DNA of 64,000 bases. Origin: a virus (lineage: Duplodnaviria > Heunggongvirae > Uroviricota > Caudoviricetes). Below the pieces are notes generated by a model that did not search any database, had not been told where the DNA came from, and worked only from the letters and a program-made list of their open reading frames with translations. The translations under genes were made by a program, and so were the position numbers. Within the stretch, counting starts at the first letter, position 1; the number at the start of each line of letters is the position of its first letter. Below, in pieces: positions 1 to 64,000 of the stretch. Where the stretch lies: IMG/VR virus record IMGVR_UViG_2675903278_000002; one strand, given 5' to 3'.

Positions 1-2256
1 CGCGTCGTAATGTATGGCGTAGAAGGCATTCGTGGTGTAAGCGCATCCGCTGTAGCAATGGGAGCTGCGGCCAGCATTTTTGATGGGATTACCACCAGCC
101 AGTTGCATGAGGCTTTGGTTAAATCTGCCGCTGATTTGATCTCACCAGAAGCACCAAATTACTCACAGGTGGCTGCCCGCCTGAACATTTTTAAAATCCG
201 CAAAGATGCCTTCGGTCGTTACGACTATCCGAACTTCTACCAACACATTGTCAAGAACGTTAACAAGGGCGTTTATGACAAGGATTTGCTGACACATTAT
301 TCGTTTGAAGAGATCGAAGAACTCGGCAATTACATTAAGCCGAAACGTGACGATCTTTTTGGCTATGCAGCTACGGTGCAGTTGCAAAGCAAATACCTCG
401 TTCAAAACCGTGTTACTGGTGAGATTCATGAGGGGCCGCAACATATCTATATGCTGGTAGGCATGTGTCTGTTCCAGAATTGGGAAGACGACTGCGCTGG
501 CAAAACACGTATGGAGATGGTCAAAGGTTTCTATGACGTTACAAGTACGTTCAAACTGTCTCTGCCCACACCAATCATGGCCGGCGTCCGTACTCCAACC
601 CGTCAGTTCTCCAGTTGTGTGCTGATTGAGTCTGGCGATAGTCTGAAAGGGATTAGTGCAGCTTCAGCCGCAATTATCGACTACGTTTCACGTCGTGCTG
701 GAATTGGTATTGGTTTTGGCCGTATCCGTGCGCTGGGCAGCGAGATCCGCAATGGTGAAGCCACCCATACCGGAGTTATTCCATTCCTGAAGCATTTCCA
801 GACGGCTGTTAAATCTTGTTCGCAAGGTGGTGTTCGTGGTGGCGCAGCAACAGCGTTTTACCCGATCTGGCATCTTGAAGTTGAAAGTCTGCTGGTGGTG
901 AAAAATAACCGTGGTATTGATGAAAACCGCGTTCGCCATCTTGATTACGGCGTCATGAGTAACCGTCTAATGTACCGTCGACTCGTCAGAAGCGAGAACA
1001 TCACTCTGTTCAGCCCGCATGATGTGCCTGATATGTACGAAGCCTTCTTCACAGACCAGGAGCTGTTTGAAAAGCTGTACCATAAATACGAAGCCGATGA
1101 TTCAATTCGCAAGAAGTCAGTACCTGCCATTGAGCTGTTCTCATCTCTGATGCAGGAACGAGCGTCCACGGGCCGAATTTATATTGCGAACGTCGATCAT
1201 ATTAACGAGCATGGCGCTTTCATTCCTGCTCTTGCACCTGTTCGCCAGTCAAACCTGTGCATGGAGATCACTCTACCCACTCGTCCACTGGCATTTACCG
1301 ACGACCCGAACGGTGAGATCGCGCTATGCACTTTATCCGCTTTTAACCTCGGAGCCATCCGTTCACTGGAGTCTCTTAAAGAGGTGGCGTTCTATGCCGT
1401 TGCTGCACTGGATTCGTTACTGGATTATCAAGACTATCCGATGGAGGCAGCCGAAGTGCCTGCCAAAGCTCGTCGTAGCTTGGGAATTGGTGTAACCAAC
1501 TTTGCTTATTACCTGGCAAAGAATGGCGTTCGTTATTCTGATACCGCTGGCAATAAACTGGTGCATGAAACGTTCGAAGCTATCCAGTATTACCTTCTTG
1601 ATGCCAGCTGCCGACTTGCTGAAGCAAAAGGTGAGTGTGACTGGTTTGAGCAGACCAAGTACGCAATTGGTCAGTTGCCGATCGACCATTACCGTTCTTC
1701 ATTAGACGAAAGTGGCGAAACCAACTTTGAGTTAAAGATGCCGTGGGAAGAACTGCGTGAACGTATTGCAAAATACGGCCTTCGCAACTCCACACTGACG
1801 GCACAAATGCCATGCGAGACTTCCAGCCAGATCACTAATTCCACCAACGGCATCGAACCGCCTCGTGGACCGGTGTCGGTGAAATCTTCTAAGGACGGCA
1901 TCGTTAAGATGGTCGTGCCTGAGTTTGAAAAACTGAAGGAACAGTATGAATACCTGTGGGATATGCCGGACAACCGCGGCTATCTGACAAAGGTGGCGAT
2001 CATCCAGAAGTTCTTTGACCAGGCTATTTCAGCCAATACCAACTATGACCCTTCTCGCTTTGAAGGCGATAAAGTCCCAATGATGACGCTACTGTCAGAT
2101 TTGCTTCTCGCCTACAAGATGGGAGTTAAAACGCTTTACTACCACAACACCAGAGATGGGGCAGGAAAGCGTGATGACGACGAACCGCAGAATCCACTGA
2201 CGCAAGCTGTAGCCGTCGAGCCAGAAGATGAGTGCGACGGAGCCTGCAAAATCTGA
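1..2256 (+). CDS. nrdA: ribonucleoside-diphosphate reductase alpha subunit (class Ia NrdA), 5' end outside window
   Basis: Frame open from base 1; NrdA-like along its length (QSKYLVQNRVTGEI, PTRQFSSCVLIE, RVRHLDYGV, C-terminal DECDGACKI tail); N-terminal ATP-cone region missing upstream. Confidence 0.95.
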   Translation, partial: RVVMYGVEGIRGVSASAVAMGAAASIFDGITTSQLHEALVKSAADLISPEAPNYSQVAARLNIFKIRKDAFGRYDYPNFYQHIVKNVNKGVYDKDLLTHYSFEEIEELGNYIKPKRDDLFGYAATVQLQSKYLVQNRVTGEIHEGPQHIYMLVGMCLFQNWEDDCAGKTRMEMVKGFYDVTSTFKLSLPTPIMAGVRTPTRQFSSCVLIESGDSLKGISAASAAIIDYVSRRAGIGIGFGRIRALGSEIRNGEATHTGVIPFLKHFQTAVKSCSQGGVRGGAATAFYPIWHLEVESLLVVKNNRGIDENRVRHLDYGVMSNRLMYRRLVRSENITLFSPHDVPDMYEAFFTDQELFEKLYHKYEADDSIRKKSVPAIELFSSLMQERASTGRIYIANVDHINEHGAFIPALAPVRQSNLCMEITLPTRPLAFTDDPNGEIALCTLSAFNLGAIRSLESLKEVAFYAVAALDSLLDYQDYPMEAAEVPAKARRSLGIGVTNFAYYLAKNGVRYSDTAGNKLVHETFEAIQYYLLDASCRLAEAKGECDWFEQTKYAIGQLPIDHYRSSLDESGETNFELKMPWEELRERIAKYGLRNSTLTAQMPCETSSQITNSTNGIEPPRGPVSVKSSKDGIVKMVVPEFEKLKEQYEYLWDMPDNRGYLTKVAIIQKFFDQAISANTNYDPSRFEGDKVPMMTLLSDLLLAYKMGVKTLYYHNTRDGAGKRDDDEPQNPLTQAVAVEPEDECDGACKI

Positions 2257-2362
2257 CATATGGTGGGGGATATCCCCACCTTCTCTTTGATTTGTAAGCC
2301 TTGTTTAAACACATAAGATAACAACTTGTTTAAACGCACCAAAAAAGAAAAAGGAAAAACAC

Positions 2363-3505
2363 ATGTCATATTCAACGTTCCGTTTGGGTGCTAATGATGC
2401 AACCAAAGAGCCTATGTTCCTCGGACAATCTGTCAACGTGGCACGTTACGATCAGCAAAAATACCGTGATTTTGAAAAGTTGATTGAACGTCAATTGTCT
2501 TTCTTCTGGCGGCCGGAAGAAGTTGATATTTCGAGCGATCGTATCGACTTCAACACGAAGCTGCGGGACCACGAACGTCACATTTTTCTGAGCAATCTCC
2601 GTTATCAAACGTTACTCGATTCAGTTCAGGGACGTAGTCCAAATGCAACGCTGCTGCCGCTTATCTCTATTCCTGAACTGGAAACGTGGGTTGAAACGTG
2701 GTCTTTCTCTGAGACTATCCATAGCCGCAGCTACACCCACATTATTCGTGGCATGGTGGACGATCCGAGCATTGTTTTTGACGGTATTGTTACGGATGAA
2801 GAAATCATCAACCGAGCGATCAGTATCTCTGCTGAATATGACAGGCTTTATGGGATGACCTGCGAGCGCCAGTCGTTAGGTGAGAAGGAATTTGAGCGTC
2901 TGTACGTAAATGAATATGGCTGGGAGCCATACCCTTTGCACCGTCAGCTTTTCCGCACGTTGGTGTCCATTAATGCGCTTGAGGCGATCCGTTTCTATGT
3001 AAGTTTTGCATGTACGTTTGCCTTTGGCGAACGGAAGTTGCTTGAGGGTAACACCAAAATTATGCGCTTTATTGCCCGTGATGAAGCTCTGCATTGCGAA
3101 GGAACTGAACGCATGATCCGCTTCATGCGTACCGGTCGCGAAGGTTTATTGTGGAAAGAGATTGCTGCTGATGAAGAAAACGTCATTTACGACACCATGA
3201 AATCAGTCGCCGAACAAGAAATGAACTGGGCAGACTATCTCTTCAAAGACGGTTCGATGATTGGTTTAAACGCGGATATTCTCAAAACCTATGTAAAATA
3301 CCGCACCAATCTGGCTATGAATCGTCTTGGCCTGAAGGCTTTATTTCCAGAGGTTACCACCGATCCGCTGGTCTGGATGAACAAGTGGTTGTTAACCGAC
3401 ACACTGCAAATTGCACCACAAGAGGCAGAGCAAAGCACATATCTGGTAGGTCAGATCGATTCTACCGTGGATAAGGCTTCTCTAAGCCAGTTTGCAGACC
3501 TGTAA
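2363..3505 (+). CDS. nrdB: ribonucleoside-diphosphate reductase beta subunit (NrdB)
   Basis: 380 aa; [48 protein letters not shown] as in class Ia NrdB; directly downstream of nrdA; RBS-like GGAAAAACACATG. Confidence 0.96.
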
Positions 3506-3582
3506 ACCGATACAAAGCATTATGTGGCCTGGCAACGCTGGGCCACAATGGATCACAAGAATTAAGAAGGAACAAAACTAGC

Positions 3583-4452
3583 ATGAACTTTACCAAACTG
3601 ACTGACCACCTGAAACTTGCCACCGATCGACTCATTGGATTTAAGCCAGAACCATATGAGTTGCATGAAGGCCATGGTGTAGCCACTGAAAGTATTTACA
3701 AGATGGTCGATCAGTTTCATGAACTCTTCCAGCATCCGAGACGCGTTATGCCGACACCAGAGCTGCTTCGTCTCCGTGCAAGCCTGATTCATGAAGAAGC
3801 TGTAGTGGAAGGTATTCCAGCCGCAATGAATGGGGATATTGAGCAACTGCTGGATGCAATGGCCGACTTTTTATACGTTGGTGTTGGTACGATGGTCGCC
3901 ATCAAAGGTGGTATTTCTACCGGCATGACCTATTACACGCAGGAACAGAGCATTGATCGCTTTATGCAGACAATTTTTGTGCCCGGTAACACTGTTTTCG
4001 ATGATATGGCAATGCCATTTCAGGAAGCTCGTGAGGCGTCATGTATGCTCGAAGAGCTGGCAGATAAACTTGAGAACAAGACTGTTAAGGATTCTGAGCT
4101 GATTCAGGAACTGCGCCGTGTCATGAACAAAATCTATGTGGCGTGCATGATGACCTATCGACTGGCTGATTTCCTCGGTATCAATGTAGTCGAGCTGGTT
4201 GGCGAAATTCATCGGTCTAACATGACAAAATTATGGCCTGCTGATGTTGAGGAACGTCGCCAGGCTGTGGCCAACTGCAAATACGACTCTTCAGATCTGG
4301 GATTCCGCCATGCTGATGGCACCGATAAGATGATCGGTTTTCGAATTTCCGATGGAAAGATTCTGAAGTCTCCAACCTATAGTGATGTCGATTTATCCTC
4401 CTTTGTTGAGCAAGCTAAAGCCTCAGCAATGTACGGAATGATCAAAAAATAA
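3583..4452 (+). CDS. hypothetical protein, possible MazG-like nucleotide pyrophosphohydrolase
   Basis: 289 aa ORF with RBS (AAGGAAC) in the nucleotide-metabolism module; acidic helical segments with E-x-x-E/D spacing; function is a guess. Confidence 0.7.
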   Translation: MNFTKLTDHLKLATDRLIGFKPEPYELHEGHGVATESIYKMVDQFHELFQHPRRVMPTPELLRLRASLIHEEAVVEGIPAAMNGDIEQLLDAMADFLYVGVGTMVAIKGGISTGMTYYTQEQSIDRFMQTIFVPGNTVFDDMAMPFQEAREASCMLEELADKLENKTVKDSELIQELRRVMNKIYVACMMTYRLADFLGINVVELVGEIHRSNMTKLWPADVEERRQAVANCKYDSSDLGFRHADGTDKMIGFRISDGKILKSPTYSDVDLSSFVEQAKASAMYGMIKK

Positions 4453-4620
4453 TTGTAGGTAGTTATCTATCTGTGTATATTGCGTTGGCGCGTTAAATTT
4501 CTGAAACAACTATTCGTTTTTGGTGGCCTATGGCCACCATTTTTTTATCTGTCTGGTCTTGTTCTCTCAATAAATGTAAACTCACGCAATGAATAAGTGG
4601 TTACTTATCTTTGTGAGGTT

Positions 4621-5727
4621 TTTGTGTCACTCCTTTTGAATCGTGAGCATACGAACGGTCAGGTAACAAACGCATCGTATGCAAAAGTTATTGAGACGGT
4701 GCTTAAAAGCGGCGTGCAGGCTGATGATCGCACAGGCACTGGTACTTTAAGCACCTGCTACGTTCCCTCTTACTACATGCTTACTGGTGGGACTGTGCCG
4801 CTTATTTCTGGAAAGGCGGTAAATCTTAAGCCACTGCTTGTCGAACTTGAGTGGTATCTGAAAGGCACGGGCAACATCCAATTTCTCAAGGATAACGGCG
4901 TTAAGATTTGGGATGCATGGGCCGATGAGAATGGCGATTTGGGGCCGGTTTACGGTAAGCAGTGGCGTCGATGGGAAGATACCCGCATCGTGAGCCATAG
5001 TGAATATCTGAGCAAGATCGCTACTTTCCGTGAACGCGGGTACAAAGTCGAGGGATACCTGGGTATCAGTGAAGATCGCGTAGTGCTGTCCCGTGAAATC
5101 GATCAGCTACAGCGTATTGTCGATACACTGCGCACGAACCCTACCGATCGTCGCATCATGCTTAACGCATGGAACGTAGGCGAGCTTGAGGATATGAAAC
5201 TGCCACCTTGCCACTTTGTCTTCTCTTTGTGGAGTCGTGAGCTGGATTTTGAAACCCGTTTAACGATGGCAACTGACATTGGTCTTCAACACAGTCGCCT
5301 CGGTTATGAGTCTATCTACACCAAGATGCTATACGATCTGGAGATGGACGGCAGTGTTACTGAAACTGAACTGGATGAACTTGGAATCCCCAAACGCATC
5401 CTCAACTCCTGCCTCGTACAGCGTAGCGTAGACACTTTTGTTGGTATGCCATTCAATATTGCTGGCTATGGCATTCTCACTCATTTTCTCGCGAAGATTA
5501 CGGGTCACATGGCCGGTGCATTTGTGCATTTTGGCTTTGACGTGCATTTATACAATAACCACATGGAAAGTGTGTGTGAGCTAATGAAACGACAGGCTCC
5601 AGAGCATTCAGATCCGGTCGTTATTTTCCCTCATGAATGGTCTGAGCTGGATGATTTCAAATGGGACGATATTCTGATTCTTGGCTATGACCCTCTACCG
5701 TGGATCAAGGTTCCAGTGGCGGTGTGA
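4621..5727 (+). CDS. thyA: thymidylate synthase family protein (ThyA-like) with ~100-aa insertion
   Basis: DRTGTGTLS, GDLGPVYGKQWRRWE, catalytic LPPCHF, insertion before it; adjacent DHFR favours a true thymidylate synthase; track ORF starts at GTG 4597, GTG 4621 with GAGG upstream preferred. Confidence 0.85.
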   Translation, partial: FVSLLLNREHTNGQVTNASYAKVIETVLKSGVQADDRTGTGTLSTCYVPSYYMLTGGTVPLISGKAVNLKPLLVELEWYLKGTGNIQFLKDNGVKIWDAWADENGDLGPVYGKQWRRWEDTRIVSHSEYLSKIATFRERGYKVEGYLGISEDRVVLSREIDQLQRIVDTLRTNPTDRRIMLNAWNVGELEDMKLPPCHFVFSLWSRELDFETRLTMATDIGLQHSRLGYESIYTKMLYDLEMDGSVTETELDELGIPKRILNSCLVQRSVDTFVGMPFNIAGYGILTHFLAKITGHMAGAFVHFGFDVHLYNNHMESVCELMKRQAPEHSDPVVIFPHEWSELDDFKWDDILILGYDPLPWIKVPVAV

Positions 5728-5728
5728 T

Positions 5729-6142
5729 ATGGCAAGAGGTATGTATGTCTTATGCGAAATTGAAGGTGTGCTGGCAAATGCCAGCCATCGTAAATCAGTA
5801 TCTGACGCGGATGCAGGCCAGCTCATTGCCGGTGATGAACTCATTTTCCCCACCAGCCGTATGTTGCGTGGTTTTGCTCGCTCAGGGGCTGAAGTGGTGC
5901 TTATCAGTAGCCGCTCTGAAACTCTTGAAGCGCCAACTAAACGATGGCTGAAAGATTTTGGCGTTGATTATGACTGGCTTCATCTCGTACCGAATGGCAC
6001 CAGTTATGAGAAGCATATTAAGCGCACATTAGCGGAGCATAAAGGCGATCTGCTTATCGCTGCGCTGGTGCACGATCCTCGACTCCGTGCCGCTTTAGCC
6101 GACTCTCACCATCGACCGGTCATCTATGAGGTGAGCAAATGA
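5729..6142 (+). CDS. hypothetical protein
   Basis: ATG one codon after thyA stop, in frame with track ORF 5681..6142; overlaps DHFR start by 4 nt (translational coupling). Confidence 0.55.
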   Translation: MARGMYVLCEIEGVLANASHRKSVSDADAGQLIAGDELIFPTSRMLRGFARSGAEVVLISSRSETLEAPTKRWLKDFGVDYDWLHLVPNGTSYEKHIKRTLAEHKGDLLIAALVHDPRLRAALADSHHRPVIYEVSK

Positions 6143-6615
6143 AGATGATCGCTGCTGTTGGCCGTAACTATGAGATCGGCATAGCGAATGAACTCCCCTG
6201 GCGTTGTTCTACCGATCTGAAGCTATTTAAGAGACTCACCAAAAACGCCACTGTCGTTATGGGGCGTAAAACGATGGAAAGTCTCAAACGCCCTCTTCCA
6301 GAGCGTCATAACCTCGTTTTGACGCGCTCTCATGGCTTTGTACCAAATGGATTCTACCCTGCTGGTGTGGATGATGTGTTGCGATTACCAGAGCCTGTGT
6401 GGGTGATTGGCGGGGAACAAATTTACTCGCTATTCATGCCGCATGTTGAAGAGATTTGGCTCTCCCACATCGGCGTTGATGTGCCAAACGCCGATGCATT
6501 CTTCCCGGCAAGCATGATGCGTAATTTAGGCTTTGTGCCTGTTGAAACAGCTTATACCCAACGAGCCAGCGAGGAAGAGCCTGGCTTTTCGCAGATCGTA
6601 TACAGAAGGTCGTAA
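6139..6615 (+). CDS. folA: dihydrofolate reductase
   Basis: 158 aa; MIAAVGRNYEIGIANELPW and VMGRKTMESL are typical type I DHFR; coupled to flanking genes. Confidence 0.92.
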   Translation: MKMIAAVGRNYEIGIANELPWRCSTDLKLFKRLTKNATVVMGRKTMESLKRPLPERHNLVLTRSHGFVPNGFYPAGVDDVLRLPEPVWVIGGEQIYSLFMPHVEEIWLSHIGVDVPNADAFFPASMMRNLGFVPVETAYTQRASEEEPGFSQIVYRRS

Positions 6616-7259
6616 TGGATTACCGGATTGGGATCACTGGTGCTCAGGGCAGTGGGAAAACAACCCTGGCTAAATATATCGACAAACATTACGGAATCCC
6701 TTACGTGGATGCTGGTGTCGGAAGTTTGATGAGCCGCCTCGGTGTTCGAGTAGGTGATTCTATGCCTCTATATGAGCGGCTTCAGATTCAAATGGAAATA
6801 GCAAAGCATATAGAGCTACTTACGCGTGGTGTTGAAGGCTTTGTTATCGATCGCACACCTGCTGATGTTATGGCCTACACGTTGGATTTGGTCGGCCATA
6901 CAAATGAAGATCGGTGTATTGAGTTAGCCCTCGATATCGAAAAGTTTTGCCACAAAACTGCTATTTCAAACTTTAACGCCATTGCTGGCTTACGCCCGGG
7001 AGTCGCTCTCTCAGAGCGAGATTACTTGCGATCACAACGAGCATCATTAGACCGTCTGTATGTCGCTCGTATTGATGCGTTGATGTGCGGGGAACTGACA
7101 AAAATTCACCTGCATCCGCAAAGGGGAGATCTGCAAACCTTCGTCGTTTCCAACCGATATCGCACGGTTGAAGCAAGAGCCAGATCAGTGATGAGAATGC
7201 TAGATAACGCTGTAGAAAAGATAGAAAACCGGTTCTGTGGCCGAGTGACCGTTCATTAG
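6615..7259 (+). CDS. P-loop NTPase, putative (deoxy)nucleoside monophosphate kinase
   Basis: 214 aa; Walker A GITGAQGSGKTT near N-terminus; position next to thyA/folA suggests dNMP kinase. Confidence 0.75.
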   Translation: MDYRIGITGAQGSGKTTLAKYIDKHYGIPYVDAGVGSLMSRLGVRVGDSMPLYERLQIQMEIAKHIELLTRGVEGFVIDRTPADVMAYTLDLVGHTNEDRCIELALDIEKFCHKTAISNFNAIAGLRPGVALSERDYLRSQRASLDRLYVARIDALMCGELTKIHLHPQRGDLQTFVVSNRYRTVEARARSVMRMLDNAVEKIENRFCGRVTVH

Positions 7260-7320
7260 AAATTGTTCGCCTCTTCGACATTGCGACAATAAAACTCTCA
7301 AAATGGGTTAAGGATAAAAA

Positions 7321-7740
7321 ATGTTTAGTGAAATGTTGCTTGAAGATGAACTGGATCGGAAAACAACAGAGGCTTTGATTCGTGTAGCGGACGAACATTC
7401 CCGGTCGCTTATGAGCGATCGAGAGGCTCGTCTGGCTATTCGTGCCATATTCGAAACTGCGCAGGGGCTTGTTGGTACACAAGTGGGTGAAGCCATTAAC
7501 ATCGCCATGTCTCAGTTCAGTGAAGGCAGTAAAAAGCCTCTGTTTCCTATGCATTTGATGCTGGCTGGTGGCTCGGTGCTTTATATCTCTGTTTGTCTGG
7601 ATAGCAACCAAATCAATATTCTCAACACTGTGTCAGGTAAGTGGAAAGATCCGATTGTCTGTGAAACCAGTGAAGAAACTTTGAAAAAAGCGGCTCAATT
7701 TGTACGTAGCGCACTACTTAAGGGCGCTAAGAAGTTGTAA
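7321..7740 (+). CDS. hypothetical protein
   Basis: 139 aa ORF, ATG preceded by A-rich RBS region; no recognisable motif. Confidence 0.65.
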   Translation: MFSEMLLEDELDRKTTEALIRVADEHSRSLMSDREARLAIRAIFETAQGLVGTQVGEAINIAMSQFSEGSKKPLFPMHLMLAGGSVLYISVCLDSNQINILNTVSGKWKDPIVCETSEETLKKAAQFVRSALLKGAKKL

Positions 7741-7749
7741 GGAGTTCTG

Positions 7750-8307
7750 ATGACAACGATTGTTGCAGGCATCGATATCGAGTCTACGGGACTGGATTTC
7801 CTTGCTGGTCATAAAATTATTGAAATCGCAATTACCCGCTATGAACTGGAGACACAGAGACATATTGATAGTCTGGAGATGCGTTTTAACCCTCGCAGAA
7901 ACATAGATCCGAAAGCTCAAGCCGTTCATGGCATTTCATTGGAACAGCTCGCAGCTGAACCTTTGTTGTCAAATCATGCCAGCGAAATTGGCGCTTATAT
8001 GGGGGCATGTAGTGTGTGGGTTGCTCATAACGGCGAAGCATTTGATATACCATTTATTCGACACGAGTTTTCAGGGTATGGAGTAAGACTGCCAGAAGTT
8101 CCTGTTATAGATACTATGTTATCGGGATTGTGGGCCACAGAAGACGGTAAACGTCCCCGCCTTGAAGAGTTGGCCTTCTCTCTTGGCTTTATATACGATC
8201 ATGCCAAAGCACATAGTGCCTTATATGACACAAACTTAATGATGCAATGCTTCTTTAAGGCACGTAATAAGTACGGATTTTTTAAATTACCCTCTGAAAT
8301 TGTGTAA
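7750..8307 (+). CDS. DnaQ-like 3'-5' exonuclease (DEDDh family)
   Basis: 185 aa; Exo I GIDIESTGLD, Exo II VAHNGEAFDIPF, Exo III HSALYDT; RBS AGGAG; hairpin terminator follows. Confidence 0.85.
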   Translation: MTTIVAGIDIESTGLDFLAGHKIIEIAITRYELETQRHIDSLEMRFNPRRNIDPKAQAVHGISLEQLAAEPLLSNHASEIGAYMGACSVWVAHNGEAFDIPFIRHEFSGYGVRLPEVPVIDTMLSGLWATEDGKRPRLEELAFSLGFIYDHAKAHSALYDTNLMMQCFFKARNKYGFFKLPSEIV

Positions 8308-8311
8308 AACA

Positions 8312-8349
8312 AAAGCCTACTTTAAAAAGTTTAAAGTAGGCTTTCTTTT
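8312..8349 (+). terminator. rho-independent terminator
   Basis: 13-bp stem AAAGCCTACTTTA/TAAAGTAGGCTTT, loop, then CTTTT tract directly after exonuclease gene. Confidence 0.75.
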
Positions 8350-8465
8350 AAAGAACAGTCGCCTTTCAATCATTTCCTGCCTGTATTTAATACTTTTCCG
8401 CCTGATAGGTTTAGTCAAAATGTAGCCATCGAAACGCAAATGTAACCAAACAGAAGGAGACTTAC

Positions 8466-9275
8466 ATGAGTTCGGTTGAAAATGTAATGACAAATGATGA
8501 TCTGGACGAGCTGACAGCCATGTTGCAATCACTTGATGAACCAGTAAAAAAAGCTGCACAGGTTGAAAATACTGATGATATTGACGATCTGCTGCTCGGC
8601 CTAGATGCTGGCGTAGCCATGAGTTCTGATGATGTTGCCGAAGAACTGTTCAATGAAGAAAAAGCAGGTGATTTCAGCTCTGCTTTAAATGAGTTGGAGT
8701 TAGCGCATGAGCCTATAAACGTAATTAACGCTGAAAGTGTTGAAGCTGCCGAAAACGAGCCAGAACAATTGGGATTTATTGAGGTTGAAGAGTGTGTTGA
8801 GGTTAATGATGAATTAAAAGTTCAACAGTCAAATGATAGCAATACAAATAAAAAAGCTCGTGCTGCAAGAGGTCCTCGTTTTACTTTAAGTGATAAAGAT
8901 GATTCGTTTTTCAATAAAGCGGGCTTAGAAAAAGATATTTTCTTAGACGCTTACGATAACGCGCCTGTCAAAGCAAAGGATAAGATATTAAACCTTCTTA
9001 ATTGGTTTAGCGGAGGTCCAGATATTAGTGTTTACACGGTAATTTCCATGAGACACCTTCTCACAGAAAAGAAGGCTACAAGTAATAGTATTAAGATTGC
9101 TTTAATGAGCAATCCAGAAAAACCGTATCCGCTTAACACTGCGTCAACTCAGGCTGGGCAAATGATGGCTGTATTTCCAGCGACAGGAATTGCCGTTAGA
9201 GGCGGTGGAAATCTAACATTGAACGAAGAATCACCGATCGTTAAGAAGTTTGTCGCGGAGTACACTATTGGATGA
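8466..9275 (+). CDS. hypothetical protein with strongly acidic N-terminal half
   Basis: 269 aa; RBS AAGGAG; first ~120 aa very rich in D/E; upstream of Dam-like gene. Confidence 0.7.
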   Translation: MSSVENVMTNDDLDELTAMLQSLDEPVKKAAQVENTDDIDDLLLGLDAGVAMSSDDVAEELFNEEKAGDFSSALNELELAHEPINVINAESVEAAENEPEQLGFIEVEECVEVNDELKVQQSNDSNTNKKARAARGPRFTLSDKDDSFFNKAGLEKDIFLDAYDNAPVKAKDKILNLLNWFSGGPDISVYTVISMRHLLTEKKATSNSIKIALMSNPEKPYPLNTASTQAGQMMAVFPATGIAVRGGGNLTLNEESPIVKKFVAEYTIG

Positions 9276-9428
9276 CGTTCCCCTACTGAAAATAAAGCCC
9301 ATAGAGAGCTTTATAGTGCTGGGTAAGCCAATCACATACCCAGCACCACAAAAACGCGCCAGAGAGCTTCTCGTTTGCATTTCTGGCGCGTTTTATTTGA
9401 TTGCCAGACATAAAATCAAATGCAAAAA

Positions 9429-9448
9429 TAGGTATTTACTTACCTATC
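9429..9448. repeat. class-B palindrome (ATAGGTAnnTACTTACCTAT family)
   Basis: ATAGGTATTTACTTACCTAT just upstream of the Dam-like gene; same family at ten other intergenic sites. Confidence 0.6.
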
Positions 9449-9458
9449 GAGAAAGAAG

Positions 9459-10052
9459 ATGATTGCAGCCGAAAAAATCAAACAGCGAAAGCGCGACAAC
9501 TCTCTTCGTGACCTCTGGAGAACACCTGACTGGCTGTTTTCTGCCATTCAACGTTATCTTGGAGTGACATTTGATGTTGACGTTGCCTGCAACAAGGACA
9601 ATGCAAAGCTGCCTAATTTCATAGGCGTTGAGCGTGATGCTTTGAAATCTGAATGGGGACAGCCAGGTACAATTGCCTTCCTCAATCCACCCTACTCCAA
9701 AATCTCCCCCTGGATTGATGCGGCTATACGTGAGCAGGCTCGCGGAGTTACAACAGTGATGCTAATTCCTCAATCCCTAGATACAAAGTGGTATGAGCGT
9801 GCAACAGAGTGTGCGAATGAGACGATTATTCTGTCTGGTGGCCGCGTAGCGTTTGTCGAGCCTGACGTCAATCTGGGTCAGGTAGAAGTAAACATCAACC
9901 CAGGTGGCAGTATGCTCGTTGTTTTTCGAGGATTCTGTCAGGACGCTGGGCACTCTATAAGCAAGATCCCTTTGGACGTCATGAAAAGTCTGGGAGGGTA
10001 TGATCCTGCGAATGTGATCAGGAAAAAAAGACCATCAAAGAAGGCTGCTTAG
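9459..10052 (+). CDS. dam: DNA N6-adenine methyltransferase (phage Dam-like)
   Basis: 197 aa; catalytic NPPYS (AFLNPPYSKISPW); size and motif order fit small phage Dam enzymes. Confidence 0.8.
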   Translation: MIAAEKIKQRKRDNSLRDLWRTPDWLFSAIQRYLGVTFDVDVACNKDNAKLPNFIGVERDALKSEWGQPGTIAFLNPPYSKISPWIDAAIREQARGVTTVMLIPQSLDTKWYERATECANETIILSGGRVAFVEPDVNLGQVEVNINPGGSMLVVFRGFCQDAGHSISKIPLDVMKSLGGYDPANVIRKKRPSKKAA

Positions 10053-10074
10053 TTTGTTCTGGCGTCTGTAATTA

Positions 10075-10131
10075 GCCTGCTTCTGTATATATAAATAACT
10101 ACATATTAATTATTAATATACGGAAGCAGGC
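10075..10131. repeat. long AT-rich hairpin element, copy 1 of 2
   Basis: GCCTGCTTCTG ... CGGAAGCAGGC inverted arms around an AT-rich loop; near-identical element at ~39561-39616. Confidence 0.7.
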
Positions 10132-10213
10132 TGTTTTGTATCAGAGACTCCAGACCTGAACATCACTACAGAATCCACTAGAACCCCTTCCCAGACGCTT
10201 TAAAATCGATTTT

Positions 10214-10468
10214 ATGAATCACTTTAAGGAAACTAACATGTCATACCCGACTAATGTCGTTGCGCTCGTAGAGAGCGATTTTCTGGCCCAGGCCCGTGAA
10301 ATGATGAAAGATCGCGAGCAGGCTTTCAACTTGTACGAATGGGCAATTAAGTGCTTGCATCTTGGGGAGCATCGCGAACTTGTTGAACAGCTTTTAGGTG
10401 AGTTGATTAACGAGGTGTTTGCCTTGAATGTTCAACTACATGGTCGAGAAAATAATCAATCGAAATGA
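10214..10468 (+). CDS. hypothetical protein
   Basis: 84 aa ORF; alternative start at internal ATG ~10238 with AAGGAAAC upstream. Confidence 0.55.
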   Translation: MNHFKETNMSYPTNVVALVESDFLAQAREMMKDREQAFNLYEWAIKCLHLGEHRELVEQLLGELINEVFALNVQLHGRENNQSK

Positions 10469-10469
10469 T

Positions 10470-10998
10470 AGATAAGTACAAACTATTCATAAAGTGAATT
10501 GTAAGTGCTAAGATCTGATAGTTTCCAGTCGTAGACTGGAGACTCGACCTGATGGGTGGGGGTAAGCGTCACTGGCGTCAGGTTTAAAAAAGCTCACTAC
10601 CAGCGTAGAACCGGTGCCGTTTAGGTGTCGGGGAAGGGGGAACCAAAGTGAGCGGAGACAAGGGTCACTTTATGATTGTCGAGTCTGGGGTGTTTCGAGA
10701 GGTTGAATCCAGTACTCCCCTTCATAAAGTGTGGGAAGATCTCGGTTCTGGGGTGCTGTCATCCATAACTTCCCAAGTCTAAGCTGGCAGTAGACTTAGG
10801 CCATAACTTTTCAGGTTATGAAACGACCAGGTTGGTGAGGGATTTTTATACTCACCTCCCTGGGAGAGTATTACCTGAAAAGACAACCTCTCACTTCGTT
10901 CGAGGTGAACTTCACTCACTTCGTTCGTTCAGTTCAGGTTTATAAAAACCTGTTCTGGGAAGTAATTTGTTTATTTTAATAATTATTAACACGCACGC
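10470..10998. other. ~0.5 kb non-coding region with multiple hairpins and short direct repeats
   Basis: No ORF >60 aa; complementary segments (GTAGACTGGAGACTCGAC ... GTCGAGTCTGG), TCACTTCGTTCG x2, GC palindrome CACGCACGCGTGTGCGCACGCGCG at the 3' end; no tRNA cloverleaf found. Confidence 0.4.
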
Positions 10999-11052
10999 GT
11001 GTGCGCACGCGCGAGGAAAAAAATCGGCGCGGCGCTTGATTCAGGAGTTTAT

Positions 11053-11646
11053 ATGACGACGAAGACACCAGCCCGATCGCAAGAAAAAACTCGCAAAAAA
11101 GCCAAAAACAAAAATTCTCCCCGCACCAATTCCACAACGCCTGTCGTAGAGTTCAATCCCCAGCTTAAAACCGTGAAAATCTTCAGTGATGGCTCTTGCC
11201 TTAAAAATCCGGGTGGCCCGGGCGGTTACGGTATAGTTCTCCAGTATCGTGGTGAGGAACGCGAGTTCTCAGATGGTTTTCATAGCACCACCAATAACCG
11301 CATGGAGATGATGGGGGCACTTATCGGGCTGGAGCGTTTGAAATATCCATGCAACGTTATTTTGCACTCTGATAGCCAGTATCTGAAAAACGGCATGACA
11401 CAGTGGATGAAATGGTGGAAACGCAATGGATGGGTGACTTCTGACAAAAAACCGGTAAAGAATGTTGATCTGTGGAAGCGTCTGGATGAGGCTGCAAGTC
11501 GACATAATGTTCGCTGGAAGTGGGTTAAAGGTCACGCCGGGCATCGTGAAAATGAAATATGTGATCGACTCGCGAAGATCGCAGCTTTTTCCGCAGCAGA
11601 TATGCCTCACAAGAAAGATATTGGTTTTGTTTACAACAAGCAGTAA
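11053..11646 (+). CDS. rnhA: ribonuclease HI
   Basis: [51 protein letters not shown] match RNase HI catalytic regions; basic N-terminal extension; in frame with track ORF 10999. Confidence 0.9.
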
Positions 11647-11791
11647 GTAAGTGTTTACCTATCATTTTAAATCATGTATCTTATCAGCGTCAGGATGACA
11701 ATGTGTCGGTAAGACACAGTTCCAGGATGGAACGAGAAAGGCGGCTGGCAATCGCCAGCCGCAACTCTTTCTGACACTGGATGGAGTCCAC

Positions 11792-12286
11792 ATGGCACGT
11801 CAAACCTATTTCACTTCTGCAACTAAACGTCCTCGTTCACTACGTCAAATTTTGGCCGAATTATTTAGCGGTCGTGTTCTGTCACGTCTTGATGAACTAG
11901 AGACTGCCGTTCGGTTGCTGAATGAACGTTTAGATAAGCAAGCGTCAGTTGTTGCGAACGTGGGGGCGATTGTTACCTCTGGTTCTTCACGCGAAGCGAA
12001 AAGTACACGGCCTTTAGTGAAGGAGAAAAACAACAAGGACAGTTCGAATGGAAAATTTTCAAAGAAAGAGGCTGAAACCAATGGCCTACGTTCTCATTAT
12101 AGTTTCACTGGCGACGATAGCCGTTCCAGCCGGCCAGAGCCTTTTGATGCCGGGTTCATCCATCACCACACCTCCGTCGACGACAATTACCACCACTCCA
12201 GTAGAGCGTCCTGTCACTCTGGATGGGATGACGGTGGATGCGATACCTCAAGTTCATCCAGTTACTCAGGATCATGCTGTGACTAA
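11792..12286 (+). CDS. hypothetical protein (Ser/Asp-rich C-terminus)
   Basis: 164 aa ORF; no recognisable domain. Confidence 0.6.
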   Translation: MARQTYFTSATKRPRSLRQILAELFSGRVLSRLDELETAVRLLNERLDKQASVVANVGAIVTSGSSREAKSTRPLVKEKNNKDSSNGKFSKKEAETNGLRSHYSFTGDDSRSSRPEPFDAGFIHHHTSVDDNYHHSSRASCHSGWDDGGCDTSSSSSYSGSCCD

Positions 12287-12295
12287 GGCGGTTGT

Positions 12296-12484
12296 ATGAA
12301 CTGGTTTTCAAATCACTTTGGAAAAATTTGGCTGGCAATTCTTGCCCTCATGGCCGCCGGTTGGGTATCGAACATTATAAAACTTGTTTGCTCTGGCGAT
12401 CTCCAGTTTCAGGCTGGTATGACCTTGGCTCGTGTTGTTGGGATTTTTGTTTTTCCAGTTGGTTCGGTACTTGGTTATTTCTGA
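12296..12484 (+). CDS. small hydrophobic protein, putative membrane protein
   Basis: 62 aa; two hydrophobic stretches (LAILALMAAGWV, VVGIFVFPVGSVLGYF). Confidence 0.45.
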   Translation: MNWFSNHFGKIWLAILALMAAGWVSNIIKLVCSGDLQFQAGMTLARVVGIFVFPVGSVLGYF

Positions 12485-12538
12485 CGGCTGTTAGTGCATA
12501 TGCATTGACCATCTCTGCGTAAGCAATTTATGTAATTA

Positions 12539-12554
12539 GAAAACAACTTGTTTT
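12539..12554 (+). promoter_or_regulatory. class-A palindromic promoter/operator-like motif (GAAAACAAnnTGTTT)
   Basis: GAAAACAACTTGTTTT ~25 nt upstream of RBS GGAAAACACATG of the TerB-like gene; recurs before many small genes. Confidence 0.6.
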
Positions 12555-12577
12555 GACAAATAATAAAAGGAAAACAC

Positions 12578-13003
12578 ATGTTAGGTTTCTTCAAAAAGAA
12601 AACTCGTAAAGCTGTTATCGAAGTCAAAAAAATGGAGAACCGTGATGCGGTTGAGGCCACCGTGTGGGGCGCGTACATGATCTCCTATGCCGACGGCACA
12701 TGTGACGCAAAAGAAATTGCCATTCTTGAGAAGACAATTGCAGCTCTGCCTGCGTTTTCTCCGTTTGCTGGTGAAATTGCCCAAATGAGCGCCAATATCC
12801 GTGCTCGTTACGAAGCGTCCCCTCGTTCTGCTAATGCACAGGCTATTCGTGAGCTGTCTGATATTGCGGGTACTCCAGAGGCGGTCGATGTTCTGTGTCT
12901 GTGCCTTGATATTGCCGACCAAGACGGTATTGGCGAACAAGAAGAGCTGGCCCTGAAAAAGATCGCACAGGCGCTTCAGTTGTCACTGGATGCTTATCTC
13001 TAA
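12578..13003 (+). CDS. TerB-like (tellurite-resistance TerB domain) protein
   Basis: 141 aa; two helical halves each with acidic DG...EE pattern (ISYADGTCDAKEIAILE; DIADQDGIGEQEELALKKIA) resembling TerB; motif-level only. Confidence 0.6.
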   Translation: MLGFFKKKTRKAVIEVKKMENRDAVEATVWGAYMISYADGTCDAKEIAILEKTIAALPAFSPFAGEIAQMSANIRARYEASPRSANAQAIRELSDIAGTPEAVDVLCLCLDIADQDGIGEQEELALKKIAQALQLSLDAYL

Positions 13004-13161
13004 TGCTTGAGAGATTCCGGCTTGTGACCGTCATTGCTCTTCTGGTGATGGCGGTGTTGGTGGATTTTACGGGAAAGATGATGTCTGTCATTTCTGATGG
13101 CGTCCTCATTGGTCTGGCGATCTACTTCGCTTATCCGCTAGTCCGTAAAGCAACGTGTTAA
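13003..13161 (+). CDS. small hydrophobic protein (52 aa)
   Basis: ATG overlaps stop of the TerB-like gene (TAATG); predicted product MLERFRLVTVIALLVMAVLV..., below track cutoff; terminator follows. Confidence 0.4.
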   Translation: MLERFRLVTVIALLVMAVLVDFTGKMMSVISDGVLIGLAIYFAYPLVRKATC

Positions 13162-13163
13162 TG

Positions 13164-13191
13164 ACAAGGGCCAAATGGCCCTTGTGTTTCG
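13164..13191 (+). terminator. rho-independent terminator
   Basis: ACAAGGGCC-AAAT-GGCCCTTGT hairpin followed by GTTTCG. Confidence 0.65.
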
Positions 13192-13267
13192 TTGACCGAA
13201 ATAGAGAGTTTGCACCTTTACGTTTAGCTTGCTCCCCTTTTATGCCACATCACAATAAAGCCAATAA

Positions 13268-13283
13268 GAAAACAACTTGTTTA
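13268..13283 (+). promoter_or_regulatory. class-A palindromic motif
   Basis: GAAAACAACTTGTTTA, then RBS GGAAAAACACATG of gene at 13301. Confidence 0.6.
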
Positions 13284-13300
13284 AGCATTAGGAAAAACAC

Positions 13301-13870
13301 ATGTGCAAGAAATGCAAAGCGATAGCTGATGAACAAAACGCCTTATTCGAAGAAATGGATGCTAATGAACTGGTCAAAATGTTAGCCATTCTTCGAGGAA
13401 TAGAAGACGTTTCCATATTTGAGAGAGTGGTTACAGCACTTAATTTTGAGTCCACCTTTGAAGAGCCAACTCAGGTTGTAGCTTTAGCACATCATTTCGG
13501 TGTTCATTATCTTGCTGAAAAAGAGCGCGCTGATAAGTTGCAGGCGACTTTGGATATGGTGAGCGAGACTCAACGAACTGATGACACTAACAAGAGTGAG
13601 GCGATTATTGCCAGCAAAGATCGTGAAATTGCTGGGCTTAAATCCTCTCTAACGATGTTGATGTCTGCGTTCAATCTTATGTCTTCTCAGGCGGGTTATA
13701 AAATGCCATCACTAAACAGCGATGATCCGATGGCCGTTCGTCAGCTTTTGGGAGCAATGGCCGACCAACTCGACGACACAAAGAGTCGGCTTGAAGACAT
13801 GATGCGTGAGTTAAGCCATCGACATAACCTCGCAACACAGCCACACAAAGCCTTTCAAAGCTCTAATTGA
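13301..13870 (+). CDS. hypothetical protein
   Basis: 189 aa ORF with conserved upstream motif and RBS; helical, no enzymatic motif. Confidence 0.65.
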   Translation: MCKKCKAIADEQNALFEEMDANELVKMLAILRGIEDVSIFERVVTALNFESTFEEPTQVVALAHHFGVHYLAEKERADKLQATLDMVSETQRTDDTNKSEAIIASKDREIAGLKSSLTMLMSAFNLMSSQAGYKMPSLNSDDPMAVRQLLGAMADQLDDTKSRLEDMMRELSHRHNLATQPHKAFQSSN

Positions 13871-13925
13871 TCTGATATGGCCGCATGATCGGCCATATTG
13901 TGTTGATAAAAAACAAGGATGAAAA

Positions 13926-14207
13926 ATGGCATACGGTACAGGGATTTACAACAATAAAGGAATTAACGTTACTGGCTTCCTTACTCCTATTTTTTTTCTT
14001 GATCGATTTACTGCGTCATCAGGCTCTAAGACGTACTCCAATCCGCCACCGGGTAAATCGCTACATGCCGTGTGGTCATTGATGCCTCTTAACAACGACA
14101 ACTACATTAATTTACCTGTTCCAACAGTTACTATTAATGGAAATACGGTTAGTTGGTCAAATTTATATACGGGGCTTGGTTCTTACATATACACATACTG
14201 GGGATAA
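13926..14207 (+). CDS. hypothetical protein
   Basis: 93 aa ORF; tightly followed by next ORF. Confidence 0.45.
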   Translation: MAYGTGIYNNKGINVTGFLTPIFFLDRFTASSGSKTYSNPPPGKSLHAVWSLMPLNNDNYINLPVPTVTINGNTVSWSNLYTGLGSYIYTYWG

Positions 14208-14209
14208 TT

Positions 14210-14824
14210 ATGTTCGGGATGTCAATTACTCAATCAGATGGAAGTTTGTGGATGAGTCCAGAATTTACTCCGCAAAATCTGATTAATAAAGGGACAATGT
14301 CTACATCTAAAGGTTCTGTTTTTCAAACATCAATCCCATCAAACAAATCATGCTTTTTCTTCATAAAAAGCAGTAATAAGGCGAACATGATGTTTATTCA
14401 TGAGCATAGTAACGGATACAATGCTCTCAGATTGCATCAGGTAAATGGTAGCCCCGGAACAATAACAGTTTATGCTTTTTCTGATATGGTGTTACCACAT
14501 TCTGGCTATGGCATTGCCATGTATAACAGCGCAGGCGCAATGGTGTATCACGGTGAGATGATGCCCCTTGATGCGAAACTTATCACTATTTCTGACCCTC
14601 AATTTACAATAGATATGGGGTATCCATGTGCGGTAATGCCTGCTATGGTTGGGGTATATAACTATAGACGAACCGATTACGACAGACCTGTCTATGTAAC
14701 AATGACAGGTGCAACTGGAAACCAAGTATATAACGGTCAATGGTATTCCGGTAATGTCACATGGGATATTAAGAAGATTTATACAAACAAAATTCTGGTG
14801 ATAAATACCTCCAAGTATGATTAG
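14210..14824 (+). CDS. hypothetical protein
   Basis: ATG 2 nt after previous stop, in frame with track ORF 14153..14824; ~204 aa. Confidence 0.5.
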   Translation: MFGMSITQSDGSLWMSPEFTPQNLINKGTMSTSKGSVFQTSIPSNKSCFFFIKSSNKANMMFIHEHSNGYNALRLHQVNGSPGTITVYAFSDMVLPHSGYGIAMYNSAGAMVYHGEMMPLDAKLITISDPQFTIDMGYPCAVMPAMVGVYNYRRTDYDRPVYVTMTGATGNQVYNGQWYSGNVTWDIKKIYTNKILVINTSKYD

Positions 14825-14927
14825 CCAATGCCTTTATTTGAAGGATTGCCTGTTTATTTCTATTTAGTACCTTTTCATTTTTGAAATAATTGCACCATTA
14901 AACAAATCACTTCTTAATGGTGCAATT

Positions 14928-16613
14928 ATGAATACAGCCCTTTCCATCATCGACGATGCCAACTCAAACACTGCTATCGACTATCGGCAGGAAATGAACG
15001 TCATCCACGAAATTGTGGCCGAGTGCGAGAAAGAGATCGCCTTCATGTATCAGGTACACGACTTCGTTTATGGCGACGAACGCCACAACATGATTAATCG
15101 CCTGCTGAGACTAAACCATCGACCAGATGAAGATCGCTCGCGTTTAAATCGAGGTTGGTTGGATAAAGTCGATCTGGAATGGGTGAAACAGAATATTTGG
15201 GCCGAGTACTGGAGGAAGGTCACGGACATGACTAACGTTTTGCTGATCATGCCAGCTTCCCGTCGAGATGAGTGGCGCGAGCAGTTTATAGAGGGCAAAC
15301 AGGAAGTCATCAAAACTGACAGAACCGGCTACCAGATGAAGGTTAAAGAGTTCGTTGGTGTACCGGAGTTCAAAGCAGAAACGGTCATACCCACGATGCT
15401 TAATTTGCTGAATGACAGGCACAAATATCTCTCTGAGCGCGTGTATGGCTTGTTTAAGGCGCTGAGTCCTGCGCACAAGACAAATAAGACAAACGGTTTC
15501 AGCGAACGTCTGATAATCGCTGACTGCATTTCTGATTTCTGGCGGGACAGCGTTAGTGTGAACTATCGCAAAGAGGACTATATCGACGATCTGCGTGTCT
15601 TGCTTCATTTCTTCGCGCACAAAGAATTTATTACCATCAACCGCACTGCTGAGGTGCTATCAGCTGCGTATCGGGCAAACGACTGCCAGACCGGTGACTG
15701 GATGAACGTCGATGGAAATCTAATGCGCGTGAAGATGTTCAAGAACGGCAACGTTCACTTTGAAATACATCCTGACGTGGCCTGGAAGTTGAATGAGGTG
15801 CTGGCTTACAGTATGCCTGCTGCAATCCCCGCGCCATGTCGCACCGCGCCAAAAACACGGGCACCAAAGCAGTTCGGGTTAATCCAGAAGACGATCTCCG
15901 TGCCGGTTCGCACTGCGCTTCGTGACGGGCGATTAAGCAAAGACAAAGGCGTATGGTACTTCTCTGATTCAGCTCTCCAGAAGTCGCAGGTGGAAGAGCT
16001 TGAGCGCACACTGAGCTTCATTGGCGGCGTGCAGGAGAAAAAGCACTGGCAGTTCCCGTATGAGATCGGCCATACGCTAAATACGATTGTGGCTACCGGA
16101 TTAATACCGGATACAAAATCACACCAGTTCTACCCTACCCCACGCTTGATTGCTGAGTACGTTGCCAGAGCCACTGAATTGAAGTCTGGTGAGAAGCTGC
16201 TGGAGCCTCAAGCCGGACGTGGGGATCTTCTGGCCTATATCAACGCCGATCTGGAAGATGTTACCTGCATAGAAATCGCACCTCTCTTCGCTGATATCCT
16301 GCGCGGAAAAGGGTATACGAACACGATTTGCTGCGACTTCATAAAGTGGTCTGAGGACAACGTAGGTTATCAGTTCGACAAAATCGTTATGAACCCGCCG
16401 TACTCGCTTGGTCGTCATAGAGAGCACACGCTGGCTGCGCTGGGGCATCTGAAAGTCGGCGGGCGTCTTGTAGCAGTATTGCCGGGCACTGCGCCAATAC
16501 TGGACTGGATGACGATGGATAATTACGTTTATGCCAGAGGGAAGTCGTTTACCAACGAGTTTGAAGACACAGGGATCACAGTCAGCGTATACGTTTTCAA
16601 ACGCGTTAAATGA
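14928..16613 (+). CDS. putative DNA methyltransferase with large N-terminal domain of unknown function
   Basis: 561 aa; C-terminal third has SAM-binding-like LEPQAGRGDL and catalytic IVMNPPYS; first ~330 aa unrecognised. Confidence 0.75.
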   Translation: MNTALSIIDDANSNTAIDYRQEMNVIHEIVAECEKEIAFMYQVHDFVYGDERHNMINRLLRLNHRPDEDRSRLNRGWLDKVDLEWVKQNIWAEYWRKVTDMTNVLLIMPASRRDEWREQFIEGKQEVIKTDRTGYQMKVKEFVGVPEFKAETVIPTMLNLLNDRHKYLSERVYGLFKALSPAHKTNKTNGFSERLIIADCISDFWRDSVSVNYRKEDYIDDLRVLLHFFAHKEFITINRTAEVLSAAYRANDCQTGDWMNVDGNLMRVKMFKNGNVHFEIHPDVAWKLNEVLAYSMPAAIPAPCRTAPKTRAPKQFGLIQKTISVPVRTALRDGRLSKDKGVWYFSDSALQKSQVEELERTLSFIGGVQEKKHWQFPYEIGHTLNTIVATGLIPDTKSHQFYPTPRLIAEYVARATELKSGEKLLEPQAGRGDLLAYINADLEDVTCIEIAPLFADILRGKGYTNTICCDFIKWSEDNVGYQFDKIVMNPPYSLGRHREHTLAALGHLKVGGRLVAVLPGTAPILDWMTMDNYVYARGKSFTNEFEDTGITVSVYVFKRVK

Positions 16614-16633
16614 TAGGTAAATACTTACCTAAT
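16613..16633. repeat. class-B palindrome
   Basis: ATAGGTAAATACTTACCTAAT, near-perfect palindrome directly after the methyltransferase stop. Confidence 0.6.
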
Positions 16634-16674
16634 TTGTGTAAGAATGTAGTTACTAAACGATAAGAGAAAAACAC

Positions 16675-17379
16675 ATGAACAACCTCCAGTTAGAGCATTT
16701 TAACGTCACAGGCCATTCTGATTTTCCTTTCAAGTTTACATTGAAAGGTTATGCAGAGGATGCGGTAGGCCAGATCATTATTGATAAAGGCATCGTTAAG
16801 TTTGAGGGGGATTTTGATGAATCCGCGAAAACATTCATAGACTTCGTTGCCAAACGTTGGAGCGAGCAATGGAAAAACCTGGAAAAGCGCGCCAATGAGT
16901 TTGATCGGTTCATGGATGCAATGGATACAGCAAAAGAGGCTCTTGATGCCGGGACTCCGTTAGATCTGGAGTCACTTTTCAACGGCGAAGTGGCCTCTGC
17001 GATGTTCGCCACCATGTTCGCGGGTGAGTTCGTCCGCAGCGGTGCCAAAAACTACCTTGAGCTGGATTACAACGTCCCTGCAATTGGCGATTTCGTCGTT
17101 ACCATCCAACGCAAAGAAGGTAAGACGCCAGGTGAACGCGTCGCAGAACTTGAGGCTGTTGTGGATCAGCGTAACGGAGAGTGTGACCGTTTGATCAACG
17201 AGCTTCATGCACTTCGGGAAGAAAGAATATGCGCGGGTAGCAATACACGTAATGCAGCGGATATCTACTTCCAGTTAGTTGAGGAATGCCAGATTCCACC
17301 AGGCGGCTCTCTTGTCGATTACGTCAGACATTTAATGACGGAAGTTAACTCCAGCCATAAAGATGGTGAGGTGCGCTGA
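16675..17379 (+). CDS. hypothetical protein
   Basis: 234 aa ORF with RBS GAGAAAAACACATG. Confidence 0.65.
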   Translation: MNNLQLEHFNVTGHSDFPFKFTLKGYAEDAVGQIIIDKGIVKFEGDFDESAKTFIDFVAKRWSEQWKNLEKRANEFDRFMDAMDTAKEALDAGTPLDLESLFNGEVASAMFATMFAGEFVRSGAKNYLELDYNVPAIGDFVVTIQRKEGKTPGERVAELEAVVDQRNGECDRLINELHALREERICAGSNTRNAADIYFQLVEECQIPPGGSLVDYVRHLMTEVNSSHKDGEVR

Positions 17380-17759
17380 TGTTTGGCATTGACGCACAGC
17401 GTATAGCCGCTTTTGCAAAAAGCCCTCTTGATAATCCCTTGTCTCGTAGTGAGCAAATGGAGCTGGCAAGGCTTTTTCTTCACATTCAAAAACAGGCAGA
17501 CGTTTTCAATAACATGCCTGATCAACCTATTCTGGATGGTCACATCCAGATGGTCATTAACAGTCATGAGAAAGGCTGGGCTGCAATCGTCCCCTGCACA
17601 ATTACATACAAGTTGGCGAAAGAGGTTCAAGAGTTTCGAAAAGTCAGCGTCGAATCAGAGTCTACCAAAGCCGCAATAAACACTCTTATTCGCATGGGGT
17701 TCACATGGGACGGTGGAGCTTACTGGCAAGCGCCTCAACCCATTTTATACGGCAATTAG
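17379..17759 (+). CDS. hypothetical protein
   Basis: 126 aa; start overlaps previous stop (TGATG). Confidence 0.6.
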   Translation: MFGIDAQRIAAFAKSPLDNPLSRSEQMELARLFLHIQKQADVFNNMPDQPILDGHIQMVINSHEKGWAAIVPCTITYKLAKEVQEFRKVSVESESTKAAINTLIRMGFTWDGGAYWQAPQPILYGN

Positions 17760-17897
17760 GCGCTACAAATCCTTCTGCATGAATAAATAAAGGCCATAAC
17801 TTATGGCCTTAAATAAATTGTTTTCTACATTTTCTTATTTGTGAAAATAAACCAGCACTTGGTAGTGCTTATGTAACAGCAAAGAAGAGAAAAACAC

Positions 17898-18353
17898 ATG
17901 AGTAACAAAATCGAAAATCCCGTAGTTCTCATTCACAAGCGCGAGAACCACGACTCCTATGCGGTGGCGATCACCAATGGGAGTCACGATTTTTACGATG
18001 GCCTGCTAATGGCCTCAGTGTCGCCTGATGAGGCAGACAACTCTTTTGCCGTCTTCGCTATGGTTGGTTACTACATGGCTGCTGAAATTGAGAAGTTGCG
18101 GGCGCAGAGAGACGCATTAGCGGCGGAGAATGCAGCCCTGAAAGAATCTGAGCGAGCATTCGATGCGATGTGTGCCGAGGAACACGGAGATAATTGGGTT
18201 AGCGAATTAACGGAGACTCCAGCCACCGATGCTTTTCTGGCTGAAGTACGTGCGCAGGGCGTGGAGATGTTTGCTGAGTGCGCATACACACTTGAACATC
18301 ATGATCACGCAGTAGCTTTTGCCGCTGAGCTTCGTACAGGAAATAAACAGTGA
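17898..18353 (+). CDS. hypothetical protein
   Basis: 151 aa; RBS GAGAAAAACACATG. Confidence 0.65.
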   Translation: MSNKIENPVVLIHKRENHDSYAVAITNGSHDFYDGLLMASVSPDEADNSFAVFAMVGYYMAAEIEKLRAQRDALAAENAALKESERAFDAMCAEEHGDNWVSELTETPATDAFLAEVRAQGVEMFAECAYTLEHHDHAVAFAAELRTGNKQ

Positions 18354-18916
18354 ATGAGATTTACTACCTGACGTTACGTGAACGTTATTCACCAAAACCA
18401 GCGCCTAAATGCTCTGTTTGTGGCGAGGAAATGTCAATACAGCGCATATCTGGAGCACATGTTGTTTATGCCTGTTCCGGTGAGAGTGATGACGGATATT
18501 TTAAGATAGGGCGTACTTTTGCAGATGAACATTATGAAAAATCACGCGTAACAGTAGTTGATGATAGTGATCCCGATGTGATTGCACTGCTGGACGAACT
18601 GGATAAAAGACAGCAACACATCCGACGTCTTGAGCAGGAGAACGTAGAGATGGCCCTAACGCTTGAGAAACTGCGTGTTGAGCTGGAGACCGTTAAACAG
18701 CGGGAAAAGGATCTGTTTATGGAAAATGTTCGACTTAAGTCAGGTATAGCAGGTCTGATACACCTCGGTATTCGATATGCGAATGTCGAAGTCATGAAAA
18801 TAGCTGGAGATGCCCAGCTTTCTACTCCCTGTACTGACAGCATCATAAACAGTATTGCATCAGGCGTTTTCACCAAAGAGGGTCAGCATTATGAGAACAG
18901 TAGAAGTTCGCGCTGA
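18350..18916 (+). CDS. hypothetical protein (Cys pairs, coiled-coil segment)
   Basis: 188 aa; CSVCGEEM ... YACSG suggests small zinc-ribbon; overlaps previous stop. Confidence 0.6.
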   Translation: MNEIYYLTLRERYSPKPAPKCSVCGEEMSIQRISGAHVVYACSGESDDGYFKIGRTFADEHYEKSRVTVVDDSDPDVIALLDELDKRQQHIRRLEQENVEMALTLEKLRVELETVKQREKDLFMENVRLKSGIAGLIHLGIRYANVEVMKIAGDAQLSTPCTDSIINSIASGVFTKEGQHYENSRSSR

Positions 18917-19076
18917 AGATGTAACCCCAGGTGATGTGGTCATAACATCTAAAGGCAAACGATGTGCGGTTAAATCTTTCTGGATGGAAGGTGACAAAGT
19001 GACTCTGTTCGGTACGGATGGTTCCGAAACGGATTATGACTACGACGAATTGCTTGTTGTTGAGAGAGCTGCCTAA
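18891..19076 (+). CDS. hypothetical small protein
   Basis: Internal ATG of track ORF 18855..19076 with AGAGGG RBS; ~61 aa. Confidence 0.45.
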   Translation: MRTVEVRAEDVTPGDVVITSKGKRCAVKSFWMEGDKVTLFGTDGSETDYDYDELLVVERAA

Positions 19077-19834
19077 TGACCACCTTAACCAAAGAACAGT
19101 TAATCTCCCATGCACGCGAAAGCGTTAGTTATCTGGAAGACTTGAAAGGACGTGTTAGTAAAGAAGGTGCGGACTGCAAAGTTGTTATTGAGATGGTTGC
19201 ACGAGATCTAAAACTGGCACGAATTGCACTGGCCTCGCTTGAGGCAAAACCAATAGGTGCATTCCACATTGCAGAACAGCAAGTTGACGGCACAAGTGAC
19301 TACCTCAAGGATGGAGAATGGCCTATTGATAATGGGACAATTGAAGTATACGCCGCCCCTCCAGTGCCAGTAGTACCGGAAGAAAAACCAATGCCTAACG
19401 CTCTAAGCATGCTTGAAAGAGAGATCACACAACTGATTGGTGATGCGCAGGAAGCCACTGTTACTGGCTATGAGTTAATCGCTGAAGCTTGGCGTTTGAT
19501 GGATGGACAAGACCCTAAAACCAGCGATTGGCATAGCAAGGCTTCGAAGTATTTAAATTCCAATATTGTAGAAAAAGTTGATGATGACCGTATTGAGGCT
19601 GTTAAGGCCGTTTTGCGTAGACTGGCTGGCAACCATCCGGATTTTCCGGATAGTTCCCAACAATCGCCCAAGAAAAGCGTAAAAACCACTCTGGAAAGAG
19701 GCTATCTTGAGGCCGCATTAAAGATTAAGCCGGGCCATACGCTAGGCGTCATTGATGCCATGTTGGTTCATGAAATGGCGAAGGCTTTATTGCCGCTGGT
19801 GGCTGATAAAATTCCGAATAAGGCCGATATCTGA
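19076..19834 (+). CDS. hypothetical protein
   Basis: 252 aa; start overlaps previous stop; strong hairpin terminator follows. Confidence 0.65.
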   Translation: MTTLTKEQLISHARESVSYLEDLKGRVSKEGADCKVVIEMVARDLKLARIALASLEAKPIGAFHIAEQQVDGTSDYLKDGEWPIDNGTIEVYAAPPVPVVPEEKPMPNALSMLEREITQLIGDAQEATVTGYELIAEAWRLMDGQDPKTSDWHSKASKYLNSNIVEKVDDDRIEAVKAVLRRLAGNHPDFPDSSQQSPKKSVKTTLERGYLEAALKIKPGHTLGVIDAMLVHEMAKALLPLVADKIPNKADI

Positions 19835-19844
19835 TCACCATGCT

Positions 19845-19876
19845 AAAATCCCCTCAATTCACAGAGGGGATTTTTG
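19845..19876 (+). terminator. rho-independent terminator
   Basis: AAAATCCCCTC ... GAGGGGATTTTT hairpin plus T tract; closes the left + strand gene block. Confidence 0.8.
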
Positions 19877-19879
19877 TAT

Positions 19880-20146
19880 ATGTTGCATAGAGTTTTATGG
19901 AAAAGCGTTATTGTCGGCGCGATACTGGCTATATCTGGGTGTGCAATGGTGCAATACAACGACGGTGAAAAGGTAAGCATACAGTCAGATGGTTGGTATG
20001 GCCTGGATAGCCTGCAAAAAACCGCAGATAAAGCCTGTCAGCAATATGGGAAGTCTAAAGCAGTATATCAGCATAGCGCGAACGCTAACCCTAATCTTGC
20101 GCCCGGTTCGGGTGTTCAGAATACCATCTGGAAATGTGAGCCTTAA
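19880..20146 (+). CDS. putative lipoprotein
   Basis: ~88 aa; signal peptide with lipobox LAISGC; origin (phage or host) unresolved. Confidence 0.65.
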
Positions 20147-20148
20147 AT

Positions 20149-20400
20149 ATGAGCGACTGGAATATTGCAGCTAAAAGTCAGGAAGAACGGGATAAGGTTA
20201 ACGTTGATCTGGCTGCCAGCGGTGTGGCGTACAAAGAGCGATTGAACATACCTGTCATAGCTGAACAGGTAGCCCGCGAGCAACCAGAGAACCTGCGCAC
20301 CTATTTCATGGAACGGTTACGGCACTACCGGCAGTTAAGCCTCCAGTTGCCAAAAGGAAGCCATCCGGTGTATCAGAACGAGGATGCACCAAGAAAATAA
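20149..20400 (+). CDS. hypothetical protein
   Basis: 83 aa; ATG 2 nt after lipoprotein stop. Confidence 0.55.
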
Positions 20401-20776
20401 CGGCAAGATGGGGAAGACATTAAACATGCTTAACTATCACGACAACACGCGTTCTATGCAGACAATCCGCACCAATACAGCGGTGGTCGATAGCTTTCCT
20501 GTACATACTCAAGGCCGTGAAGATACCGTGGAAGTGCGACGCATGTTGTGTCGCCGGTCACCAGGCCACCAGCACTTCATCGTAACGTTTAAAAGCGATG
20601 TAGAGCGCGCCGAGAAAATCTCTAACTCCACATCTCTGGTTAGTCCGTTGGCGGAGGTTATTGTGCGCAACAATAAGGCGCGCTTTGTCCTTGAGGAGCA
20701 TCATTCTGATTTTAATGAAAAAATTGAGTCAAGCATTTTGCAATATATGAATGGCAAGTTCACGCCACCAATGTGA
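20384..20776 (+). CDS. hypothetical protein
   Basis: 130 aa ORF overlapping previous gene end; start uncertain (internal ATGs at ~20408, ~20426). Confidence 0.5.
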
Positions 20777-20837
20777 TTAGCCCCCAGCGTGGCGCGCCTG
20801 CAAACCCCGCTTTCACAAACTATGCCTTTTCAATGTA

Positions 20838-20857
20838 TACTGTATGAATAAACAGTA
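20838..20857 (+). promoter_or_regulatory. LexA (SOS) box
   Basis: TACTGTATGAATAAACAGTA: CTGT-N8-ACAG in AT-rich context, ~20 nt upstream of the UmuD'-like gene. Confidence 0.75.
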
Positions 20858-20875
20858 TCATTGAGGTAAAACGCT

Positions 20876-21265
20876 ATGGGCTTCCCTTCTCCTGCGGCGG
20901 ATTATGCAGAGAGCCGTATTTCTCTTGATCAGCAACTAATCAGACATCCTTCAGCGACCTACTTCATGCGGGCAGCTGATAGTCATCATCGTGAGGGAAT
21001 ATTACAGGGTGCATTGCTGGTGGTCGATTCCTCACTTACCCCGGTTGATGGTTCTCTGCTTGTATGCGCTCTGGATGGGGAATATCGCGTAAAAAGATAC
21101 CGGAAGTACCCACGTCAGCATCTGGAGGATTTAAGAACCGGTAAGAAGGAAGCATTGCCAAAGGATGACGATGGATGCACGGGCAGCAATGCCGTGTTTG
21201 GTGTGATCACTCACATTATCAACGACGCAAGAAGTGGCGAGTTTGATGATTGTCCCGTGATGTAG
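20876..21265 (+). CDS. UmuD'-like protein (S24 peptidase fold, lacks LexA-like N-terminal arm)
   Basis: 129 aa; begins GFPSPAADYAE...HPSATYF, i.e. where processed UmuD' begins; C-terminal ~35-aa extension. Confidence 0.8.
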   Translation: MGFPSPAADYAESRISLDQQLIRHPSATYFMRAADSHHREGILQGALLVVDSSLTPVDGSLLVCALDGEYRVKRYRKYPRQHLEDLRTGKKEALPKDDDGCTGSNAVFGVITHIINDARSGEFDDCPVM

Positions 21266-21277
21266 GAGAACTGATTA

Positions 21278-21301
21278 GGCGGTGCATTGCACCGCCTTTT
21301 T
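21278..21301 (+). terminator. rho-independent terminator
   Basis: GGCGGTGCA/TGCACCGCC hairpin followed by TTTTT, between the UmuD'-like gene and the convergent apbC stop. Confidence 0.7.
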
Positions 21302-21302
21302 A

Positions 21303-22403
21303 TCACACTGCGCGGAATGCGATTTCGCCAGGTATTACTTCACCTTGCCAATACATTTGGGCAGCAACGCGATCTGCGAGGTCACGATAAATAGCCGTAA
21401 ATTCGCTATCTGGACGACTAATAACGGTTGGTGTTCCGTTATCCAGATCTTCACGAAGAGAGATATGAAGTGGCATTTGGCCTAACAACTGCGTGTTGTA
21501 TTTCTCGGCCAGTTTCTGTGCGCCACCGGTGCCAAAAATTGGCTCGTGATGACCGCAGTTACTGCAAATATGCACACTCATGTTTTCGACGATACCCAGT
21601 ACCGGCACTTCGACTTTTTCGAACATCACAATGCCTTTCTTCGCATCGATCAGCGCGATGTCTTGCGGCGTAGTTACCACAACCGCACCAGTTACAGGAA
21701 TGTTCTGCGCCAGCGTCAACTGAATATCACCAGTGCCCGGCGGCATATCGAGAACGAGATAGTCCAGATCAGGCCATAGAGTTTCCTGCAACATCTGCAT
21801 CAGCGCCTTGCTGGCCATCGGTCCACGCCACACCATTGCATTGTCGTCGGTGACCAGATAACCAATAGAGTTGGTTGCCAGGCCATGAGACATGATAGGT
21901 GCCATGTGAGTACCGTCCGGTGAGGTTGGACGTTGGTTTTCCGCGCCCAGCATGGTTGGAATTGATGGACCATAGATATCGGCATCCAAAATACCAACTT
22001 TCGCACCTTCAGCAGCCAACGCCAGTGCCAGATTTACCGCCGTGGAGGATTTACCTACGCCGCCCTTGCCTGAGCTGACGGCGATAATGTTCTTAACGCC
22101 ATTAATGCCTGGTTGGTTTTTGACGCGCTTAAGCGTGGCAATGTTGTACGACAGCTTCCAGTCAATAGCCTTTGCGCCAGTGATACGGAGCAGATCACCA
22201 CTACATTGCTCTTTCAGGTCTTCAAAAGGCTTATTCCACACGAAAGGCATGATTAGTTCGACATGCAGTGTGTCATCCATCAACGCAACATGGTGTAACG
22301 CTTTAAGCGTAGTCAGGTTGTGTTTCAGGGTTGGGTGCTGAAAATTAGCCAGCGTACCGGCTACCATTGCTCTCAGGGCATCCGGCGATTTGGACTCGCT
22401 CAT
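21303..22403 (-). CDS. apbC: iron-sulfur cluster carrier ATPase ApbC/Mrp (host-type)
   Basis: 366 aa; deviant Walker A AVSSGKGGVGKSST, CSNCGHH motif; from recall, matches enterobacterial ApbC/Mrp closely along its length (not alignment-checked, unlike metG); divergent from metG as in E. coli. Confidence 0.95.
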   Translation of the reverse strand: MSESKSPDALRAMVAGTLANFQHPTLKHNLTTLKALHHVALMDDTLHVELIMPFVWNKPFEDLKEQCSGDLLRITGAKAIDWKLSYNIATLKRVKNQPGINGVKNIIAVSSGKGGVGKSSTAVNLALALAAEGAKVGILDADIYGPSIPTMLGAENQRPTSPDGTHMAPIMSHGLATNSIGYLVTDDNAMVWRGPMASKALMQMLQETLWPDLDYLVLDMPPGTGDIQLTLAQNIPVTGAVVVTTPQDIALIDAKKGIVMFEKVEVPVLGIVENMSVHICSNCGHHEPIFGTGGAQKLAEKYNTQLLGQMPLHISLREDLDNGTPTVISRPDSEFTAIYRDLADRVAAQMYWQGEVIPGEIAFRAV

Positions 22404-22560
22404 CCCGTCTCCTTTATTTTAATTTGCGCAATTGTCGCCTTGTAGTGTACTCCAGCTACGACATTTAATCATTTATGAGAAATGCTGTTATCACATGGCA
22501 GACATAAGGCCATTTTGTTACTATCAAGCCCCTTTTCACTACAAAGAAGTAATGCCTACT

Positions 22561-24594
22561 ATGACCCAAGTCGCGAAGAAAATTCTGGTGACGTGCGCGC
22601 TGCCGTACGCTAACGGCTCAATCCACCTCGGCCATATGCTGGAGCACATCCAGGCTGATGTCTGGGTTCGTTACCAGCGAATGCGCGGCCACGAGGTTAA
22701 TTTCATCTGTGCCGACGATGCCCACGGTACGCCGATCATGCTGAAAGCACAGCAGCTTGGTATCACACCGGAGCAGATGATTGGCGAAATGAGTCAGGAA
22801 CACCAGACTGATTTCGCAGGCTTTAACATCAGCTATGACAACTATCACTCGACGCACAGCGAAGAGAACCGTCAGTTGTCTGAGCTTATCTATACTCGCC
22901 TGAAAGAGAACGGTTTTATTAAAAACCGCACTATCTCTCAGTTGTACGACCCGGAAAAAGGCATGTTCCTGCCGGATCGTTTTGTAAAAGGCACCTGCCC
23001 GAAATGTAAAGCGCCAGATCAATACGGCGATAACTGTGAAGTCTGCGGCGCAACATATAGCCCGACTGAATTGATCGAGCCGAAATCGGTGGTTTCTGGC
23101 GCTACCCCGGTAATGCGTGATTCCGAACACTTCTTCTTTGATCTGCCTTCTTTCAGCGAAATGTTGCAGGCATGGACCCGCAGCGGCGCGTTGCAGGAGC
23201 AGGTGGCGAACAAAATGCAGGAATGGTTTGAATCCGGCCTGCAACAGTGGGATATCTCCCGAGATGCGCCTTACTTCGGTTTTGAAATTCCGAACGCGCC
23301 GGGCAAATATTTCTACGTCTGGCTGGACGCGCCGATTGGCTACATGGGTTCCTTCAAGAATCTGTGCGACAAGCGCGGCGATACCACCAGCTTCGATGAA
23401 TACTGGAAGAAAGACTCCACCGCCGAGCTGTACCACTTCATCGGTAAAGATATTGTTTACTTCCACAGCCTGTTCTGGCCTGCCATGCTGGAAGGCAGCA
23501 ACTTCCGCAAGCCGACCAACCTGTTTGTTCACGGCTATGTGACGGTGAACGGCGCGAAGATGTCCAAGTCTCGCGGCACCTTTATTAAAGCCAGCACCTG
23601 GCTGAATCATTTTGACGCCGACAGCCTGCGTTACTACTACACTGCGAAACTCTCTTCGCGCATTGATGATATCGATCTCAACCTGGAGGATTTCGTTCAG
23701 CGCGTGAATGCCGATATCGTGAACAAAGTGGTTAACCTGGCCTCCCGTAATGCAGGCTTTATCAACAAGCGTTTTGACGGCGTGCTGGCAAGCGAACTGG
23801 CTGACCCGCAACTGTACAAAACCTTTACTGATGCCGCTGAAGTGATTGGCGAAGCATGGGAAAGCCGCGAATTTGGTAAAGCTATCCGTGAAATCATGGC
23901 ATTGGCTGACCTGGCTAACCGCTATGTCGATGAACAGGCTCCGTGGGTGGTGGCGAAGCAGGAAGGACGCGATGCCGATCTGCAGGCGATTTGCTCTATG
24001 GGCATTAACCTGTTCCGCGTGCTGATGACGTACCTGAAGCCGGTACTGCCGAAACTGACTGAACGTGCAGAAGCATTCCTGAATACAGAACTGACCTGGG
24101 ATGGTATCCAGCAACCGCTGCTGGGCCATAAAGTAAATCCGTTCAAGGCACTGTATAACCGCATCGATATGAAGCAGGTTGAAGCACTGGTGGAAGCATC
24201 CAAAGAAGAAGTGAAAGCCACAGCCGCACCGGTAACTGGCCCACTGGCTGACGACCCGATTCAGGAAACTATCACCTTTGACGACTTCGCCAAAGTTGAC
24301 CTGCGCGTGGCGCTGATTGAAAACGCAGAGTTTGTAGAAGGTTCTGACAAACTGCTTCGCCTGACGCTGGATCTCGGTGGTGAAAAGCGTAATGTCTTCT
24401 CAGGCATCCGTTCCGCTTATCCAGATCCACAGGCACTGATTGGTCGTCACACCATTATGGTGGCTAACCTGGCACCACGTAAAATGCGCTTCGGTATCTC
24501 TGAAGGCATGGTGATGGCTGCTGGCCCCGGCGGGAAAGATATCTTCCTGTTAAGCCCGGATGCTGGTGCTAAACCTGGCCACCAGGTTAAGTAA
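22561..24594 (+). CDS. metG: methionyl-tRNA synthetase (host-type)
   Basis: Starts [31 protein letters not shown]..., KMSKS present, ends ...GAKPGHQVK; essentially the E. coli MetG sequence; track ORF 22432 begins upstream in frame, ATG 22561 is the conserved start. Confidence 0.96.
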
Positions 24595-24612
24595 TTAAAC
24601 AACCTCTCTTCG

Positions 24613-24641
24613 CAATGCCCGGCAACACGCCGGGCATTTTC
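24613..24641 (+). terminator. rho-independent terminator (metG)
   Basis: GCCCGGC-AACAC-GCCGGGC hairpin followed by ATTTT right after metG stop. Confidence 0.85.
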
Positions 24642-24677
24642 ATATAGACACAATCCCTTCTGATTTACACAGTACCT

Positions 24678-24692
24678 AAAACAATTTGTTTT
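24678..24692 (+). promoter_or_regulatory. class-A palindromic motif (first of a tandem pair)
   Basis: AAAACAATTTGTTTT followed by CTGCC, same as motif at ~29301. Confidence 0.6.
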
Positions 24693-24727
24693 CTGCCTTT
24701 TGTTGATGGAGATAATAAACCACATAA

Positions 24728-24743
24728 GAAAACAACTTGTTTT
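24728..24743 (+). promoter_or_regulatory. class-A palindromic motif
   Basis: GAAAACAACTTGTTTT immediately upstream of RBS GGAGTGG and ATG 24756. Confidence 0.6.
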
Positions 24744-24755
24744 GGAGTGGTTGAA

Positions 24756-25055
24756 ATGTTGAACATTACCCAAGCCTACCAGGTGGCATTGATCAGCTCA
24801 TCTCATACATCAGAGGAAGATGCTCGCCGATTCATGATCGCAAGCAATGAGCTGGATTGGGTTTCACAAATTGAGTACGGTTGCATTGTCCACGCCGGGT
24901 TACAGGACGATGACTGGAAAGATGAGTTGCGTCGATATGGTATATCCGAGGGCGCGATTGCGAACATTCAGAAAGTACTTGATGTAGGCTTTGACTCTGT
25001 ACATTTTGATTGTGGTGCACCGGTCGTTGAAGGGCTAGAGTGCTGGCAATGGTAA
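24756..25055 (+). CDS. hypothetical small protein
   Basis: ~99 aa; ATG with GGAG upstream, in frame with track ORF 24747 (GTG). Confidence 0.6.
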   Translation: MLNITQAYQVALISSSHTSEEDARRFMIASNELDWVSQIEYGCIVHAGLQDDDWKDELRRYGISEGAIANIQKVLDVGFDSVHFDCGAPVVEGLECWQW

Positions 25056-25091
25056 TCCGGCAATCGCTTCATACTAGACAACGGAGAATTT

Positions 25092-25277
25092 ATGCTTAAA
25101 GAAGACTCATATCTACTAAAGGCGCTTGAAATGCGTGGCGTTGAACCTACAGTGAAAAACGCTCACGATATCTACCTTCAGTTTTCACCGGAGCTGAAAC
25201 GGTTCATAAATCAATACGGGGTTAATGACTCAAGTGTTAAAGCAATGATAGATGATGAATTAGACCATCTCATCTAA
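25092..25277 (+). CDS. hypothetical small protein
   Basis: 61 aa; RBS GGAG 7 nt upstream. Confidence 0.5.
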   Translation: MLKEDSYLLKALEMRGVEPTVKNAHDIYLQFSPELKRFINQYGVNDSSVKAMIDDELDHLI

Positions 25278-25429
25278 TCGTTTCCTATGATAATGGTTTT
25301 CACTTTGAGATTGTTATTTTTCATAGCTAAAGCTGATGTTTGTGGAAGGTGGATTGATAAACGGATGCGTATTTAGGTTATACAAGTGAGAAAATTGATA
25401 ATATATAAACGCGATTTTTATGTGATGGA

Positions 25430-25999
25430 ATGGATGTGATGGAAACCCAGAACCAACAAACAAAACCTCTGAATAACATTTATGCGTGGATTCTAGCGTT
25501 CATGCCTTTCTTCTTTGGAGTATCGCCGGAAGAGTATACCAATTACGCTATTATAATTGGGGGTGTAACTACCATCGGTTTGTTAGTAGCTGACAGAATG
25601 GCTCTATCGGAGTCTGGCTGTGAACCACCTTCAATTCTATGGGGGGTATTCCTCCTGCCTGTCTATCTCTGGAAGCGCGCGACTATTACAAAAGGCAGCA
25701 GAGTGCCATTTATCATAATCGTTGCGTCGCTGGCTTGGATTATCTTCATCGGCATCCCACACAAGGACGAGGTTGCTCTTGAAGAAGCAGCCTGCCCTCT
25801 CGTGACAACTATTCTGAAAGAGAATAACGGTTCGACTGCACCAAAATGTATGAAGGTGACAATAGAGGACAAGGTGACGGATAAGTTCTATAGAGCAACG
25901 GCTACACTAGACAATGGTAATGACATTAACATTACTCTGGAACTTACCGGCGACAGGAACTTCTACGTCCGTGTTCCAAATGTTTATCTGAACAACTAA
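25430..25999 (+). CDS. putative inner-membrane protein
   Basis: 189 aa; three hydrophobic helices, then a soluble C-terminal domain. Confidence 0.6.
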   Translation: MDVMETQNQQTKPLNNIYAWILAFMPFFFGVSPEEYTNYAIIIGGVTTIGLLVADRMALSESGCEPPSILWGVFLLPVYLWKRATITKGSRVPFIIIVASLAWIIFIGIPHKDEVALEEAACPLVTTILKENNGSTAPKCMKVTIEDKVTDKFYRATATLDNGNDINITLELTGDRNFYVRVPNVYLNN

Positions 26000-26109
26000 C
26001 GGTTGCAACTTATTGATAATGGCGGTCACAATTTGATTCTTTTCTATAAGAACCCGTTGATCGCCACTACTCCCCTCCCATACCAGCAATCACATCATTA
26101 AATATCAAT

Positions 26110-26960
26110 AGGTTATGGTTGTTTATACAAATAAGAAAACAACTAAATAACAGATCAACGAAACGTCAACGCTTTCACCCGATTTGGTCTAAAAAATTGA
26201 CGTTTTCACACATCACTTCTTATACCCGTAACTCTACGCAGCAGACATCGCCACAGCGTCCAATTTTCACCACAGACGACCCAACACACTACCAACAAAA
26301 ACACACGCTCAAAATCGCTCCCGTTGCGTTACACAACCATATAAACAACTTATTTTCAGGCATAACAAAACAACTAAATAACACACATGCCATTTCCAAA
26401 AACAACCAACCTCTTTATGGCAGGCTACCGAAAAGACCCACCTCTTCTCCCCAGGCTACCGGACAACCAACCTAACTTTCACAGGCAATCCGAAAACATT
26501 CATACGCGCGATACCCACGACACGCCATTACCCAAACAGCGAAGAAACACCAGAATCACTGAACCCCCAACGAAGCCTGTAACCGCAAGGCTTCTCTCAA
26601 TCCCAAAAGACACGAAACAGAACAATCACGGGAAACGCCATTACCCAACACACGAATAACTACAAAAGCCCTTCACGCACTCCAGACAAACAACTCAAAC
26701 ACAATAACGAAAGGAATCGCCCACCTGCCATTACTCCATACACGGAGAAGAACAATCACCAAAACGACGAGAACACCCCATAGAAGAACCACCGCAAAAC
26801 GAACGAAACCACATACACCGACAGAGAGAACAACACACCCAATTCACCAACAGAATTAGTCGCCGTATAGAACGTTCTGGAAGGAGTGAGTGTTAACGTC
26901 CATAGAGAGGTTGAGACAGATAAAACACGAATAAAACACAACATGTATAGCGAAGAAGCC
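26110..26960 (+). ncRNA. candidate non-coding transcript, A+C-rich and G-poor on the + strand
   Basis: ~0.85 kb strongly depleted in G and T; starts after a class-A-like half motif (AAGAAAACAACTAAATAACA, repeated ~240 nt in); ends at hairpin+T terminator ~26983-27007; ORFs here are low-complexity. Confidence 0.35.
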
Positions 26961-26982
26961 AGGTATGTATAAGTGGGGAGAG

Positions 26983-27007
26983 AAGGAGGGGTGTCGCCTC
27001 CTTTTTC
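26983..27007 (+). terminator. rho-independent terminator
   Basis: GGAGG-GGTGTCG-CCTCC followed by TTTTT. Confidence 0.65.
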
Positions 27008-27059
27008 GTATTTATTCAACTCCTGATTTTACCCCCCGTAACACCCCTACGGTCAGCCT

Positions 27060-27210
27060 TCGGTCCATACAGGGAAAAGGCTGCATCCCGCTACAGAAAC
27101 GGCTGGGTTGCCTTCGGGGAACGGCTGGAGGTTTTCAGGGAAACGGTCGAGTTGCCTGTGTGGATTTCGGGAAAAGGCTCGATGCCGGTTCAGGAACGGT
27201 GGCGTACCGG
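27060..27210. repeat. array of short iterated repeats (GGGAAAmGGCT-like), ~6 copies at ~20-30 nt spacing
   Basis: CAGGGAAAAGGCTG, CAGAAACGGCTGG, GGGGAACGGCTGG, CAGGGAAACGGTCG, CGGGAAAAGGCTCG, CAGGAACGGTGGCG in series; related array at ~31085-31260. Confidence 0.6.
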
Positions 27211-27535
27211 TATAGCGTGAGGGAGAGTTGCGGCTGTCCACCTGTAATGTGCGGGAAGAAGAGAGGCGCTCACGTGCAGGCGAACTTACTTACCGCTGGA
27301 TTCCCTCTGAATGCCCAGCTACAGCGTAATTGTGCCAGACAGTCAGCGGGTCACAATCGATTTCAGTAGGTTTTCGGGGAGAAGAAAATTCTGCCCACCA
27401 GCCCTGCGGCGCGCGTAGAGCAGAATATCGTAAATACTGGTTCCGTGTCGTTCCCGGATACTCACTACCCAGCCTGGCTTTCCCGACATAAAATCCTTTT
27501 CCGCCTTTGTCTTATTGCGATAATAACACCAACAA

Positions 27536-27552
27536 GTAAACAACATGTTTAG
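27536..27552 (+). promoter_or_regulatory. class-A palindromic motif
   Basis: GTAAACAACATGTTTAG preceded by CGATAATAACACCAACAAG box, upstream of ATG 27583. Confidence 0.6.
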
Positions 27553-27582
27553 ACGTTATATAAACGAAGTGAGGATGAAGAG

Positions 27583-27801
27583 ATGATTAAGATGCCTGTG
27601 ACGGTTGAGGTGTGGGGCGTGGATTCCCTGGCTGAGTGTCTGGATGCAGTGGGGCCGGAGTTGTACCGCAAGTTGTGGTCGTTCGTCCCGGCAGAAGGGG
27701 AATCGCCCAAAGGGAAGGATATCTGGCACCTGCTGAGTGAAGATGAAAAGCGGGAGCTGGTGGACGCGGTACACAGCGAGTTCCCGGGCGACGAAGATTA
27801 A
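27583..27801 (+). CDS. hypothetical small acidic protein
   Basis: 72 aa; RBS GAGGATGAAGAG; terminator follows. Confidence 0.6.
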   Translation: MIKMPVTVEVWGVDSLAECLDAVGPELYRKLWSFVPAEGESPKGKDIWHLLSEDEKRELVDAVHSEFPGDED

Positions 27802-27806
27802 GAGTG

Positions 27807-27830
27807 AGGCCACCAGCACGGTGGCTTTTG
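27807..27830 (+). terminator. rho-independent terminator (GGCCACC...GGTGGC family)
   Basis: GCCACC-AGCAC-GGTGGC hairpin followed by TTTTG. Confidence 0.7.
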
Positions 27831-27912
27831 TCGCTATTAACCTCCGGGCAGCGCAGCACCGTAACGATATACTTTGTGGCCGTTTTCTTACTGGTATTGT
27901 TTACGCAATTCA

Positions 27913-27930
27913 GAAAACAACATGTTTAAG
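27913..27930 (+). promoter_or_regulatory. class-A palindromic motif
   Basis: GAAAACAACATGTTTAAG; ~35 nt upstream sequence nearly identical to that before the motif at ~28396. Confidence 0.6.
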
Positions 27931-27939
27931 GATTGCGTT

Positions 27940-28269
27940 ATGTTTGCAAATATCGACATCAACCAAATCAAGAAAATGACTCAAAAAGAGTTTGACCAGT
28001 TTTATGAGTTAGAAGGTTGGTCTTCCACTCTGATCAATTCGCGGTGGGTGCTTGAGCTGATGACTCGTGATGACGCACCTGCTTTGATGATTTGCGACAT
28101 GGGTGAAGATGCTGACTTTATGGATATGAGCGAATTTTGTGTGGACACATACAACCGCAGCCAGAAGTACTACTTCACATGCGATAGCGAAAATGACGTG
28201 ATTTCTAAGGTCTATCTTCACCTCGTCCAGCATTGGGACGTTCAGGAGTTTCTTGAAGTATTCGAGTAA
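27940..28269 (+). CDS. hypothetical small acidic protein
   Basis: ~109 aa from ATG 27940 (AAGGA upstream), in frame with track ORF 27874; terminator follows. Confidence 0.6.
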   Translation: MFANIDINQIKKMTQKEFDQFYELEGWSSTLINSRWVLELMTRDDAPALMICDMGEDADFMDMSEFCVDTYNRSQKYYFTCDSENDVISKVYLHLVQHWDVQEFLEVFE

Positions 28270-28277
28270 CCCCAACC

Positions 28278-28303
28278 AAAGCCAGCATTGCTGGCTTAAT
28301 TTC
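28278..28303 (+). terminator. rho-independent terminator
   Basis: AAGCCAGC-ATT-GCTGGCTT hairpin then AATTTC. Confidence 0.65.
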
Positions 28304-28395
28304 TCTATAGCCGCAGGGAAGAACCTGCATATCGCTCATGCACCTGATCAATATGCTTTGTAGCCGTTTTCTTACTGGTATTATTTACGCCATTG

Positions 28396-28412
28396 AGAAA
28401 ACAAGTTGTTTA
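28396..28412 (+). promoter_or_regulatory. class-A palindromic motif
   Basis: GAAAACAAGTTGTTTAC upstream of RBS GGAG and ATG 28423. Confidence 0.6.
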
Positions 28413-28422
28413 CGGAGTTGTG

Positions 28423-28734
28423 ATGAAAAAATCATTGGTTCTTGGTCTGGACAAAGACCAGAAGAGAAAAGAGAAGCCTGCGCTGGTTGCTCAATTAACT
28501 TTGCTGGACATCGTTGCCAATGGAACCTCTATTCGTCTGTTCCGTGAAACAGCGGTGTCTTTCGATAAAAACACCTTTACTCGTTATGTAATGAATGTTC
28601 GTCGCCAGCGTGGAAAAGGCTGGGTGGCATTTCAAAGAATGTGGCCGGAACATCAGCTCGAACTGGCTTTGATGGAAGTTAACCGCGTGGCCCAGCAAGA
28701 GATTCAGAGAGCATCAGTGATGGCAATAGCCTGA
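28423..28734 (+). CDS. hypothetical small basic protein
   Basis: ~103 aa from ATG 28423, in frame with track ORF 28393; terminator follows. Confidence 0.6.
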   Translation: MKKSLVLGLDKDQKRKEKPALVAQLTLLDIVANGTSIRLFRETAVSFDKNTFTRYVMNVRRQRGKGWVAFQRMWPEHQLELALMEVNRVAQQEIQRASVMAIA

Positions 28735-28767
28735 TAATGTGCAAGTGGTAATTAGTCGACAGTACGA

Positions 28768-28797
28768 CAGCCCCGCCATCCTTACGGGGCTTTTTTG
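28768..28797 (+). terminator. rho-independent terminator
   Basis: GCCCCG-CCATCCTTA-CGGGGC hairpin followed by TTTTTT. Confidence 0.8.
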
Positions 28798-28860
28798 TAT
28801 TGTAAGTACATACTTATGATCATAGAATATAAAAATAACCAAAACACTACGGAGAGTGAA

Positions 28861-29256
28861 ATGACCGTTAAACGCGAAAAACTGACAGTTGATGTTTACT
28901 ATGCCTCTGAAACCGCCGAAGGTAAGAATGTGGCAAAAATCACCGTTGTTACGTACAACACCGAAACTGGTGCCGAAGTCCAGGCCAGTACGATCGTGCG
29001 TAAAGGTGATGCCTCCGACGGCGAGTACGCGACTCAATACCAGTCCATTCTCGATGCAACTGACCCGCTGCTGCTGAAAATCGAGAACTACTTCCGCCAG
29101 GTTGATGAAGAGGTGTTTGAAACCATGATGAATATGGTTAACACCGTATTCGCCTCCAACCTGAATACCAACACTACCTGGATTGGTCAGTACGGCCTGC
29201 GCATTACCTCTGGCATTCCTGCCGACACCTTAATCCCTGAAAGCGTATTCGCTTAA
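28861..29256 (+). CDS. hypothetical protein
   Basis: ~131 aa from ATG 28861 (GGAGAG upstream), in frame with track ORF 28795; terminator follows. Confidence 0.6.
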   Translation: MTVKREKLTVDVYYASETAEGKNVAKITVVTYNTETGAEVQASTIVRKGDASDGEYATQYQSILDATDPLLLKIENYFRQVDEEVFETMMNMVNTVFASNLNTNTTWIGQYGLRITSGIPADTLIPESVFA

Positions 29257-29263
29257 TCCTCTT

Positions 29264-29293
29264 TAAATGGCGCGTAAACCGCGCCATTTTCTT
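29264..29293 (+). terminator. rho-independent terminator
   Basis: AATGGCGCG-TAAAC-CGCGCCATT hairpin followed by TTCTT. Confidence 0.75.
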
Positions 29294-29300
29294 ATGCCCG

Positions 29301-29318
29301 ATAACAATTTGTTTTCTG
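29301..29318 (+). promoter_or_regulatory. class-A palindromic motif
   Basis: ATAACAATTTGTTTTCTG, same variant as at ~24678. Confidence 0.6.
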
Positions 29319-29373
29319 CCTTATCTGATTTGTGAAAATGATTTCACTGAAGCAACTTAATAAGGAAACCATC

Positions 29374-29748
29374 ATGGGACTTGATATCTATATCGAGACA
29401 CAGCCTAAAAACGATCTGAATAACGAGGCATCCAGAAAGCAGGTTGCTTACTTCCGTAAGTTCAATGCGCTCGTTGGGTGGATGGAGCGCAACGTAGGTG
29501 AAGTCGAAAATTGTGAGCTTTTAGAATTAACGATGAATGACATTTGTTTTCTGAAGGCTCATTTGATGCACATAAACGAAAGTAATTGCGAAGAGTACTT
29601 GCCTACCCGGGAAGGTTTTTTCTTCGGCAGTCAGGAGTACGATGAAGGTTACTGGCATGATGTGGGGCAGTTGAAAGAGCTTGTGGAAGATCTGATTAAG
29701 AACCACGACTTTCACAATAACAGACTGACCTTCTGCGCCTGGTGGTAA
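29374..29748 (+). CDS. hypothetical protein
   Basis: ~124 aa from ATG 29374 (AAGGAAACC upstream), in frame with track ORF 29332. Confidence 0.6.
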   Translation: MGLDIYIETQPKNDLNNEASRKQVAYFRKFNALVGWMERNVGEVENCELLELTMNDICFLKAHLMHINESNCEEYLPTREGFFFGSQEYDEGYWHDVGQLKELVEDLIKNHDFHNNRLTFCAWW

Positions 29749-29750
29749 AT

Positions 29751-29894
29751 ATGGGCGATTTCAAGAAACGCCTGAAGGAAAGAGCCGAGATGGTCAGAAA
29801 GCAAAACGCCTCTTCTGTCATCAGATACGCAAGGCAGTTTAGTCGCAACAACAAATCAGTTGAGGAAAAGATCCTTAGCGTAATCGGTCGATAA
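29751..29894 (+). CDS. hypothetical small basic protein (47 aa)
   Basis: ATG 2 nt after previous stop; product MGDFKKRLKERAEMVRKQ...; below track cutoff. Confidence 0.35.
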   Translation: MGDFKKRLKERAEMVRKQNASSVIRYARQFSRNNKSVEEKILSVIGR

Positions 29895-29900
29895 TTATTA

Positions 29901-29925
29901 AGGCCACCAGCATTGGTGGTCTTAA
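29901..29925 (+). terminator. terminator-like hairpin (GGCCACCA...TGGTGG family)
   Basis: AAGGCCACCAGCATTGGTGGTCTT; near-identical hairpin at ~30373. Confidence 0.55.
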
Positions 29926-30049
29926 ATGACTTTTAATAACCGAAGGTTAGTTTGAAACCTGGCTATCAACTTCCAGAACCTTTCTTGTGTATTCAGCCTG
30001 TATTAACTTCTTTTATGCCTTATCTACACTGCGATAATTACACCAACAA

Positions 30050-30067
30050 GAAAACAACATGTTTACG
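30050..30067 (+). promoter_or_regulatory. class-A palindromic motif
   Basis: AGAAAACAACATGTTTAC preceded by GCGATAATTACACCAACAAG box. Confidence 0.6.
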
Positions 30068-30077
30068 CAGTGAGGAT

Positions 30078-30365
30078 ATGCTCATGACTGATTTCACCAT
30101 TACCCCTAAAGCACAAAATGTATTTCTTGAATCATGGCTGGACTTGCCGGAAACAGAACAGCAAGAAATGGATCATGTGGATTATGACGAGCAGGTAAGC
30201 ACGCGATTCTTCCACTTTGAGGGATGCGTTTACGACATTGCTGACTTCATGCGAGATGACCGCTTCCCTGAATGGCACGCCAGTTATCCACTAAACGCCT
30301 TTGCCATGCTGATGATCCGTGTGGATGATTCAGGGGATACCATCGACATCGGTCTGCTCCACTAA
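30078..30365 (+). CDS. hypothetical small acidic protein
   Basis: ~95 aa from ATG 30078 (GTGAGGAT upstream), in frame with track ORF 29952. Confidence 0.55.
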   Translation: MLMTDFTITPKAQNVFLESWLDLPETEQQEMDHVDYDEQVSTRFFHFEGCVYDIADFMRDDRFPEWHASYPLNAFAMLMIRVDDSGDTIDIGLLH

Positions 30366-30370
30366 AGATT

Positions 30371-30396
30371 AAGGCCACCAATGCTGGTGGCCTTAA
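30371..30396 (+). terminator. terminator-like hairpin
   Basis: AAGGCCACCA-ATGC-TGGTGGCCTT, perfect 8-bp stem, then AAATG. Confidence 0.55.
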
Positions 30397-30534
30397 ATGA
30401 CCATCCTGTTTCCCGCAGGCTAAAAACACCAACCTCTTACCTCCAGGCAACCGACAAACCCACCTGTTCCCGTCCGGCTACCGCAACTTTCCACTTTGAC
30501 GCCTTATTCGTACAACGATAATTAACACCAACAA

Positions 30535-30555
30535 GAAAACAATTTGTTATTTACG
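30535..30555 (+). promoter_or_regulatory. class-A palindromic motif
   Basis: AGAAAACAATTTGTTATTTAC preceded by ACGATAATTAACACCAACAAG box. Confidence 0.6.
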
Positions 30556-30569
30556 ATAAGGAATTAATC

Positions 30570-31052
30570 ATGAATTTTATCGCTACTGTAAACGCACCCG
30601 CACATGGCAATATCGCTGTAACGTTCTCTGACATTGAAAAACGAGTACTTGGTGCATGGCGCGACAATGAGACGGTAGAACTGTCAGCACAAGAAAAATG
30701 CATTATTGCACGCGACATCATTGGCAATCGTCGTTACTCGCGGGTATTTGAGAAAGCGTATGTGGTAAATTCTGGGTTCGGAACGTTCGTCTTTCCGGTG
30801 CGCTCCGGGCGATTCTGCCAGTCCAAGCTGATTGAGTTCGCTACGCAGATTTCTGTCTGGATTAAAACTCAATCGTCGTTCAAATTTTCCGACGATGAAG
30901 CAGTATCGCAGGGGATGCGGATCGCCAACAATGCGATTAAATGCAAAAACATTACGTATACCGCTGGCGTTGATACATGGAAACTGTTTTGCGCTAACTT
31001 TATGCTGAATGTATACGCAAGCAACCGCATCCACATCCTTGATGGCGTGTAA
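30570..31052 (+). CDS. hypothetical protein
   Basis: 160 aa; RBS AAGGAATTAATC; hairpin terminator follows. Confidence 0.65.
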   Translation: MNFIATVNAPAHGNIAVTFSDIEKRVLGAWRDNETVELSAQEKCIIARDIIGNRRYSRVFEKAYVVNSGFGTFVFPVRSGRFCQSKLIEFATQISVWIKTQSSFKFSDDEAVSQGMRIANNAIKCKNITYTAGVDTWKLFCANFMLNVYASNRIHILDGV

Positions 31053-31055
31053 CTG

Positions 31056-31083
31056 AGAAGAGGGCCAGAAACGGCCCTTTCTC
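31056..31083 (+). terminator. rho-independent terminator
   Basis: AGGGCC-AGAAAC-GGCCCT hairpin followed by TTCTC. Confidence 0.7.
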
Positions 31084-31084
31084 T

Positions 31085-31260
31085 ATAGCCACCAGCTGCC
31101 GCAGGGAAATTTTCAGAAACGGCGAGGAACGTATTCATAAGCCGACGGGAAACGGCCAGGATTTTTTCGGGAAACGGCTGCATTCGCCTTTATGTAGAAA
31201 AAAACATCGGGAAGCTGGTGGAATCCAACCAGCGGTTGTCGGACAGGCGAGCGGGGAAAA
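31085..31260. repeat. second array of GGGAAACGG-like iterated repeats
   Basis: GCAGGGAAATT, CAGAAACGGCG, GACGGGAAACGGCC, TCGGGAAACGGCTG, ATCGGGAAGCTGG, GCGGGGAAAATT; begins with CTCTATAGCC box also seen after the terminator at ~28303. Confidence 0.6.
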
Positions 31261-31289
31261 TTATGATGACTTTCGTCGCCTGAGACATC

Positions 31290-31360
31290 CAGATTTCTTT
31301 CGTAGCATAATCACATACGTGATTAAGTGGTGTGATTATGTGAAAAATCACGCGCACATA
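31290..31360. promoter_or_regulatory. cluster of TCACA/TGTGA half-site palindromes
   Basis: AATCACATACGTGATT, GTGTGATTATGTGA, AATCACGCGCACATAAT within ~70 nt of AT-rich non-coding DNA. Confidence 0.35.
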
Positions 31361-31635
31361 ATACGCGAGCGGATACGGAACAAAACAAAATGCCGATCCG
31401 CGCCGACAAATAAACGCGGATCACATAGCAAGAATAAAAGCCAATGATTAGCCATACGTTATAGCGCAATATAACGCATTTTAAGCGCGTTAATGTGCTA
31501 AGTAATGGGTATGTACTGGTAAGGATATAAAAGCGCGTCTATGGCGTTATTTTGGCGCTTATTTTTATGTTGTTGGAGTGAGTTAAAGACAATAAAAAAC
31601 GCGCCATCATTGGCGCGCTATGGTGGGAGTATTGG

Positions 31636-31662
31636 AAACGAAAAAAGCGCCCATAGTGGGCG
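31636..31662 (-). terminator. rho-independent terminator for minus-strand cassette
   Basis: AAGCGCCCATAGTGGGCGCT hairpin with A-run on + strand; same 20-nt hairpin in inverse orientation at ~32139. Confidence 0.65.
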
Positions 31663-31669
31663 CTCGATT

Positions 31670-31900
31670 TTATTTGTGTAAACTGATTTTAAATCCCATT
31701 TCTACAAACGCTTTTAACATTAAAAATATATCAGCGTCGTTGATTCCAATATCCGAACGCTCAATATCATTTAATAAATCAATTTTACGCGTTGTTTCAT
31801 CGATAAACTCGACTGAGCGCCCAGCGTAACCAGCGATCCCAGCGATGCGATTAACAAAATATTCATTGCGCACGTTAACGCCAGCGATAAGAACAAACAT
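31670..31900 (-). CDS. hypothetical small protein
   Basis: 76 aa; minus-strand AAGGAG RBS 7 nt before ATG; AT-richer than flanking DNA by eye. Confidence 0.55.
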   Translation of the reverse strand: MFVLIAGVNVRNEYFVNRIAGIAGYAGRSVEFIDETTRKIDLLNDIERSDIGINDADIFLMLKAFVEMGFKISLHK

Positions 31901-31921
31901 GATAAAGCTCCTTAAAAAAAA

Positions 31922-32125
31922 TTAAATAGAATTTTGAAGTTTTCCGATTAATGCGCTTAAACGTAAGTATTCACGTTTGCGCTTGCAATCTCGCTTGCTG
32001 TTGAGCAAATCAGAAAACGTAAAATTTAATTGGTCGCGTTGCGCGATCAAATCATCGATTAATTCCAGTTTATAAGCGCGATACTTTGCGCGATATTCCG
32101 CGCGGATCTTGTCATAGCTGACCAT
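31922..32125 (-). CDS. hypothetical small basic protein
   Basis: ~67 aa from internal Met (MVSYDKIRAEY...) of track ORF 31922..32170, with AAGGAG RBS. Confidence 0.5.
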   Translation of the reverse strand: MVSYDKIRAEYRAKYRAYKLELIDDLIAQRDQLNFTFSDLLNSKRDCKRKREYLRLSALIGKLQNSI

Positions 32126-32138
32126 TTTTAAAGCTCCT

Positions 32139-32162
32139 TTAAAGCGCCCACTATGGGCGCTT
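32139..32162 (-). terminator. intercistronic hairpin (attenuator-like)
   Basis: AAGCGCCCACTATGGGCGCTT between the 216-aa gene stop and the next RBS. Confidence 0.5.
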
Positions 32163-32173
32163 GATTCCATTAA

Positions 32174-32824
32174 TTACGCTTTGAAAGCATCAGCTAAATA
32201 ATTGTAGAAATCATTTTTAATGAAGCGATATTGCTGAGTACCAGCTTTCGCGCTCCCAGCTCCTTTGACTTTTTCAACAAGTCCAAGACGTTCGCAAAGA
32301 TTGATCAACTGGTTGGCTTGAGTATAGCCAGCGTCCAATTTAATTTCGCACGCTTTTTTCGCTTCATTCATTAAATCGAAAACAGCGCCATTGGTGAACG
32401 TGTCGATCTCGTCGTTAATCATATCGATTAATGCGAATACACGAGATCCGGACATATCAGCGACGGAATAAACACACTTTCCAGCTTTAATGGATTTAAC
32501 CAGATAAACCAGTTTTTCCAGAGAATAACTATTAGTCATTGCATCACGGAAAAATACTTCTGGCGCTTGTTTGCTTGCTTTGATCGCATAGTAGAAAACA
32601 GAGCACAATTTTTCGTCTTCTACAGCGTTTACAACGTTGTTGATGAAGTAAGCAAGTTTAGTGGTTGCAGCTTGCATATTTGCTTTGTCTGCTTTGGTGT
32701 GCGTGCCATTTTTATAATGTTCGTTATATGTTTGAGTTGCCAGATCTGCTTTTTCGCGCAGTTCATCGGATACAATGGAAGCAGCTTCAATGATGGATTT
32801 TTTAGAAATGATAATGTTAGCCAT
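32174..32824 (-). CDS. hypothetical protein (216 aa)
   Basis: Long minus-strand ORF, AT-richer by eye, AT-rich promoter-like region upstream (32825-33070); no recognisable domain. Confidence 0.7.
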   Translation of the reverse strand: MANIIISKKSIIEAASIVSDELREKADLATQTYNEHYKNGTHTKADKANMQAATTKLAYFINNVVNAVEDEKLCSVFYYAIKASKQAPEVFFRDAMTNSYSLEKLVYLVKSIKAGKCVYSVADMSGSRVFALIDMINDEIDTFTNGAVFDLMNEAKKACEIKLDAGYTQANQLINLCERLGLVEKVKGAGSAKAGTQQYRFIKNDFYNYLADAFKA

Positions 32825-33069
32825 GATAATTTTTCCTTATGTAAATTTAAAATTTATTGTCGTTAGCGTCTTCGCTTTCGACGAGTTCAATTATCGATAT
32901 GCGAAAAAAGATTGCAAGTGTTTTTTTTAAATTTTTTGCAGGGATGAAAGTCCTAGAAATAAAAGCGAGATCGTCGAAGGTGTTCCCTAAATAAATAATT
33001 GATTGCGGCTTTAGACCTTATATATATTTAGGTTATTTGATTTGTAGATATAAAGAAGTGATGTGAAAA

Positions 33070-33098
33070 ATAATAACCGGACTTAGCCGGTTATTAAC
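33070..33098. terminator. bidirectional hairpin terminator
   Basis: AATAACCGG-ACTTAG-CCGGTTATT between the two minus-strand cassettes. Confidence 0.6.
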
Positions 33099-33107
33099 CT
33101 TATAGAT

Positions 33108-33416
33108 TTATTGAACAGACTCTACAGCCTTACGATTGGTGTCAAATAGCGCATCAACGAACTGTGCCGATGACTCGCTAGATTCGCAATCCAACATTGC
33201 CCGTTCTTCATTTGCCACTTTCTTACACAGTTCCACATTCTCACCTATCGCTTTTCCTGCTTTTACGGCTGCCGAAAATTGATACATGCAAACTGATACA
33301 TTCTGAGACGTTGAGCACACGTCATTCATCAGCGACTGAATGACAGGCTTATAGTCCATTGCATTTGCCGCAACTGAGCAAAGTAAAAATAATGGTGGTA
33401 ACAATATCGATTTCAT
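33108..33416 (-). CDS. putative secreted/periplasmic small protein
   Basis: 102 aa; N-terminal signal peptide MKSILLPPLFLLCSVAANA; several Cys. Confidence 0.6.
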   Translation of the reverse strand: MKSILLPPLFLLCSVAANAMDYKPVIQSLMNDVCSTSQNVSVCMYQFSAAVKAGKAIGENVELCKKVANEERAMLDCESSESSAQFVDALFDTNRKAVESVQ

Positions 33417-33419
33417 AAC

Positions 33420-33944
33420 TCAAAAAGGCAAAATTCGTTCAACCCAATCGAACAAAACAACTATTTTTCTACCGTTCTCGACACGTAGTGTAACCTGACA
33501 AGCATCTGCGCCTGCTGACACCCCCTCAATTTCACGGCCATCCGCCATGTACACCCTTATAGATTTGTTTGCTTTGTAGGCTTGGTTGCAAATTGCAAAA
33601 AAATCGCGGCGTGATGGCCGATTATCGACATAATCAGGGTGAACTGTTAGTCGACCTTTGAAATCGTGAGCGATACTGTCAACCACACCTGATTCAATTG
33701 TACTAATGCGTTCAAGTGGGAGCCTTATACGATTTTCTTTGTCAAAAGGGGCTGGGCAAAGGTCAACTTTGTTACGAGATGGCATGAGGCCATAAACGTA
33801 CATGCAAAACGCCTGGCCATCTTCGAGAGTGACCCTTACAGGAATTTGTTCTCTGCGCCAGAACATCAGTAGTTTTTCAACGTTAGTGTAATCTCGCGGC
33901 CAGAGTTCAGCTTGGATACCGTAGGTAATATCTTTGGTTGTCAT
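33420..33944 (-). CDS. hypothetical protein
   Basis: ~174 aa from internal Met (MTTKDITYG...) of track ORF 33420..34022; ATG 1 nt after the upstream lipoprotein gene stop. Confidence 0.55.
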   Translation of the reverse strand: MTTKDITYGIQAELWPRDYTNVEKLLMFWRREQIPVRVTLEDGQAFCMYVYGLMPSRNKVDLCPAPFDKENRIRLPLERISTIESGVVDSIAHDFKGRLTVHPDYVDNRPSRRDFFAICNQAYKANKSIRVYMADGREIEGVSAGADACQVTLRVENGRKIVVLFDWVERILPF

Positions 33945-33948
33945 ATCA

Positions 33949-34371
33949 TCACAGAGTTGTTGGCAGAATGTCGATGTCACCAGAATTGCTGGTAAACACC
34001 CTGAACGCTTTTGTGTCTCCATTCTTCAGAGTCGTTTCTCGCTCTTGACGAGCGGGGTTTAGAGCACATAAACCTGCACCTTCAAGAGATGCACCCACAA
34101 TTAATTCTCCGGCATTTAAATGGAAAGTCGCTTTTTCGCCTGTAGCCAGTTTTGCGACAGTTTCGCCGTTGATGAAAATGGAAGCATCACATCCAGCTCC
34201 TACAAAACCTGTGTCTCTCATTACCACCAACGTAGCTGGCGCTGCGCTTTGATACTTGAACACTTTGGCCTGCGGTGCTGGTTTGGCGTCATGGATTGAT
34301 ATTGGGTGTGATTGGCACGCGGCAAGCATCAACACTGGTAACGTTAGTAGAGGGAGAAGCGAGTATTTCAT
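33949..34371 (-). CDS. putative lipoprotein (candidate superinfection-exclusion protein)
   Basis: ~140 aa from internal Met (MKYSLLPLLTLPVLMLAACQ...); lipobox LAAC; function inferred by analogy. Confidence 0.6.
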   Translation of the reverse strand: MKYSLLPLLTLPVLMLAACQSHPISIHDAKPAPQAKVFKYQSAAPATLVVMRDTGFVGAGCDASIFINGETVAKLATGEKATFHLNAGELIVGASLEGAGLCALNPARQERETTLKNGDTKAFRVFTSNSGDIDILPTTL

Positions 34372-34439
34372 GATAGTTTTAGAACAGAAAGTGAACAGTA
34401 TGGGAGACTTCATCTTTGTCTCCCTAATTGATAGCGTGA

Positions 34440-34718
34440 TTATTTTAATCTGCTTAATAGCGTTTCGAGATCTTCCTTTGTCATATTAGAGTTCTCATAG
34501 ATACGCATGATTTTCTCACGAGTCTTAGCGGAAGCCCCGACAGAAGATATAACCTTGTCAAAGTCGGCCATTGTCAATTGTTCCAGAATGGTATTTATGA
34601 CTTCAGCCTTAGACATTTTGATATTTTTTTCTTTTAGTTTCACTTGAAACTTTCCAAGTTTGTCATTGGCCTTATCAGACAATGCTACCTGACAGTAAGT
34701 TGTTTTCTTTTCACTCAT
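34440..34718 (-). CDS. hypothetical protein
   Basis: 92 aa ORF immediately downstream of the helicase gene on the minus strand. Confidence 0.55.
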   Translation of the reverse strand: MSEKKTTYCQVALSDKANDKLGKFQVKLKEKNIKMSKAEVINTILEQLTMADFDKVISSVGASAKTREKIMRIYENSNMTKEDLETLLSRLK

Positions 34719-34720
34719 AA

Positions 34721-36280
34721 CTAATCTCGTTTCAGAACTCCAAAATCGAATGCTCCATCAATAGGCAATACACCTTCTGCAAAGCCAGGTGTGGTGTCGA
34801 TGATGTGTTTTCGCTCATAAGAGTGAGACAACAGGTATTTGTTGCTAATGTCAATGAAATCAGTGATAAAACACACGTTTGCCTGATTTTTTTTGGCTCG
34901 TAAGCCACGACCGACACGCTGCCTCATTTCAACTTCTGCTTTTCCACCACCAGCCAGAATGACCGCACCAACGCTTGGCACATCAACACCGACATCCAGA
35001 ATAGTCGAGCCTATTAAAACATCTATTTCGCCAGACGCTAAACTGTTCAGCTTTGCTTGCCTTGTCGCCTGGTTCGATTCCCCATAGATGAAGTCAACTT
35101 TAAGACCTGACTCCTTCATCATCTCCATCAGGATTTGCCCGTGGCGTTTAAGACGAACCAGAGTCATGCAATTGAGAGAATGTTGCTTATAGAGCAATGC
35201 TTCGCGCACAATGGCCTCGTTACGTCCCAAATTATACACGATCCCCAACTGATAAGCCTTTTGGTAGGCTGTGCTCATACCTACTCTAAAATTAAGGTGT
35301 TTGTTGGCAAGTTCCGCCTTGATTCTGACCTCGTCTGGCTTGTAAGCAACTTTATGATAAAGGAAGTACGGTTTTGCCAGAATGCCTCGATCAATCAGGT
35401 ACTTTTCTGTGACTTTAATTTCAATTCGACCGGCCACAGCCATCAGACGCATGTTGGCTTCTGTAGAATCCTTCATGAACGGCGTGGCCGTAAGCGCCAG
35501 ACGATAGTCTGCGTTCACACATAATCTGGCAATGTCATAGAAATTAGAGCCTGAAGACTCATGCGCTTCTTCCAGAATAAGCAGAGACACACTTGAAAGG
35601 AAGCGTTTCACCAACTCCCGACGTTTGAGGTGGTAGCTTTTCTTATCTGGTGTTGCATCGCGTGGTGGTTCTTCGAGGAAACTTGCAAGAGTTTGAACTG
35701 TAGCGACGTTGATATGTCGTGATACCTGGAACTCACCCGAGCCAATGACTCCAACCTTTTGGTCTTTTAACCACGGTTCGCCATTTTCGGCGCGGTAGTC
35801 GATGGATCTCTGGAAGTTTTCGGCCATTTGAAACATCAGAACAGAGCGGGTTGTTAAAAATAATGTCATTCGACCGATACGTGCAGCTGCTTTGCAGGCA
35901 ACGTTAGATTTCCCGCCACCAGTAGCGATCTGCGCAATCATCATTCCCTCTCGAACCAGTGTTTCCACAGTCTGATCCTGATACGCATAATCAGGATTGT
36001 ATGGGAATGGGTTAACCGCCGGATTTGGTTTACCAAGCGCCGGGGCTTTGTCTTTGCGGATATGAACACATTTGATGCCCGCCTTGTTCAAGTTCGCCGC
36101 TACAGGCTTGGCAAAGCCAGCAGGGAACGAGTTTTTACTCCAGTTGAACATCGTGCTTGTGCCCTTCCAGTCGCCAGTCTCGACTTCGTAGCTCAACATT
36201 TGCTGCACCAGTTGCTTTACCTTGTCATCTGCGCCAGAAATAAGCGCATTTACTGCGTTAGATACAATCCGAACAGTCAT
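34721..36280 (-). CDS. SF2 DNA/RNA helicase (DEAD/DEAH-like)
   Basis: 519 aa; Walker A IATGGGKS, motif II LILEEAHE, C-terminal domain with QRVGRGLR arginine finger. Confidence 0.88.
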   Translation of the reverse strand: MTVRIVSNAVNALISGADDKVKQLVQQMLSYEVETGDWKGTSTMFNWSKNSFPAGFAKPVAANLNKAGIKCVHIRKDKAPALGKPNPAVNPFPYNPDYAYQDQTVETLVREGMMIAQIATGGGKSNVACKAAARIGRMTLFLTTRSVLMFQMAENFQRSIDYRAENGEPWLKDQKVGVIGSGEFQVSRHINVATVQTLASFLEEPPRDATPDKKSYHLKRRELVKRFLSSVSLLILEEAHESSGSNFYDIARLCVNADYRLALTATPFMKDSTEANMRLMAVAGRIEIKVTEKYLIDRGILAKPYFLYHKVAYKPDEVRIKAELANKHLNFRVGMSTAYQKAYQLGIVYNLGRNEAIVREALLYKQHSLNCMTLVRLKRHGQILMEMMKESGLKVDFIYGESNQATRQAKLNSLASGEIDVLIGSTILDVGVDVPSVGAVILAGGGKAEVEMRQRVGRGLRAKKNQANVCFITDFIDISNKYLLSHSYERKHIIDTTPGFAEGVLPIDGAFDFGVLKRD

Positions 36281-36322
36281 AAACCTCTTTCCTTAGTGCC
36301 TTTTGTATGTTATTTGGCTATT

Positions 36323-36347
36323 ATAATAAGTAAGTGATTACTTAGTG
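36323..36347. repeat. class-B palindrome in divergent intergenic region
   Basis: TAATAAGTAAGTGATTACTTAGTGG between helicase (-) and ParB-like (+) starts; overlaps a TATAAT hexamer. Confidence 0.55.
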
Positions 36348-37043
36348 GATTGTAGCAATAAAATGGATGTAAAAATCACGATTTTGCAGGTTGATGTTGC
36401 CAACCTTCGCCCGAATACCTGGAACACCAATTCGGTTGGTGCGCAGAATTTTGAAAAACTGAAAGGTTCTATCGAAAAATTGGGCTTTTTTAAGCCAATT
36501 TTGGCTCGTGAACTTGAAGATGGATTTTTTGAAATCCTCGGCGGTGAACATCGCTGGCGTGCTGCTATTGAGCAAGGAATTTCAACGGTTCCGGTGCTTT
36601 CTGTGGGCAAAATTAGCGATGTCGTAGCTAAACAGATGTCACTGGTGGACAACGAGCGATACGGTGAAGACGACCAAATCGCATTGCAACGCTTCATTGA
36701 AGAAATTCAGTCAGAACTTGACTATCAACTGTCTGAAATCGCCCCGTATGACGACGAAATCTCGATGGTTTTAGCAAAAGAGGCGGCAATCGACCTTGAA
36801 GCACTGGAGGCGTTGTCTCGTGGTAGTGATGAGCCTGTCGATACCGACAAACGAGAGAAAACCGAACGTGTGGGTGCGGAACATCAGACCATGCGCTTCA
36901 AAGTAACTTTCGATGCGTCAGATCGTGTTGCAGAAACCATAAAAAACATCATCAAAGAGCAGGCTATTAACACCGGTAATGAAATGGAGAACGCTGGTGA
37001 GGCTCTGGTGTGGCTGGTCGACTACTACAAGGAGCGTATGTAA
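36345..37043 (+). CDS. ParB-like nuclease domain protein
   Basis: 232 aa; ParB/Srx-like N-terminal motif FEILGGEHRWRAA; track start is GTG 36345, ATG at 36363 also possible. Confidence 0.8.
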   Translation: MDCSNKMDVKITILQVDVANLRPNTWNTNSVGAQNFEKLKGSIEKLGFFKPILARELEDGFFEILGGEHRWRAAIEQGISTVPVLSVGKISDVVAKQMSLVDNERYGEDDQIALQRFIEEIQSELDYQLSEIAPYDDEISMVLAKEAAIDLEALEALSRGSDEPVDTDKREKTERVGAEHQTMRFKVTFDASDRVAETIKNIIKEQAINTGNEMENAGEALVWLVDYYKERM

Positions 37044-37711
37044 TGACCAAAAAGTTTGAAATCGTATATCGCGACCCGGCAGATCTTATTCCCTATGAGA
37101 TGAATGCCAAAAAGCATGATGAACAGCAGATCAGAGATTTGGCCGCAGCCATTAAAAAGCGCGGATTTGACCAGCCAATTACGGTCGATAAGAACGACGT
37201 AATTATTACTGGCCACGGCCGCCGTGAGGCTGCAATTTTTGCTGGACTTGAGCGCGTACCGGTTATTGTTCGTGATGATCTGAGTGATGACGAGGTTCGT
37301 GCGAAGCGCCTTGAAGATAACCGACTTGCCAGCATTGATTACGATGCAATTAAGCTACAGAAAGAGCTTGAGTCGCTTGTTCTGGACGATATTGAGGTTT
37401 TCGGCTTTGAAGAGCGTGAGTTGAATGTTCTCGTTGGCAGTATGACAGAAGAAATGGACACCGACTCGCTAGTTATCGATCTTGGCGAAGAAACTAAACG
37501 ACAGAAGGATGAACACACCGAGATCAGTCGTGAAGTTGCAGCGGAAGAAGTACGTGTTGTCGACGTATTGGGCTTTAAAACGCTCCCTGCTGGCTCTGCC
37601 ATTGTTGTTGGTGATTTGCTTGCCCATATGGAAGAAATGACGGGAGAAAGCGGGGTAGACGCATTTGTGGCATATGCGGAGAAGATCTCTTCCGGGGAGA
37701 TGGCTGCATGA
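37043..37711 (+). CDS. ParB-like nuclease domain protein (second paralogue)
   Basis: ~222 aa from ATG overlapping previous stop; ParB-like ITGHGRREAA; acidic C-terminal half. Confidence 0.8.
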   Translation: MTKKFEIVYRDPADLIPYEMNAKKHDEQQIRDLAAAIKKRGFDQPITVDKNDVIITGHGRREAAIFAGLERVPVIVRDDLSDDEVRAKRLEDNRLASIDYDAIKLQKELESLVLDDIEVFGFEERELNVLVGSMTEEMDTDSLVIDLGEETKRQKDEHTEISREVAAEEVRVVDVLGFKTLPAGSAIVVGDLLAHMEEMTGESGVDAFVAYAEKISSGEMAA

Positions 37712-38373
37712 GCAAATACATCATCAACGTATCGTTTCAGACACGCGTAAATAAAACCACGCGCACGTTGGAAATCGCTGAGTCGTTCGGGCTTGGCCTG
37801 GACGAAAAAGAGTGGACGCTTTACGACAATCTGGAGCTGGAAGTGAAGCAGGGCGATGTGGTGTACATCACCGGCCAATCCGGTTCCGGCAAATCCGTTG
37901 TGCTGCGCGAGTTGCAACGACAGATGAAGGATGAAGGGCTGTCTGTAGCCTCCATCGATGATTTTACCTTCGATAATGAGGTTAACGTCATCGATCAGTT
38001 GGGCAAAACGACCAGTGATGCGCTTGGGTTGTTATCTATGGCTGGTCTGAACGATGCATATCTGTTTGTTCGCAAGCCTTCTGAAATGTCAGACGGCCAG
38101 AAATATCGTCTCAAGATTGCCAAACTGATTGAGTCAGGCGCTAAAGTATGGGCTGCTGACGAGTTCGGCGCTGTTCTCGACCGTGTAACCGCTCAGGTTG
38201 TGGCGTCTAACCTCCAGCGTGCCGCTCGAAAGGTTGGTGCGACGGTAATGGTGGCGACGACTCACGAAGACCTGAAGAACGCGCTGCGCCCTGATATGCA
38301 GATCACCAAGCACTACAAAGAACGCGTGAAGGTGGAATATCACAATGGTAGTCATGATGAGGTCCATTCATGA
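37708..38373 (+). CDS. ABC-type ATPase
   Basis: 221 aa; Walker A ITGQSGSGKS, signature-like MSDGQKYRLKIA, Walker B VWAADEF; coupled to ParB-like genes. Confidence 0.8.
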   Translation: MSKYIINVSFQTRVNKTTRTLEIAESFGLGLDEKEWTLYDNLELEVKQGDVVYITGQSGSGKSVVLRELQRQMKDEGLSVASIDDFTFDNEVNVIDQLGKTTSDALGLLSMAGLNDAYLFVRKPSEMSDGQKYRLKIAKLIESGAKVWAADEFGAVLDRVTAQVVASNLQRAARKVGATVMVATTHEDLKNALRPDMQITKHYKERVKVEYHNGSHDEVHS

Positions 38374-39260
38374 CGGACATCATCATTAAACGCTACCGCC
38401 CTGAAGAGTTTCCGCGTCATCTGGACTTTCTGGAGCGAATGACTGTTACAAAGGGAACTGTAGAGGACTGGCACGCTCTTAAGTCGCTTCACTACAAAAC
38501 AGACGGCAAACCTTTCGCGCCAACTTACTATCGCTGCGAACTTGATGACCGTCTGGTGGGCGTCGTGGTTATGGCTTACCCGAAACTACTGTTGGCACCT
38601 CGCCACCGCATGTTTCCTAAGTTGAAACCAACCACTAATACCACCGTGGCTAACCAGTACTGGGGTCGGTACGTGAATAACAACTTTGCGGTGATCAGTC
38701 GCTCAGTTGTGGATACTCAGTATCGTGGCGTAGGCGTCTCTTATAGAATGATTAACCTGGTTAGCAGGATGCATGACCGGCCAATCATTGAGATCCAGTC
38801 CTCGATGAGCAAATACAATCCCTTCGCCATGAAAGCAGGGTTTAAGTTCATCCGCCCTGAGCGACCGAAGAGCTATGAAAGTGCACTGCGTGTGTTCCAG
38901 CGCCATTTCCGCTCCGACCCGGGTGATAACGAGGCGATCGTCAAAGAGTTGTTCGCTATGAGCGAGTCTCGTCGTCGCCGTGCGCTGCGCGATTTGGTGG
39001 CGGACTACCATAAGAACAGTTCCCTGGCAAAAGCTGGGCGGAATCGTGGCACGACGATTCAGGACATTGCCGACAGTCTGGTGGACGAGGCCAGCATTGT
39101 GAAGCTGCTCAAGGACATTCACAACCTGAGCTTTACGTCTCCGTTGTATGGTGTGTACCGAAACCCTGACTTTGGCCGTCGACTGCCTGACACGCTGCCA
39201 CTGCTGGCATTCGACAAACAACCTTTGGATAAACCGTTAGAAATTGCTTTACCGGCATAA
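38370..39260 (+). CDS. hypothetical protein, possibly acetyltransferase-like
   Basis: 296 aa; overlaps previous stop; QYRGVGVSYRMINLV loosely resembles a GNAT acyl-CoA site; low confidence on function. Confidence 0.65.
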   Translation: MTDIIIKRYRPEEFPRHLDFLERMTVTKGTVEDWHALKSLHYKTDGKPFAPTYYRCELDDRLVGVVVMAYPKLLLAPRHRMFPKLKPTTNTTVANQYWGRYVNNNFAVISRSVVDTQYRGVGVSYRMINLVSRMHDRPIIEIQSSMSKYNPFAMKAGFKFIRPERPKSYESALRVFQRHFRSDPGDNEAIVKELFAMSESRRRRALRDLVADYHKNSSLAKAGRNRGTTIQDIADSLVDEASIVKLLKDIHNLSFTSPLYGVYRNPDFGRRLPDTLPLLAFDKQPLDKPLEIALPA

Positions 39261-39269
39261 GGATTTGCC

Positions 39270-39536
39270 ATGACGTTAACCGACAAACAAAAGGACATCA
39301 TCAAAACGCTCAATCTCGGTTATGAGCGAGGTCATCTACTTGACCTGGACGAATTGCTTGAAGTTTTGCCGTACAAGACAACCAAGCAAAGTATCCAGTT
39401 CTCAATTCGCGCTCTGATAAAAAAGGGGCTGGTGGAGAAAGGGCATACGCGCCAACGCAGTGACAATCGCTATCACCGCCGGACTCTTGGGTTAACCACT
39501 TTAGGTCGAGCCAAAGCGAAGTTACTGGTGATGTAA
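39270..39536 (+). CDS. small basic protein, possible DNA-binding
   Basis: 88 aa; lysine/arginine-rich with helix-turn-helix-like segment; immediately upstream of packaging genes. Confidence 0.6.
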   Translation: MTLTDKQKDIIKTLNLGYERGHLLDLDELLEVLPYKTTKQSIQFSIRALIKKGLVEKGHTRQRSDNRYHRRTLGLTTLGRAKAKLLVM

Positions 39537-39560
39537 TCGGTCTGGGAGCTTATTTAAAGA

Positions 39561-39616
39561 CCTGCATCTGTATATATAAATAATAAGTAACTTATTAAAT
39601 ATATACGGAAGCAGGC
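39561..39616. repeat. long AT-rich hairpin element, copy 2 of 2
   Basis: CCTGCATCTG ... CGGAAGCAGGC around AT-rich loop; homologous to element at 10075-10131; ~115 nt upstream of terminase small subunit. Confidence 0.7.
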
Positions 39617-39650
39617 TTCGTAAGACATGCCAGACCTAATTAAACACCCC

Positions 39651-39693
39651 AGAAAACAAGTTGGTTAGCAGATGCAGTAAACAAGTTGTTTTA
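39651..39693 (+). promoter_or_regulatory. tandem class-A palindromic motifs plus hairpin, upstream of packaging operon
   Basis: AGAAAACAAGTTGGTTA and GTAAACAAGTTGTTTTA ~10 nt apart, followed by AGAGCGC-ATGGAC-GCGCTCT hairpin. Confidence 0.6.
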
Positions 39694-39731
39694 GAGCGCA
39701 TGGACGCGCTCTGTGTGTTTTAGAGGGATCT

Positions 39732-40364
39732 ATGACGGTCGAAAAAGACGAGGTAAAAACTCGCCTGACACCAGCGGAGTGGGCCGAAGCTGAAGCCAAA
39801 TGGACGTCAGGCGAATATACACTCTCAAAGCTGGAGGAAGAGTACGGCATTCGTCGTGAAACACTCTCCAGACATTTCAAAAAGCGAGGATTAGAGAAAG
39901 GCGCGGACTCTGTTGGGAAGATGGTTCGTGAGTCTCTTAAATCTGACGCAGAGCTTCGCGCTAAAGCCCGTGCGGAAAAGATAGAAGAACGTCGTACACG
40001 TTATGACGGCTGGGCGTATGCGTTGGGGCAGATGGTGATGGTCGAAGTCACTACGGCCAAACGTGAGGGTAAGCCTTTAGGGGCGATTGAGGATTCTCTC
40101 AAGAGCTTACAGAGAGCCAGTAATACCCTTGCAAAATGCTTTGAAGTTTCGTCCAAAGCATTGGGCATGGATCATGCGGAAAATGACGAGGAAGAAATTC
40201 CGAACCTGGTATTTGGTGAGCTTACGCCTTCCCAGGTGGCGAAATTACGTCAGGAAGACGACGAGCCTGAAATCATCGATGACGAATTGCTTGAGACGTT
40301 GGAAGAAGAAGCTCTAAGCGAATTTGATGCGACAGATGATGGAAGTGAAGGGGAGGACGAATAA
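39732..40364 (+). CDS. terminase small subunit (putative)
   Basis: 210 aa; helical N-terminal region, highly acidic C-terminal tail; directly precedes and is coupled to large subunit. Confidence 0.7.
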   Translation: MTVEKDEVKTRLTPAEWAEAEAKWTSGEYTLSKLEEEYGIRRETLSRHFKKRGLEKGADSVGKMVRESLKSDAELRAKARAEKIEERRTRYDGWAYALGQMVMVEVTTAKREGKPLGAIEDSLKSLQRASNTLAKCFEVSSKALGMDHAENDEEEIPNLVFGELTPSQVAKLRQEDDEPEIIDDELLETLEEEALSEFDATDDGSEGEDE

Positions 40365-41620
40365 TGGCAATCCCGTCCTCGCTCAGTCTTGTGCAACTGC
40401 ATTCTGGACAGATGAAAGTCTTCCAGTCTCCGCATCGATTTAAAGTTGTTTGTGCTGGTCGACGCTGGGGAAAATCCCGGTTGTCGATCTCCACTATTAT
40501 TCGTGCGGCGGCAAAGGAAAAAAAGCAAAGAGTCTGGTATGTCGCTCCTACTTACCAGATGGCTCGCCAGATTTTGTGGGACGATCTACAGGAAGTTCTG
40601 CCTCGTAAGTGGGTTAGGAAAAAGAACGACACCACGATGACAATCGTGTTGAAGAACGGTTCGGAGATCGCCCTCAAAGGTGCTGATAAGCCTGACACTC
40701 TGCGCGGCGTAGCGTTGCATTTTGTAGTGCTTGATGAATTTCAGGATATGAAGGCTGACACCTGGTACAAGGTGTTACGACCTACTCTTTCATCGACACG
40801 CGGCGGTGCACTGATCATTGGTACGCCAAAAGGCTTCTCGGAATTTCACAAACTGTGGACTATAGGCCAGAACGTAGAGCTGCAAACAAAGGGACAGTGG
40901 AAGAGCTGGCAGTTTGTAACTGCCGATTCTCCGTTTGTACCTACGGCGGAAATTGAAGCTGCTAAGAACGATATGGACCCGAAATCGTTCGCTCAGGAGT
41001 ACCTGGCGAGCTTTGAGAACATGTCCGGGCGCGTTTACTACCCGTTCGATCGTAACGTGCATGTAAAACCGCTTCAGTTCAACCCTCGGTTGCCTATATG
41101 GGTAGGGCAGGACTTCAACATTGACCCGATGTCTTCAGTAATTTTGCAACCTCAGCCAAATGGTGAGCTATGGGCAATTGATGAATTGGTGCTCTTTTCC
41201 TCTAACACGGCAGAGGTTTGTGATGAGCTTGAGAGACGCTTCTGGCGCTGGAAATCACAGATAACGGTATTTCCAGATCCGGCAGGTGCTTATCGCCAAC
41301 ATGCTCGCGGGGAGTCTGACGTCGACATATTCAAAGAGAAGGGATTCTTACGTGTCGATTATTCGAAAAAGCACCCGCCAATTGCGGATCGTGTTAATGC
41401 TGTTAACCGAATGCTGATGACCGCATCTGGAGATATCCGGCTGTATATCGATCCGAAGTGCAAGCATTTGATTGATTCACTGGAAAAAGTCATCTACAAG
41501 CCTGGAACACGAGATATGGATAAGACAGGTGGCATTGAGCATAGTGCAGACGCATTGGGCTATCCAGTACATCGTAGGTATCCAGTCAAAAACCGTGTTA
41601 TTCTTGGTGGTTCTCGATAG
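40364..41620 (+). CDS. terminase large subunit
   Basis: 418 aa; Walker A VVCAGRRWGKS, Walker B VVLDEFQD, C-terminal nuclease-like acidic motifs (GQDFNIDP, FPDPAG). Confidence 0.85.
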   Translation: MAIPSSLSLVQLHSGQMKVFQSPHRFKVVCAGRRWGKSRLSISTIIRAAAKEKKQRVWYVAPTYQMARQILWDDLQEVLPRKWVRKKNDTTMTIVLKNGSEIALKGADKPDTLRGVALHFVVLDEFQDMKADTWYKVLRPTLSSTRGGALIIGTPKGFSEFHKLWTIGQNVELQTKGQWKSWQFVTADSPFVPTAEIEAAKNDMDPKSFAQEYLASFENMSGRVYYPFDRNVHVKPLQFNPRLPIWVGQDFNIDPMSSVILQPQPNGELWAIDELVLFSSNTAEVCDELERRFWRWKSQITVFPDPAGAYRQHARGESDVDIFKEKGFLRVDYSKKHPPIADRVNAVNRMLMTASGDIRLYIDPKCKHLIDSLEKVIYKPGTRDMDKTGGIEHSADALGYPVHRRYPVKNRVILGGSR

Positions 41621-41635
41621 GTAAGTAATTATCTA
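41618..41635. repeat. class-B palindrome
   Basis: TAGGTAAGTAATTATCTA overlapping the terminase stop, before portal gene. Confidence 0.55.
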
Positions 41636-41646
41636 AGGTTATTCAA

Positions 41647-43221
41647 ATGGAATTGAACGACAAACAAATTAAGGATCTGGTGGCGCGACGCCACCCGGAA
41701 TACGAAAAGAAAAAAGAACATTGGGACTTCCTCGCCAGCACTTACGCTGGCGGGCGTGGTTGGTTTACAGACAATATCTTTCGTTACTTTAAAGAGGGAG
41801 ATCAGGAGTTTAAGGAGCGAGTTGAACGTGCTTATCGCTTCAACCACACTCGTGAGGTGGTAAACCTCATCAACAAATATCTCTTTAAAGAAGACATTCA
41901 TAGAAATATCGAAGAGGCACCAGAGCAGATCCGCAATTTCTGGAAACGTGCGACTCGCCAGAATGCCTCTATTGACTCATTTATGGCCGCTATTGATTTG
42001 CAGTCGTCTATTTACGGTCGCATATGGGTTGTTGTCGATAGCACGATGAGTGGTGATGTTGAGTCAGTAGCTGACGAGAAAAAGAAAGATGCTCGCGCCT
42101 ACGCCTACTGGATTTCACCTCAGCAAATGCTGGATGTGGCATGGGACGACGACGGGAATATGTTGTGGGCGTTAATTGTGGAAGTCGCTCGTGATGACGC
42201 AGATCCTTTTACTTCTACAGGTCAGGAATACCAACGTTATCGTCTGTGGACACAAAACGAGTGGTATCTGTTCCGTGAGGAAGTGAAGAAGGGCGCTGGT
42301 GGAGCAGGTCGCCGTCAGGCAAAAGTTATTTTAGAGGATAGCGGTGAGCATAATCTCGGCGTAGTTCCTGTGTTTCCTGTTGATTGTATTGGAGAAAGTG
42401 AATCACCGTATTTCAGCCCATCGTTGATCGATGATATCGCTTATCTTGATCGTGCGGTTGCAAACTATCTGTCAAACCTTGATGCCATTATTCAGGATCA
42501 GACATTTAGCCAGTTGGCTATACCGGTACAGTCGCTTTTACCTGGTGATGAAAACCACACTAAAGTGCTTGAAATGGGCACAAAGCGAGTATTCACCTAC
42601 GATTCTGAAGGTGGAAACCAGCCGTTTTATCTGTCACCAGACCCGAAACAAGCTCAGATGATCATCACTACGATTAAGACGGTGATTAACGAAATCTACC
42701 ATTCAGTTGGTGTAGCTGGTGAGCGAACGAAGCAGGACAACGCACAGGGAATCGATAATTCATCTGGTGCCGCAAAAATGTATGACTTCCAGCGTGTAAA
42801 TAGCTTGCTTGTCACAAAAGCAGAGCGTCTGGAAAGGGCTGAACGCCAAATCATGCTACTGGTTGCGAAATGGATGGGGGTAGATCTGGACGAAGACCAC
42901 TCTTTAATTGCGTATCCAGAAAGTTTCGATATTCGTGGCCTTACTGATGAATTTTCTGTTGCCGAGAAACTGTCATTACTTCAGGCACCGGACTCTGTAC
43001 GTCGTCACCAGATGGAAATGCTTATTGAGAAGATTTTCCCGAACATTACTGAGGCGATGAAAAAGGAATTTGATAAAGATCTCTTGAATTTTCCTCCAAA
43101 AAATGATCTAAATACCCTTGAAAATAAGTCAGTACTTACTTATGATCGTGGTGCAGCCCAAGAAAGCGGGCAAGATCAACCCCGAGGGAATGGGGACTCA
43201 TCTACTCAAGAGAACGAGTGA
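41647..43221 (+). CDS. portal protein (putative)
   Basis: 524 aa; assignment by size and position between terminase and scaffold/capsid. Confidence 0.7.
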   Translation: MELNDKQIKDLVARRHPEYEKKKEHWDFLASTYAGGRGWFTDNIFRYFKEGDQEFKERVERAYRFNHTREVVNLINKYLFKEDIHRNIEEAPEQIRNFWKRATRQNASIDSFMAAIDLQSSIYGRIWVVVDSTMSGDVESVADEKKKDARAYAYWISPQQMLDVAWDDDGNMLWALIVEVARDDADPFTSTGQEYQRYRLWTQNEWYLFREEVKKGAGGAGRRQAKVILEDSGEHNLGVVPVFPVDCIGESESPYFSPSLIDDIAYLDRAVANYLSNLDAIIQDQTFSQLAIPVQSLLPGDENHTKVLEMGTKRVFTYDSEGGNQPFYLSPDPKQAQMIITTIKTVINEIYHSVGVAGERTKQDNAQGIDNSSGAAKMYDFQRVNSLLVTKAERLERAERQIMLLVAKWMGVDLDEDHSLIAYPESFDIRGLTDEFSVAEKLSLLQAPDSVRRHQMEMLIEKIFPNITEAMKKEFDKDLLNFPPKNDLNTLENKSVLTYDRGAAQESGQDQPRGNGDSSTQENE

Positions 43222-43242
43222 TAAGTAACAAAAGGAATTTTT

Positions 43243-44130
43243 ATGAATCTGTGGCAAATGCTTTTGGCCCGTCGTGGTCTGATGGATGTCGCTGAAGCGC
43301 ATGAGCGTGGAGGCGCTGGCGGTGTAGCTGCTGATAATGAGCAGAGTACACAAGATCCTGACAAACAGGGTGAACAAAAAGAGCAGCCGAAGGGCGATGA
43401 CGAATACGCTGGCATGACTCAGGAAGAGTTACTGGCCGAACTTCGTAAAACCAAGAAAGCTGGTGCTGAACTGCTGAAGGAGAACATGAAGCGCAAAGAG
43501 AAAGAGCGCACATTGGCCGATCAGCTTGCTCAGTACGGTGATATCGATCCGGCTCGTGCTCGCCAGCTTTTAGAAGCTGAACAGGCCGCAGAAAACGCAC
43601 GTCGTGAGGCGGAGCAAGCTGAACTGGAGCGTCGTGGTGAGTTCGATGCTGTTAAAAAACAGATGATCGAAGCACACCAGGCAGAGCTGGCACAGCGTGA
43701 CGAACGTTATGCAGCACTGGAAAGTGAAAACGCATCACTGAAATCTCAATTAGTCGAGATGACCGTGGGCGCTTCCTTCAGTAACTCTCTCTTCCTACGT
43801 GACAAAGTTCTGATGACCCCGGCAAAAGCCCGCGTGATCTACGGTTCTCATTTTGAAGTGGGTGAAGACGGTAGCGTAGTGGGTTATGACAAACCGGCAG
43901 GTCACAAAGAACGAGCTGTTCTGGTTGACGGTGAAGGTAAGCCGTTGCCGTTTGAATCCGCGATTGAACGCATTGTGCGGGCAGATCCGGAAGCTGACGC
44001 ATTGATGCGTAGCGAAGCCAAGCAGGGTGTAGGCTCACATTCCAAATCGACCTACACAATATCCCAACCGAAGAACAAGTCGACTATGGATAAGTTGGCC
44101 TCCGGTCTGGGGAAAATTGGACTTAAGTAA
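43243..44130 (+). CDS. scaffolding protein (putative)
   Basis: 295 aa; long charged helical segment typical of scaffolds; directly upstream of capsid gene. Confidence 0.65.
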   Translation: MNLWQMLLARRGLMDVAEAHERGGAGGVAADNEQSTQDPDKQGEQKEQPKGDDEYAGMTQEELLAELRKTKKAGAELLKENMKRKEKERTLADQLAQYGDIDPARARQLLEAEQAAENARREAEQAELERRGEFDAVKKQMIEAHQAELAQRDERYAALESENASLKSQLVEMTVGASFSNSLFLRDKVLMTPAKARVIYGSHFEVGEDGSVVGYDKPAGHKERAVLVDGEGKPLPFESAIERIVRADPEADALMRSEAKQGVGSHSKSTYTISQPKNKSTMDKLASGLGKIGLK

Positions 44131-44155
44131 CATCTAAATCAAAGGGAATTGATAG

Positions 44156-45031
44156 ATGCCATTACTGCGTGAAGAAGCTGAAAAGCTGTCTAACAACGAA
44201 CTTGAACAGGGTGTGATCGAAACTATCATCGATCGCGATGACCTGTTTGCCATCCTGCCTTTTATGAAAATTAATTCAAAGGCATATCTGTACAACCGTG
44301 AAAAAACGCTGAGTGAAGCTACCTTCATCGACGTTAACGACACCATCCCTGAAGGTGCAGCAACCTTCGAAGAATGCGTTGCGAAACTGCGTATTCTGGC
44401 TGGTGACGTAGACGTTGATAAATTCCTGGCGACCACTATGGCCGACACCAACAACCAGTTGGCTATTCAGGTTCGTCAGAAAGTTAAAGGTCTGGCTCGT
44501 GCGTTCCGTCGCAACCTGATTTTGGGTGACTCCAGCTCCAACAACAAGGCGTTTGACGGCATTCCACGCCTGATGCACGCAGATCAGAAGATCGATATCG
44601 CCGGTGCATCTATGACTTTCTCTATGTTCGACGAACTGGTCGATGCGGTGAAAGATCTTGGTGCTGACTGCATCATGATGCGTTCAGAGCACCTGCGTGC
44701 TTACCGTGCGCTGCTGCGTACAGTAAACGTAGGTCCGTCTGAAATCATGATGGAGAACTTCGGTCGTCCGATGCTGTGTCATAACGGCGTTCCGTTCATC
44801 ATCAACGACTTCATCCCGACCGATTCTGGCAAAGCAAGCATCTACTGCCTGCATCTGTCAGAAGAGAACGGCGTTACTGGTCTGTATGGCGGCGACAACG
44901 CAGGTATCGTTGTTGAAAACATTGGTACTGTACAGAACAAAGACGCAGTACGTACCCGTGTGAAGTGGTACTGCTCTCTGGCGAATAAGCACGATAAGGC
45001 TATCGCTGCACTGACCAATGTAAAAATTTAA
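44156..45031 (+). CDS. major capsid protein (putative)
   Basis: 291 aa; position after portal and scaffold; strong RBS; terminator follows. Confidence 0.7.
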   Translation: MPLLREEAEKLSNNELEQGVIETIIDRDDLFAILPFMKINSKAYLYNREKTLSEATFIDVNDTIPEGAATFEECVAKLRILAGDVDVDKFLATTMADTNNQLAIQVRQKVKGLARAFRRNLILGDSSSNNKAFDGIPRLMHADQKIDIAGASMTFSMFDELVDAVKDLGADCIMMRSEHLRAYRALLRTVNVGPSEIMMENFGRPMLCHNGVPFIINDFIPTDSGKASIYCLHLSEENGVTGLYGGDNAGIVVENIGTVQNKDAVRTRVKWYCSLANKHDKAIAALTNVKI

Positions 45032-45039
45032 TCAGTGTA

Positions 45040-45059
45040 GTAGATAAGTAGTTATCTAT
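45040..45059. repeat. class-B palindrome
   Basis: GTAGATAAGTAGTTATCTAT after capsid gene. Confidence 0.55.
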
Positions 45060-45062
45060 GTT

Positions 45063-45092
45063 AAAGGGTGGGCTATACGCCCACCCTTTTTG
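45063..45092 (+). terminator. rho-independent terminator
   Basis: AAAGGGTGGGC-TATAC-GCCCACCCTTTTT after capsid gene. Confidence 0.8.
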
Positions 45093-45104
45093 TAGGAGCG
45101 AGAA

Positions 45105-46025
45105 ATGCCAGAACAAAAGATGAAGATTACGGAAGAGGCATTTTCGGATTTTACGGGGCATATGTGCCGTGCCGGATTTACCAATTCTATCTCCGATCAA
45201 CCTTTAACTGAGCGGCAACAAAGTCAGCTATCTGCTTGTTTGCAGGCGGTTCCCCTCTCCCAATCCGTAAACATAACCCCGGCTTCACCGTCAGTTTTGG
45301 TTGGGAAAACTGTTCAACTTAGTGCAGGTATTAGTATGGGTAAGAGTGCCAGTTCATTCACCTGGAAGTCAGCCAATGACCAAATTGCAACCGTTAACGG
45401 CACTGGATTAGTAACTGGCGTAGCACCAGGCAAAGTAAAAATTACTGCAACTGATCAGGAAACCCAGCTTTCCGCTTCAGTGGAAGTCACCGTAAATCCG
45501 GTAGCCGTTCAATCCGTAACGGTAACGCCAGAATCAACGTCTGTTGAGAAAGGGAAATCAGTCAGTCTGAAAGCGAATGTTCAGCCGTCAAATGCGACGA
45601 ATAAGGCTGTTACCTGGTCTTCCAAAAATGAAGATAAGGCAACGGTAGACCAGAGCGGGAACGTTACTGGTGTAGAAGTTGGCACTGCGACGATTGAGAT
45701 CGTTTCCCAAGATGGCAGCAAAAAGGCAACTGCAACGGTGGAAGTAACTGCGCCTGTTGTGGCTGTTACCGGCGTCGAAATCGACCCAAATAGCACAACC
45801 GTTGAGGCAAACAAAACTGTTCAGCTGACCGCAAATGTCGAGCCGGCAGGAGCAACAAATAAAACCGTTACTTGGGAATCCAAAAATACCGAGTTTGCAA
45901 CGGTGGATAGCGAAACCGGTGTTGTAACTGGCGTTGCGGCTGGTACTGCCACAATCGAGGTTACTACCCAAGATGGTAGCCACAAAGCGACAGCGACCGT
46001 AGAAGTCACTGCTGCACAGGAATAA
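45105..46025 (+). CDS. Ig-like (Big_2-type) repeat protein, putative head decoration/accessory protein
   Basis: 306 aa; three ~85-aa repeats each ending ...ATATVEVT; short hairpin follows. Confidence 0.75.
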   Translation: MPEQKMKITEEAFSDFTGHMCRAGFTNSISDQPLTERQQSQLSACLQAVPLSQSVNITPASPSVLVGKTVQLSAGISMGKSASSFTWKSANDQIATVNGTGLVTGVAPGKVKITATDQETQLSASVEVTVNPVAVQSVTVTPESTSVEKGKSVSLKANVQPSNATNKAVTWSSKNEDKATVDQSGNVTGVEVGTATIEIVSQDGSKKATATVEVTAPVVAVTGVEIDPNSTTVEANKTVQLTANVEPAGATNKTVTWESKNTEFATVDSETGVVTGVAAGTATIEVTTQDGSHKATATVEVTAAQE

Positions 46026-46069
46026 TCAATATTGGGCGGCGAAAGCCGCCCATGTAGAGAGAATGCGTT

Positions 46070-46504
46070 ATGAAACCAGCAAAAATTGTTTTATTAGAAC
46101 CGCAATTTTCCGGTTATTCGGGAATGTTGTGCGGCGTTCAGTTCGAGAACGGGGTGTCCGTAGCGGAGTTGCCTTTTATCGATCAGCAAAGGATTTGTGC
46201 CTCAATGCGAGCATCAACAGTCGAGGGCAAAAATGTTTCTCCGTCTGCCGCATACAGTGATCGTGGCGAGTTGACCGCAGACCTGATTACCGAGCCAGCA
46301 GCACCTGACATTGTGCCAATGAAACGTGGGACACCAGATGAACCGGCCAAACAGATCCAGACTTTCACACGAGAAGAGTTGGAGTCAATTGCAGACAATG
46401 AAGGCATTGCCGGTCTACGTGTGATTGGTAATCAGGTTGGTGTCAAAGCGAAAGGAATTGTCGAGATGATTGAAGGCATCCTGAAAGCACAAGGCGGTGA
46501 GTAA
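46070..46504 (+). CDS. hypothetical structural protein
   Basis: 144 aa ORF in morphogenesis block. Confidence 0.6.
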   Translation: MKPAKIVLLEPQFSGYSGMLCGVQFENGVSVAELPFIDQQRICASMRASTVEGKNVSPSAAYSDRGELTADLITEPAAPDIVPMKRGTPDEPAKQIQTFTREELESIADNEGIAGLRVIGNQVGVKAKGIVEMIEGILKAQGGE

Positions 46505-47337
46505 TGGCGCAGATCGACTCGTATCGTAGCGGTGAAGCTGTTTCCCTTTCATTTGCCTTCAACGTGCTGGATATCGAATCTGCTACCTACACAGTAAAGG
46601 ACAGCACCGGGGCTATTCTCGTTGATGGCGAGCCGCTAGAAATTACCAGCGGTCAAATGTCGATTCCGGTTGTCGTGTCGGCTGAATATAACCAGCTCTC
46701 TGAGAAAGAACGCGATCTGCGGTACGTCATTGTGAAGGCTGTTGCATCGGGTCTGACGCATGAAGAGCGGCAAATGTATGTTCTGCTGAATAGTTTTGAA
46801 CTGTCGATACCAGAACAGTCGTTTGCAACTGTCGCTGATGCTCAAATGCAAGCGATCGATATGCTGAATGGGGACACTTTGCTGTCGGATGGTGAAGGCT
46901 TAATGCGCAAGCGTCTCATTGAGGCTACCAGACGAATTAAAACTTTACCGTTCTCAATCCGCAAAATTCTACGTATCGACTTTGACCGATACGATCGCCC
47001 TCAAAATATGCTGAATGTGTATGACATTCCGTGGGGAGCAGATGGAGCGTACCGGCATGATTTAGTCGATTGGGAAAAGATGACGCAGGAGAAGTTTGAA
47101 GAGTTCCCTGACTACTTCAAAGAAGCGTTGATGCTTGCCGTTGTCAACGAAGCGTGTGAGATCGCAAATGGCAATGATGTTGCCGCAGCACGAGAGGATG
47201 GCATTTTGTCAGAGTCAATCGGTGAAACAACCAACATGTACCGTACCGGTAAAGCTGCAAACGTGCATGTGGCTCGCAGTACCTGGCGCTTGCTGGTCAG
47301 TTACATCAACAACCGTATGATTGTTCGCCGTGCGTAA
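46504..47337 (+). CDS. hypothetical structural protein (possible head-tail connector)
   Basis: 277 aa; start overlaps previous stop; position between capsid and tail genes. Confidence 0.65.
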   Translation: MAQIDSYRSGEAVSLSFAFNVLDIESATYTVKDSTGAILVDGEPLEITSGQMSIPVVVSAEYNQLSEKERDLRYVIVKAVASGLTHEERQMYVLLNSFELSIPEQSFATVADAQMQAIDMLNGDTLLSDGEGLMRKRLIEATRRIKTLPFSIRKILRIDFDRYDRPQNMLNVYDIPWGADGAYRHDLVDWEKMTQEKFEEFPDYFKEALMLAVVNEACEIANGNDVAAAREDGILSESIGETTNMYRTGKAANVHVARSTWRLLVSYINNRMIVRRA

Positions 47338-47416
47338 CGCCAGTCGCATTATTTACTTTTGGTCGAAAGGGTTTTTGGCCAGTAATGAGAGCGACCGACA
47401 ACAACAGAGAGAGAGC

Positions 47417-47761
47417 ATGAATATTTCGTGGCAAACAGAAATTGCGATCTACCGCTTTGGCGCAAAGAACGTTTACGGCGAGGCGCAATTACAATTCGTC
47501 AGGAAGACGAATGTCGGCGTGGTTAAGTTCGAACAGAGTAATGAGAAATCGTCAGTTCGTGCTGATAGCTCTGGTAGTCGTGGTAAGGCGAGTCTGGAGC
47601 TGTTTGATGCTGTGTTAGTTGTCCCTTTAGAAGCGGCTGTACAACTTGATGATGTGCTGATCCTTGAAGGTCAAAAATTAAAGGTGTCCAGTGTTCATCG
47701 CCGCTGGGGGCTACGAGGAAGACCTGGGCATCTTGAAGTAGGGGCGAATATATGGGTCTGA
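47417..47761 (+). CDS. hypothetical structural protein
   Basis: ~114 aa from internal ATG (MNISWQTEIAIY...) with AGAGAGAG RBS, in frame with track ORF 47321. Confidence 0.55.
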   Translation: MNISWQTEIAIYRFGAKNVYGEAQLQFVRKTNVGVVKFEQSNEKSSVRADSSGSRGKASLELFDAVLVVPLEAAVQLDDVLILEGQKLKVSSVHRRWGLRGRPGHLEVGANIWV

Positions 47762-48225
47762 AATACGATGCGCATCAGTTCAAACGTGCGGGGAATCGAC
47801 TCAACAACAGCCAGAAAGCATTTAAGCGATATCTTATCCGGGACATGGAAAAGCTGGCGCGTTTGGTTGAGCGTCTCAGCCGTGCAATGGCCCCGCTGGA
47901 AACCGGATCTCTGGAGACAGCCATCTTTGCCAGGGTGATTAAAGAAGGTTATTCAGGGCTGCGTATTGAGCTTTCTGTGTCTGGAGCAAAACCACGTCAG
48001 GGGCATCCGGGCGTAGAAGTAGGTGACTATGCTAAGTACATGGAGCTGGGTAAATACCGACTCGGTTATCTTTCTCGAATGAAGAACGTGACAAACCCAC
48101 CAATTGCCGGTGTTAAACCCCGTGTTGGGCCACACTTTCTGGAAAGAGCGGTGGAAATTAGCGAGAAGCAGTTCTCAGAAGCGATTCTTGAGGCTGCCAG
48201 AAAAGCCGGATTTACGAGAGGTTAA
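47752..48225 (+). CDS. hypothetical structural protein (possible tail completion)
   Basis: 157 aa; overlaps neighbours. Confidence 0.6.
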   Translation: MGLKYDAHQFKRAGNRLNNSQKAFKRYLIRDMEKLARLVERLSRAMAPLETGSLETAIFARVIKEGYSGLRIELSVSGAKPRQGHPGVEVGDYAKYMELGKYRLGYLSRMKNVTNPPIAGVKPRVGPHFLERAVEISEKQFSEAILEAARKAGFTRG

Positions 48226-48226
48226 T

Positions 48227-48610
48227 GTGTTTATTGAAGCGTTTGCAAGTTTGATGCAGAAGGCAAAGATTGGCACGGTCGGGACTGACATTTTCTGTCA
48301 CTACTTGCCTGCCAATGTGAAATCTGGCGTCCTGCTTATTAACCCAAATACCGGCATCAGCATCGATCATGAGCTACAGGGCTTTTATCACGAATCATTC
48401 ACAATCATTGTGCGTGGTTCGTCAATTACTACGACGGTTGAGAAAGCCCATAAAATCATTGAGATGTTTCCAGTAGAGGAAACGGAATCTGGTGGTGTTT
48501 ATTTTCGACTTGTACGACCGATGGCGATGCCAATCATTTATCCCAAAAATGATGGGGCATTAATAGAAGCAGGCATTCCTGTTGAATTTGCTGGCTATTT
48601 ATTGAATTAA
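48227..48610 (+). CDS. hypothetical structural protein (possible tail terminator)
   Basis: ~127 aa from GTG just after previous stop, in frame with track ORF 48104; ATG at ~48254 also possible. Confidence 0.5.
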   Translation: MFIEAFASLMQKAKIGTVGTDIFCHYLPANVKSGVLLINPNTGISIDHELQGFYHESFTIIVRGSSITTTVEKAHKIIEMFPVEETESGGVYFRLVRPMAMPIIYPKNDGALIEAGIPVEFAGYLLN

Positions 48611-48616
48611 CTCAAT

Positions 48617-48638
48617 TGGTAAGTATATACTTACTATT
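48617..48638. repeat. class-B palindrome
   Basis: TTGGTAAGTATATACTTACTAT before major tail protein gene. Confidence 0.55.
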
Positions 48639-48684
48639 AGCGCAATGAATGCGTAGAATTAACGGAAAAAGGAGTTTTCCATCA

Positions 48685-49431
48685 ATGTCTAATACCCATG
48701 TAAAAAACATCAAACTTGGTGCCTGTAAGGTGTCGTTTGGTGGTGTGGATTTGGGTTACACCAAAGGTGGTGTTCAGGTTGAAGTAGCCACTGAAACGCT
48801 GAAAGTCACCGTCGATCAGTTGGGGCAGACCGTAATTTCCGAATTAGTTCAGGGGCGCAACATTACCATCACCGCGCCTCTGGCTGAGTCTGTACTCCAA
48901 AACATGGTTGACCTGATGCCTGGTTCTACTCTGAGCGAAGATGACAACTCTGTCACGATCACATCTGCACAGGGCGTTAACCTGATTGATGTGGCGAAGG
49001 AGCTGGTTCTGACTCCGCAGGACACCACCGACTATGTGTTGACCATCCCGAAAGCGGCAACCGCGGGCAACTTCACTATGACCTACCAGTCTGATGATGT
49101 TCGTGTGTTCTCTGTTCAGTTCAGCGCATACCCGGATGATGAAGGCGTTCTGGGCAAAATGAGCGGTCCTAAACCGGTAAAAACTGTGTCGATCTCACCG
49201 GAATCTCCAACCGTAAAAGCTGGAGAAACTGTGCAACTGACAGCCGAAATCACTCCAGCTGATGCCGCAGACAAAACCGGTGTTTGGGAATCCGAAGACC
49301 AGGAAAAGGCCACGGTAGATCAAACGGGTCTGGTACGTGGTGTGGCGCAGGGTTCTACAAATATCTCCTTCACCAGCAATAGCGGTGGTAAGAAGGCAAC
49401 TAAGTCAGTAACGATTAACCCCGCAGATTAA
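48685..49431 (+). CDS. major tail protein with C-terminal Ig-like (Big_2) domain
   Basis: ~248 aa from ATG with AAAGGAG RBS, in frame with track ORF 48649; C-terminal ~80 aa repeats the Big_2 pattern; lies before G/GT chaperones and tape measure. Confidence 0.75.
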   Translation: MSNTHVKNIKLGACKVSFGGVDLGYTKGGVQVEVATETLKVTVDQLGQTVISELVQGRNITITAPLAESVLQNMVDLMPGSTLSEDDNSVTITSAQGVNLIDVAKELVLTPQDTTDYVLTIPKAATAGNFTMTYQSDDVRVFSVQFSAYPDDEGVLGKMSGPKPVKTVSISPESPTVKAGETVQLTAEITPADAADKTGVWESEDQEKATVDQTGLVRGVAQGSTNISFTSNSGGKKATKSVTINPAD

Positions 49432-49442
49432 TCAGTAATTAA

Positions 49443-49471
49443 GCAGAGGCTCAGGATGGGCCTCTCTTTTA
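49443..49471 (+). terminator. rho-independent terminator/attenuator
   Basis: AGAGGC-TCAGGATG-GGCCTCT hairpin followed by CTTTT. Confidence 0.65.
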
Positions 49472-49486
49472 AAAGGATTTTAACCA

Positions 49487-49804
49487 ATGACCAAATTACT
49501 CGATCTCGATTCCATTCTGCCTCCGAAGAAAAGCATCAAATTTGGCGGTCAGGAATATCCCATCGTTGAAATGACGGTAGGTCTGTTCGTTTCCATCAAG
49601 CAGATGGAAGGCAAAGATCTCATGAACATGTCTCCTGTTGAGCAAGTGACAGCTTATGCAGATCTGGTTCGTAAGGTTATCCCTTCAGTACCTGACGAAG
49701 TTCTTGAAAAACTGACTGTTCCGCAACTCCAGCAGATCTTCACCTTCGCTATGGAAGTGATTGATGAAGAAAACGAAAAAGCGGCTGGCGAAGGGGCAAA
49801 GTAA
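49487..49804 (+). CDS. tail assembly chaperone (lambda gpG-like)
   Basis: 105 aa acidic protein between major tail protein and tape measure; overlapped at its 3' end by a -1 frame ORF. Confidence 0.65.
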   Translation: MTKLLDLDSILPPKKSIKFGGQEYPIVEMTVGLFVSIKQMEGKDLMNMSPVEQVTAYADLVRKVIPSVPDEVLEKLTVPQLQQIFTFAMEVIDEENEKAAGEGAK

Positions 49805-50154
49805 TTTCCCGCGATGAATCCGGGACAAGGACCGTCTCAATAGATCTCGGATTCTATTTCAGTCGTGTAGTTGCTCACTACGCCGTGTCGCCATTAGAGC
49901 TACTGAACGTTCCTCTCACGATGTTCTGGATGCTCAGTCGCAATATAGACCGTCTGCGTGCGGAAGAGGATGTCCGCAACTTACAAGTCGCTCGTGCGTC
50001 CCAGGCGGATGGCGAGGCTGTGAAGGCGTTCATGGAGGGTTTGCAACTCAGGATTGGAAGACCAGTCGTAACAGATAAAGTCTACGATCCAAGCCAGGAT
50101 AAGGCAGACCCTGACGCCAAAGAGCAACTGATGCAAATATTTGGCAGAGGATGA
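49768..50154 (+). CDS. -1 frame extension of the tail assembly chaperone (gpGT-like frameshift product, C-terminal part)
   Basis: -1 frame open from ~49768 to 50154, overlapping last ~12 codons of the G-like gene; A-run GAAAAAG at ~49775-49781 in the overlap; track reports only 49885..50154. Confidence 0.5.
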   Translation, partial: RKRKSGWRRGKVISRDESGTRTVSIDLGFYFSRVVAHYAVSPLELLNVPLTMFWMLSRNIDRLRAEEDVRNLQVARASQADGEAVKAFMEGLQLRIGRPVVTDKVYDPSQDKADPDAKEQLMQIFGRG

Positions 50155-53100
50155 CAAGGGAATGTCACAAAACGTAGAGTTTATCCTGTCGCTGGAAGAC
50201 AAACAGTTTACAGCGTCAATCGATCGTGCGGGGAAACTGCTTACTCGATTTGGTGAGCAGGTAACAAAGCCTGCTCAAAAAATCCAAACCTTTGAACGCT
50301 CTTTGGGTTCGGTCGCCCGTATCATTGGCGTTCTGGAAAGCAAGCTCGATTCTACGGCAGATAAACTACAGGATGTAGCTGCCGGTTTTGAGCTTGCTTC
50401 AGATGCTACGCGTAAAATGCGTGGCAACATCACCAGCCTCAATTCTGGTCTTAAAGCCCTGATTGAGCGCGTCGATACGACAACTTCTTCAGTAGATAAA
50501 CTCACCGCGTCATTACGTAAAGTGCAATCAGAGCTAAATGATTTCTCTGATTGGGCGACCTATGCAAGCAAAAGCGCAAGCCGCTTTGGTACGGAGGTCA
50601 AAGAAGCCTCTGCGTCCGTGAGTGGCATGAATACGCGCCTTAATACCACGACGAAGCGACTCAGTAATTGGGGTGTCACAACGAGTCAGGCTGCCGAGGG
50701 ACTGAAAAAGGTTCGTGAGCAGATGGACGAAGTTATCGGACGTCAGCAACTGATTAGCAAGCCGGTACGCGTTCGTACATCTGGAAGTGGCGATGGTGGT
50801 AGCGGGCGGCGTAGCGGCGCTTCTGGCCATAGCGGTAAAAGTAACGAAGGAGGTATGTTCTCTGGCCTTCGTGGCAACATTTTCCTGCTTGGCGAGATCG
50901 GAGATGCAGCCAGAACGGTTACTGACATCATGTTTGGGTGGCAGAAGCCTATTGTTGAAGCTGCGGCCGAAATGGAACGTATGCGGGTGATGCTTCGAGG
51001 GTTGAATAAGGAGAAGTCCAACCCGGGCCAGGCTGCCGCTGATGATATGAAGTACATCGTAGACATGGCGCAAAATGCGCCGTTCGCGATGCAGGCGTTA
51101 ACAGATTCCTTCGTGAAGTTTCGTTCTGCTGGCTTAGATCCAACCGATGGTTCTCTGAAGGCGCTGGTGGACTCCGTTGCTCGTTTTGGTGGTGATAGTG
51201 AGCTGTTGAAACGTGCGGCTGTGGCCGTTCAGCAGATGTCCGGTAAGGGCGTTGTGTCAATGGAAGAGCTACGTCAGCAATTAGGTGAAGCCGTTCCTAA
51301 CGCGATGCAGGCAATGGCAGACGCCGCAGGCATCACTATGGGGGAACTGACTAAAGCCGTTGCCAGCGGTACGGTTGAGGCAAAACAGGCGTTGTCTCTG
51401 ATGTTTGTTGGTCTGCGTGCGGAGAATGAGAACGCAGCGAAAGACATGATGCAAACCTACACAGGTGCGCTGGCGCAACTTCAGACGTCATTCACGTTAT
51501 TTGCTGATCGGGTTGGTCAGGCCGGATATCTGGATTCTCTATCGAAGGGGATGAAAGAACTGGCTTCAATCATGAATAGCGCCGAAGGGATTTCGTTTGC
51601 CAATTCTTTAGGCTCGGGGTTAACGACGGCAATCGATGGGTTGCGTCAGCTTGCTCAATGGTTAGCAAAGAACCAAGAGCTGGTAATTAATCTCGGTAAG
51701 GTCGTGGCCGCGATGGTTGCGTTCAAACTGATGCGAGCAGGGATCATGGGGGTAGTTGGCGCAGGCAGCCAGATGGTTAGCACCTTTGCCACGATGGCGA
51801 CCGCCATACAGACCCCATTTAACCTCGGCGCTACAGCAGTAACCCGATTCAATCGTGCGGCACGTATGGGGCTGGCTCCGATCCCCTCTCTTATTTTCGC
51901 CATCCGTGGGGCGATTACGGGGCTTAAAGGCGCTTTTGCTGGATTAACGGCGTTCATTGCGGCAAACCCTATAGGGGCAGCATTTACAGTCGCCACTGTA
52001 GCTGTTGCTGGCCTAATCACGTACATGACCATGCTCCGCAGCGAAACTTCAAAGGTCGTTGACGAGATTAGGAAAATACCAGAGGCGATGACGGCGGCCA
52101 AACGTGCACAAATGGCCGACCGCGCAGAAAAGCTCGAAAAGCAGATTCTTGCTGATCAACGAGCATTAAAAACTGGTGAGGGTGTTAATTACGTATCTAA
52201 CTCTGCCGGTGTTATTACTCACAAAGAGTCGAAGGCTGACATCGAAGCACGCCTGAAAAAAAATCAGGAAGAGTATCAAAAGATAACCGGCACGATAGCT
52301 CTTGGTGACGGCGCTGTAGCAAAGCGTTTGGCTAAAGAGGCTGCCGAATCTCAGATTGAGAAAATTCGAGCGGAAAACCAGATTTTCGCGGCAACATTCG
52401 TGAAAGCCCGGCAAGAGGCTCTGGATAAGATCCAGAAAATCAATGATGACGGTTCACTTTCAGATGACGAAAAGAACAAGCTATTGGCACCGTTACGTGA
52501 AACGGTAAACAAAAGCTATCTGGAGCCTGCGCAAAAACTGGTTGATTCACTTTCTTCTCGTAAGAATGCGACCGAGAAGCAAATTGCGACTCTTAATGAT
52601 CAGCTTGAAAAAGCCAAAAAGGATGGAAATACCGAGCAGATCCAGAAACTGCAAGGCAGTATTCGTGGTTATCAGGAGCATTTGGAAGCCGTTGCTCAGG
52701 AGCTGACTCAGGCAGAGTTCGAGAGAGATAACGCGGCCAAAACTGGTAAGGGCGTAATGTCAAACCAGGGGACTGTTCTTGGGTTAGGTACAACTGATAA
52801 AGCTGCTCAGAAGGCGTTGGCGCAATATATGCGAAACCAGATGGATTCTGCGACTTATCAGCGTACTTTGCCTGACGGCACTCCGATGATGGACTTCGAA
52901 GGTAAGCCGATTATTGGGCCTAAACAACTCAAGACGCAGCTTAATTTGCAGAAAGCATCCAGTGCCAGCTCTCTGGAGAAAATGAGCGATGAAGAGCGTG
53001 CCGCAGCCATTGCCGCACTTACTAAAGCTCGTGAACAGGATGCAGCAGCTGCCGAGAAAGCAGCCCAACGATCAGCTAACGCCTCGCAGCGTGCGGCCAA

Positions 53101-54733
53101 GAAGGAACAGGCAGCGCAACAGAAACTGGCAGCCGGATACCAGAAGGCTCTGGACAAAGCTGATCAGCTTATGGGGCAAATGGGTGAAAGCTCTAAGGCT
53201 ACGGTATCGTTTGATCAGTCTCTTCGCGATACAACGAAATCGCTGACAGATTTGGCTAATGCGGTACCTAACGAGTTCATCACTCAAGAGATGATCGACA
53301 AGGCGAAAAAACGTCTTGAAGACCTCAAAAATGCGACACCTGAATATCGCGAGATGTTTAATCGCCGCAATGTTGAGCAGATGATCTCCACTTGGGCACC
53401 GGAGGCGGATTCCATTATTAGTGCTGGCTATACGCCGTCTCGCGAAGAGAAAGTTGCTGATTTCGAAGACACCTACAACCGCAATCTCAAAGCGTTGATA
53501 GAACTTCGTGATAAGGCGTCTGATCCTAAAGTTGTGGCGCTTTATACAAAGAAAATCAATCAACTGATTGCTGCTGGCAATACCGCGCTTATTAAAGAGA
53601 CGGGGACTGCGACGCAGAAGTTGGCACTGGAATACGAAAATCTGGCAGAGCAGATCGAAAGCACCTGGACTGATTTGTTTAGTGGCTTAACTGATGTCCT
53701 GACTGATTTCGTTATTAACGGGAAGATGAGCTTCTCCAGCCTATCTCAGTCCATTTTGAAAGATATCACCAATATGGTCGTGAAGTCGCAGATCACGCTG
53801 CCTCTAATGAACATGTTGGGGATGGGAACCACCGCAGCTGGTAGTTCACAGAGTGGTAATTTGCTCACCGGGGTTGCTTCCGCAGTTGCCAATCAAGGTG
53901 TGCGCATAAGCAACACTGTTAATGGCGACAAGTCGGTAGGAGAAGCCACGAAGGAGACGTCCAGTTCGGTAACTGGATTGGGGCAAACGACACAGCAGAC
54001 CACCAGCGCAATTGGCACAGCAACAAATGCGATTGGTAGCTGGGTATCAGGGCTATTTAATAGCACCGAAGCCAAAGATGCTGAGACAAAAGCAGTGAAG
54101 GACTCCATCTTCTCGATGCAGAACCTCAGCTCTGTTACCGGCGCTCTGTCTGCCGCGTTTGCAATGCTTGGAGCTAATGCTTCCGGCTCTGGTAATAAGT
54201 GGTTGAATTTCGGCGCGACAGTTGCATCTGGTTTGGTTTCAGTATGGGCTGGTGGTGGATTCGATGGATTGATGTCCGGTTCTTCTGGCTCAACTTCCGG
54301 GTTCAACAATCTGACCAGTTCTGCTGCCGATGGCACGAATGGTATTCCTGCAATTCCGAAGTTTGCAAATGGTGGCATATTCGGAAAAGACGGCGTGATC
54401 CCGCTCCGGGCATACCAGAAAGGCGGTATCGCCAACTCACCTCAATTGGCGTTGTTTGGGGAAGGCGATATGAATGAGGCGTATGTTCCATTGCCTGATG
54501 GTCGAACAATCCCTGTAACGCTCAGTACCGATGGTATGAGTGGAGGAGGAAATGTTCTTTCTCCGGTATCAATTGAGATCAACGTCCATAGTGACGGTAG
54601 CACAACTGAATCCGGCGATACAGAAAGCATATGGAACAATGCCGCTCAACGGATGAAAGCAATCGCGCTTGAGACTATCGCTCAAGAGAAACGCCCTGGC
54701 GGATCACTCAACCCAAACACTCAACGTAACTAA
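50141..54733 (+). CDS. tail tape measure protein
   Basis: 1530 aa; long helical N-terminal two-thirds, Gly/Ser-rich C-terminal part; canonical position after G/GT and before tail-tip genes. Confidence 0.9.
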   Translation: MAEDDKGMSQNVEFILSLEDKQFTASIDRAGKLLTRFGEQVTKPAQKIQTFERSLGSVARIIGVLESKLDSTADKLQDVAAGFELASDATRKMRGNITSLNSGLKALIERVDTTTSSVDKLTASLRKVQSELNDFSDWATYASKSASRFGTEVKEASASVSGMNTRLNTTTKRLSNWGVTTSQAAEGLKKVREQMDEVIGRQQLISKPVRVRTSGSGDGGSGRRSGASGHSGKSNEGGMFSGLRGNIFLLGEIGDAARTVTDIMFGWQKPIVEAAAEMERMRVMLRGLNKEKSNPGQAAADDMKYIVDMAQNAPFAMQALTDSFVKFRSAGLDPTDGSLKALVDSVARFGGDSELLKRAAVAVQQMSGKGVVSMEELRQQLGEAVPNAMQAMADAAGITMGELTKAVASGTVEAKQALSLMFVGLRAENENAAKDMMQTYTGALAQLQTSFTLFADRVGQAGYLDSLSKGMKELASIMNSAEGISFANSLGSGLTTAIDGLRQLAQWLAKNQELVINLGKVVAAMVAFKLMRAGIMGVVGAGSQMVSTFATMATAIQTPFNLGATAVTRFNRAARMGLAPIPSLIFAIRGAITGLKGAFAGLTAFIAANPIGAAFTVATVAVAGLITYMTMLRSETSKVVDEIRKIPEAMTAAKRAQMADRAEKLEKQILADQRALKTGEGVNYVSNSAGVITHKESKADIEARLKKNQEEYQKITGTIALGDGAVAKRLAKEAAESQIEKIRAENQIFAATFVKARQEALDKIQKINDDGSLSDDEKNKLLAPLRETVNKSYLEPAQKLVDSLSSRKNATEKQIATLNDQLEKAKKDGNTEQIQKLQGSIRGYQEHLEAVAQELTQAEFERDNAAKTGKGVMSNQGTVLGLGTTDKAAQKALAQYMRNQMDSATYQRTLPDGTPMMDFEGKPIIGPKQLKTQLNLQKASSASSLEKMSDEERAAAIAALTKAREQDAAAAEKAAQRSANASQRAAKKEQAAQQKLAAGYQKALDKADQLMGQMGESSKATVSFDQSLRDTTKSLTDLANAVPNEFITQEMIDKAKKRLEDLKNATPEYREMFNRRNVEQMISTWAPEADSIISAGYTPSREEKVADFEDTYNRNLKALIELRDKASDPKVVALYTKKINQLIAAGNTALIKETGTATQKLALEYENLAEQIESTWTDLFSGLTDVLTDFVINGKMSFSSLSQSILKDITNMVVKSQITLPLMNMLGMGTTAAGSSQSGNLLTGVASAVANQGVRISNTVNGDKSVGEATKETSSSVTGLGQTTQQTTSAIGTATNAIGSWVSGLFNSTEAKDAETKAVKDSIFSMQNLSSVTGALSAAFAMLGANASGSGNKWLNFGATVASGLVSVWAGGGFDGLMSGSSGSTSGFNNLTSSAADGTNGIPAIPKFANGGIFGKDGVIPLRAYQKGGIANSPQLALFGEGDMNEAYVPLPDGRTIPVTLSTDGMSGGGNVLSPVSIEINVHSDGSTTESGDTESIWNNAAQRMKAIALETIAQEKRPGGSLNPNTQRN

Positions 54734-54775
54734 CTATCGACTGCCCCGACCGGGGCAGTCTCACAAGGATGTGAG

Positions 54776-55111
54776 ATGGAAAGACAAACGTTTAATTGGT
54801 ATCCAGATTACGAATCTGAAAAGAGCGTAAAACCGAATGTAACGGTACTTAATTTTGGTGATGACTACGAGCAGCGACAGGCTCAAGGTCTTAATCGTAT
54901 TAAAGAAGAATGGTCGTTAACCTTTACCAGATCATACAACGAAATTAATGCAATCGATGACTTCCTGACTGAGCGAGCAGGCGTTGAGTCGTTCTATTGG
55001 GTTAATCCAAGAGGAAAACGGATTGTAGTTGTATGTGACAGTCATACGGTCAAGCGATATCAGGGGTACTGTGTCTTAACTGCTACATTCAGACAAGTAT
55101 TTGAGGCTTAA
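54776..55111 (+). CDS. minor tail protein (lambda gpM-like)
   Basis: 111 aa; size, position and pattern (FGDDYEQRQ..., ESFYWVNPRG, VVCDSHTVKR) resemble lambda M. Confidence 0.8.
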   Translation: MERQTFNWYPDYESEKSVKPNVTVLNFGDDYEQRQAQGLNRIKEEWSLTFTRSYNEINAIDDFLTERAGVESFYWVNPRGKRIVVVCDSHTVKRYQGYCVLTATFRQVFEA

Positions 55112-55117
55112 GTATCT

Positions 55118-55140
55118 GGATAAGTAAGTACTAATTTACT
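55118..55140. repeat. class-B palindrome
   Basis: GGATAAGTAAGTACTAATTTACT after gpM-like gene. Confidence 0.5.
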
Positions 55141-55193
55141 ATCATTGTGGCGCTGACAGGATGTTAGCGCCTACTTATTTCAAGGATGAAACA

Positions 55194-55892
55194 ATGGGAA
55201 TTAAAGCTGATATTCAGAGCTTATCTCCCTCTGCACTCATTGAGTTGTTCGTACTGGATATGTCGAACACAACTTCAGGGGGGAAGTTATTCTTCCACGC
55301 CGGAACAAACGAACTGATGCAACCTGTCGTCTGGCAAGGAGTGACATACGAGCCGTGGCCAATCAAAGCATCAGGCTTTGACAAAACTGGCCAGGGAACG
55401 TTGCCACGTCCAAAAATTCAGGTATCGAACTTTGCCGGAACCGTCTCTGCGGAAGTTCAGGCGAACGACGATCTTGTTGGCTGCCGCATTATTCGCAAGA
55501 TGACGCTGGCTCGCTTCCTCGATGCCGTTAATTTTAAAGACGGCAACCCAACAGCAGATCCAAACCAACATTTCCCGGATGAAATGTGGTTTATCGAACA
55601 GAAAACTCTCGAAACTCATCAGGTTGTCGAGTTTGAATTGTCCAGTGTGTTCGATTTGATGGGGGTGCAACTGCCGTATCGTCAGATCATTAAAAACACC
55701 TGCCCGTGGAAATACCGAGGGCCAGAATGCGGCTATACCGGTCCATATTTCGACAAAAATAACCAGCAGACGTCTATGTCTGGTGCTGATTACTGCACAA
55801 AACGTTATGACGCCTGTAATGCGCGTCGGAATTATTTTGCCAACGGAGTGATCCATTTTGGCGGGTTTATTGGAGCTACGCGATATGGGTAA
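55194..55892 (+). CDS. minor tail protein (lambda gpL-like)
   Basis: ~232 aa from ATG with AAGGATGAAAC RBS; WQGVTYEPWPIKASGF, ARFLDAVNF, NTCPWKYRGPECGYTGP match lambda L including the Cys cluster. Confidence 0.85.
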   Translation: MGIKADIQSLSPSALIELFVLDMSNTTSGGKLFFHAGTNELMQPVVWQGVTYEPWPIKASGFDKTGQGTLPRPKIQVSNFAGTVSAEVQANDDLVGCRIIRKMTLARFLDAVNFKDGNPTADPNQHFPDEMWFIEQKTLETHQVVEFELSSVFDLMGVQLPYRQIIKNTCPWKYRGPECGYTGPYFDKNNQQTSMSGADYCTKRYDACNARRNYFANGVIHFGGFIGATRYG

Positions 55893-56682
55893 TAAAGCAA
55901 TCCCTGAGCTTGGCTCTGATGTTATGCAGCAAATCTATCTCTGCGCCATAAATCGCTACCCTAATGAAGCGTGTGGCTTTCTGGTGAGAACTAATGGCGA
56001 CAAATATCGCTTTATGGAAGCGCGAAATGTTTCGGAGAACCCGCAGAACACTTTTGTAATGCACGTTGACGACATTATGGCGGCAGAGGATGCAGGTGAC
56101 GTAATCGCAATCTGGCATTCACATACTGATGAATCAGCAGAAGCATCTGATGCCGATCGTGCAGGCTGTGAAGCGACGGAAGTTCCGTGGATGATTCTGG
56201 CTATTCGCAAGAATGTTGAGGGAGATGCCCCTTTCCATTTTAGCGAGATGAATGTGATCACACCTGATGGTTTCGAAATGCCATACCTGGGTAGACCGTA
56301 TGTATTTGGCGTATTCGATTGCTGGATGTTGTGTCGGGACTATTTGAAGCGTGAGTTTAACGTCGAGCTTAACCCGAACGCACACCTGCATATTCCATCG
56401 TGGTACACCGGCGATAACGACATTCTCGACCAGAACTACCGAAACGAGGGATTGGTACGGCTTGCGCCTGGAACAGAGCCTCAACGTGGGGACGTCTTCT
56501 TTATTCAATACGGGAAAATGCCAGATCACTGCGCGGTTTATATCGGCGATGGAATGATTCTTCATCACCAGATCGACCGTCTTAGTTGTCGTGCTTATTA
56601 CGGCGGAATGTATCAGAAACATACGACGCATCACTTGCGTCACAGAGACTTGCTCAAGGGAGATGAGACGTGTCTGAGTTAG
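55885..56682 (+). CDS. tail assembly protein (lambda gpK-like, JAMM/MPN plus NlpC/P60)
   Basis: ~265 aa from ATG overlapping L stop; IWHSHTDESAEASDAD (metalloprotease-like) and GVFDCWMLCRDYL ... H (NlpC/P60-like). Confidence 0.8.
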   Translation: MGNKAIPELGSDVMQQIYLCAINRYPNEACGFLVRTNGDKYRFMEARNVSENPQNTFVMHVDDIMAAEDAGDVIAIWHSHTDESAEASDADRAGCEATEVPWMILAIRKNVEGDAPFHFSEMNVITPDGFEMPYLGRPYVFGVFDCWMLCRDYLKREFNVELNPNAHLHIPSWYTGDNDILDQNYRNEGLVRLAPGTEPQRGDVFFIQYGKMPDHCAVYIGDGMILHHQIDRLSCRAYYGGMYQKHTTHHLRHRDLLKGDETCLS

Positions 56683-57263
56683 TTCATGTGCAGCTTGGCG
56701 GCCCTATGGCCAAACATTTTGGCCGCCACTGGCATCTAAAGGTGCGCAATACAAAACAGGCTCTGGATTTAATTGAGGCCAACAAGCCTGGGTTTAAAGC
56801 ATGGATGAAGCGCAATATCAAAACCTATGACCGTTACCACATCCAGATCACCAATAAACAGGGCCACAAGTGGTCTGTTGACGAAAGTGAATATCAGATG
56901 ATGGGGCAGTCTGACAACATTGCCAAAATCCGCATTACACCTGTTCCGCGAGGAAGCGGTGGATCTGCTTTTGGGTGGTTTCAGACGGTAGTAGGGGCCG
57001 CTTTGTTGGTTGTATCGGCGGTAGTGATGCCTGCTTTAGCACCTCTCGGTTTGTCACTGATGATGGGCGGCATATCACAAATCATATCGCCGCAAGCCAC
57101 TAACGAAAGTGTGAGACAGGCAGATAACTCGAACTCTTATTATTTCGACGGCCCTCAAAATACAGAAAACCAGGGCAACCCAGTACAACTTATCTATGGC
57201 GAGGAAATTCTGGTTGGCTCACAGGTTGTGAGTTCTTCAATCACGATTGACCAGCTAATGTAA
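56670..57263 (+). CDS. tail assembly protein (lambda gpI-like)
   Basis: 197 aa; hydrophobic central segment; between K-like and J-like genes. Confidence 0.75.
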   Translation: MSELVHVQLGGPMAKHFGRHWHLKVRNTKQALDLIEANKPGFKAWMKRNIKTYDRYHIQITNKQGHKWSVDESEYQMMGQSDNIAKIRITPVPRGSGGSAFGWFQTVVGAALLVVSAVVMPALAPLGLSLMMGGISQIISPQATNESVRQADNSNSYYFDGPQNTENQGNPVQLIYGEEILVGSQVVSSSITIDQLM

Positions 57264-57280
57264 ACAAGGATTTTTTGAAC

Positions 57281-60200
57281 ATGGAACAGTTCAAGAAGAA
57301 AAAGCTACCGCTGTTTATTGCCGGTGCGGGTGGTAAAAAAAGCAGCAAAAGCTCCAGCCGTACACCGGTTGAAGCCGACGATACCGTAAATTCTCGTGCA
57401 ATGGCCGCTATCCTCGATCTTCTTGGGGAAGGGGTAATTGGCGGCTTAGTAAATGGCGCAAGATCTATTTTTATCGACGATCTGCCGATTGTAAATGAAG
57501 ACGGTTCCTCCAACTTCAGCGGAATCACATGGGATTTTCGCGACGGTTCACAAGACCAGACTCCAATGTCTGGCTTTGATTTCGTTGAAACGCCTAAATC
57601 CGTCAATATCCAGTTAAAAAAAACACATTATGTAACGGTTTCAATCGATAACGATGAAGCTGATCGGGTTCGTGTCATCATGAAGTTTCCTTCTTTGCGA
57701 AGCATAGATAAAAAAACTGGTGACACGAACGGTACGACTGTTGAGTACAAGTTCCAGATAGCAAATGGCGACTCAACATTTGTAGATGTGGTCGCTGAAG
57801 GTGAAAAAAGCGTTGGCATTAAGCTAACAGCAAAGAAGACCGGCGTTTATTACCGTAGCTATGAGCTGAAGCTGCCTAAGCCTGGACGAGCATACAAGGT
57901 TCGTGTGGTCCGTATTACCGATGATAACAGTAGCCAGTATCTCTATAACGATACATGGGTGGATTCAATCGGGGAAATTGTCGATACACCGATGAACTAT
58001 CCAAACTCTGTTTTGGTTGGATTGAAGGTAAACTCTGAGCAATTCGGCAGCACCATGCCATCTCGCTCTTATCTGGTGCGTGGCCTAAAAATTCGAGTAC
58101 CTTCAAACTATAACGAGTCCAGTAACACTTACGCTGGGGTATGGGATGGCACTTTTAAGCTGTTGTCTTCTTCGAACCCCGCGTGGATTCTCTTTGATTT
58201 GCTGACCAATGCTCGATATGGCCTTGGTCAGTATGTGTCGGAATCTATGATTGACCTTGGCCAGTTGTACCAGATTGGTCGATATTGTGACGAAGAGGTC
58301 GATGATGGCTTTGGTGGCAAAGAGAAACGCTTTGCAATCAATACGCAGATCACCAGTCGACAGGACGCATACCGGCTAATTCAGGATATTGCCGGAGCAT
58401 TCCGCGGCATGGTGTTTTGGGCTGGTGGGATGGTTAACATCATGCAGGATAGCCCATCAGATCCGGTAATGATGTTTACCAACTCTAACGTCAAAGATGG
58501 ATTGTTTACCTATAAAGGTTCTGCGCGTAAAGATCGCCCATCCGTTGCGCTCGTAACCTACAACAACAAGGAGGACGGTTATAAGCAAAACATCGAGTAC
58601 GTCGAAGATCAGGACGCAATGCGCCGTTATGGTGAGCGTAAAACAGAAGTCGTAGCATTTGGCTGTACAAGCCGAGGGCAGGCTCACCGAGTTGGTTTGT
58701 GGCTTTTATATACCGCCAGAATGGAGTCGGATGTAATTACATTTACTGCCGGCTTAGACGCGTCATTTCTGATGCCTGGTGAAACCGTTCTGATTCAGAA
58801 CAAATATCGCGCAGGCAAACGTAACTCAGGTCGAATTGTGGCGTTTACCAAAAACAGCGTCACACTCGATGCGCCTGTGTCGTTAGCCAAAGGCGGCTGC
58901 TTTATTCGAATACTGAATCAGGAAGGCAAAATCGTTGAACGCGATGTTCTTGAAACTGGCGAAAATATAACAAAAGTTACGTTTTCAAAAGCCCTGTCTT
59001 CGGCTGAAACGCCTGTTTTGAACGGCGTCTGGACTATTACAGAACCAGACCTCGAACCTATGCGCGTTCGCATCGTTAACATCGCGCAGGGGGAAACGCC
59101 GGGTAGCTTTGACATCACCGCTGTTGAGAACAATCCGTCTAAATATGAGGCAATCGACAATGGTGCAACGCTGATCCCGCAGAATACGACGGTATTGGAC
59201 CCAACTTACTCCAAGCCATCTAATTTGCAAATCACTGAAGGGACTTATCTCTCAAGCCCGGGCAACCTGTCAGTAAAACTGACTGCAACATGGGAAGGGA
59301 AATCTCCAGAGTATTGGATCAGTTGGCGACGTTCTGATGAAAACAATGTATCGAACTGGCAATCGGCGCGTGTAACCGAAGAGCAATACGAAATCGTTAA
59401 TGTCGCGGAGAATGGACGCTACGACTTCCAGCTGTATGCGGTTTCATTCAACGGTAAAAAAACAGAGATTATCAGTGCCGTTTATCAGGTGTTGGGCACA
59501 ATGACACCGCCGGATTCCCCAACGTCATTAACGGCCGTTGGAGACTATCGTAATGTGATACTGAATTGGGTTAATCCAGATTCGGTAGACCTTGATCACA
59601 TTAATGTTTACGCATCCCAGACCAACAATCTGGATACGGCGAAACTGATCGCAGAGTCTGCAAGCACCACCTTTACACATGCTGGTCTTGGGGATAGCGA
59701 AACGTGGTATTACTGGGTTCGAGCATCGAACAAGCGAGGTATGTTAAGTCCTCCGAACTCAAACTTGGGTACAGAGGCGACAACTCGCGATGTACTGTCG
59801 TTCCTGACTGGCAAAATTACATCTTCCGAGCTTGGTCAGGCTCTGCTTGAGGACATCAACAGCAAAGCCTCTCAAGAAGCAGTTGACGAGTTAAATGAGC
59901 ATATCAACCAGAGCGTCGAATCTTTGGAGGGGGCGGTAAACGACGTTAAGGAAGATATAGCTGAATTAGATCAGCAGTTCAGCGATAACCTCGCGGATTT
60001 TGAAATAAAATTCAACGAGCGTAGCGATGCTTTGGAGAACGCACAAACCGAGCTTAAAGGTGAGGTTTCGGCAACGATCGACAAGGTCAATGAAGCGTTT
60101 GAAAAAATTGATGCTACTGATGCTGCAATTGTTGAAATCGAAAACACCGTATCTGAACACGATAAAGCTCTCGCTAATACAGTCGAGGCAATAAAGGCTG

Positions 60201-62008
60201 CAAGAGATGAAGCGGCGGCTCTTATTGCTAAGGAAAGCGAGGCTCGTGTTGAAGGCGATGCTGCAAACGCTAAACAACTGGAAGTGTTGCAGTCAACGGT
60301 AGAGGAAAGCTCCGCTGCCGTTGAAGAAATGAAAAAGACGGTTGCAGAGGTCGATCGTGCCAGTGCAGAACTGACTACGAACATTGAGGCGTTAGCCAAA
60401 ACAAATATTGACCTGGCTCTTCGTCAAGATGAAGACCAGCACAAGCAGATGGTCAATAACGCGAAGATCGCAACAACACAGAAAACCTTTGCTGATGATA
60501 TGTCTGCAATGGCCACGAAGGTTGAGGAAATTCGCGTAGAAATTGGCGAAGACATTAAGGCCAGTATTCTGGAAGAGTCCACCGCTCGTGCCGATGGCGA
60601 TGAAGCGTTGGCAAAGCGTGTCACTCAGCTGCAATCTAAGTTTGAAGGAGATATCAGCGCGGCGATTAGTACAGAGCAGGAGGCTCGTACATCTGCCGAT
60701 GAAGCTCTGACGACACAGATCACTCAGCTTGAGTCGAAAGTAAGCAACGATATCGTCGCAGCTATTAAGGAAGAGCAAGAAGCCCGAGCAACGGAAGATT
60801 CGGCTCTGGCAAGCCAGATCACCCAACTTCAGGCAAAGGTTGATGATGATATTTCTGCTGCAATACGTAGTGAGCAGGAGGCCCGAGCAAGCGGGGACTC
60901 TGCGTTAGCCAAACAAATAAACCAGCTTCAGTCAAAGGTTGACGGTGATATATCCGCTGCCATCACTCAGGAGCAGGAGGCCAGAGCAAGTGCTGACCAG
61001 GCGCTCTCACGAGAAATTAACAGCCTGCGAGCACAAACCGGAACTGATATTGCCGCAGCGGTTGCTGTAGAGACAAAAGCAAGGACTGATGCCGATAGTG
61101 CATTGTCTACCCAGATTACGTCTCTTACAGCAAAAGCTAATGATCTCGAGGCGTCTCTTGCCAGAGAAACAACGGCTCGTGCAGATGGTGATACCGCTTT
61201 AACAAAAGAGGTTTCAAGTTTAAAAGCACAGACAGCGAAAGATATTAGTGCGGCCGTTGCAGTTGAAACGCAGGCTCGAACTGATGCTGACTCGGCGTTG
61301 TCGTCTCAGATCACCAAGCTGACCTCTCAATACAAAGAGGATATTAAAGCGGCTGTAGCAACCGAAACGAAAACGCGTACAGAGCAAGATGCTGCATTGG
61401 CGACTCAAATCACAAACTTAGAGTCTCAAACGGCAGCCAACATTTCCGCGGCGGTAACAACTGAAACGACAGCGAGAACGCAGGCAGATAATGCTCTGAG
61501 TGGGCGAATCGATACTCTGAAAGCAGAGGTGGATGGAAATACCGCGACAATTCAACAGCAGGCAACAGCTATTGCTGATACCAACAAAAAAGTATCAACC
61601 GCGTGGACGTTGAAAATGGAGACTTCAACGAGCGGAGGGCAGAAGTATGTTGCCGGTATTGCGCTTGGTATTGACACCACTGGGCTATCTCAGTTTTTGG
61701 TTCAGGCGGACAGGTTTGGTTTGGTCAACTCTGTTAACGGGAAGATCACAACGCCATTTGTTATCGAAAACAGTATCGCCTATATGAATGGAGCGTATAT
61801 CAAGGATGGCACAATCACCAATGCAAAAGTAGGCGATCTGCAATCTACCAATTTTGTTAGCGGTAGATCTGGATGGCGGTTCGGCAAAAATGGAACGCTT
61901 GAGATCAACGGTAATAGCGGCGGCAATGGGCGATTGGTTATAAATGGTCAGCGGATTGACGTTTATGACGATAACAACGTCCTACGAGTAAGAATTGGCC
62001 GTCTGTGA
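57281..62008 (+). CDS. central tail fibre / host specificity protein (lambda gpJ-like) with internal tandem-repeat array
   Basis: ~1575 aa; YPNSVLVGLKVNSEQFG, AFGCTSRGQAHRVGLWLLYT, GQKYVAGIALGI, GRLVINGQRIDVYDD follow lambda J order; ~0.55 kb-equivalent run of ~33-aa helical repeats inserted before the C-terminal domain. Confidence 0.9.
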   Translation: MEQFKKKKLPLFIAGAGGKKSSKSSSRTPVEADDTVNSRAMAAILDLLGEGVIGGLVNGARSIFIDDLPIVNEDGSSNFSGITWDFRDGSQDQTPMSGFDFVETPKSVNIQLKKTHYVTVSIDNDEADRVRVIMKFPSLRSIDKKTGDTNGTTVEYKFQIANGDSTFVDVVAEGEKSVGIKLTAKKTGVYYRSYELKLPKPGRAYKVRVVRITDDNSSQYLYNDTWVDSIGEIVDTPMNYPNSVLVGLKVNSEQFGSTMPSRSYLVRGLKIRVPSNYNESSNTYAGVWDGTFKLLSSSNPAWILFDLLTNARYGLGQYVSESMIDLGQLYQIGRYCDEEVDDGFGGKEKRFAINTQITSRQDAYRLIQDIAGAFRGMVFWAGGMVNIMQDSPSDPVMMFTNSNVKDGLFTYKGSARKDRPSVALVTYNNKEDGYKQNIEYVEDQDAMRRYGERKTEVVAFGCTSRGQAHRVGLWLLYTARMESDVITFTAGLDASFLMPGETVLIQNKYRAGKRNSGRIVAFTKNSVTLDAPVSLAKGGCFIRILNQEGKIVERDVLETGENITKVTFSKALSSAETPVLNGVWTITEPDLEPMRVRIVNIAQGETPGSFDITAVENNPSKYEAIDNGATLIPQNTTVLDPTYSKPSNLQITEGTYLSSPGNLSVKLTATWEGKSPEYWISWRRSDENNVSNWQSARVTEEQYEIVNVAENGRYDFQLYAVSFNGKKTEIISAVYQVLGTMTPPDSPTSLTAVGDYRNVILNWVNPDSVDLDHINVYASQTNNLDTAKLIAESASTTFTHAGLGDSETWYYWVRASNKRGMLSPPNSNLGTEATTRDVLSFLTGKITSSELGQALLEDINSKASQEAVDELNEHINQSVESLEGAVNDVKEDIAELDQQFSDNLADFEIKFNERSDALENAQTELKGEVSATIDKVNEAFEKIDATDAAIVEIENTVSEHDKALANTVEAIKAARDEAAALIAKESEARVEGDAANAKQLEVLQSTVEESSAAVEEMKKTVAEVDRASAELTTNIEALAKTNIDLALRQDEDQHKQMVNNAKIATTQKTFADDMSAMATKVEEIRVEIGEDIKASILEESTARADGDEALAKRVTQLQSKFEGDISAAISTEQEARTSADEALTTQITQLESKVSNDIVAAIKEEQEARATEDSALASQITQLQAKVDDDISAAIRSEQEARASGDSALAKQINQLQSKVDGDISAAITQEQEARASADQALSREINSLRAQTGTDIAAAVAVETKARTDADSALSTQITSLTAKANDLEASLARETTARADGDTALTKEVSSLKAQTAKDISAAVAVETQARTDADSALSSQITKLTSQYKEDIKAAVATETKTRTEQDAALATQITNLESQTAANISAAVTTETTARTQADNALSGRIDTLKAEVDGNTATIQQQATAIADTNKKVSTAWTLKMETSTSGGQKYVAGIALGIDTTGLSQFLVQADRFGLVNSVNGKITTPFVIENSIAYMNGAYIKDGTITNAKVGDLQSTNFVSGRSGWRFGKNGTLEINGNSGGNGRLVINGQRIDVYDDNNVLRVRIGRL
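60500..61600 (+). repeat. in-frame tandem repeat array (~99-nt period) inside the J-like gene
   Basis: At least ten consecutive units of pattern DIxAAIxxEQEARxxADxALxxQITQLxSKV; boundaries approximate. Confidence 0.75.
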
Positions 62009-62037
62009 TGGTGGAAAAAAAATTTTATATCGGTAAA

Positions 62038-62058
62038 AATAGGTAAGTATTTACTTAA
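62038..62058. repeat. class-B palindrome
   Basis: ATAGGTAAGTATTTACTTAAT between J-like gene and tail fibre gene; GGCGGG...CCCGCC hairpin follows. Confidence 0.55.
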
Positions 62059-62101
62059 TGGCGGGCAAGGATAACCCGCCAAATCAAGGAGCATATTCAA
62101 C

Positions 62102-64000
62102 ATGTGGTACAGGGAAGGTACTATCACATTTACACAGGGTAGCAATACTCTGGTTGGGGCAGGGACAGCCTGGAACGTAACAGCTAATGGTGTGTTGCCG
62201 GGGATGATCGTCATTGGCCCCGACAATAAGCTGTATGAGATCAAGCGCGTAATAAGCGATACGAATATTGTTCTCTCAGAACCTTATACCGGCGAAACTC
62301 AGTCTGAGGTTCCGTGCCGAATCATTACGACCTATGAAGGCGACTTAACACAGTTTAGCGCGCGCTTTACAGCACTAATGTCGCGTATGTCGGCTGATTC
62401 CAAGTCTATGCGCAGTTGGTTGACTGCTCTGGATGAGGTGACAATCGAGCGTGAAGACGGTACAGAAGTAACCGTTAAGCCGCTAATGCAGATCGTCAAC
62501 GAGCACAACGAAAACGTTGAGTGGTATAAAAATAACACTGACGCGATTGATGCTGCTGGCGACAAAGCTCGTGAGGCGGCGGCCAGTGCTGCCGCAGCAG
62601 CAGAAAGCGCCAATACCGCTGGAGAAAAAGCCTCTCAAGCGTCTCAAAGTGCATCCGCTGCGGCATCCTCACAAAGTGCCGCAAGTGCGAGTGCAACTGC
62701 TGCGAAAAAATCTGAAACGAATGCCGCAGCGTCACAACAATCAGCAGCCACTTCTGCATCCACCGCGACCACGAAAGCGTCAGAAGCTGCCACCTCAGCC
62801 CGGGATGCGGCGGCCTCAAAAGAGGCAGCGAAATCATCAGAAACGAACGCATCCTTGAGCGCCAGTAGCGCAGCTTCCTCGGCAACGGCGGCAGGAAATT
62901 CCGCGAAGGCGGCAAAAACGTCCGAGACGAACGCCAGGTCTTCTGAGACGGCAGCGGGACAGAGCGCCTCAGCTGCGGCAGGCTCAAAAACAGCGGCTGC
63001 GTCGTCTGCCAGTGCCGCGTCAACAAGTGCCGGGCAGGCCTCAGCCAGTGCCACCGCCGCCGGAAAATCGGCAGAAAGTGCCGCATCGTCTGCTTCAACA
63101 GCCACAACGAAGGCTGGCGAAGCCACTGAACAGGCCAGCGCAGCAGCGAGGTCTGCTTCCGCAGCGAAGACATCCGAAACGAACGCGAAAGCGTCGGAAA
63201 CCAGCGCAGAATCATCAAAAACGGCTGCCGCATCGTCCGCCAGTTCGGCGGCGTCATCGGCATCATCTGCGTCTGCTTCAAAAGATGAGGCGACCAGACA
63301 GGCGTCAGCAGCGAAGGGCAGTGCCACGACGGCATCCACGAAAGCAACAGAGGCGGCAGGCAGTGCGACGGCAGCATCTCAGAGCAAAACTACTGCTGAA
63401 TCCGCTGCGACCCGTGCGGAAGCTGCTGCTGATCGTGCTGAAGAGATTGCCGGTGCAGTTGCGATGGAAGACGCAAGCCTTACAACTAAAGGTGTTGTGA
63501 AACTTAGCAGTGCTGTTGATAGCACCAGTGAATCGCTGGCCGCAACGCCAAAAGCAGTTAAAGCAGCCAATGACAATGCGAATAGCAGGGTGCCATCTAA
63601 CCGAAAAGTTAACGGAAAAGCATTGACTGCGGATATAACATTAACGCCGAAAGATATTGGTACTTTAAATTCAGTAACGATGTCTTTCTCTGGCGGGGCT
63701 GGGTGGTTCAAACTGGCTACGGTTACCATGCCACAAGCGAGTTCCATCGTTTACATCGCATTGATTGGTGGCGCTGGTTACAACGTCGGTTCCCCACATC
63801 AGGCAGGCATTTCAGAACTGGTTCTACGAGCAGGCAATGGAAACCCCAAAGGAATTACCGGGGCTTTGTGGAAGCGTACAGCCGTCGGATTAACGAATTT
63901 CGCCTGGATCAACACATCCGGCGATACATATGATATTTACGTTGAGATTGGCAATTATGCGACGAGTGTAAATATCCATTGGGATTGTACTGCAAATGCG
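62102..64000 (+). CDS. side tail fibre protein, 3' end outside window
   Basis: ATG after AGGAG; frame open to window end so absent from track; Ala/Ser-rich repeats (SETNA...SASAA) then conserved fibre block KGVVKLSSAVDSTSESLAATPKAVKAAND; track ORFs here are other frames. Confidence 0.85.
   Translation, partial: MWYREGTITFTQGSNTLVGAGTAWNVTANGVLPGMIVIGPDNKLYEIKRVISDTNIVLSEPYTGETQSEVPCRIITTYEGDLTQFSARFTALMSRMSADSKSMRSWLTALDEVTIEREDGTEVTVKPLMQIVNEHNENVEWYKNNTDAIDAAGDKAREAAASAAAAAESANTAGEKASQASQSASAAASSQSAASASATAAKKSETNAAASQQSAATSASTATTKASEAATSARDAAASKEAAKSSETNASLSASSAASSATAAGNSAKAAKTSETNARSSETAAGQSASAAAGSKTAAASSASAASTSAGQASASATAAGKSAESAASSASTATTKAGEATEQASAAARSASAAKTSETNAKASETSAESSKTAAASSASSAASSASSASASKDEATRQASAAKGSATTASTKATEAAGSATAASQSKTTAESAATRAEAAADRAEEIAGAVAMEDASLTTKGVVKLSSAVDSTSESLAATPKAVKAANDNANSRVPSNRKVNGKALTADITLTPKDIGTLNSVTMSFSGGAGWFKLATVTMPQASSIVYIALIGGAGYNVGSPHQAGISELVLRAGNGNPKGITGALWKRTAVGLTNFAWINTSGDTYDIYVEIGNYATSVNIHWDCTANA

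Follow-up and report, generated by a model that had tools for sequence, protein, structure and literature searches.

The stretch of DNA analysed here (the window, 64,000 nucleotides) belongs to an SSU5/pHCM2-type phage-plasmid, and the six related sites that it carries at 27071–27201 (array A) probably constitute a protein-binding DNA array, being neither coding sequence, nor RNA element, nor plasmid origin. Array A is one half of a pair with a second array (array B, 31065–31179), and the pair delimits an island of small early genes of 1.4–4.1 kb, apparently driven by a conserved family of strong promoters and crowded with Chi sites in both orientations. Array B and the Chi island are new; both were overlooked by the original prediction, which was made from the sequence alone, and both change the picture. 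Tentatively, we place the arrays at the edges of a terminally redundant segment that may assist circularisation through Chi. The outcome of the analysis is a conserved array pair, a sharply bounded Chi island and a repeated early-promoter cassette, which offer starting points for locating the centromere of these elements, the origin used in the phage mode or the ends formed on packaging. Klebsiella, E. coli, Enterobacter and Salmonella are frequent hosts of SSU5/pHCM2-type phage-plasmids, which the literature on such elements describes as spreading resistance genes; the arrays provide a compact sequence signature that is usable for typing the family.

Sequence, conservation and non-coding nature of array A

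The six sites of array A lie on the + strand within the originally predicted interval and share the consensus TYCRGGRAAMGGCT. Aligned on the AAMGG core, they read, in order, ACAGGGAAAAGGCTGC, CTACAGAAACGGCTGG, TTCGGGGAACGGCTGG, TCAGGGAAACGGTCGA, TTCGGGAAAAGGCTCG and GTTCAGGAACGGTGGC, with core starts at 27076, 27098, 27120, 27142, 27173 and 27195. The existence of six related sites in the same orientation was confirmed beyond shuffle expectation: GGRAAMGGYYSR matches four times in the window (0.42 expected; at least four matches in 0 of 100 shuffles), a chain of four sites at 22 ± 1 bp was observed (maximum of two in 200 dinucleotide shuffles), and the density of six matches per 150 nt exceeds the shuffle maximum of four. 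The spacing, which had been given as ~20–30 nt, fits that range but is more regular than stated, at 22, 22, 22, 31 and 22 bp in the AAMGG register. A seventh, degenerate look-alike (AGGTTTTCGGGGAGAAG) at 27368–27384 explains the original right-hand limit of 27370. Array A was not reported by Tandem Repeats Finder, because only ~12 of each 22 nt are conserved.

The conserved cores of the units, all on the + strand, are AGGGAAAAGGCT in unit 1 (27071–27082), which is kept in the Escherichia, Salmonella/Enterobacter and Kluyvera types, ACAGAAACGGCT in unit 2 (27093–27104), CGGGGAACGGCT in unit 3 (27115–27126), AGGGAAACGGTC in unit 4 (27137–27148), CGGGAAAAGGCT in unit 5 (27168–27179) and TCAGGAACGGTG in unit 6 (27190–27201). 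The highest conservation within the array is found at the junction GGCTGGAGGTTTTCAGGGAAACGG at unit 4. Unit 5 follows unit 4 at a distance of 31 bp, and the extra 9 bp before it are missing from the Klebsiella type. The left flank (CCCCGTAAC ... CGGTCAGCCTTCGG; 27036–27068, +) is also conserved in the alignments and is found in the extra lineages as well. Approximately 60 nt upstream of the array, an intrinsic terminator (26980–27007, +; −18.6 kcal/mol, z = −3.2) closes an A+C-rich region.

The CDS-free region of array A was matched in 718 plasmid records, and a 99.7%-identical relative, the 101-kb plasmid NZ_CP029421.1, was used for comparison. Between lineages, the cores show 66–82% identity and the spacers 35–58% (p = 0.004 to 8e-5), and the 22-bp register is retained in the Salmonella, Enterobacter, Kluyvera, Klebsiella and 'C' lineages despite the divergence of the spacers. 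The number of units varies by whole units (four, five or six); PhiR41_1 and p09EL50 lack precisely one unit, with unit 2 lost by fusion to unit 3, and indels of 10, 9 and 21–23 nt distinguish the lineages at this locus. A protein-based search of genome contigs for the locus found nothing, and motif matches outside the family (contigs L071–L118) were rejected as chance or unrelated tandem repeats. The phased register, the conservation of cores over spacers and the gain or loss of whole units support the earlier suggestion that the sites form an array for a DNA-binding protein, which we predict from these sequence features. Array A would consist of six phased sites for one sequence-specific DNA-binding protein of SSU5/pHCM2-type phage-plasmids and, with a core of ~12 bp every 22 bp (approximately two helical turns), the sites would therefore point to approximately the same side of the helix. 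Candidates for this protein include the product in the TerS position (39732–40364), the 160-aa protein encoded at 30570–31052 and the SF2 helicase of the element, in addition to the possible partition proteins discussed below.

The only ORF over the repeats (26965–27369) had been regarded as spurious and the region as non-coding, and comparison of the lineages bears this out. The ORF, which spans the terminator and the repeats, was rejected as a real gene because no frame is open across the array in all lineages: all + frames are interrupted by stops in the Klebsiella type, and all − frames in the Escherichia and Salmonella types. A conserved coding frame, the outcome that the original prediction had set against itself, was found in none of the comparisons across lineages. 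The repeat period of 22 nt is not a multiple of three, frame-breaking indels separate the lineages, and the array stretch is left without annotation by PGAP in most relatives. In the LF82 lysogen grown in LB, the array ORF (CYRAN_104) has log2(fpkm+5) values of 4.09 and 3.52, on a scale on which 2.32 corresponds to zero (PMC9928086 S1 Table), and we judged this expression to be near background.

A structured RNA or a known RNA family was ruled out by the folding z-scores of both strands of array A (−1.6 to +1.5), by a consensus fold of merely −7.8/−6.0 kcal/mol and by the lack of any Rfam match to the array, even at E ≤ 10. CRISPR repeats, lambda boxB, RfaH ops and DnaA boxes were compared by eye and gave only chance-level matches of 6–8 nt.

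Array B, the Chi island and its cargo

Array B shares its motif and strand (+) with array A and consists of CCAGAAACGGCC (31065–31076), TCAGAAACGGCG (31113–31124), CGGGAAACGGCC (31146–31157) and CGGGAAACGGCT (31168–31179), spaced by 48, 33 and 22 bp. An intrinsic terminator of the last island gene (31058–31083, +; −17.7 kcal/mol, z = −4.1) precedes and overlaps array B, the first site of which, CCAGAAACGGCC, sits in the terminator loop; an intrinsic terminator thus precedes each of the two arrays. A motif scan of the whole genome, proposed earlier as a check, was carried out on the 101-kb NZ_CP029421.1 and identified arrays A and B as its only motif clusters. Array B is kept in the Salmonella/Enterobacter, Kluyvera, Klebsiella and 'C' lineages and in pMT1 of Y. 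pestis. The arrays flank the island in all lineages examined except at the pMT1 locus, where array B is present and an IS200-like gene occupies the expected position of array A; the names given for the 718 records with a match to the region of array A do not include Yersinia.

Chi is recognised solely by RecBCD arriving from its 3' side. Seven GCTGGTGG sites lie on both strands between 27395 and 31221, at 27395(−), 27756(+), 27810(−), 29904(−), 30383(+), 31089(−) and 31214(+), and six of the seven are in non-coding DNA. The outermost Chi sites point outward, and an inverted Chi pair encloses array B. The window contains 22 Chi sites, against 1.5 expected; the interval between the arrays holds 7 of the 24 sites in the E. 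coli plasmid (p = 2e-5) and 7 of the 27 in the Klebsiella plasmid (p = 4e-6), and the flanks of the island are free of Chi for ~3.7–4 kb on either side. Among 38 loci, the Chi at the far end of the island, immediately beyond array B, has the (+) orientation in 36, and the first Chi after array A is a (−) site at approximately +200 in 23.

The island (1.4–4.1 kb from array to array among the relatives) varies in cargo, and the arrays stay at its edges. In the window, it carries seven small ORFs on the + strand (27583–31052), all of which belong to PHROGs of unknown function. The first island gene is preceded by a promoter-like block (27490–27555, +) with an extended −10 element (TGCGATAAT) and an A/C-rich leader (ACACCAACAAGTAAACAACATG), the alignment columns of which are invariant. 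An exact 22-mer of this block was found in 46 viral contigs; further copies in the window lie at 30029 (two mismatches) and, in a weaker form, at 24707.

Candidate functions of the array pair

The original prediction had offered origin iterons as one possible identity. Array A does consist of phased ~22-bp direct repeats in a single orientation that are conserved across lineages, as iterons do, but it is not the replication origin of the plasmid, because the Rep iterons are different, the arrays are kept when the initiator is exchanged, and neither a DNA unwinding element (DUE) nor a DnaA or IHF site adjoins it. In NZ_CP029421.1, repA is ~27 kb from array A and is flanked by iterons of the form (A/T)CCACT(A/G)T(A/G)GAGAG rather than GGRAAMGG; the array motif is absent around repA in a scan of the same plasmid, and this difference in sequence also led us to reject array A as a binding or handcuffing array for RepA. 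The Klebsiella relatives encode a RepB-family initiator instead and retain both arrays. Searches for TTWTNCACA and WATCAANNNNTTR (DnaA box and IHF site) gave no match within 900 bp of array A, and the helix-stability profile contains no easily melted AT-rich stretch beside it. The genes neighbouring array A fall into PHROGs of unknown function, with no initiator gene adjacent.

The reading that we favour, tentatively, holds that the segment from array A to array B is terminally redundant when the genome is packaged in linear form, either as an exact direct terminal repeat or as a pac-proximal redundancy, with the arrays as boundary recognition sites for the packaging or end-processing machinery. 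After injection, RecBCD would enter at both DNA ends and, at most a few hundred bp further in, would meet a Chi in the right orientation, namely Chi(−) ~200 bp inside array A and, at the other end, Chi(+) ~30 bp outside array B; it would then load RecA, and recombination between the terminal copies would close the plasmid prophage into a circle. Both putative boundaries of the segment carry the array motif in one orientation. In its most explicit form, which we consider possible but doubtful, the packaged SSU5/pHCM2-type genome would carry a direct terminal repeat of 1.4–4 kb delimited by GGRAAMGG arrays, in which pre-early genes for host takeover would be joined by a purpose-built Chi island with sites in both orientations; host RecBCD and RecA would circularise the injected DNA, and the arrays would dock an end-forming or end-protecting protein. 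If this is true, it would represent a previously undescribed route by which a plasmid prophage is established, in a family of resistance-gene carriers that is widespread in the clinic, and the system would allow one to ask whether a temperate phage recruits RecBCD and Chi to establish itself as a plasmid.

Several observations speak against a terminal redundancy. Data on virion DNA ends of SSU5-type phages were not found in the searchable literature, and a literature search on repeats, origins, partition and termini of SSU5, pHCM2 and pMT1 returned nothing relevant; in the LF82 virome (run ERR8973296), the coverage of Cyrano, at only ~41x, is mixed with plasmid DNA and not distinguishable from plasmid contamination. 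A duplicated island was not found in public records; 12 records have a second matching place, and in the one inspected, NZ_CP113488.1, a section of 26 kb contained no duplication. The start points of deposited phage records do not coincide with the arrays, and among contig ends only that of one short contig falls near them, 60 nt before array A, which is not informative. The arrays are 8.5–12 kb from the terminase genes, and the large terminase subunit, the closest solved relatives of which are those of P74-26 and T4, permits no call of the packaging mode. In addition, the geometry of Chi and arrays is asymmetrical, because array B lies inside the outermost Chi and array A outside the nearest one, and the Chi(−) at +200 is absent from approximately one-third of the loci.

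It is rather unlikely, but deserves consideration, that the arrays represent an origin of lytic-mode replication and its auxiliary site, both bound by a phage initiator or helicase, with the Chi cluster protecting the free tails of rolling-circle intermediates that start there. Phased 22-bp direct repeats are classic iteron geometry, the two arrays are ~4 kb apart, and dense Chi in both orientations is located at them. The element encodes DnaE, a DnaB-like helicase, primase, ligase, RNase H and an SF2 helicase, and we argue that an element with its own replisome would therefore need a second origin. An unrelated viral contig (L082) carries GGGAAACGG repeats directly after a P-loop-motif gene, the product of which we read, without a family search, as a RecA/DnaB-like ATPase. 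However, the arrays are among the most stable DNA of the region (−1.5 kcal/mol per step), and the absence of an adjoining DUE, DnaA box, IHF site and initiator-like gene described above also weighs against this function. The polarity of Chi also argues otherwise. In the E. coli plasmid, a polarity switch made array B a promising candidate for a bidirectional origin, and this idea was dropped because, in the Klebsiella plasmid, (+) Chi sites flank the island to the left and right and the main switch coincides with the plasmid origin. Beyond the island, the change in polarity occurs at the plasmid origin rather than at the arrays, and the outward-facing outermost Chi sites have the wrong orientation for breaks that start inside the island.

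The second identity originally offered, a partition or centromere-like site, is likewise rather unlikely. The ParB-like proteins at 36345–37711, proposed as binding partners, proved to be genuine ParB-fold (ParB_N) proteins, and no link between them and the array motif was found. ParB-family centromeres are, as far as is known, palindromes, the normal targets of the ParB fold, whereas the array units are asymmetric and in one orientation, at variance with the palindromic parS of type Ia systems. The centromeres of type Ib/II systems are arrays of direct repeats of 10–20 bp, and the short direct repeats of array A in a 22-bp phase would fit this layout, with an adaptor as the putative binder. 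The arrays would then act as dispersed centromere-like sites bound by a partition adaptor of the prophage, either a 117-aa protein encoded after a ParA/MipZ-like ATPase or the ParB_N proteins, with a role in segregation and perhaps also in silencing of the early island during lysogeny, similar to the scattered centromeres of N15. No phased repeat arrays other than these two and the Rep iterons occur in the genome, and the ParA-like operon (NZ_CP029421.1 35505–36532) lacks an adjoining repeat array of its own. The 117-aa protein was found in 797 plasmid records with a host distribution nearly equal to that of the array, and it is at least 90% identical across genera, in line with the conserved core. 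On the other hand, neither motif copies nor a repeat array were found around the operon (NZ_CP029421.1 35328–36600), including its upstream region, which is the usual place of type Ib autoregulation; pMT1 keeps array B, yet the hosts named for the 117-aa protein do not include Yersinia; and the Chi island is left unexplained.

We regard a transcriptional boundary or silencer as quite unlikely. A phage regulator would coat the arrays and loop or insulate the early-gene island, either to keep its strong promoters off in the prophage or to block read-through into or out of the island. The positions of the arrays at both ends of a transcription unit, each just behind a terminator, the strong-looking, invariant island promoters and the low expression of the island genes of the LF82 lysogen in LB, with an increase under macrophage conditions (PMC9928086 S1 Table), are consistent with such a role. 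However, the invariant promoter block already holds a near-palindrome (TTATTGCGATAA) that may be an operator, array A is 300 bp upstream of the promoter with variable sequence between them, this gap is replaced by an extra gene in pHCM2-type elements, and the enrichment of Chi is not accounted for.

An element acting in RNA through GGA-type protein-binding motifs, such as a sponge that sequesters CsrA in the manner of CsrB, or a decoy or target for the RNA-binding protein of the FljA family encoded nearby (33420–34022), is suggested by GGA in five of the six units, by a CsrB-like spacing of ~20 nt with CAGGGAAAAGGCU resembling one CsrB repeat, and by the location of ten of ten sites on the transcribed strand, but it is very unlikely in view of the strong terminators upstream of both arrays with no promoter-like site in between, the absence of stable or conserved structure on either strand and of an Rfam match, strict conservation that extends beyond GGA to AAMGGCT, the DNA-like combination of an exact 22-nt register with whole-unit indels, and the low read counts in the lysogen. 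A connection of FljA to fliC-leader-like sequences would consist in a resemblance over 6–8 nt.

Comparison with known systems

The arrays resemble the iterons of plasmids (P1 RepA, F RepE, RepFIB, R6K and RK2) in their same-orientation register of ~22 bp, in the variation of copy number by whole units and in conserved cores with drifting spacers. They differ in that only ~12 of 22 bp are conserved, in the absence of an adjacent rep gene, an AT-rich unwinding element and a DnaA or IHF site, in the presence of different Rep iterons elsewhere in the element, and in their persistence under another initiator family. The sponge RNAs of the CsrB/RsmZ type also contain many GGA repeats ~20 nt apart on one strand, but the arrays have no hairpins, no promoter–terminator unit, no similarity to Rfam families and a conserved core that is longer than GGA.

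Phased arrays of short direct repeats are shared with R1 parC, pSK41 and type Ib parH, and the centromere sites of N15 are likewise dispersed between phage genes, at a distance from the par operon. Unlike the direct-repeat centromeres, the arrays have no copy of the motif at the par promoter; the sites of N15 are palindromic, and the arrays are tied to a Chi cluster. In the satellite phage P4, the sites of the alpha protein form two clusters, ori and crr, separated by 4.5 kb. The likeness to ori and crr lies in the clustering of a single short motif at two places ~4 kb from each other on a phage-plasmid; the P4 sites are octamers in both orientations, and no alpha-like primase-helicase is encoded beside the arrays. 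P1 pac is likewise a cluster of a short motif in a phage-plasmid, with hexamer repeats in two clusters that direct a packaging enzyme (PacA). However, a 162-bp section of pacA holds both P1 clusters, which contain GATC, whereas the arrays are 4 kb apart and 8.5–12 kb from the terminase genes and lack GATC.

The terminal repeat of T7 is flanked by the short-repeat arrays SRL and SRR, and the terminal redundancies of T5, SPO1 and phage K contain small early host-takeover genes behind strong promoters. A Chi island inside a terminal redundancy is, to our knowledge, not part of any of these systems, and the terminal redundancy of SSU5-type phages is, in contrast to theirs, a proposed one. The features that the segment between arrays A and B has in common with them are the short-repeat arrays at its edges, the small early genes, the repeated strong promoters and the variable cargo.

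Array A and its variation among related elements

The six related sites of the original prediction were indeed found, as a row of same-strand sites at 27071-27201 (array A). When these GGRAAMGG-type sites (consensus TYCRGGRAAMGGCT) were registered on their AAMGG core, the cores start at 27076, 27098, 27120, 27142, 27173 and 27195 on the + strand and are therefore spaced 22, 22, 22, 31 and 22 bp apart, a regularity beyond that of shuffled sequences. The pattern is not a product of chance, because the strict motif pattern has four matches in the window (0.42 expected), four sites form a chain at 22 ± 1 bp (the longest in 200 dinucleotide shuffles was 2) and six matches fall within 150 nt (shuffle maximum, 4). 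A strong + strand intrinsic terminator (26980-27007), located approximately 60 nt upstream, closes a 730-nt A+C-rich, G-poor region (26130-26860, + strand; A 40%, C 32% and G 12%) with internal repeats (GCCATTACCCAA, three times, and 31-nt units at 26400-26491). This region could represent an early RNA, long and without structure, for instance one that acts as a decoy of Hfq, Rho or the element's FljA-like protein. The sole ORF annotated on it (CYRAN_103), which covers part of it, yielded zero reads in an LF82 lysogen grown in LB (PMC9928086).

The sequence at 26000-28000 matches the SSU5-type phage-plasmids PhiR41_1, CMS-2020a and Cyrano of Escherichia at approximately 94%, and portions of it also match Klebsiella phages and Salmonella phage SSU5. 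As many as 718 plasmid records match 26950-27560 (310 from Klebsiella, 224 from Escherichia, 90 from Enterobacter, 49 from Salmonella and others), including pHCM2 of S. Typhi and the E. coli plasmid NZ_CP029421.1 (99.7% identity). Judged by its gene content, the element is a large siphovirus-plasmid hybrid, with genes for terminase, portal, capsid and tail, for ribonucleotide reductase, thymidylate synthase and Dam, and for an ApbC-like ATPase, as well as metG; its relatives carry repA and genes for a ParA-like ATPase, DnaE, a DnaB-like helicase, primase and ligase. The protein encoded at 33420-34022 (- strand) matches the entire Pfam profile Flag1_repress (E = 2.5e-84), the profile of FljA, the post-transcriptional repressor of fliC mRNA, and its C-terminal part shows a weak Hfq-like match. 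This protein may shut off host flagellin or may be an RNA-binding repressor for the element's own genes. In addition, 21303-24594 carries genes for a methionyl-tRNA synthetase of full length and, on the - strand, for an ApbC/Mrp-like P-loop ATPase; the latter gene, annotated as a septum site-determining protein in the LF82 lysogen, was expressed approximately 9-fold over background (PMC9928086).

The comparison drew on 34 different versions of array A in plasmids and viral contigs, to which others from genome contigs and a motif scan were added. The register of 22, 22, 22, 31 and 22 bp is identical in the Escherichia, Salmonella/Enterobacter/pHCM2 and Kluyvera types, although their spacers differ. 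The Klebsiella type, spaced 43, 22, 22 (22) bp, has a degenerate second unit and lacks the 9-bp insert, and a further lineage (L081, L083, L090 and L114) contains three or four near-perfect GGGAAACGG units 22 bp apart. Exactly one unit is absent from PhiR41_1 and p09EL50, and exactly two units (53 bp) are missing from a Buttiauxella element. Between lineages, core columns are 66-82% identical versus 35-58% for the spacers (Fisher p, 0.004 to 8e-5). The conserved cores, the conserved helical register and the indels of whole units have the appearance of protein-binding sites arranged in a row on double-stranded DNA. Two viral contigs with no relationship to SSU5 have repeat arrays of their own: at least five GGGAAACGG copies, an inverted pair among them, in IMGVR_UViG_3300046714_000194, directly 3' of a gene whose P-loop-motif product was taken, by inspection rather than a family search, to be a RecA/DnaB-like ATPase, and at least eight perfect 22-bp tandem repeats (AAGGGAAAAGGTTACCACGCAC) in IMGVR_UViG_2836755666_000029.

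Array B and the Chi island

A weight matrix derived from the six array A sites detected two further sites near 31.1 kb, and reading of this region defined array B (31065-31179), which comprises four + strand sites, CCAGAAACGGCC (in the terminator loop of a 160-aa gene), TCAGAAACGGCG, CGGGAAACGGCC and CGGGAAACGGCT, spaced 48, 33 and 22 bp apart. The whole-genome motif scan that had been proposed was run on the complete 101-kb NZ_CP029421.1, where the motif clusters, on either strand, at arrays A and B alone, and where repA, the ParA-like operon and the terminase genes all lack a nearby copy. Array B is kept in every lineage examined, including Y. pestis pMT1. The pMT1 locus (NZ_UAVH01000011.1) also retains the promoter cassette, and an IS200-like transposase gene occupies the place expected for the A+C-rich region and array A; the genera named for the 718 plasmid records that match the array A region do not include Yersinia. 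The gene-free region of approximately 450 bp at 31230-31670, between convergent operons, contains three or four hairpins resembling terminators, on both strands, as well as the inverted repeat CATAATCACA...TGTGATTATG. Its Rfam matches were all below threshold, and it may be an immunity or small-RNA locus.

Seven small ORFs, all belonging to PHROGs of unknown function, lie between the arrays. In relatives, the arrays are 1.4 to 4.1 kb apart; thus, the cargo is variable while the arrays remain at the edges. An invariant promoter-like block (TGCGATAAT, an extended -10 and an A/C-rich leader) precedes the ORFs, with copies at 27515 and 30029 and a weaker one at 24707. The corresponding near-identical cassettes (27490-27555, 30004-30070 and, weaker, 24680-24750; leader ACACCAACAAGAAAACAACATG) show no variation between E. 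coli, Klebsiella, Yersinia and Buttiauxella and may also be recombination points that shuffle the small-gene cargo. Their leader shares an AAC/AAG-type composition with the A+C-rich region.

The segment between the arrays is also an island of Chi sites (GCTGGTGG). The window contains 22 of these (1.5 expected), and seven, four on the - strand and three on the + strand, fall in 27395-31221. This island represents 3-4% of the genome and holds 7 of the 24 Chi sites in the E. coli plasmid (p = 2e-5) and 7 of the 27 in the Klebsiella plasmid (p = 4e-6), with Chi-free flanks of approximately 3.7-4 kb on each side. Although coding sequence makes up 63% of the interval, six of the seven sites fall outside it (p = 0.013). 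The first Chi past array A is a (-) site at approximately +200 in 23 of 38 loci, most loci have a (-) site just ahead of array B, and the closing site just beyond array B is (+) in 36 of the 38. Array B lies between two Chi sites of inverted orientation, at 31089 (minus) and 31214 (plus), a pair kept in nearly all relatives. In the remainder of both plasmids, the Chi sites switch from (-) to (+) at the plasmid origin, in keeping with a polarity linked to replication. Therefore, the island is a local exception, and the idea that array B is the main polarity switch was dropped.

Coding, RNA and plasmid-origin readings of array A

In the PGAP annotation of most relatives, array A is inside a stretch of approximately 1.5 kb without CDSs; the hypothetical ORFs that two phage records place over it differ from each other. 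The units recur every 22 nt, the lineages are separated by indels of 10, 9 and 21-23 nt, and no reading frame is open in all of them. A coding array was therefore rejected, and the earlier view of the repeats as non-coding stands. A structured or known RNA was also rejected: folding is ordinary on both strands, with z-scores of -1.6 and +0.4 in array A, of +1.5 and +0.7 in array B and of -0.7 to +0.8 across three lineages, a consensus fold built from 16 sequences over approximately 190 nt reaches only -7.8 (+ strand) and -6.0 (- strand) kcal/mol, and Rfam gave no match for the array even at E <= 10. No promoter-like site was found between the terminator and array A. In LB, the log2(fpkm+5) values of the LF82 lysogen (Cyrano) were 4.09 and 3.52 for the ORF over the array and 2.32 and 2.32, which corresponds to zero, for that over the A+C-rich region (PMC9928086 S1 Table).

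The suggestion of origin iterons failed for the plasmid origin. The repA gene of NZ_CP029421.1 (65580-66635) lies approximately 27 kb from array A and is flanked by its own iterons of approximately 22 bp, (A/T)CCACT(A/G)T(A/G)GAGAG, which are unlike the array motif and are accompanied by DnaA-box-like sequences. Klebsiella plasmid pKPS11 has a RepB-family initiator in place of RepA, yet keeps both arrays. Furthermore, no easily melted DNA adjoins array A, which is itself among the locally most stable DNA, and no DnaA box, IHF site or GATC was found next to it. The plasmid replicon is modular, with an E. coli-type RepA having ATCCACTATAGAGAG-type iterons on both sides of its gene (NZ_CP029421.1, 65050-67400) and a RepB-family initiator at the corresponding place in Klebsiella-type elements (NZ_CP103063.1, 73361-74578).

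Function of the paired arrays

Array A is probably one of two arrays of binding sites for a single sequence-specific DNA-binding protein, which mark the edges of a distinct DNA segment. Phased protein-site arrays are an already known kind of element; in the literature searched on the SSU5, pHCM2 or pMT1 family, we found no description of these arrays, their pairing or the Chi island. As a specific function, we tentatively favour the possibility that this segment forms the terminally redundant part of the packaged genome. The literature searched yielded no virion-end data for the SSU5-type family, and the public records searched included none carrying the island in duplicate. The IS200-like gene in the place of array A in the pMT1 locus and the absence of Yersinia from the genera named for the 718 records agree with a role in the phage mode rather than the plasmid mode.

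Two other functions are unlikely, to a similar degree. A lytic origin with a P4 crr-like partner would suit the iteron geometry and the element's own replisome, which needs a second origin, but a DUE, an adjacent initiator gene and the right Chi geometry are lacking. Dispersed centromeres would provide the ParA/MipZ-like operon with the repeat array that it does not have of its own, and the 117-aa partner of this ATPase is as conserved and widespread as the arrays; however, no copy of the motif occurs at the par promoter, array B is retained in pMT1 whereas the hosts named for the 117-aa protein do not include Yersinia, and the Chi island is left unexplained. The ParB-like proteins originally put forward as binders are encoded at 36345-37711. 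Within 36345-38373, the genes for two ParB_N-domain proteins in succession and then a small ABC-type ATPase lie immediately upstream of those for terminase and diverge from an operon with an SF2 helicase. Their ParB fold is genuine, the first aligning to Spo0J residues 23-171, including part of the DNA-binding region, but nothing ties them to these asymmetric direct repeats. A silencer or insulator of the island is improbable, and an RNA sponge is more improbable still.

The terminal-redundancy reading is suggested by the same motif at both edges and by the outward orientation of the outermost island Chi sites. RecBCD is known to read Chi only on approach from the 3' side. On entry at either end of the linear DNA, this enzyme would thus soon meet a readable Chi and would then load RecA on sequence repeated at the opposite end, leading to circularisation. 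Known terminal redundancies also fit this reading. Those of T5, SPO1 and phage K carry small early genes behind a repeated strong promoter, similar to the cargo of the island, and the terminal repeat of T7 is flanked by short-repeat arrays, as the island is by arrays A and B.

Follow-up and report, generated by a model that had tools for sequence, protein, structure and literature searches.

The 617-bp gene-free gap at 31053–31669 of a 64-kb stretch of phage-plasmid DNA (the whole stretch analysed here, referred to as the window) carries one of two direct-repeat arrays that share the same repeat unit. We propose that this array (array 2) belongs to a pair of cis-acting iteron arrays for a putative DNA-binding protein, whose most likely function, put forward tentatively, is that of an origin or origin-enhancer used in the phage mode. 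On sequence grounds the repeats are genuine iterons: all are direct, their spacing follows the helix, and purifying selection has kept them throughout the family. In addition, array 2 is bracketed by an inverted pair of Chi sites, which is a new feature of this array and a putative target of RecBCD.

We assigned the whole window to the SSU5/pHCM2/pMT1 type of phage-plasmid on the basis of its sequence. Escherichia phage Cyrano is 96% identical to it across 29500–33000, and the E. coli plasmid pAVS0223-B is 99.5% identical over the gap. A blastn search with the gap (~0.6 kb) matched 784 plasmid records (350 of them with at least 80% coverage), spanning Y. pestis pMT1, S. Typhi pHCM2 and plasmids of Klebsiella, Enterobacter, Cronobacter and Buttiauxella, and the gap is unannotated in almost all related records. 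On its left lies a plus-strand gene (30570–31052) for a 160-aa protein of phrog_1641, for which neither a Pfam match nor a known fold was found, and on its right a minus-strand gene (31670–31900) for a 76-aa protein, the last member of a minus-strand cassette that is opened by a UvsW-type helicase. The terminator of the 160-aa gene, which was missed in a simple terminator scan because of its short T tract, was recovered as a hairpin by RNAalifold and is kept in 9/9 aligned lineages. The tandem terminators at the end of the cassette (31598–31665) have invariant stems and varying loops, with 72–92% identity. The original prediction of a gene-free interval between converging gene blocks was borne out, as no ORF in 31053–31669 is common to all lineages and the convergent terminators at both ends are all conserved. 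Because array 2 lies between these terminators, it would be kept free of transcription, and for repeats in such an insulated gap a cis-acting protein-binding site, for example an origin, is a reasonable reading. The features of the gap and its partner array are listed below, with the individual copies in array 2 read directly from the sequence.

27068–27203, plus strand: partner iteron array 1, six copies of TTTCrGGrAAmGGCTGg at spacings of 22, 22, 22, 31 and 22 nt
31062–31084, plus strand: terminator of the 160-aa gene, GGGCC-AGAAAC-GGCCC followed by TTTCTCT, with a AGAAACGG core in the loop
31068, plus strand: RRAAMGG core in the terminator loop
31089–31096, minus strand: Chi, CCACCAGC as read on the plus strand, just 5' of array 2 and forming the first letters of the anchor sequence described below
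31102–31177, plus strand: iteron array 2, five copies, with degenerate ones reaching ~31260
31102, plus strand: degenerate iteron copy CAGGGAAAT
31114–31122, plus strand: strong iteron copy CAGAAACGG, core at 31116
31125, plus strand: degenerate iteron copy AGGAACG
31147–31155, plus strand: strong iteron copy GGGAAACGG, core at 31149
31169–31177, plus strand: strong iteron copy GGGAAACGG, core at 31171
31186–31201, plus strand: conserved block GCCTTTATGTAGAAAA after the last strong iteron, from alignments
31207–31221, plus strand: degenerate iteron CGGGAAG (GGGAAG at 31209), fused to the plus-strand Chi
31214–31221, plus strand: Chi, GCTGGTGG, exact match
31246–31280, plus strand: inverted repeat GGCGA...TCGCC, enclosing the GGGGAAAA iteron and a GAC-TTTC-GTC hairpin
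31253, plus strand: degenerate iteron copy GGGGAAAA
31308–31325, no strand assigned: 18-bp near-perfect palindrome TAATCACAT/ACGTGATTA, in a ~28-nt insertion limited to the lineage of the window
31331–31344, no strand assigned: TGTGATTATGTGAA, conserved in most lineages, unlike the rest of the palindrome cluster
31543–31567, plus strand: weak terminator-like hairpin and T tract, GGCG..GGCGCT TATTTTT, with conserved sequence
31598–31619 and 31645–31665, minus strand: tandem intrinsic terminators at the end of the UvsW-helicase cassette, from the terminator scan

The unit TTTCrGGrAAmGGCTGg is common to the two arrays, and the flanks of the repeats are unrelated. Array 1 is located ~4 kb upstream of array 2 in the same orientation, just past a plus-strand terminator and inside a ~1.5-kb stretch without a recognised gene. 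The arrays are separated by a variable block in which small early-type genes each have a repeated promoter/operator cassette of their own. In the window, the core-to-core spacing of array 2 is 33 and then 22 nt. A weight matrix built from nine copies gave high scores in two clusters only, both in the 64-kb window and in a complete 108.6-kb relative, and all sites in both sequences have the same orientation. Same-strand clusters of 6 and 4 cores were observed, against a maximum of 3 in 60 Markov shuffles, and five exact 22-nt core pairs were found where 0.15 were expected. The second set of similar repeats noted in the original prediction is therefore beyond chance in both cluster size and 22-nt pairs, and comparison with the array placed there at 27060–27210 identified the same repeat unit in both.

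To follow the arrays among relatives, we gathered 93 related loci via the neighbouring protein, and the anchor CCACCAGCTGCCGCAGGGAAA was found directly 3' of the neighbouring gene in all of them (93/93). When divergent lineages are aligned, the repeat cores stay the same from one to the next and the spacer sequence is variable. The iteron block is 72–76% identical to the window, compared with 41–47% at the third codon positions of the neighbouring gene, which served as a neutral reference, and the segment 31201–31590 (45–59% identity) is near the neutral level. Family-wide conservation and purifying selection contradict the idea that the repeats are absent from related genomes and derive from decayed coding sequence. 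Both arrays are present in Escherichia, Klebsiella, Kluyvera, Salmonella (pHCM2) and Buttiauxella relatives; array 2 was also seen in Enterobacter loci, and Yersinia pMT1 has kept array 2 and has no array 1. More distant relatives were traced via the ParB-like protein encoded at 36345–37040, and those with ~40% protein identity carry the related motifs GGGAAAGGCTGG and GGGAATGAACTG. A 127-kb metagenomic contig, whose ParB-like protein is 42% identical, has four copies of GGGAAAGGCTGGCGATCCA and two of GGGGAAAGGGAAACGGG in a gene-free gap, and the L156/L157 lineage has three copies of GGGRAWTGAMCTG in the corresponding gap and a different repeat, TGACCCA, in the convergent gap beside its helicase cassette. 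The iteron motif is thus old.

The spacing of the copies is the most informative aspect of their conservation. Among 81 distinct sequences of array 2, cores are separated by 22 nt (74 times), 33–34 nt (68 times) or 55 nt (3 times), and among 58 distinct versions of array 1 by 22 nt (183 times), 31 nt (32 times) or 44, 52–53 and 66 nt (7 times together). The core distances in both arrays, across ~140 distinct relatives, are thus multiples of 10.5–11 nt (for the main classes ~2, 3, 4 or 5 helical turns), which places the copies on one face of the helix. Such phasing is expected of sites that a protein binds on duplex DNA, not of RNA or of coding sequence. The arrays have at least three helically phased direct repeats of ~17–22 bp, as is characteristic of iteron-type origins.

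The element encodes a gp32-like SSB, a UvsY-like protein, a UvsW helicase, a DnaB-like helicase, a primase and DnaE, with the DnaB-like helicase and the primase as separate genes, and no recognised phage-mode origin was found in it. Given this T4-like set, the lack of a known phage-mode origin and a likeness of the arrays to both P4 ori/crr and T4 oriE, we ranked a phage-mode origin first. The P4 ori and crr sites are two clusters of short direct repeats that lie kb apart and are both needed in cis, and one initiator, the alpha primase-helicase, binds the iteron TGTTCACC in both. The element likewise has two iteron clusters kb apart on one replicon, a likeness of sequence layout, but no alpha homologue and no other binder or initiator for the arrays was found in it. 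The T4 oriE contains evenly spaced direct repeats of 12 nt whose role is unproven, and the origins of T4 are located at points where the transcribed strand switches (PMC3016281). Evenly spaced direct repeats, gp32/UvsW/UvsY-type proteins and a nearby switch of the transcribed strand are shared by the element, which differs in having two arrays and a Chi bracket and in showing no evidence of RepEA or RepEB. Among the observations that count against an origin, the transcription switch at array 2 is convergent whereas those at T4 origins are divergent, and the Chi bracket is found at array 2 only. The cumulative GC/AT skew of the whole plasmid was uninformative, being monotonic and tracking gene orientation, with a plateau only and no origin-type turn.

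We searched for the binder by scanning the collection for three GAAACGG-type cores at 22-nt spacing. The scan returned the family of the element and other, unrelated phages in which GGAAACGGCA iterons lie inside a replication-initiator-like gene, lambda-O-like by eye and without a Pfam match. The iterons of these phages (L099, L121, L144 and L146) resemble ours in the GGAAACGGCA core, the 22-nt spacing and the number of copies (4–5) but are located inside the initiator ORF with GATC repeats next to them, and the likeness may be coincidental because the search pattern itself required GAAACGG at 22-nt spacing. A lambda-O-like initiator was rejected as the binder, as no homologue was found in the element by tblastn.

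An array origin, if real, would be additional to the plasmid origin and used in the phage mode. In pAVS0223-B, repA is at 1–1056 and the arrays are at 69.7 and 73.7 kb, and the repA origin, with P1/RepFIB-style iterons ATCCACTATAGAGAG, TTATCCACA boxes and a GATC cluster, is ~40 kb from the arrays. The iterons of this origin are unrelated in sequence to arrays 1 and 2, and the plasmid origin was rejected as an identity for the arrays. Theta-plasmid origins (P1 oriR/RepFIB, pSC101 and R6K) have ~22-bp phasing, 3–6 direct repeats and more than one cluster in common with the arrays, which, in contrast, come without an adjacent rep gene, a conserved AT-rich region, DnaA boxes or a GATC cluster. Specifically, no conserved AT-rich region that could serve as an adjacent unwinding element is apparent in the alignment of relatives, no Rep gene lies beside array 2, and the DnaA-box matches near array 2 are limited to those with one mismatch, including a 9-mer on the minus strand within 31186–31201, at chance level. 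The original reading of the interval as an origin or a multi-operator control region thus stands in part: the iterons are genuine and the gap is insulated, but the argument from palindromes and an AT-rich segment was lost, DnaA boxes are no commoner than by chance, and an adjacent Rep is absent.

The palindrome argument had rested on a cluster of TGTGA/TCACA half sites. Four such pentamers are present in 31311–31421, the sole such cluster of the window, but 22/60 shuffles had at least four in 120 bp, and the palindrome at 31308–31325, which corresponds to the TCACA/TGTGA sites of the original prediction, is specific to the lineage of the window. No CRP-type site (TGTGA-N6-TCACA) was found in the gap sequence, and a cluster of CRP-type or repressor operators was rejected. 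The conserved sequence at 31331–31344 could be an extended −10 element (TGTGATTAT, plus strand) or a CATAAT −10 element (minus strand), and no consensus sigma-70 site was found at this position in relatives. The segment described as AT-rich has a GC content of 0.36–0.45, no lower than that of the adjoining genes (0.31–0.43), and the homologous stretch of relatives looks GC-richer by eye in the alignment.

We regard it as possible, though rather unlikely, that the arrays instead recruit a regulator or DNA-organising protein to control the intervening gene block, serving either as insulator or silencer borders or as loading sites for ParB_N sliding clamps. KorB-type long-range silencing operates through sliding clamps. 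The hypervariable block of small genes with repeated promoter/operator cassettes is indeed flanked by the arrays, and two ParB_N-domain proteins are encoded at 36345–37711, 5 kb away, in an operon that is syntenic in the distant relatives with related repeats. The core GGGAAAC reads as a hybrid of the parS half-site GTGAAACA and the Noc NBS half-site GGGAAATA (PMC7383237), with 6/8 positions matching each of them, and a conserved C-terminal beta-alpha-alpha segment of the ParB-like protein looks ribbon-helix-helix-like by eye, a resemblance of sequence pattern only. Against ParB loading, alignment to Spo0J revealed no ParB-type HTH in the local ParB_N proteins, and the AF2 model of the ParB-like protein (pLDDT 37) was unusable. 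Moreover, parS and NBS are 16-bp palindromes beside the gene of their own protein, whereas the copies of the element are direct repeats. L156, which has TGACCCA as the repeat of its convergent gap, conserves the C-terminal strand to the same degree, and the ParB genes lie within the packaging operon. A ParB/Noc site of the parS or NBS type was rejected on the direct repeats, the 6/8 half-site matches and the missing ParB-type HTH.

Less probable still is a role of the repeats as RNA, in which plus-strand transcripts, arising by read-through or independently, with GGGAAACGG in hairpin loops would titrate or recruit an FljA-like protein or a GGA binder of the CsrA type. FljA is an mRNA-binding repressor, and an FljA-family protein is encoded close by at 33420–34022. 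Small hairpins are possible in a plus-strand transcript of array 2 and compatible with an RNA role, as small GCCG/CGGC stems can show GGGAAA in their loops. The U tract of the upstream terminator is weak, the weak plus-strand terminator at 31543–31567 is conserved, and in the lineage of the window the third pair of the stem 31246–50/31276–80 occurs as C-G, U-G and U-A, a covariation that is not significant; other lineages have a hairpin of the GGGG-TTTCAG-CCCC type at the position of 31246–31280. The spacings of 22, 31–34, 44 and 55 nt, in contrast, are a property of a DNA face. RNAalifold on 13 non-redundant sequences gave no consensus fold on either strand beyond the flanking terminators, and Rfam gave no match at the gathering score (Hrs1 over the terminators was sub-threshold, at 28 bits versus 56). 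No conserved sigma-70 promoter was found in relatives, and in a Y. pestis RNA-seq report on the same pMT1 record, the intergenic sRNAs listed are only at 98.1 and 105.8 kb, with none at 36.0–36.6 kb (PMC3770706). A CsrA sponge was dropped, given that GGA is missing from the invariant copy CAGAAACGG and that the spacing follows the helix. A hidden small gene was rejected as well, since ORF matches between relatives, seen in several frames, arise only via DNA identity and no ORF is common to every lineage. In pHCM2 a 47-aa ORF is annotated, but its frame is broken in the window, and a repeat unit of 22 nt cannot preserve a reading frame.

The minus-strand Chi at 31089 is in position in ~66/81 distinct relatives, and the inverted pair around array 2 is kept in ~64/81. 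The plus-strand Chi lies at +125, +145 or +170 from the anchor depending on the lineage, which are three different alignment positions, and this relocation argues for selection for having a Chi there rather than for simple inheritance. No compensatory changes between the two Chi sites, which would be a sign of base pairing, were seen among the relatives compared. Because of the polarity of Chi, a RecBCD moving inward from outside meets each Chi before array 2. The same arrangement, minus strand on the left and plus strand on the right, occurs on the two sides of a bidirectional E. coli origin, and it is the wrong one to protect ends from a cut inside the array. Chi is also over-represented in the element by ~10-fold, with 22 sites in the window versus ~1.5 expected by base composition and 26 versus 2.4 in the plasmid; seven are within 27395–31221, some of them inside terminator stems of the small genes. 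These sites raise a low-probability alternative that the locus is a RecBCD/recombination module in which the Chi pair and the Chi-like iteron tails (GGCTGGnGG) stop RecBCD and load RecA. The effect, which we consider just as improbable, would be to make the borders of the variable block a recombination hotspot or to protect replication or rolling-circle intermediates. The conserved exact inverted Chi pair, its mobile plus-strand member, the Chi excess and mosaic breakpoints inside the gap are consistent with such a module, but it leaves the invariant GAAAC core and the helical phasing unexplained, array 1 has no Chi bracket, pMT1 retains its iterons although both of its Chi sites are mutated, and the Chi excess may in part reflect oligonucleotide or codon bias.

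It is very unlikely that the small terminase subunit recognises the arrays as a packaging site of the pac or cosB type. Small terminase subunits often bind repeated sites, and the 7-mer GGAAACG/CGTTTCC is common to the iteron core and the R1–R3 sites of lambda cosB (NC_001416). However, the arrays are 8.5 and 12.6 kb upstream of the terminase genes, the lambda R sites are of mixed orientation and other spacing and stand beside the gene of their own protein, and the Chi polarity is unsuited to protecting a cut inside the array. A better candidate is the ~40-bp AT-rich palindrome at 39556–39612 beside the terS-like gene; by coordinate mapping, the start and end of the SSU5 record appear to be near it. 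A lambda-type cosB was rejected, given the distance of the arrays from the terminase genes, a TerL of the T4 type and a TerS-like protein that is not Nu1-like. Finally, the possibility that the arrays are the plasmid-mode origin, its copy-control or incompatibility iterons, decayed coding sequence or a product of chance is very remote, since the iteron-like architecture in its favour is set against a repA origin ~40 kb away with its own iterons, DnaA boxes and GATC cluster, 22-nt units cannot preserve a frame, no conserved ORF is present, and purifying selection with family-wide conservation excludes chance or decay.

In the phage-mode origin reading, which we continue to favour tentatively, a putative sequence-specific protein would read both arrays on double-stranded DNA, with the copies presented on one helix face, and the arrays would act in cis as an origin or origin-enhancer pair serving the T4-like replisome of the element. 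A more specific form of this reading, offered as speculation and in our judgement doubtful, is that the arrays constitute a bipartite Chi-guarded phage-mode origin or enhancer at which the T4-like replisome works with an as yet unrecognised initiator, so that one element would alternate between two origins, RepA/oriR as a plasmid and a separate one built on iterons. If this held, and we would not rate it as likely, it would be a kind of origin not yet described for any phage-plasmid. Our literature search found nothing on the locus, the motif or the lytic origins or termini of SSU5; a preprint on heteroresistance deals with another phage-plasmid family.

Clinical Klebsiella, E. coli, Enterobacter and Salmonella commonly carry SSU5-type phage-plasmids, a group that includes Y. 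pestis pMT1 and S. Typhi pHCM2. The plasmid origin of this group is known by homology, and the literature and record annotations searched contain no description of its phage-mode replication or of the cis sites essential to it. Few non-coding sequences of the element are as well conserved as the 0.1-kb repeat block and its partner, which carry no annotation in the records examined. Even if they are regulator sites only, the arrays would still mark the borders of a hypervariable gene block. As a phage-mode origin or other essential cis site, they would provide a handle on the switch from plasmid to phage, a target for curing or typing SSU5-type elements and an example of Chi placed to shield a protein-DNA complex.

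Upstream of array 1 (27068-27203), the first of the paired iteron arrays, a stretch of approximately 900 bp at 26000-26900 shows extreme strand asymmetry, with a GC skew of -0.4 to -0.58, an AT skew of +0.3 to +0.7 and a plus strand rich in A and C. No PHROG-matching ORF was found in this stretch, which falls within a region of approximately 1.5 kb that is unannotated in the related plasmids pAVS0223-B and pHCM2. The array of the distant relative L161 likewise has a C-rich stretch upstream of it. Array 1 is absent from the Y. pestis plasmid pMT1 (L002 3173-5023), in which the corresponding region holds a copy of IS1541. The features that delimit and follow the array are listed below.

Features in the window
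26980-27007: terminator closing the skewed stretch, immediately ahead of array 1
27488-27551, 27872-27926, 28356-28410, 29283-29340, 30009-30063, 30494-30548, 39650-39690: copies of the AAACAAnnTTGTTT cassette
36345-39260, plus strand: conserved operon ahead of the terminase genes, encoding two ParB_N proteins and two ABC-type ATPases

Every small plus-strand gene between the two arrays is preceded by a 55-77-nt cassette with the palindrome AAACAAnnTTGTTT, and the same cassette stands ahead of the terS-like gene, a candidate small terminase subunit gene (copy at 39650-39690). T4 hyperplastic regions carry promoter-stem-loop cassettes, which the window cassette resembles; its probable function is that of a phage-specific promoter/operator module.

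The window also contains 22 Chi sites (GCTGGTGG), where base composition would predict about 1.5. A 3.8-kb segment (27395-31221) holds seven of them, several sit inside the terminator stems of small genes (27810, 29904 and 30383), and many are paired, minus then plus. In pMT1, the two Chi sites on either side of array 2 both carry mutations and read CCACCAGT and GCCGGTGG.

The minus-strand gene at 33420-34022 encodes a protein matching Pfam Flag1_repress (E 2.5e-84), the FljA family, whose members repress phase-1 flagellin, with a weak Hfq-like match in its C-terminal part. It is kept in both pMT1 and pHCM2, whose annotations call it a transcriptional regulator.

Synteny of the ParB_N/ATPase operon holds even at about 40% identity (L155, L156, L159 and L161, all distant relatives). 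In the first ParB-like protein, the C-terminal part includes a conserved beta-alpha-alpha segment (MRFKV...NAGEALV), which, judged by its sequence, looks like a ribbon-helix-helix; the structure model of this protein was unusable (pLDDT 37). The interval that separates the terS-like gene from an 88-aa wHTH-like gene (39270-39536) holds a near-perfect, AT-rich palindrome of approximately 40 bp (39556-39612), with a plus-strand Chi site just to its left at 39428. This palindrome is a better pac/cos candidate than the iteron arrays, because the start/end of the GenBank record of the related phage SSU5 appears, by coordinate mapping, to fall about there, the mapping of phage Cyrano being inconsistent.

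Iterons with a core nearly identical to that of the window arrays occur in four IMG/VR contigs of unrelated phages (L099, L121, L144 and L146), as 4-5 copies of GGAAACGGCA at 22-nt spacing, followed by ACAGATC repeats. They lie within a replication-initiator-like gene, lambda-O-like by eye and with no Pfam match, and look like a typical in-gene phage origin. In the distant relatives L156 (7770-7900) and L157, the convergent gap adjoining the helicase cassette holds a different direct-repeat cluster, (T/C)GACCCA, with about 7 copies at roughly 10-nt steps in L156, which suggests that the position of the gap, beyond the motif alone, is used for protein binding.

Follow-up and report, generated by a model that had tools for sequence, protein, structure and literature searches.

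What do the four genes at positions 33,108 to 34,718 of a 64,000-nucleotide viral sequence (the window, that is, the whole stretch of DNA that was analysed) contribute to the element that carries them? The first-pass annotation described a signal-peptide protein, a tightly coupled cytoplasmic protein and a lipoprotein, and suggested that the two exported proteins form an envelope-acting two-component module, possibly for superinfection exclusion. We favour a different reading, to which we give a probability of roughly 0.55: a fixed FljA-family core gene is flanked by two recombination slots whose envelope cargo is mutually independent, with a lipoprotein that likely masks or modifies the cell surface. 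The lipoprotein, FljA-like and secreted-protein genes are known, annotated accessory genes, and the orphan FljA-like regulator is a more interesting lead than the cargo genes.

The window belongs to the SSU5/pHCM2/pMT1 type of phage-plasmid; its identity to Escherichia phage CMS-2020a is 99.5%, and it shares synteny with SSU5, pMT1 and Cyrano. The segment forms the 3' part of a co-directional minus-strand block in the plasmid and early region of the phage-plasmid; its four genes follow one another with gaps of 2–26 nt, and a single strong terminator stands at the end. The features are, in the direction of transcription:

34721..36280, minus strand: DEAD/DEAH-box (UvsW-like) helicase, first gene of the block (Pfam ResIII, DEAD, Helicase_C)
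34440..34718, minus strand: orf92, conserved 92-aa predicted cytoplasmic protein (phrog_1466, E 5e-46)
34439..34468, minus strand: weak sigma-70-like promoter match within the 3' end of orf92 (TCGAAA-18-AATAAT, 9/12 matches)
33949..34413, minus strand: lipoprotein precursor, variable slot 1 (phrog_890, E 6e-52)
33420..33944, minus strand: FljA-family protein, 174 aa, conserved core (PF03614, E 2.5e-84)
33108..33416, minus strand: secreted 102-aa protein, variable slot 2 (phrog_9536, E 6e-55)
33062..33096, minus strand: intrinsic terminator closing the transcription unit (10-bp stem, 6-nt loop, TTTTT tail)

The helicase stop codon and the ATG of orf92 are 2 nt apart, orf92 and the lipoprotein gene 26 nt (with an AGGGAG ribosome-binding site), the lipoprotein stop codon and the FljA-like ATG 4 nt, and the FljA-like stop codon and the secreted-protein ATG 3 nt. 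All four genes match PHROG families (E values from 5e-46 to 2e-100), and their synonymous divergence is saturated while their non-synonymous divergence is far lower; both observations show that the genes are real. The promoter match in orf92 is a possible internal promoter for the lipoprotein, FljA-like and secreted-protein genes; since the promoter scan found 16 sites where 8.9 were expected, a lone match carries little weight. An Rfam scan of the entire window yielded no family reaching the gathering score, and the NCBIfam search gave zero matches. Among the PADLOC defence profiles, none matched the lipoprotein, the FljA-like protein, the secreted protein or the neighbouring p216, and orf92 gave chance-level matches only. 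Similarly, PDB sequence searches with the FljA-like protein, orf92 and the profiles of the lipoprotein and the secreted protein gave nothing significant.

Both export signals were called by a rule-based scan together with conservation in homologues. The lipoprotein gene may start at ATG 34413 (154 aa, with the AGGGAG site) or at ATG 34371 (140 aa). Its lipobox reads L-A-A-C, in agreement with the pattern [LVI][ASTVI][GAS]C, with the Cys codon at 34317-34315; this Cys is invariant in 13 homologues and is kept even in a 28%-identical Klebsiella homologue (VAGC). Residue +2 is Gln, not Asp, and the predicted destination of the protein, as we infer it, is the outer membrane. The mature part of ∼121 aa is beta-rich and has two further Cys. 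Structure prediction (AF2) gave an all-beta model of low confidence (pLDDT 51), and the structure matches of this poor model are to generic beta-sandwiches only. Bor and TraT were considered as identities for the lipoprotein and rejected; the Pfam scan yielded only a sub-threshold match to DUF2846.

The secreted protein begins with a signal peptide, MKSILLPPLFLLCSVAANA, which is followed by MDY in the mature protein; its n-region contains a Lys, its hydrophobic core peaks at a 9-residue Kyte-Doolittle mean of 2.63, and its cleavage motif is A-N-A. The signal peptide occupies residues 1-19 (33416-33360) and leaves a mature part of 83 aa with four conserved Cys. Homologues that are 65–88% identical, as well as a 22%-identical Klebsiella counterpart, have an N-terminus that is signal-peptide-like and drifted in sequence, and the four mature Cys are retained in the homologues. 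Some gene callers start at Met20 and thereby lose the signal peptide, as in the phrog_9536 profile. Homologues were found only in SSU5-like phage-plasmids, and the slot-2 product is predicted to be a small disulfide-bonded periplasmic protein. The first-pass description of a lipoprotein and a signal-peptide protein that are co-directional on the minus strand agrees with the lipobox and the signal peptide, and the two genes, in a block with gaps of 2–26 nt, are co-transcribed.

To compare the arrangement with that in related elements, we analysed 88 related loci and counted co-occurrence among 73 distinct architectures. The order in these loci is helicase, orf92, slot 1, FljA-like gene, slot 2 and p216. 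The helicase is a backbone gene (90–100% identity across related loci) and orf92 is found in every related locus covering that stretch; the FljA-like gene, present in 88 of 88 loci, is the sole constant gene of the segment. Slot 1 is empty in some loci and otherwise carries either cytoplasmic cargo or one of several exported proteins: the phrog_890 lipoprotein (its gene in one or the other orientation), signal-peptide proteins of 197 aa and 118 aa, or a lipoprotein of 260 aa. Slot 2 is either empty or occupied by a secreted protein of ∼100 aa. Between them, the two slots house four or more unrelated families of exported proteins or lipoproteins, and occasionally defence-like genes; a SMEK-domain protein and an HNH protein also occur in the slots of relatives.

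These comparisons bear directly on the idea that the lipoprotein and the periplasmic protein make up a two-component receptor-blocking module of the T5 Llp/Cor kind. Both proteins do carry export signals, and their genes occur together more often than not, in 25 of the 73 architectures compared to 15 with the lipoprotein only and 5 with the secreted protein only, but these counts are not phylogenetically independent. Because each gene is present without the other, the pairing is not obligatory: the lipoprotein is encoded by SSU5 and pMT1, from which the secreted-protein gene is missing, and Cyrano has neither gene. Moreover, a conserved, unrelated backbone gene lies between them. We therefore regard the module proposed by the first-pass annotation as improbable, even though the lipoprotein has homologues encoded beside receptor-binding genes or cI.

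Members of the phrog_890 family occur in mEp390 (gp17), HK639 (gp16), a Vibrio phage (P2_0033), pMT1 and SSU5 (SSU5_122), with identities of 24–42% over ∼88% of the protein in the listed phages that are not SSU5-like and 76% in SSU5. No characterised member is among them, and phrog_890 membership consequently gives no function. The window lipoprotein and the phrog_890 morons of temperate phages have in common the lipobox and a conserved Cys pair, and are always accessory insertions. In mEp390, Fostie, phiAH14a and vB_Pae_CF183a the homologous gene is flanked by tail genes K and I, a short distance upstream of the receptor-binding gene J; in HK639 it is located after the tape-measure gene, and in Vibrio anguillarum phages directly downstream of cI. 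In these unrelated temperate phages, the homologues occupy positions that are typical of classic exclusion genes.

T5 Llp/Cor (phrog_1119) and the window lipoprotein are both small phage-encoded lipoproteins, and just as llp adjoins oad in T5, lambdoid and Pseudomonas siphophages encode their homologue of the window protein beside the tail-tip receptor-binding gene. However, the two are not homologous: the PHROG match of T5 Llp is phrog_1119 and that of the window lipoprotein is phrog_890 alone, their BLASTP match (E 0.19) falls within the signal peptide, and the mature window lipoprotein is twice as long as Llp/Cor. Unlike llp, the window gene is neither adjacent to J (57275-62008, ∼23 kb away) nor co-varies with it, since a window-type lipoprotein is missing from Cyrano even though its J and tail fibre are the same (98.8%). 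The lack of co-variation with the element's own receptor-binding genes weakens a T5-Llp-style masking of its own receptor.

In the arrangement of a fixed core with independent cargo, the slot-1 lipoprotein and the slot-2 periplasmic protein would both be envelope-acting, neither depending on the other or on the regulator. The lipoprotein would most likely mask or modify a surface structure, leading to exclusion of other phages or to another form of lysogenic conversion; superinfection exclusion by the lipoprotein alone is plausible, any such phenotype being suggested by the positions of the homologues. An envelope-acting, lysogeny-expressed accessory role gains plausibility both from these positions and from Cyrano, in which the homologous gene block is transcribed in lysogens. 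In Cyrano, the log2 fpkm of its own slot-1 lipoprotein rises from 4.8 to 9.4, with structural genes steady at ∼3–4.

A phage-encoded lipoprotein predicted to reach the outer membrane might also be an o-spanin, with its neighbours as lysis accessories, but this identity is effectively refuted and we give it next to no credence. The neighbours are the helicase, orf92 and the FljA-like gene; none of the neighbouring proteins has a transmembrane segment, an i-spanin with such a segment at its N-terminus neither adjoins nor embeds the gene, and the mature part is a beta-rich domain of the length given above, not a short proline-rich peptide. Furthermore, the gene is located in the early and plasmid region, not every related locus has it, and its homologues are expressed from lysogeny-type positions. 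The catalogued spanins of SSU5 are others and form a two-component system, in which the o-spanin groups with that of phage Chi (PMC6139136).

Between the slots lies the open reading frame at 33420-34022, which could encode 200 aa; the likeliest start is ATG 33944, where the homologues begin, giving 174 aa. This protein matches PF03614 ('repressor of phase-1 flagellin') with 281.7 bits against a cut-off of 24, over profile positions 1-170 of 170. It aligns collinearly from end to end with Salmonella FljA (P0135, so named by NCBI; 179 aa, compared to 174 aa here), with 36% identity over 171 aa (E 1e-37). It has in common with canonical FljA an N-terminal AE(I/V)WPRDY, a central PSRRD(F/Y)F.IC and a C-terminal FDWV.RI motif. 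The tight coupling that the first-pass annotation noted is borne out by the 4-nt and 3-nt gaps, but the coupled partner is not an anonymous cytoplasmic protein; it is a full-length member of the FljA family.

The structural model of the FljA-like protein consists of two tandem Hfq/Sm-like domains, with the N-terminal helix and five-stranded bent beta-sheet of the Sm/Hfq-like fold. While Hfq/Sm proteins are homohexamers of single domains, the FljA-like protein has two Sm-like domains per chain (13–22% identity). We infer that it is an RNA-binding translational repressor: by homology, this orphan FljA-family protein would bind an mRNA leader and block translation. As to the identity of that RNA, the only precedented FljA target in an E. 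coli host is the 5' leader of fliC (flagellin).

The genomic setting differs from that of Salmonella fljA, which lies in the fljBA operon; the window gene has no linked flagellin gene or invertase, and is placed in a phage-plasmid backbone between two cargo slots. In tblastn searches with FliC, neither the window nor any of the phage-plasmid loci examined contained a flagellin gene, and flagellin was detected directly upstream of chromosomal fljA in loci L013-L015; the chromosomal fljA of Franconibacter and Atlantibacter directly follows a flagellin gene. A 52%-identical chromosomal copy (P0074) was considered as a further flagellin-linked gene and rejected, as it lies instead in an integrated, decaying SSU5-like remnant. 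We found no literature that links fljA to SSU5, phage-plasmids, pMT1 or pHCM2.

Other mobile fljA copies are carried by the S. Typhi linear plasmid pBSSB1 (fljB(z66)-fljA) and, in S. Senftenberg and E. coli, by fljAB-pinR islands. In a heterologous E. coli host, the copy from pBSSB1 silences fliC (PMC2652032; bioRxiv 10.1101/2025.10.27.684867), and the linear plasmid pBSSB2, which carries fljA(z66), turned motile E. coli non-motile (PMC2652032). However, the pBSSB1 and island copies always travel with a replacement flagellin, so that the cell is motile with a new antigen, whereas the FljA-like gene of the window is an orphan.

Might the orphan protein have nothing to do with flagellin here, and act as a housekeeping or specificity regulator of the phage-plasmid that represses translation of an mRNA of the element (from its lysis-lysogeny, replication or cargo genes, for example) or of another mRNA of its host, with the exported neighbours as unrelated hitch-hikers? 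We consider this a real possibility, although we lean against it. The gene is a universal backbone gene: beyond the 88 loci, we examined 835 PLSDB plasmid records that carry it, among them 345 records from Klebsiella and 62 from Y. pestis (pMT1). It is intact in 826 of the 835, with a dN/dS of 0.08–0.12 that indicates purifying selection. Neither Klebsiella nor Y. pestis is known to make flagella; unlike Salmonella FljA, the FljA-like protein is thus conserved in elements of aflagellate hosts, and flagellin cannot be its sole target. The absence of flagellin genes from the phage-plasmid loci, unlike the chromosomal loci of Franconibacter and Atlantibacter, points in the same direction. Furthermore, divergence of the FljA allele between close relatives greatly exceeds that of its flanks, as expected of a specificity determinant; between the window and the related locus L041, dS is 0.12 for the helicase, 0.25 for p216 and 1.3 for the FljA-like gene.

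Expression in Cyrano, a phage-plasmid of LF82, also bears on the target. LF82, like S. Typhi CT18, the carrier of pHCM2, is flagellated. The log2 fpkm of the Cyrano FljA-like gene increases from 4.2 in LB to 7–8 in DMEM and macrophages (∼16-fold higher in macrophages than in LB), and flagellin mRNA of LF82 is abundant while the gene is expressed. Such high flagellin mRNA would fit a role apart from flagellin, but mRNA abundance is hardly informative, as FljA acts mainly on translation. In addition, the three canonical FljA motifs are retained, which suggests a conserved ligand, and the window offers no candidate cis target: blastn-short with the promoter, leader and initial codons of E. coli K-12 fliC gave only chance matches of ≤15 nt to the window, and the Rfam scan supplied none.

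If the orphan FljA-like protein does silence flagellin, a very widespread family of phage-plasmids in E. coli, Salmonella and Enterobacter might be able to shut down motility together with a major innate-immune ligand, and cells lacking flagella would gain protection from flagellum-dependent phages as well; SSU5-type phage-plasmids often carry resistance genes. If the target lies elsewhere, as retention of the gene in Klebsiella and Y. pestis suggests, the protein would represent an unstudied class of plasmid-borne RNA regulator. More speculatively, and on balance rather doubtfully, all SSU5-type elements would carry a fast-diverging orphan FljA whose main job is not flagellar phase variation but post-transcriptional control of another host or phage-plasmid mRNA, and which anchors a hot spot for the exchange of envelope and defence cargo. 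Mobile elements would then use FljA proteins as a general class of RNA regulators, and phase variation in Salmonella would be a single domesticated instance. The elements concerned include Y. pestis pMT1, S. Typhi pHCM2 and hundreds of Klebsiella plasmids, and the FljA family is very small.

A fixed FljA core between independent slots, with a recombination slot on each side of the FljA-like gene, would account for cargo that differs between phage-plasmids. The flanking slots constitute a compact natural library of at least four unrelated phage envelope-protein families, which can be screened for exclusion and surface remodelling. For annotation, the anonymous 'cytoplasmic protein' becomes a member of the FljA family, and the lipoprotein should no longer be paired with the secreted protein. 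The 92-aa gene, orf92, lies within the stretch covered by the first-pass annotation and is missing from its description; judged by eye, its product is RHH-like in appearance. Its Cyrano homologue, CYRAN_117, is transcribed in lysogens at 12-fold over the prophage background (PMC9928086 Table 1).

The minus-strand ORFs of the first-pass annotation were confirmed at their positions within 33108-34718, but a 92-aa gene (orf92) inside these coordinates had been overlooked. The 'tightly coupled cytoplasmic protein' of that annotation is indeed tightly packed against its neighbours, but is not an anonymous partner, since it is a full-length match to the FljA family.

Genes and signals of the block, in gene order:
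34721..36280, minus strand, helicase
34440..34718, minus strand, orf92 (phrog_1466)
33949-34413, minus strand, lipoprotein, 154 aa (phrog_890)
33420-33944, minus strand, FljA-like protein
33108-33416, minus strand, secreted protein, 102 aa (phrog_9536)
33096-33062, minus strand, terminator-like hairpin of 10 bp with a T-run, from sequence

The intergenic gaps, from the helicase to the secreted-protein gene, are 2, 26, 4 and 3 nt, and the four genes after the helicase all have PHROG matches with E values of 5e-46 or better. The proposed export signals are borne out by a rule-based scan and by conservation: the 102-aa product has a predicted classical signal peptide (MKSILLPPLFLLCSVAANA, followed by MDY), and the 154-aa product is a predicted lipoprotein with the lipobox LAAC and Gln at +2. 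The lipobox Cys is unchanged across 13 homologues and is also kept in a 28%-identical Klebsiella homologue. Homologues of the secreted protein differ in the sequence of the signal-peptide region, though not in its character, and they keep the four cysteines of the mature part, as does a counterpart only 22% identical. Non-coding DNA of ~240 bp (window 32825-33061, minus strand) separates the terminator from p216 (phrog_1513), a highly conserved backbone protein, and has a promoter-like TTGCAA-16-GATAAT at 32917-32890; relatives without the secreted-protein gene have a comparable non-coding stretch before p216, of ~300-330 bp. All relatives keep orf92; the strand-helix-helix N-terminal half of its product has, by eye only, a ribbon-helix-helix DNA-binding look, and Pfam, PDB and PADLOC searches gave no significant match.

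The FljA-like protein matches the entire Pfam profile PF03614 (repressor of phase-1 flagellin, FljA) with an E value of 2.5e-84. Its true start is almost certainly ATG 33944, because homologues begin there, which would give a 174-aa product. The family has very few members: when 1.84 billion cluster representatives were scanned exhaustively with HMMER, 26 matched, few of them over the full length. One of these clusters, which bears the name 'phase 1 flagellin gene repressor FljA [Salmonella enterica]', is 36% identical to the window protein over 171 residues (E 1e-37), and the motifs AE(I/V)WPRDY, PSRRD(F/Y)F.IC and FDWV.RI are common to both. A PDB sequence search with the FljA-like protein found no solved FljA structure. 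FljA is reported to act on translation of the fliC mRNA (work cited in PMC2652032), and the predicted tandem Sm-like architecture of the window protein fits this action. We commit ourselves only to a predicted Hfq-like RNA-binding translational repressor.

The window has the same gene order as Salmonella phage SSU5, Y. pestis pMT1, Klebsiella IncFIB plasmids and Cyrano, a phage-plasmid of E. coli LF82. Escherichia phage CMS-2020a matches 1.9 kb around the segment at 99.5% identity, compared to 78% identity over 48% of the same query for SSU5. The segment lies on the minus strand in the plasmid/early region, divergent from two ParB-like genes, and the structural genes, from terminase to J and the tail fibre, occupy ~39.7-64 kb on the plus strand. 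By tblastn, the FljA-like protein is found in 835 PLSDB plasmids (Klebsiella 345, Escherichia 229, Enterobacter 92, Yersinia 62, Salmonella 60), with at least 80% of the protein covered in 826 of the 835. We mapped neighbours in 88 fetched related loci, including annotated records, and the order helicase, orf92, slot 1, FljA-like gene, slot 2, p216 is constant; the two slots hold variable cargo.

Contents of the cargo slots:
Slot 1, same strand, phrog_890 lipoprotein (window, SSU5, pMT1)
Slot 1, opposite strand, 28%-identical lipoprotein homologue (Klebsiella)
Slot 1, opposite strand, unrelated 260-aa lipoprotein CYRAN_115 (Cyrano)
Slot 1, unrelated 197-aa signal-peptide protein, its stop overlapping the FljA start
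Slot 1, unrelated 118-aa signal-peptide protein
Slot 1, various cytoplasmic proteins
Slot 1, empty in some loci
Slot 2, ~100-aa secreted protein, or empty

The suggestion that the lipoprotein and the secreted protein form a two-component envelope module does not survive this comparison. Among 73 distinct architectures, 25 have both, 15 the phrog_890 lipoprotein alone, 5 the secreted protein without it and 28 neither; each thus occurs without the other, and we regard them as independent cargo. Slots in relatives also hold a SMEK-domain protein (locus L094, 4140-5153; Pfam SMEK_N, E 2e-30), which also matches the N-terminus of a PADLOC Argonaute-associated effector, and a 377-aa HNH-endonuclease protein (locus L065, 1339-2472). 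Both are of types typical of conflict systems, so the slots also gather defence-like genes.

The superinfection exclusion first proposed for the cassette bears mainly on the lipoprotein, whose sole Pfam signal is a sub-threshold DUF2846 and whose structure model is too poor for use. Kinship with T5 Llp/Cor was ruled out: Llp belongs to phrog_1119, 'Cor superinfection exclusion protein', not phrog_890, and a query 100% identical to T5 llp aligned with the window lipoprotein in the signal peptide only (E 0.19). Homologues are present in 60 phage records (tblastn). The gene stands between tail genes K and I, a short way upstream of J, as an insertion in mEp390, Fostie, phiAH14a and vB_Pae_CF183a. 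HK639 has it after the tape-measure gene, and in temperate phages of Vibrio anguillarum cI is its immediate upstream neighbour, in the same orientation.

Positions of phrog_890 genes in fetched phage loci:
L096, 3426-3872, mEp390 gp17
L100, 2462-2872, Fostie
L101, 2462-2884, phiAH14a
L099, 2459-2872, HK639
L098, 3459-3872, Vibrio phage P2

The K-I and tape-measure insertions recur in E. coli and Pseudomonas siphophages, and phrog_890 is a widespread, uncharacterised moron family. This context is circumstantial support for a possible role in exclusion or conversion. Masking of the phage's own receptor sits poorly with Cyrano, whose J and tail fibre are 98.8% identical to those of the window yet which lacks this lipoprotein, and with SSU5, which carries it but has a diverged J. 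The secreted protein is found only in SSU5-like phage-plasmids, and its homologues included no informative relatives.

The FljA-like gene, constant in position, is itself exchanged. Its alleles in the window, L041 and L073 are 67-79% identical where the flanking helicase and p216 are 98-100% identical, and between the window and L041 dS is 1.3, compared to 0.12 for the helicase and 0.25 for p216. Such divergence between close relatives indicates recombinational exchange of the island, its constant gene included, as is usual for loci that determine specificity or immunity. Comparisons that include Klebsiella and Y. pestis copies give dN/dS of 0.08-0.12. In an E. coli chromosome (CP125919.1, 385158-397682), an integrated SSU5-like remnant with partial helicase and p216 holds a 52%-identical FljA-like copy with scrambled-looking stretches, and is probably decaying.

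In E. coli, fliC is the leading target candidate, at roughly two chances in five: family membership and the retained motifs point to it, FljA on plasmid pBSSB2 (a kanamycin-marked derivative of pBSSB1) turns motile E. coli non-motile (PMC2652032), and a repressor that comes alone, with no flagellin to take over, would just abolish flagella. Another target, in place of fliC or besides it, has about the same likelihood. No flagellin gene is present in the window or any phage-plasmid locus, whereas chromosomal fljA of Franconibacter and Atlantibacter directly follows a flagellin gene, and purifying selection retains the gene in Klebsiella and Y. pestis elements. Klebsiella and Y. pestis lack flagella, whereas strains LF82 and S. 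Typhi CT18 have them; all these points count against flagellin as the only target. Flagellin mRNA is also abundant in LF82 alongside expression of the FljA-like homologue, but this point is weak because FljA acts mainly on translation.

In LF82, RNA-seq places CYRAN_117, the orf92 homologue, among the morons, with transcription 12 times the prophage background (PMC9928086); it is the block's most highly transcribed gene in lysogens. Expression of the FljA-like CYRAN_114 climbs from log2 fpkm ~4.2 after overnight growth in LB to 7-7.4 with DMEM and ~8.1 inside macrophages, and that of the adjacent slot-1 lipoprotein CYRAN_115 from ~4.8 to 9.4; values for the terminase and capsid genes shown are ~3-4 in most conditions, except that capsid is up at 6 h in macrophages (PMC9928086). 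The homologous block is thus transcribed during lysogeny, at levels that depend on the environment.

The genes themselves are not new, since SSU5 and pHCM2 records already name a 'putative repressor of phase 1 flagellin', 'flagellar synthesis: repressor of fliC' and 'putative lipoprotein', and the finding adds to kinds already known, the moron lipoproteins of temperate phages and the repressors of the FljA family. Our literature search found no discussion of the FljA that SSU5-type phage-plasmids carry as an orphan, or of the genes beside it, nor any report of the predicted tandem Sm fold, of an orphan FljA universal in this plasmid family, including hosts without flagella, or of two cargo slots favouring exported proteins. 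The interest therefore lies mainly in the regulator, rather than in the cassette as first framed.

Elsewhere in the window, the distal tail-fibre segment (~62626-64000, plus strand) is 96% identical to phi458 and 87-89% identical to PhiR29 and PhiR30, unrelated E. coli phages of 45 kb, and this region is overall nearer Cyrano (98.8%) than CMS-2020a (98.1%); side-tail-fibre modules are thus exchanged and the genome is mosaic. An 82-aa ORF (31922-32170, minus strand) matches phrog_6145, labelled 'MIT family metal ion transporter' as for SSU5_119, and its sole Pfam match is a weak DUF6899. The label looks like a propagated misannotation, because a soluble, coiled-coil-like protein of 67-82 aa cannot be a transporter. 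Enterobacterial SSU5-type sequence is also filed under Gram-positive taxa (locus L012, MAG 'Bacillota bacterium' JAEWTL010000044.1; homologous protein P0079, 'Gemella morbillorum'), which most likely reflects misbinning or contamination of the public records.
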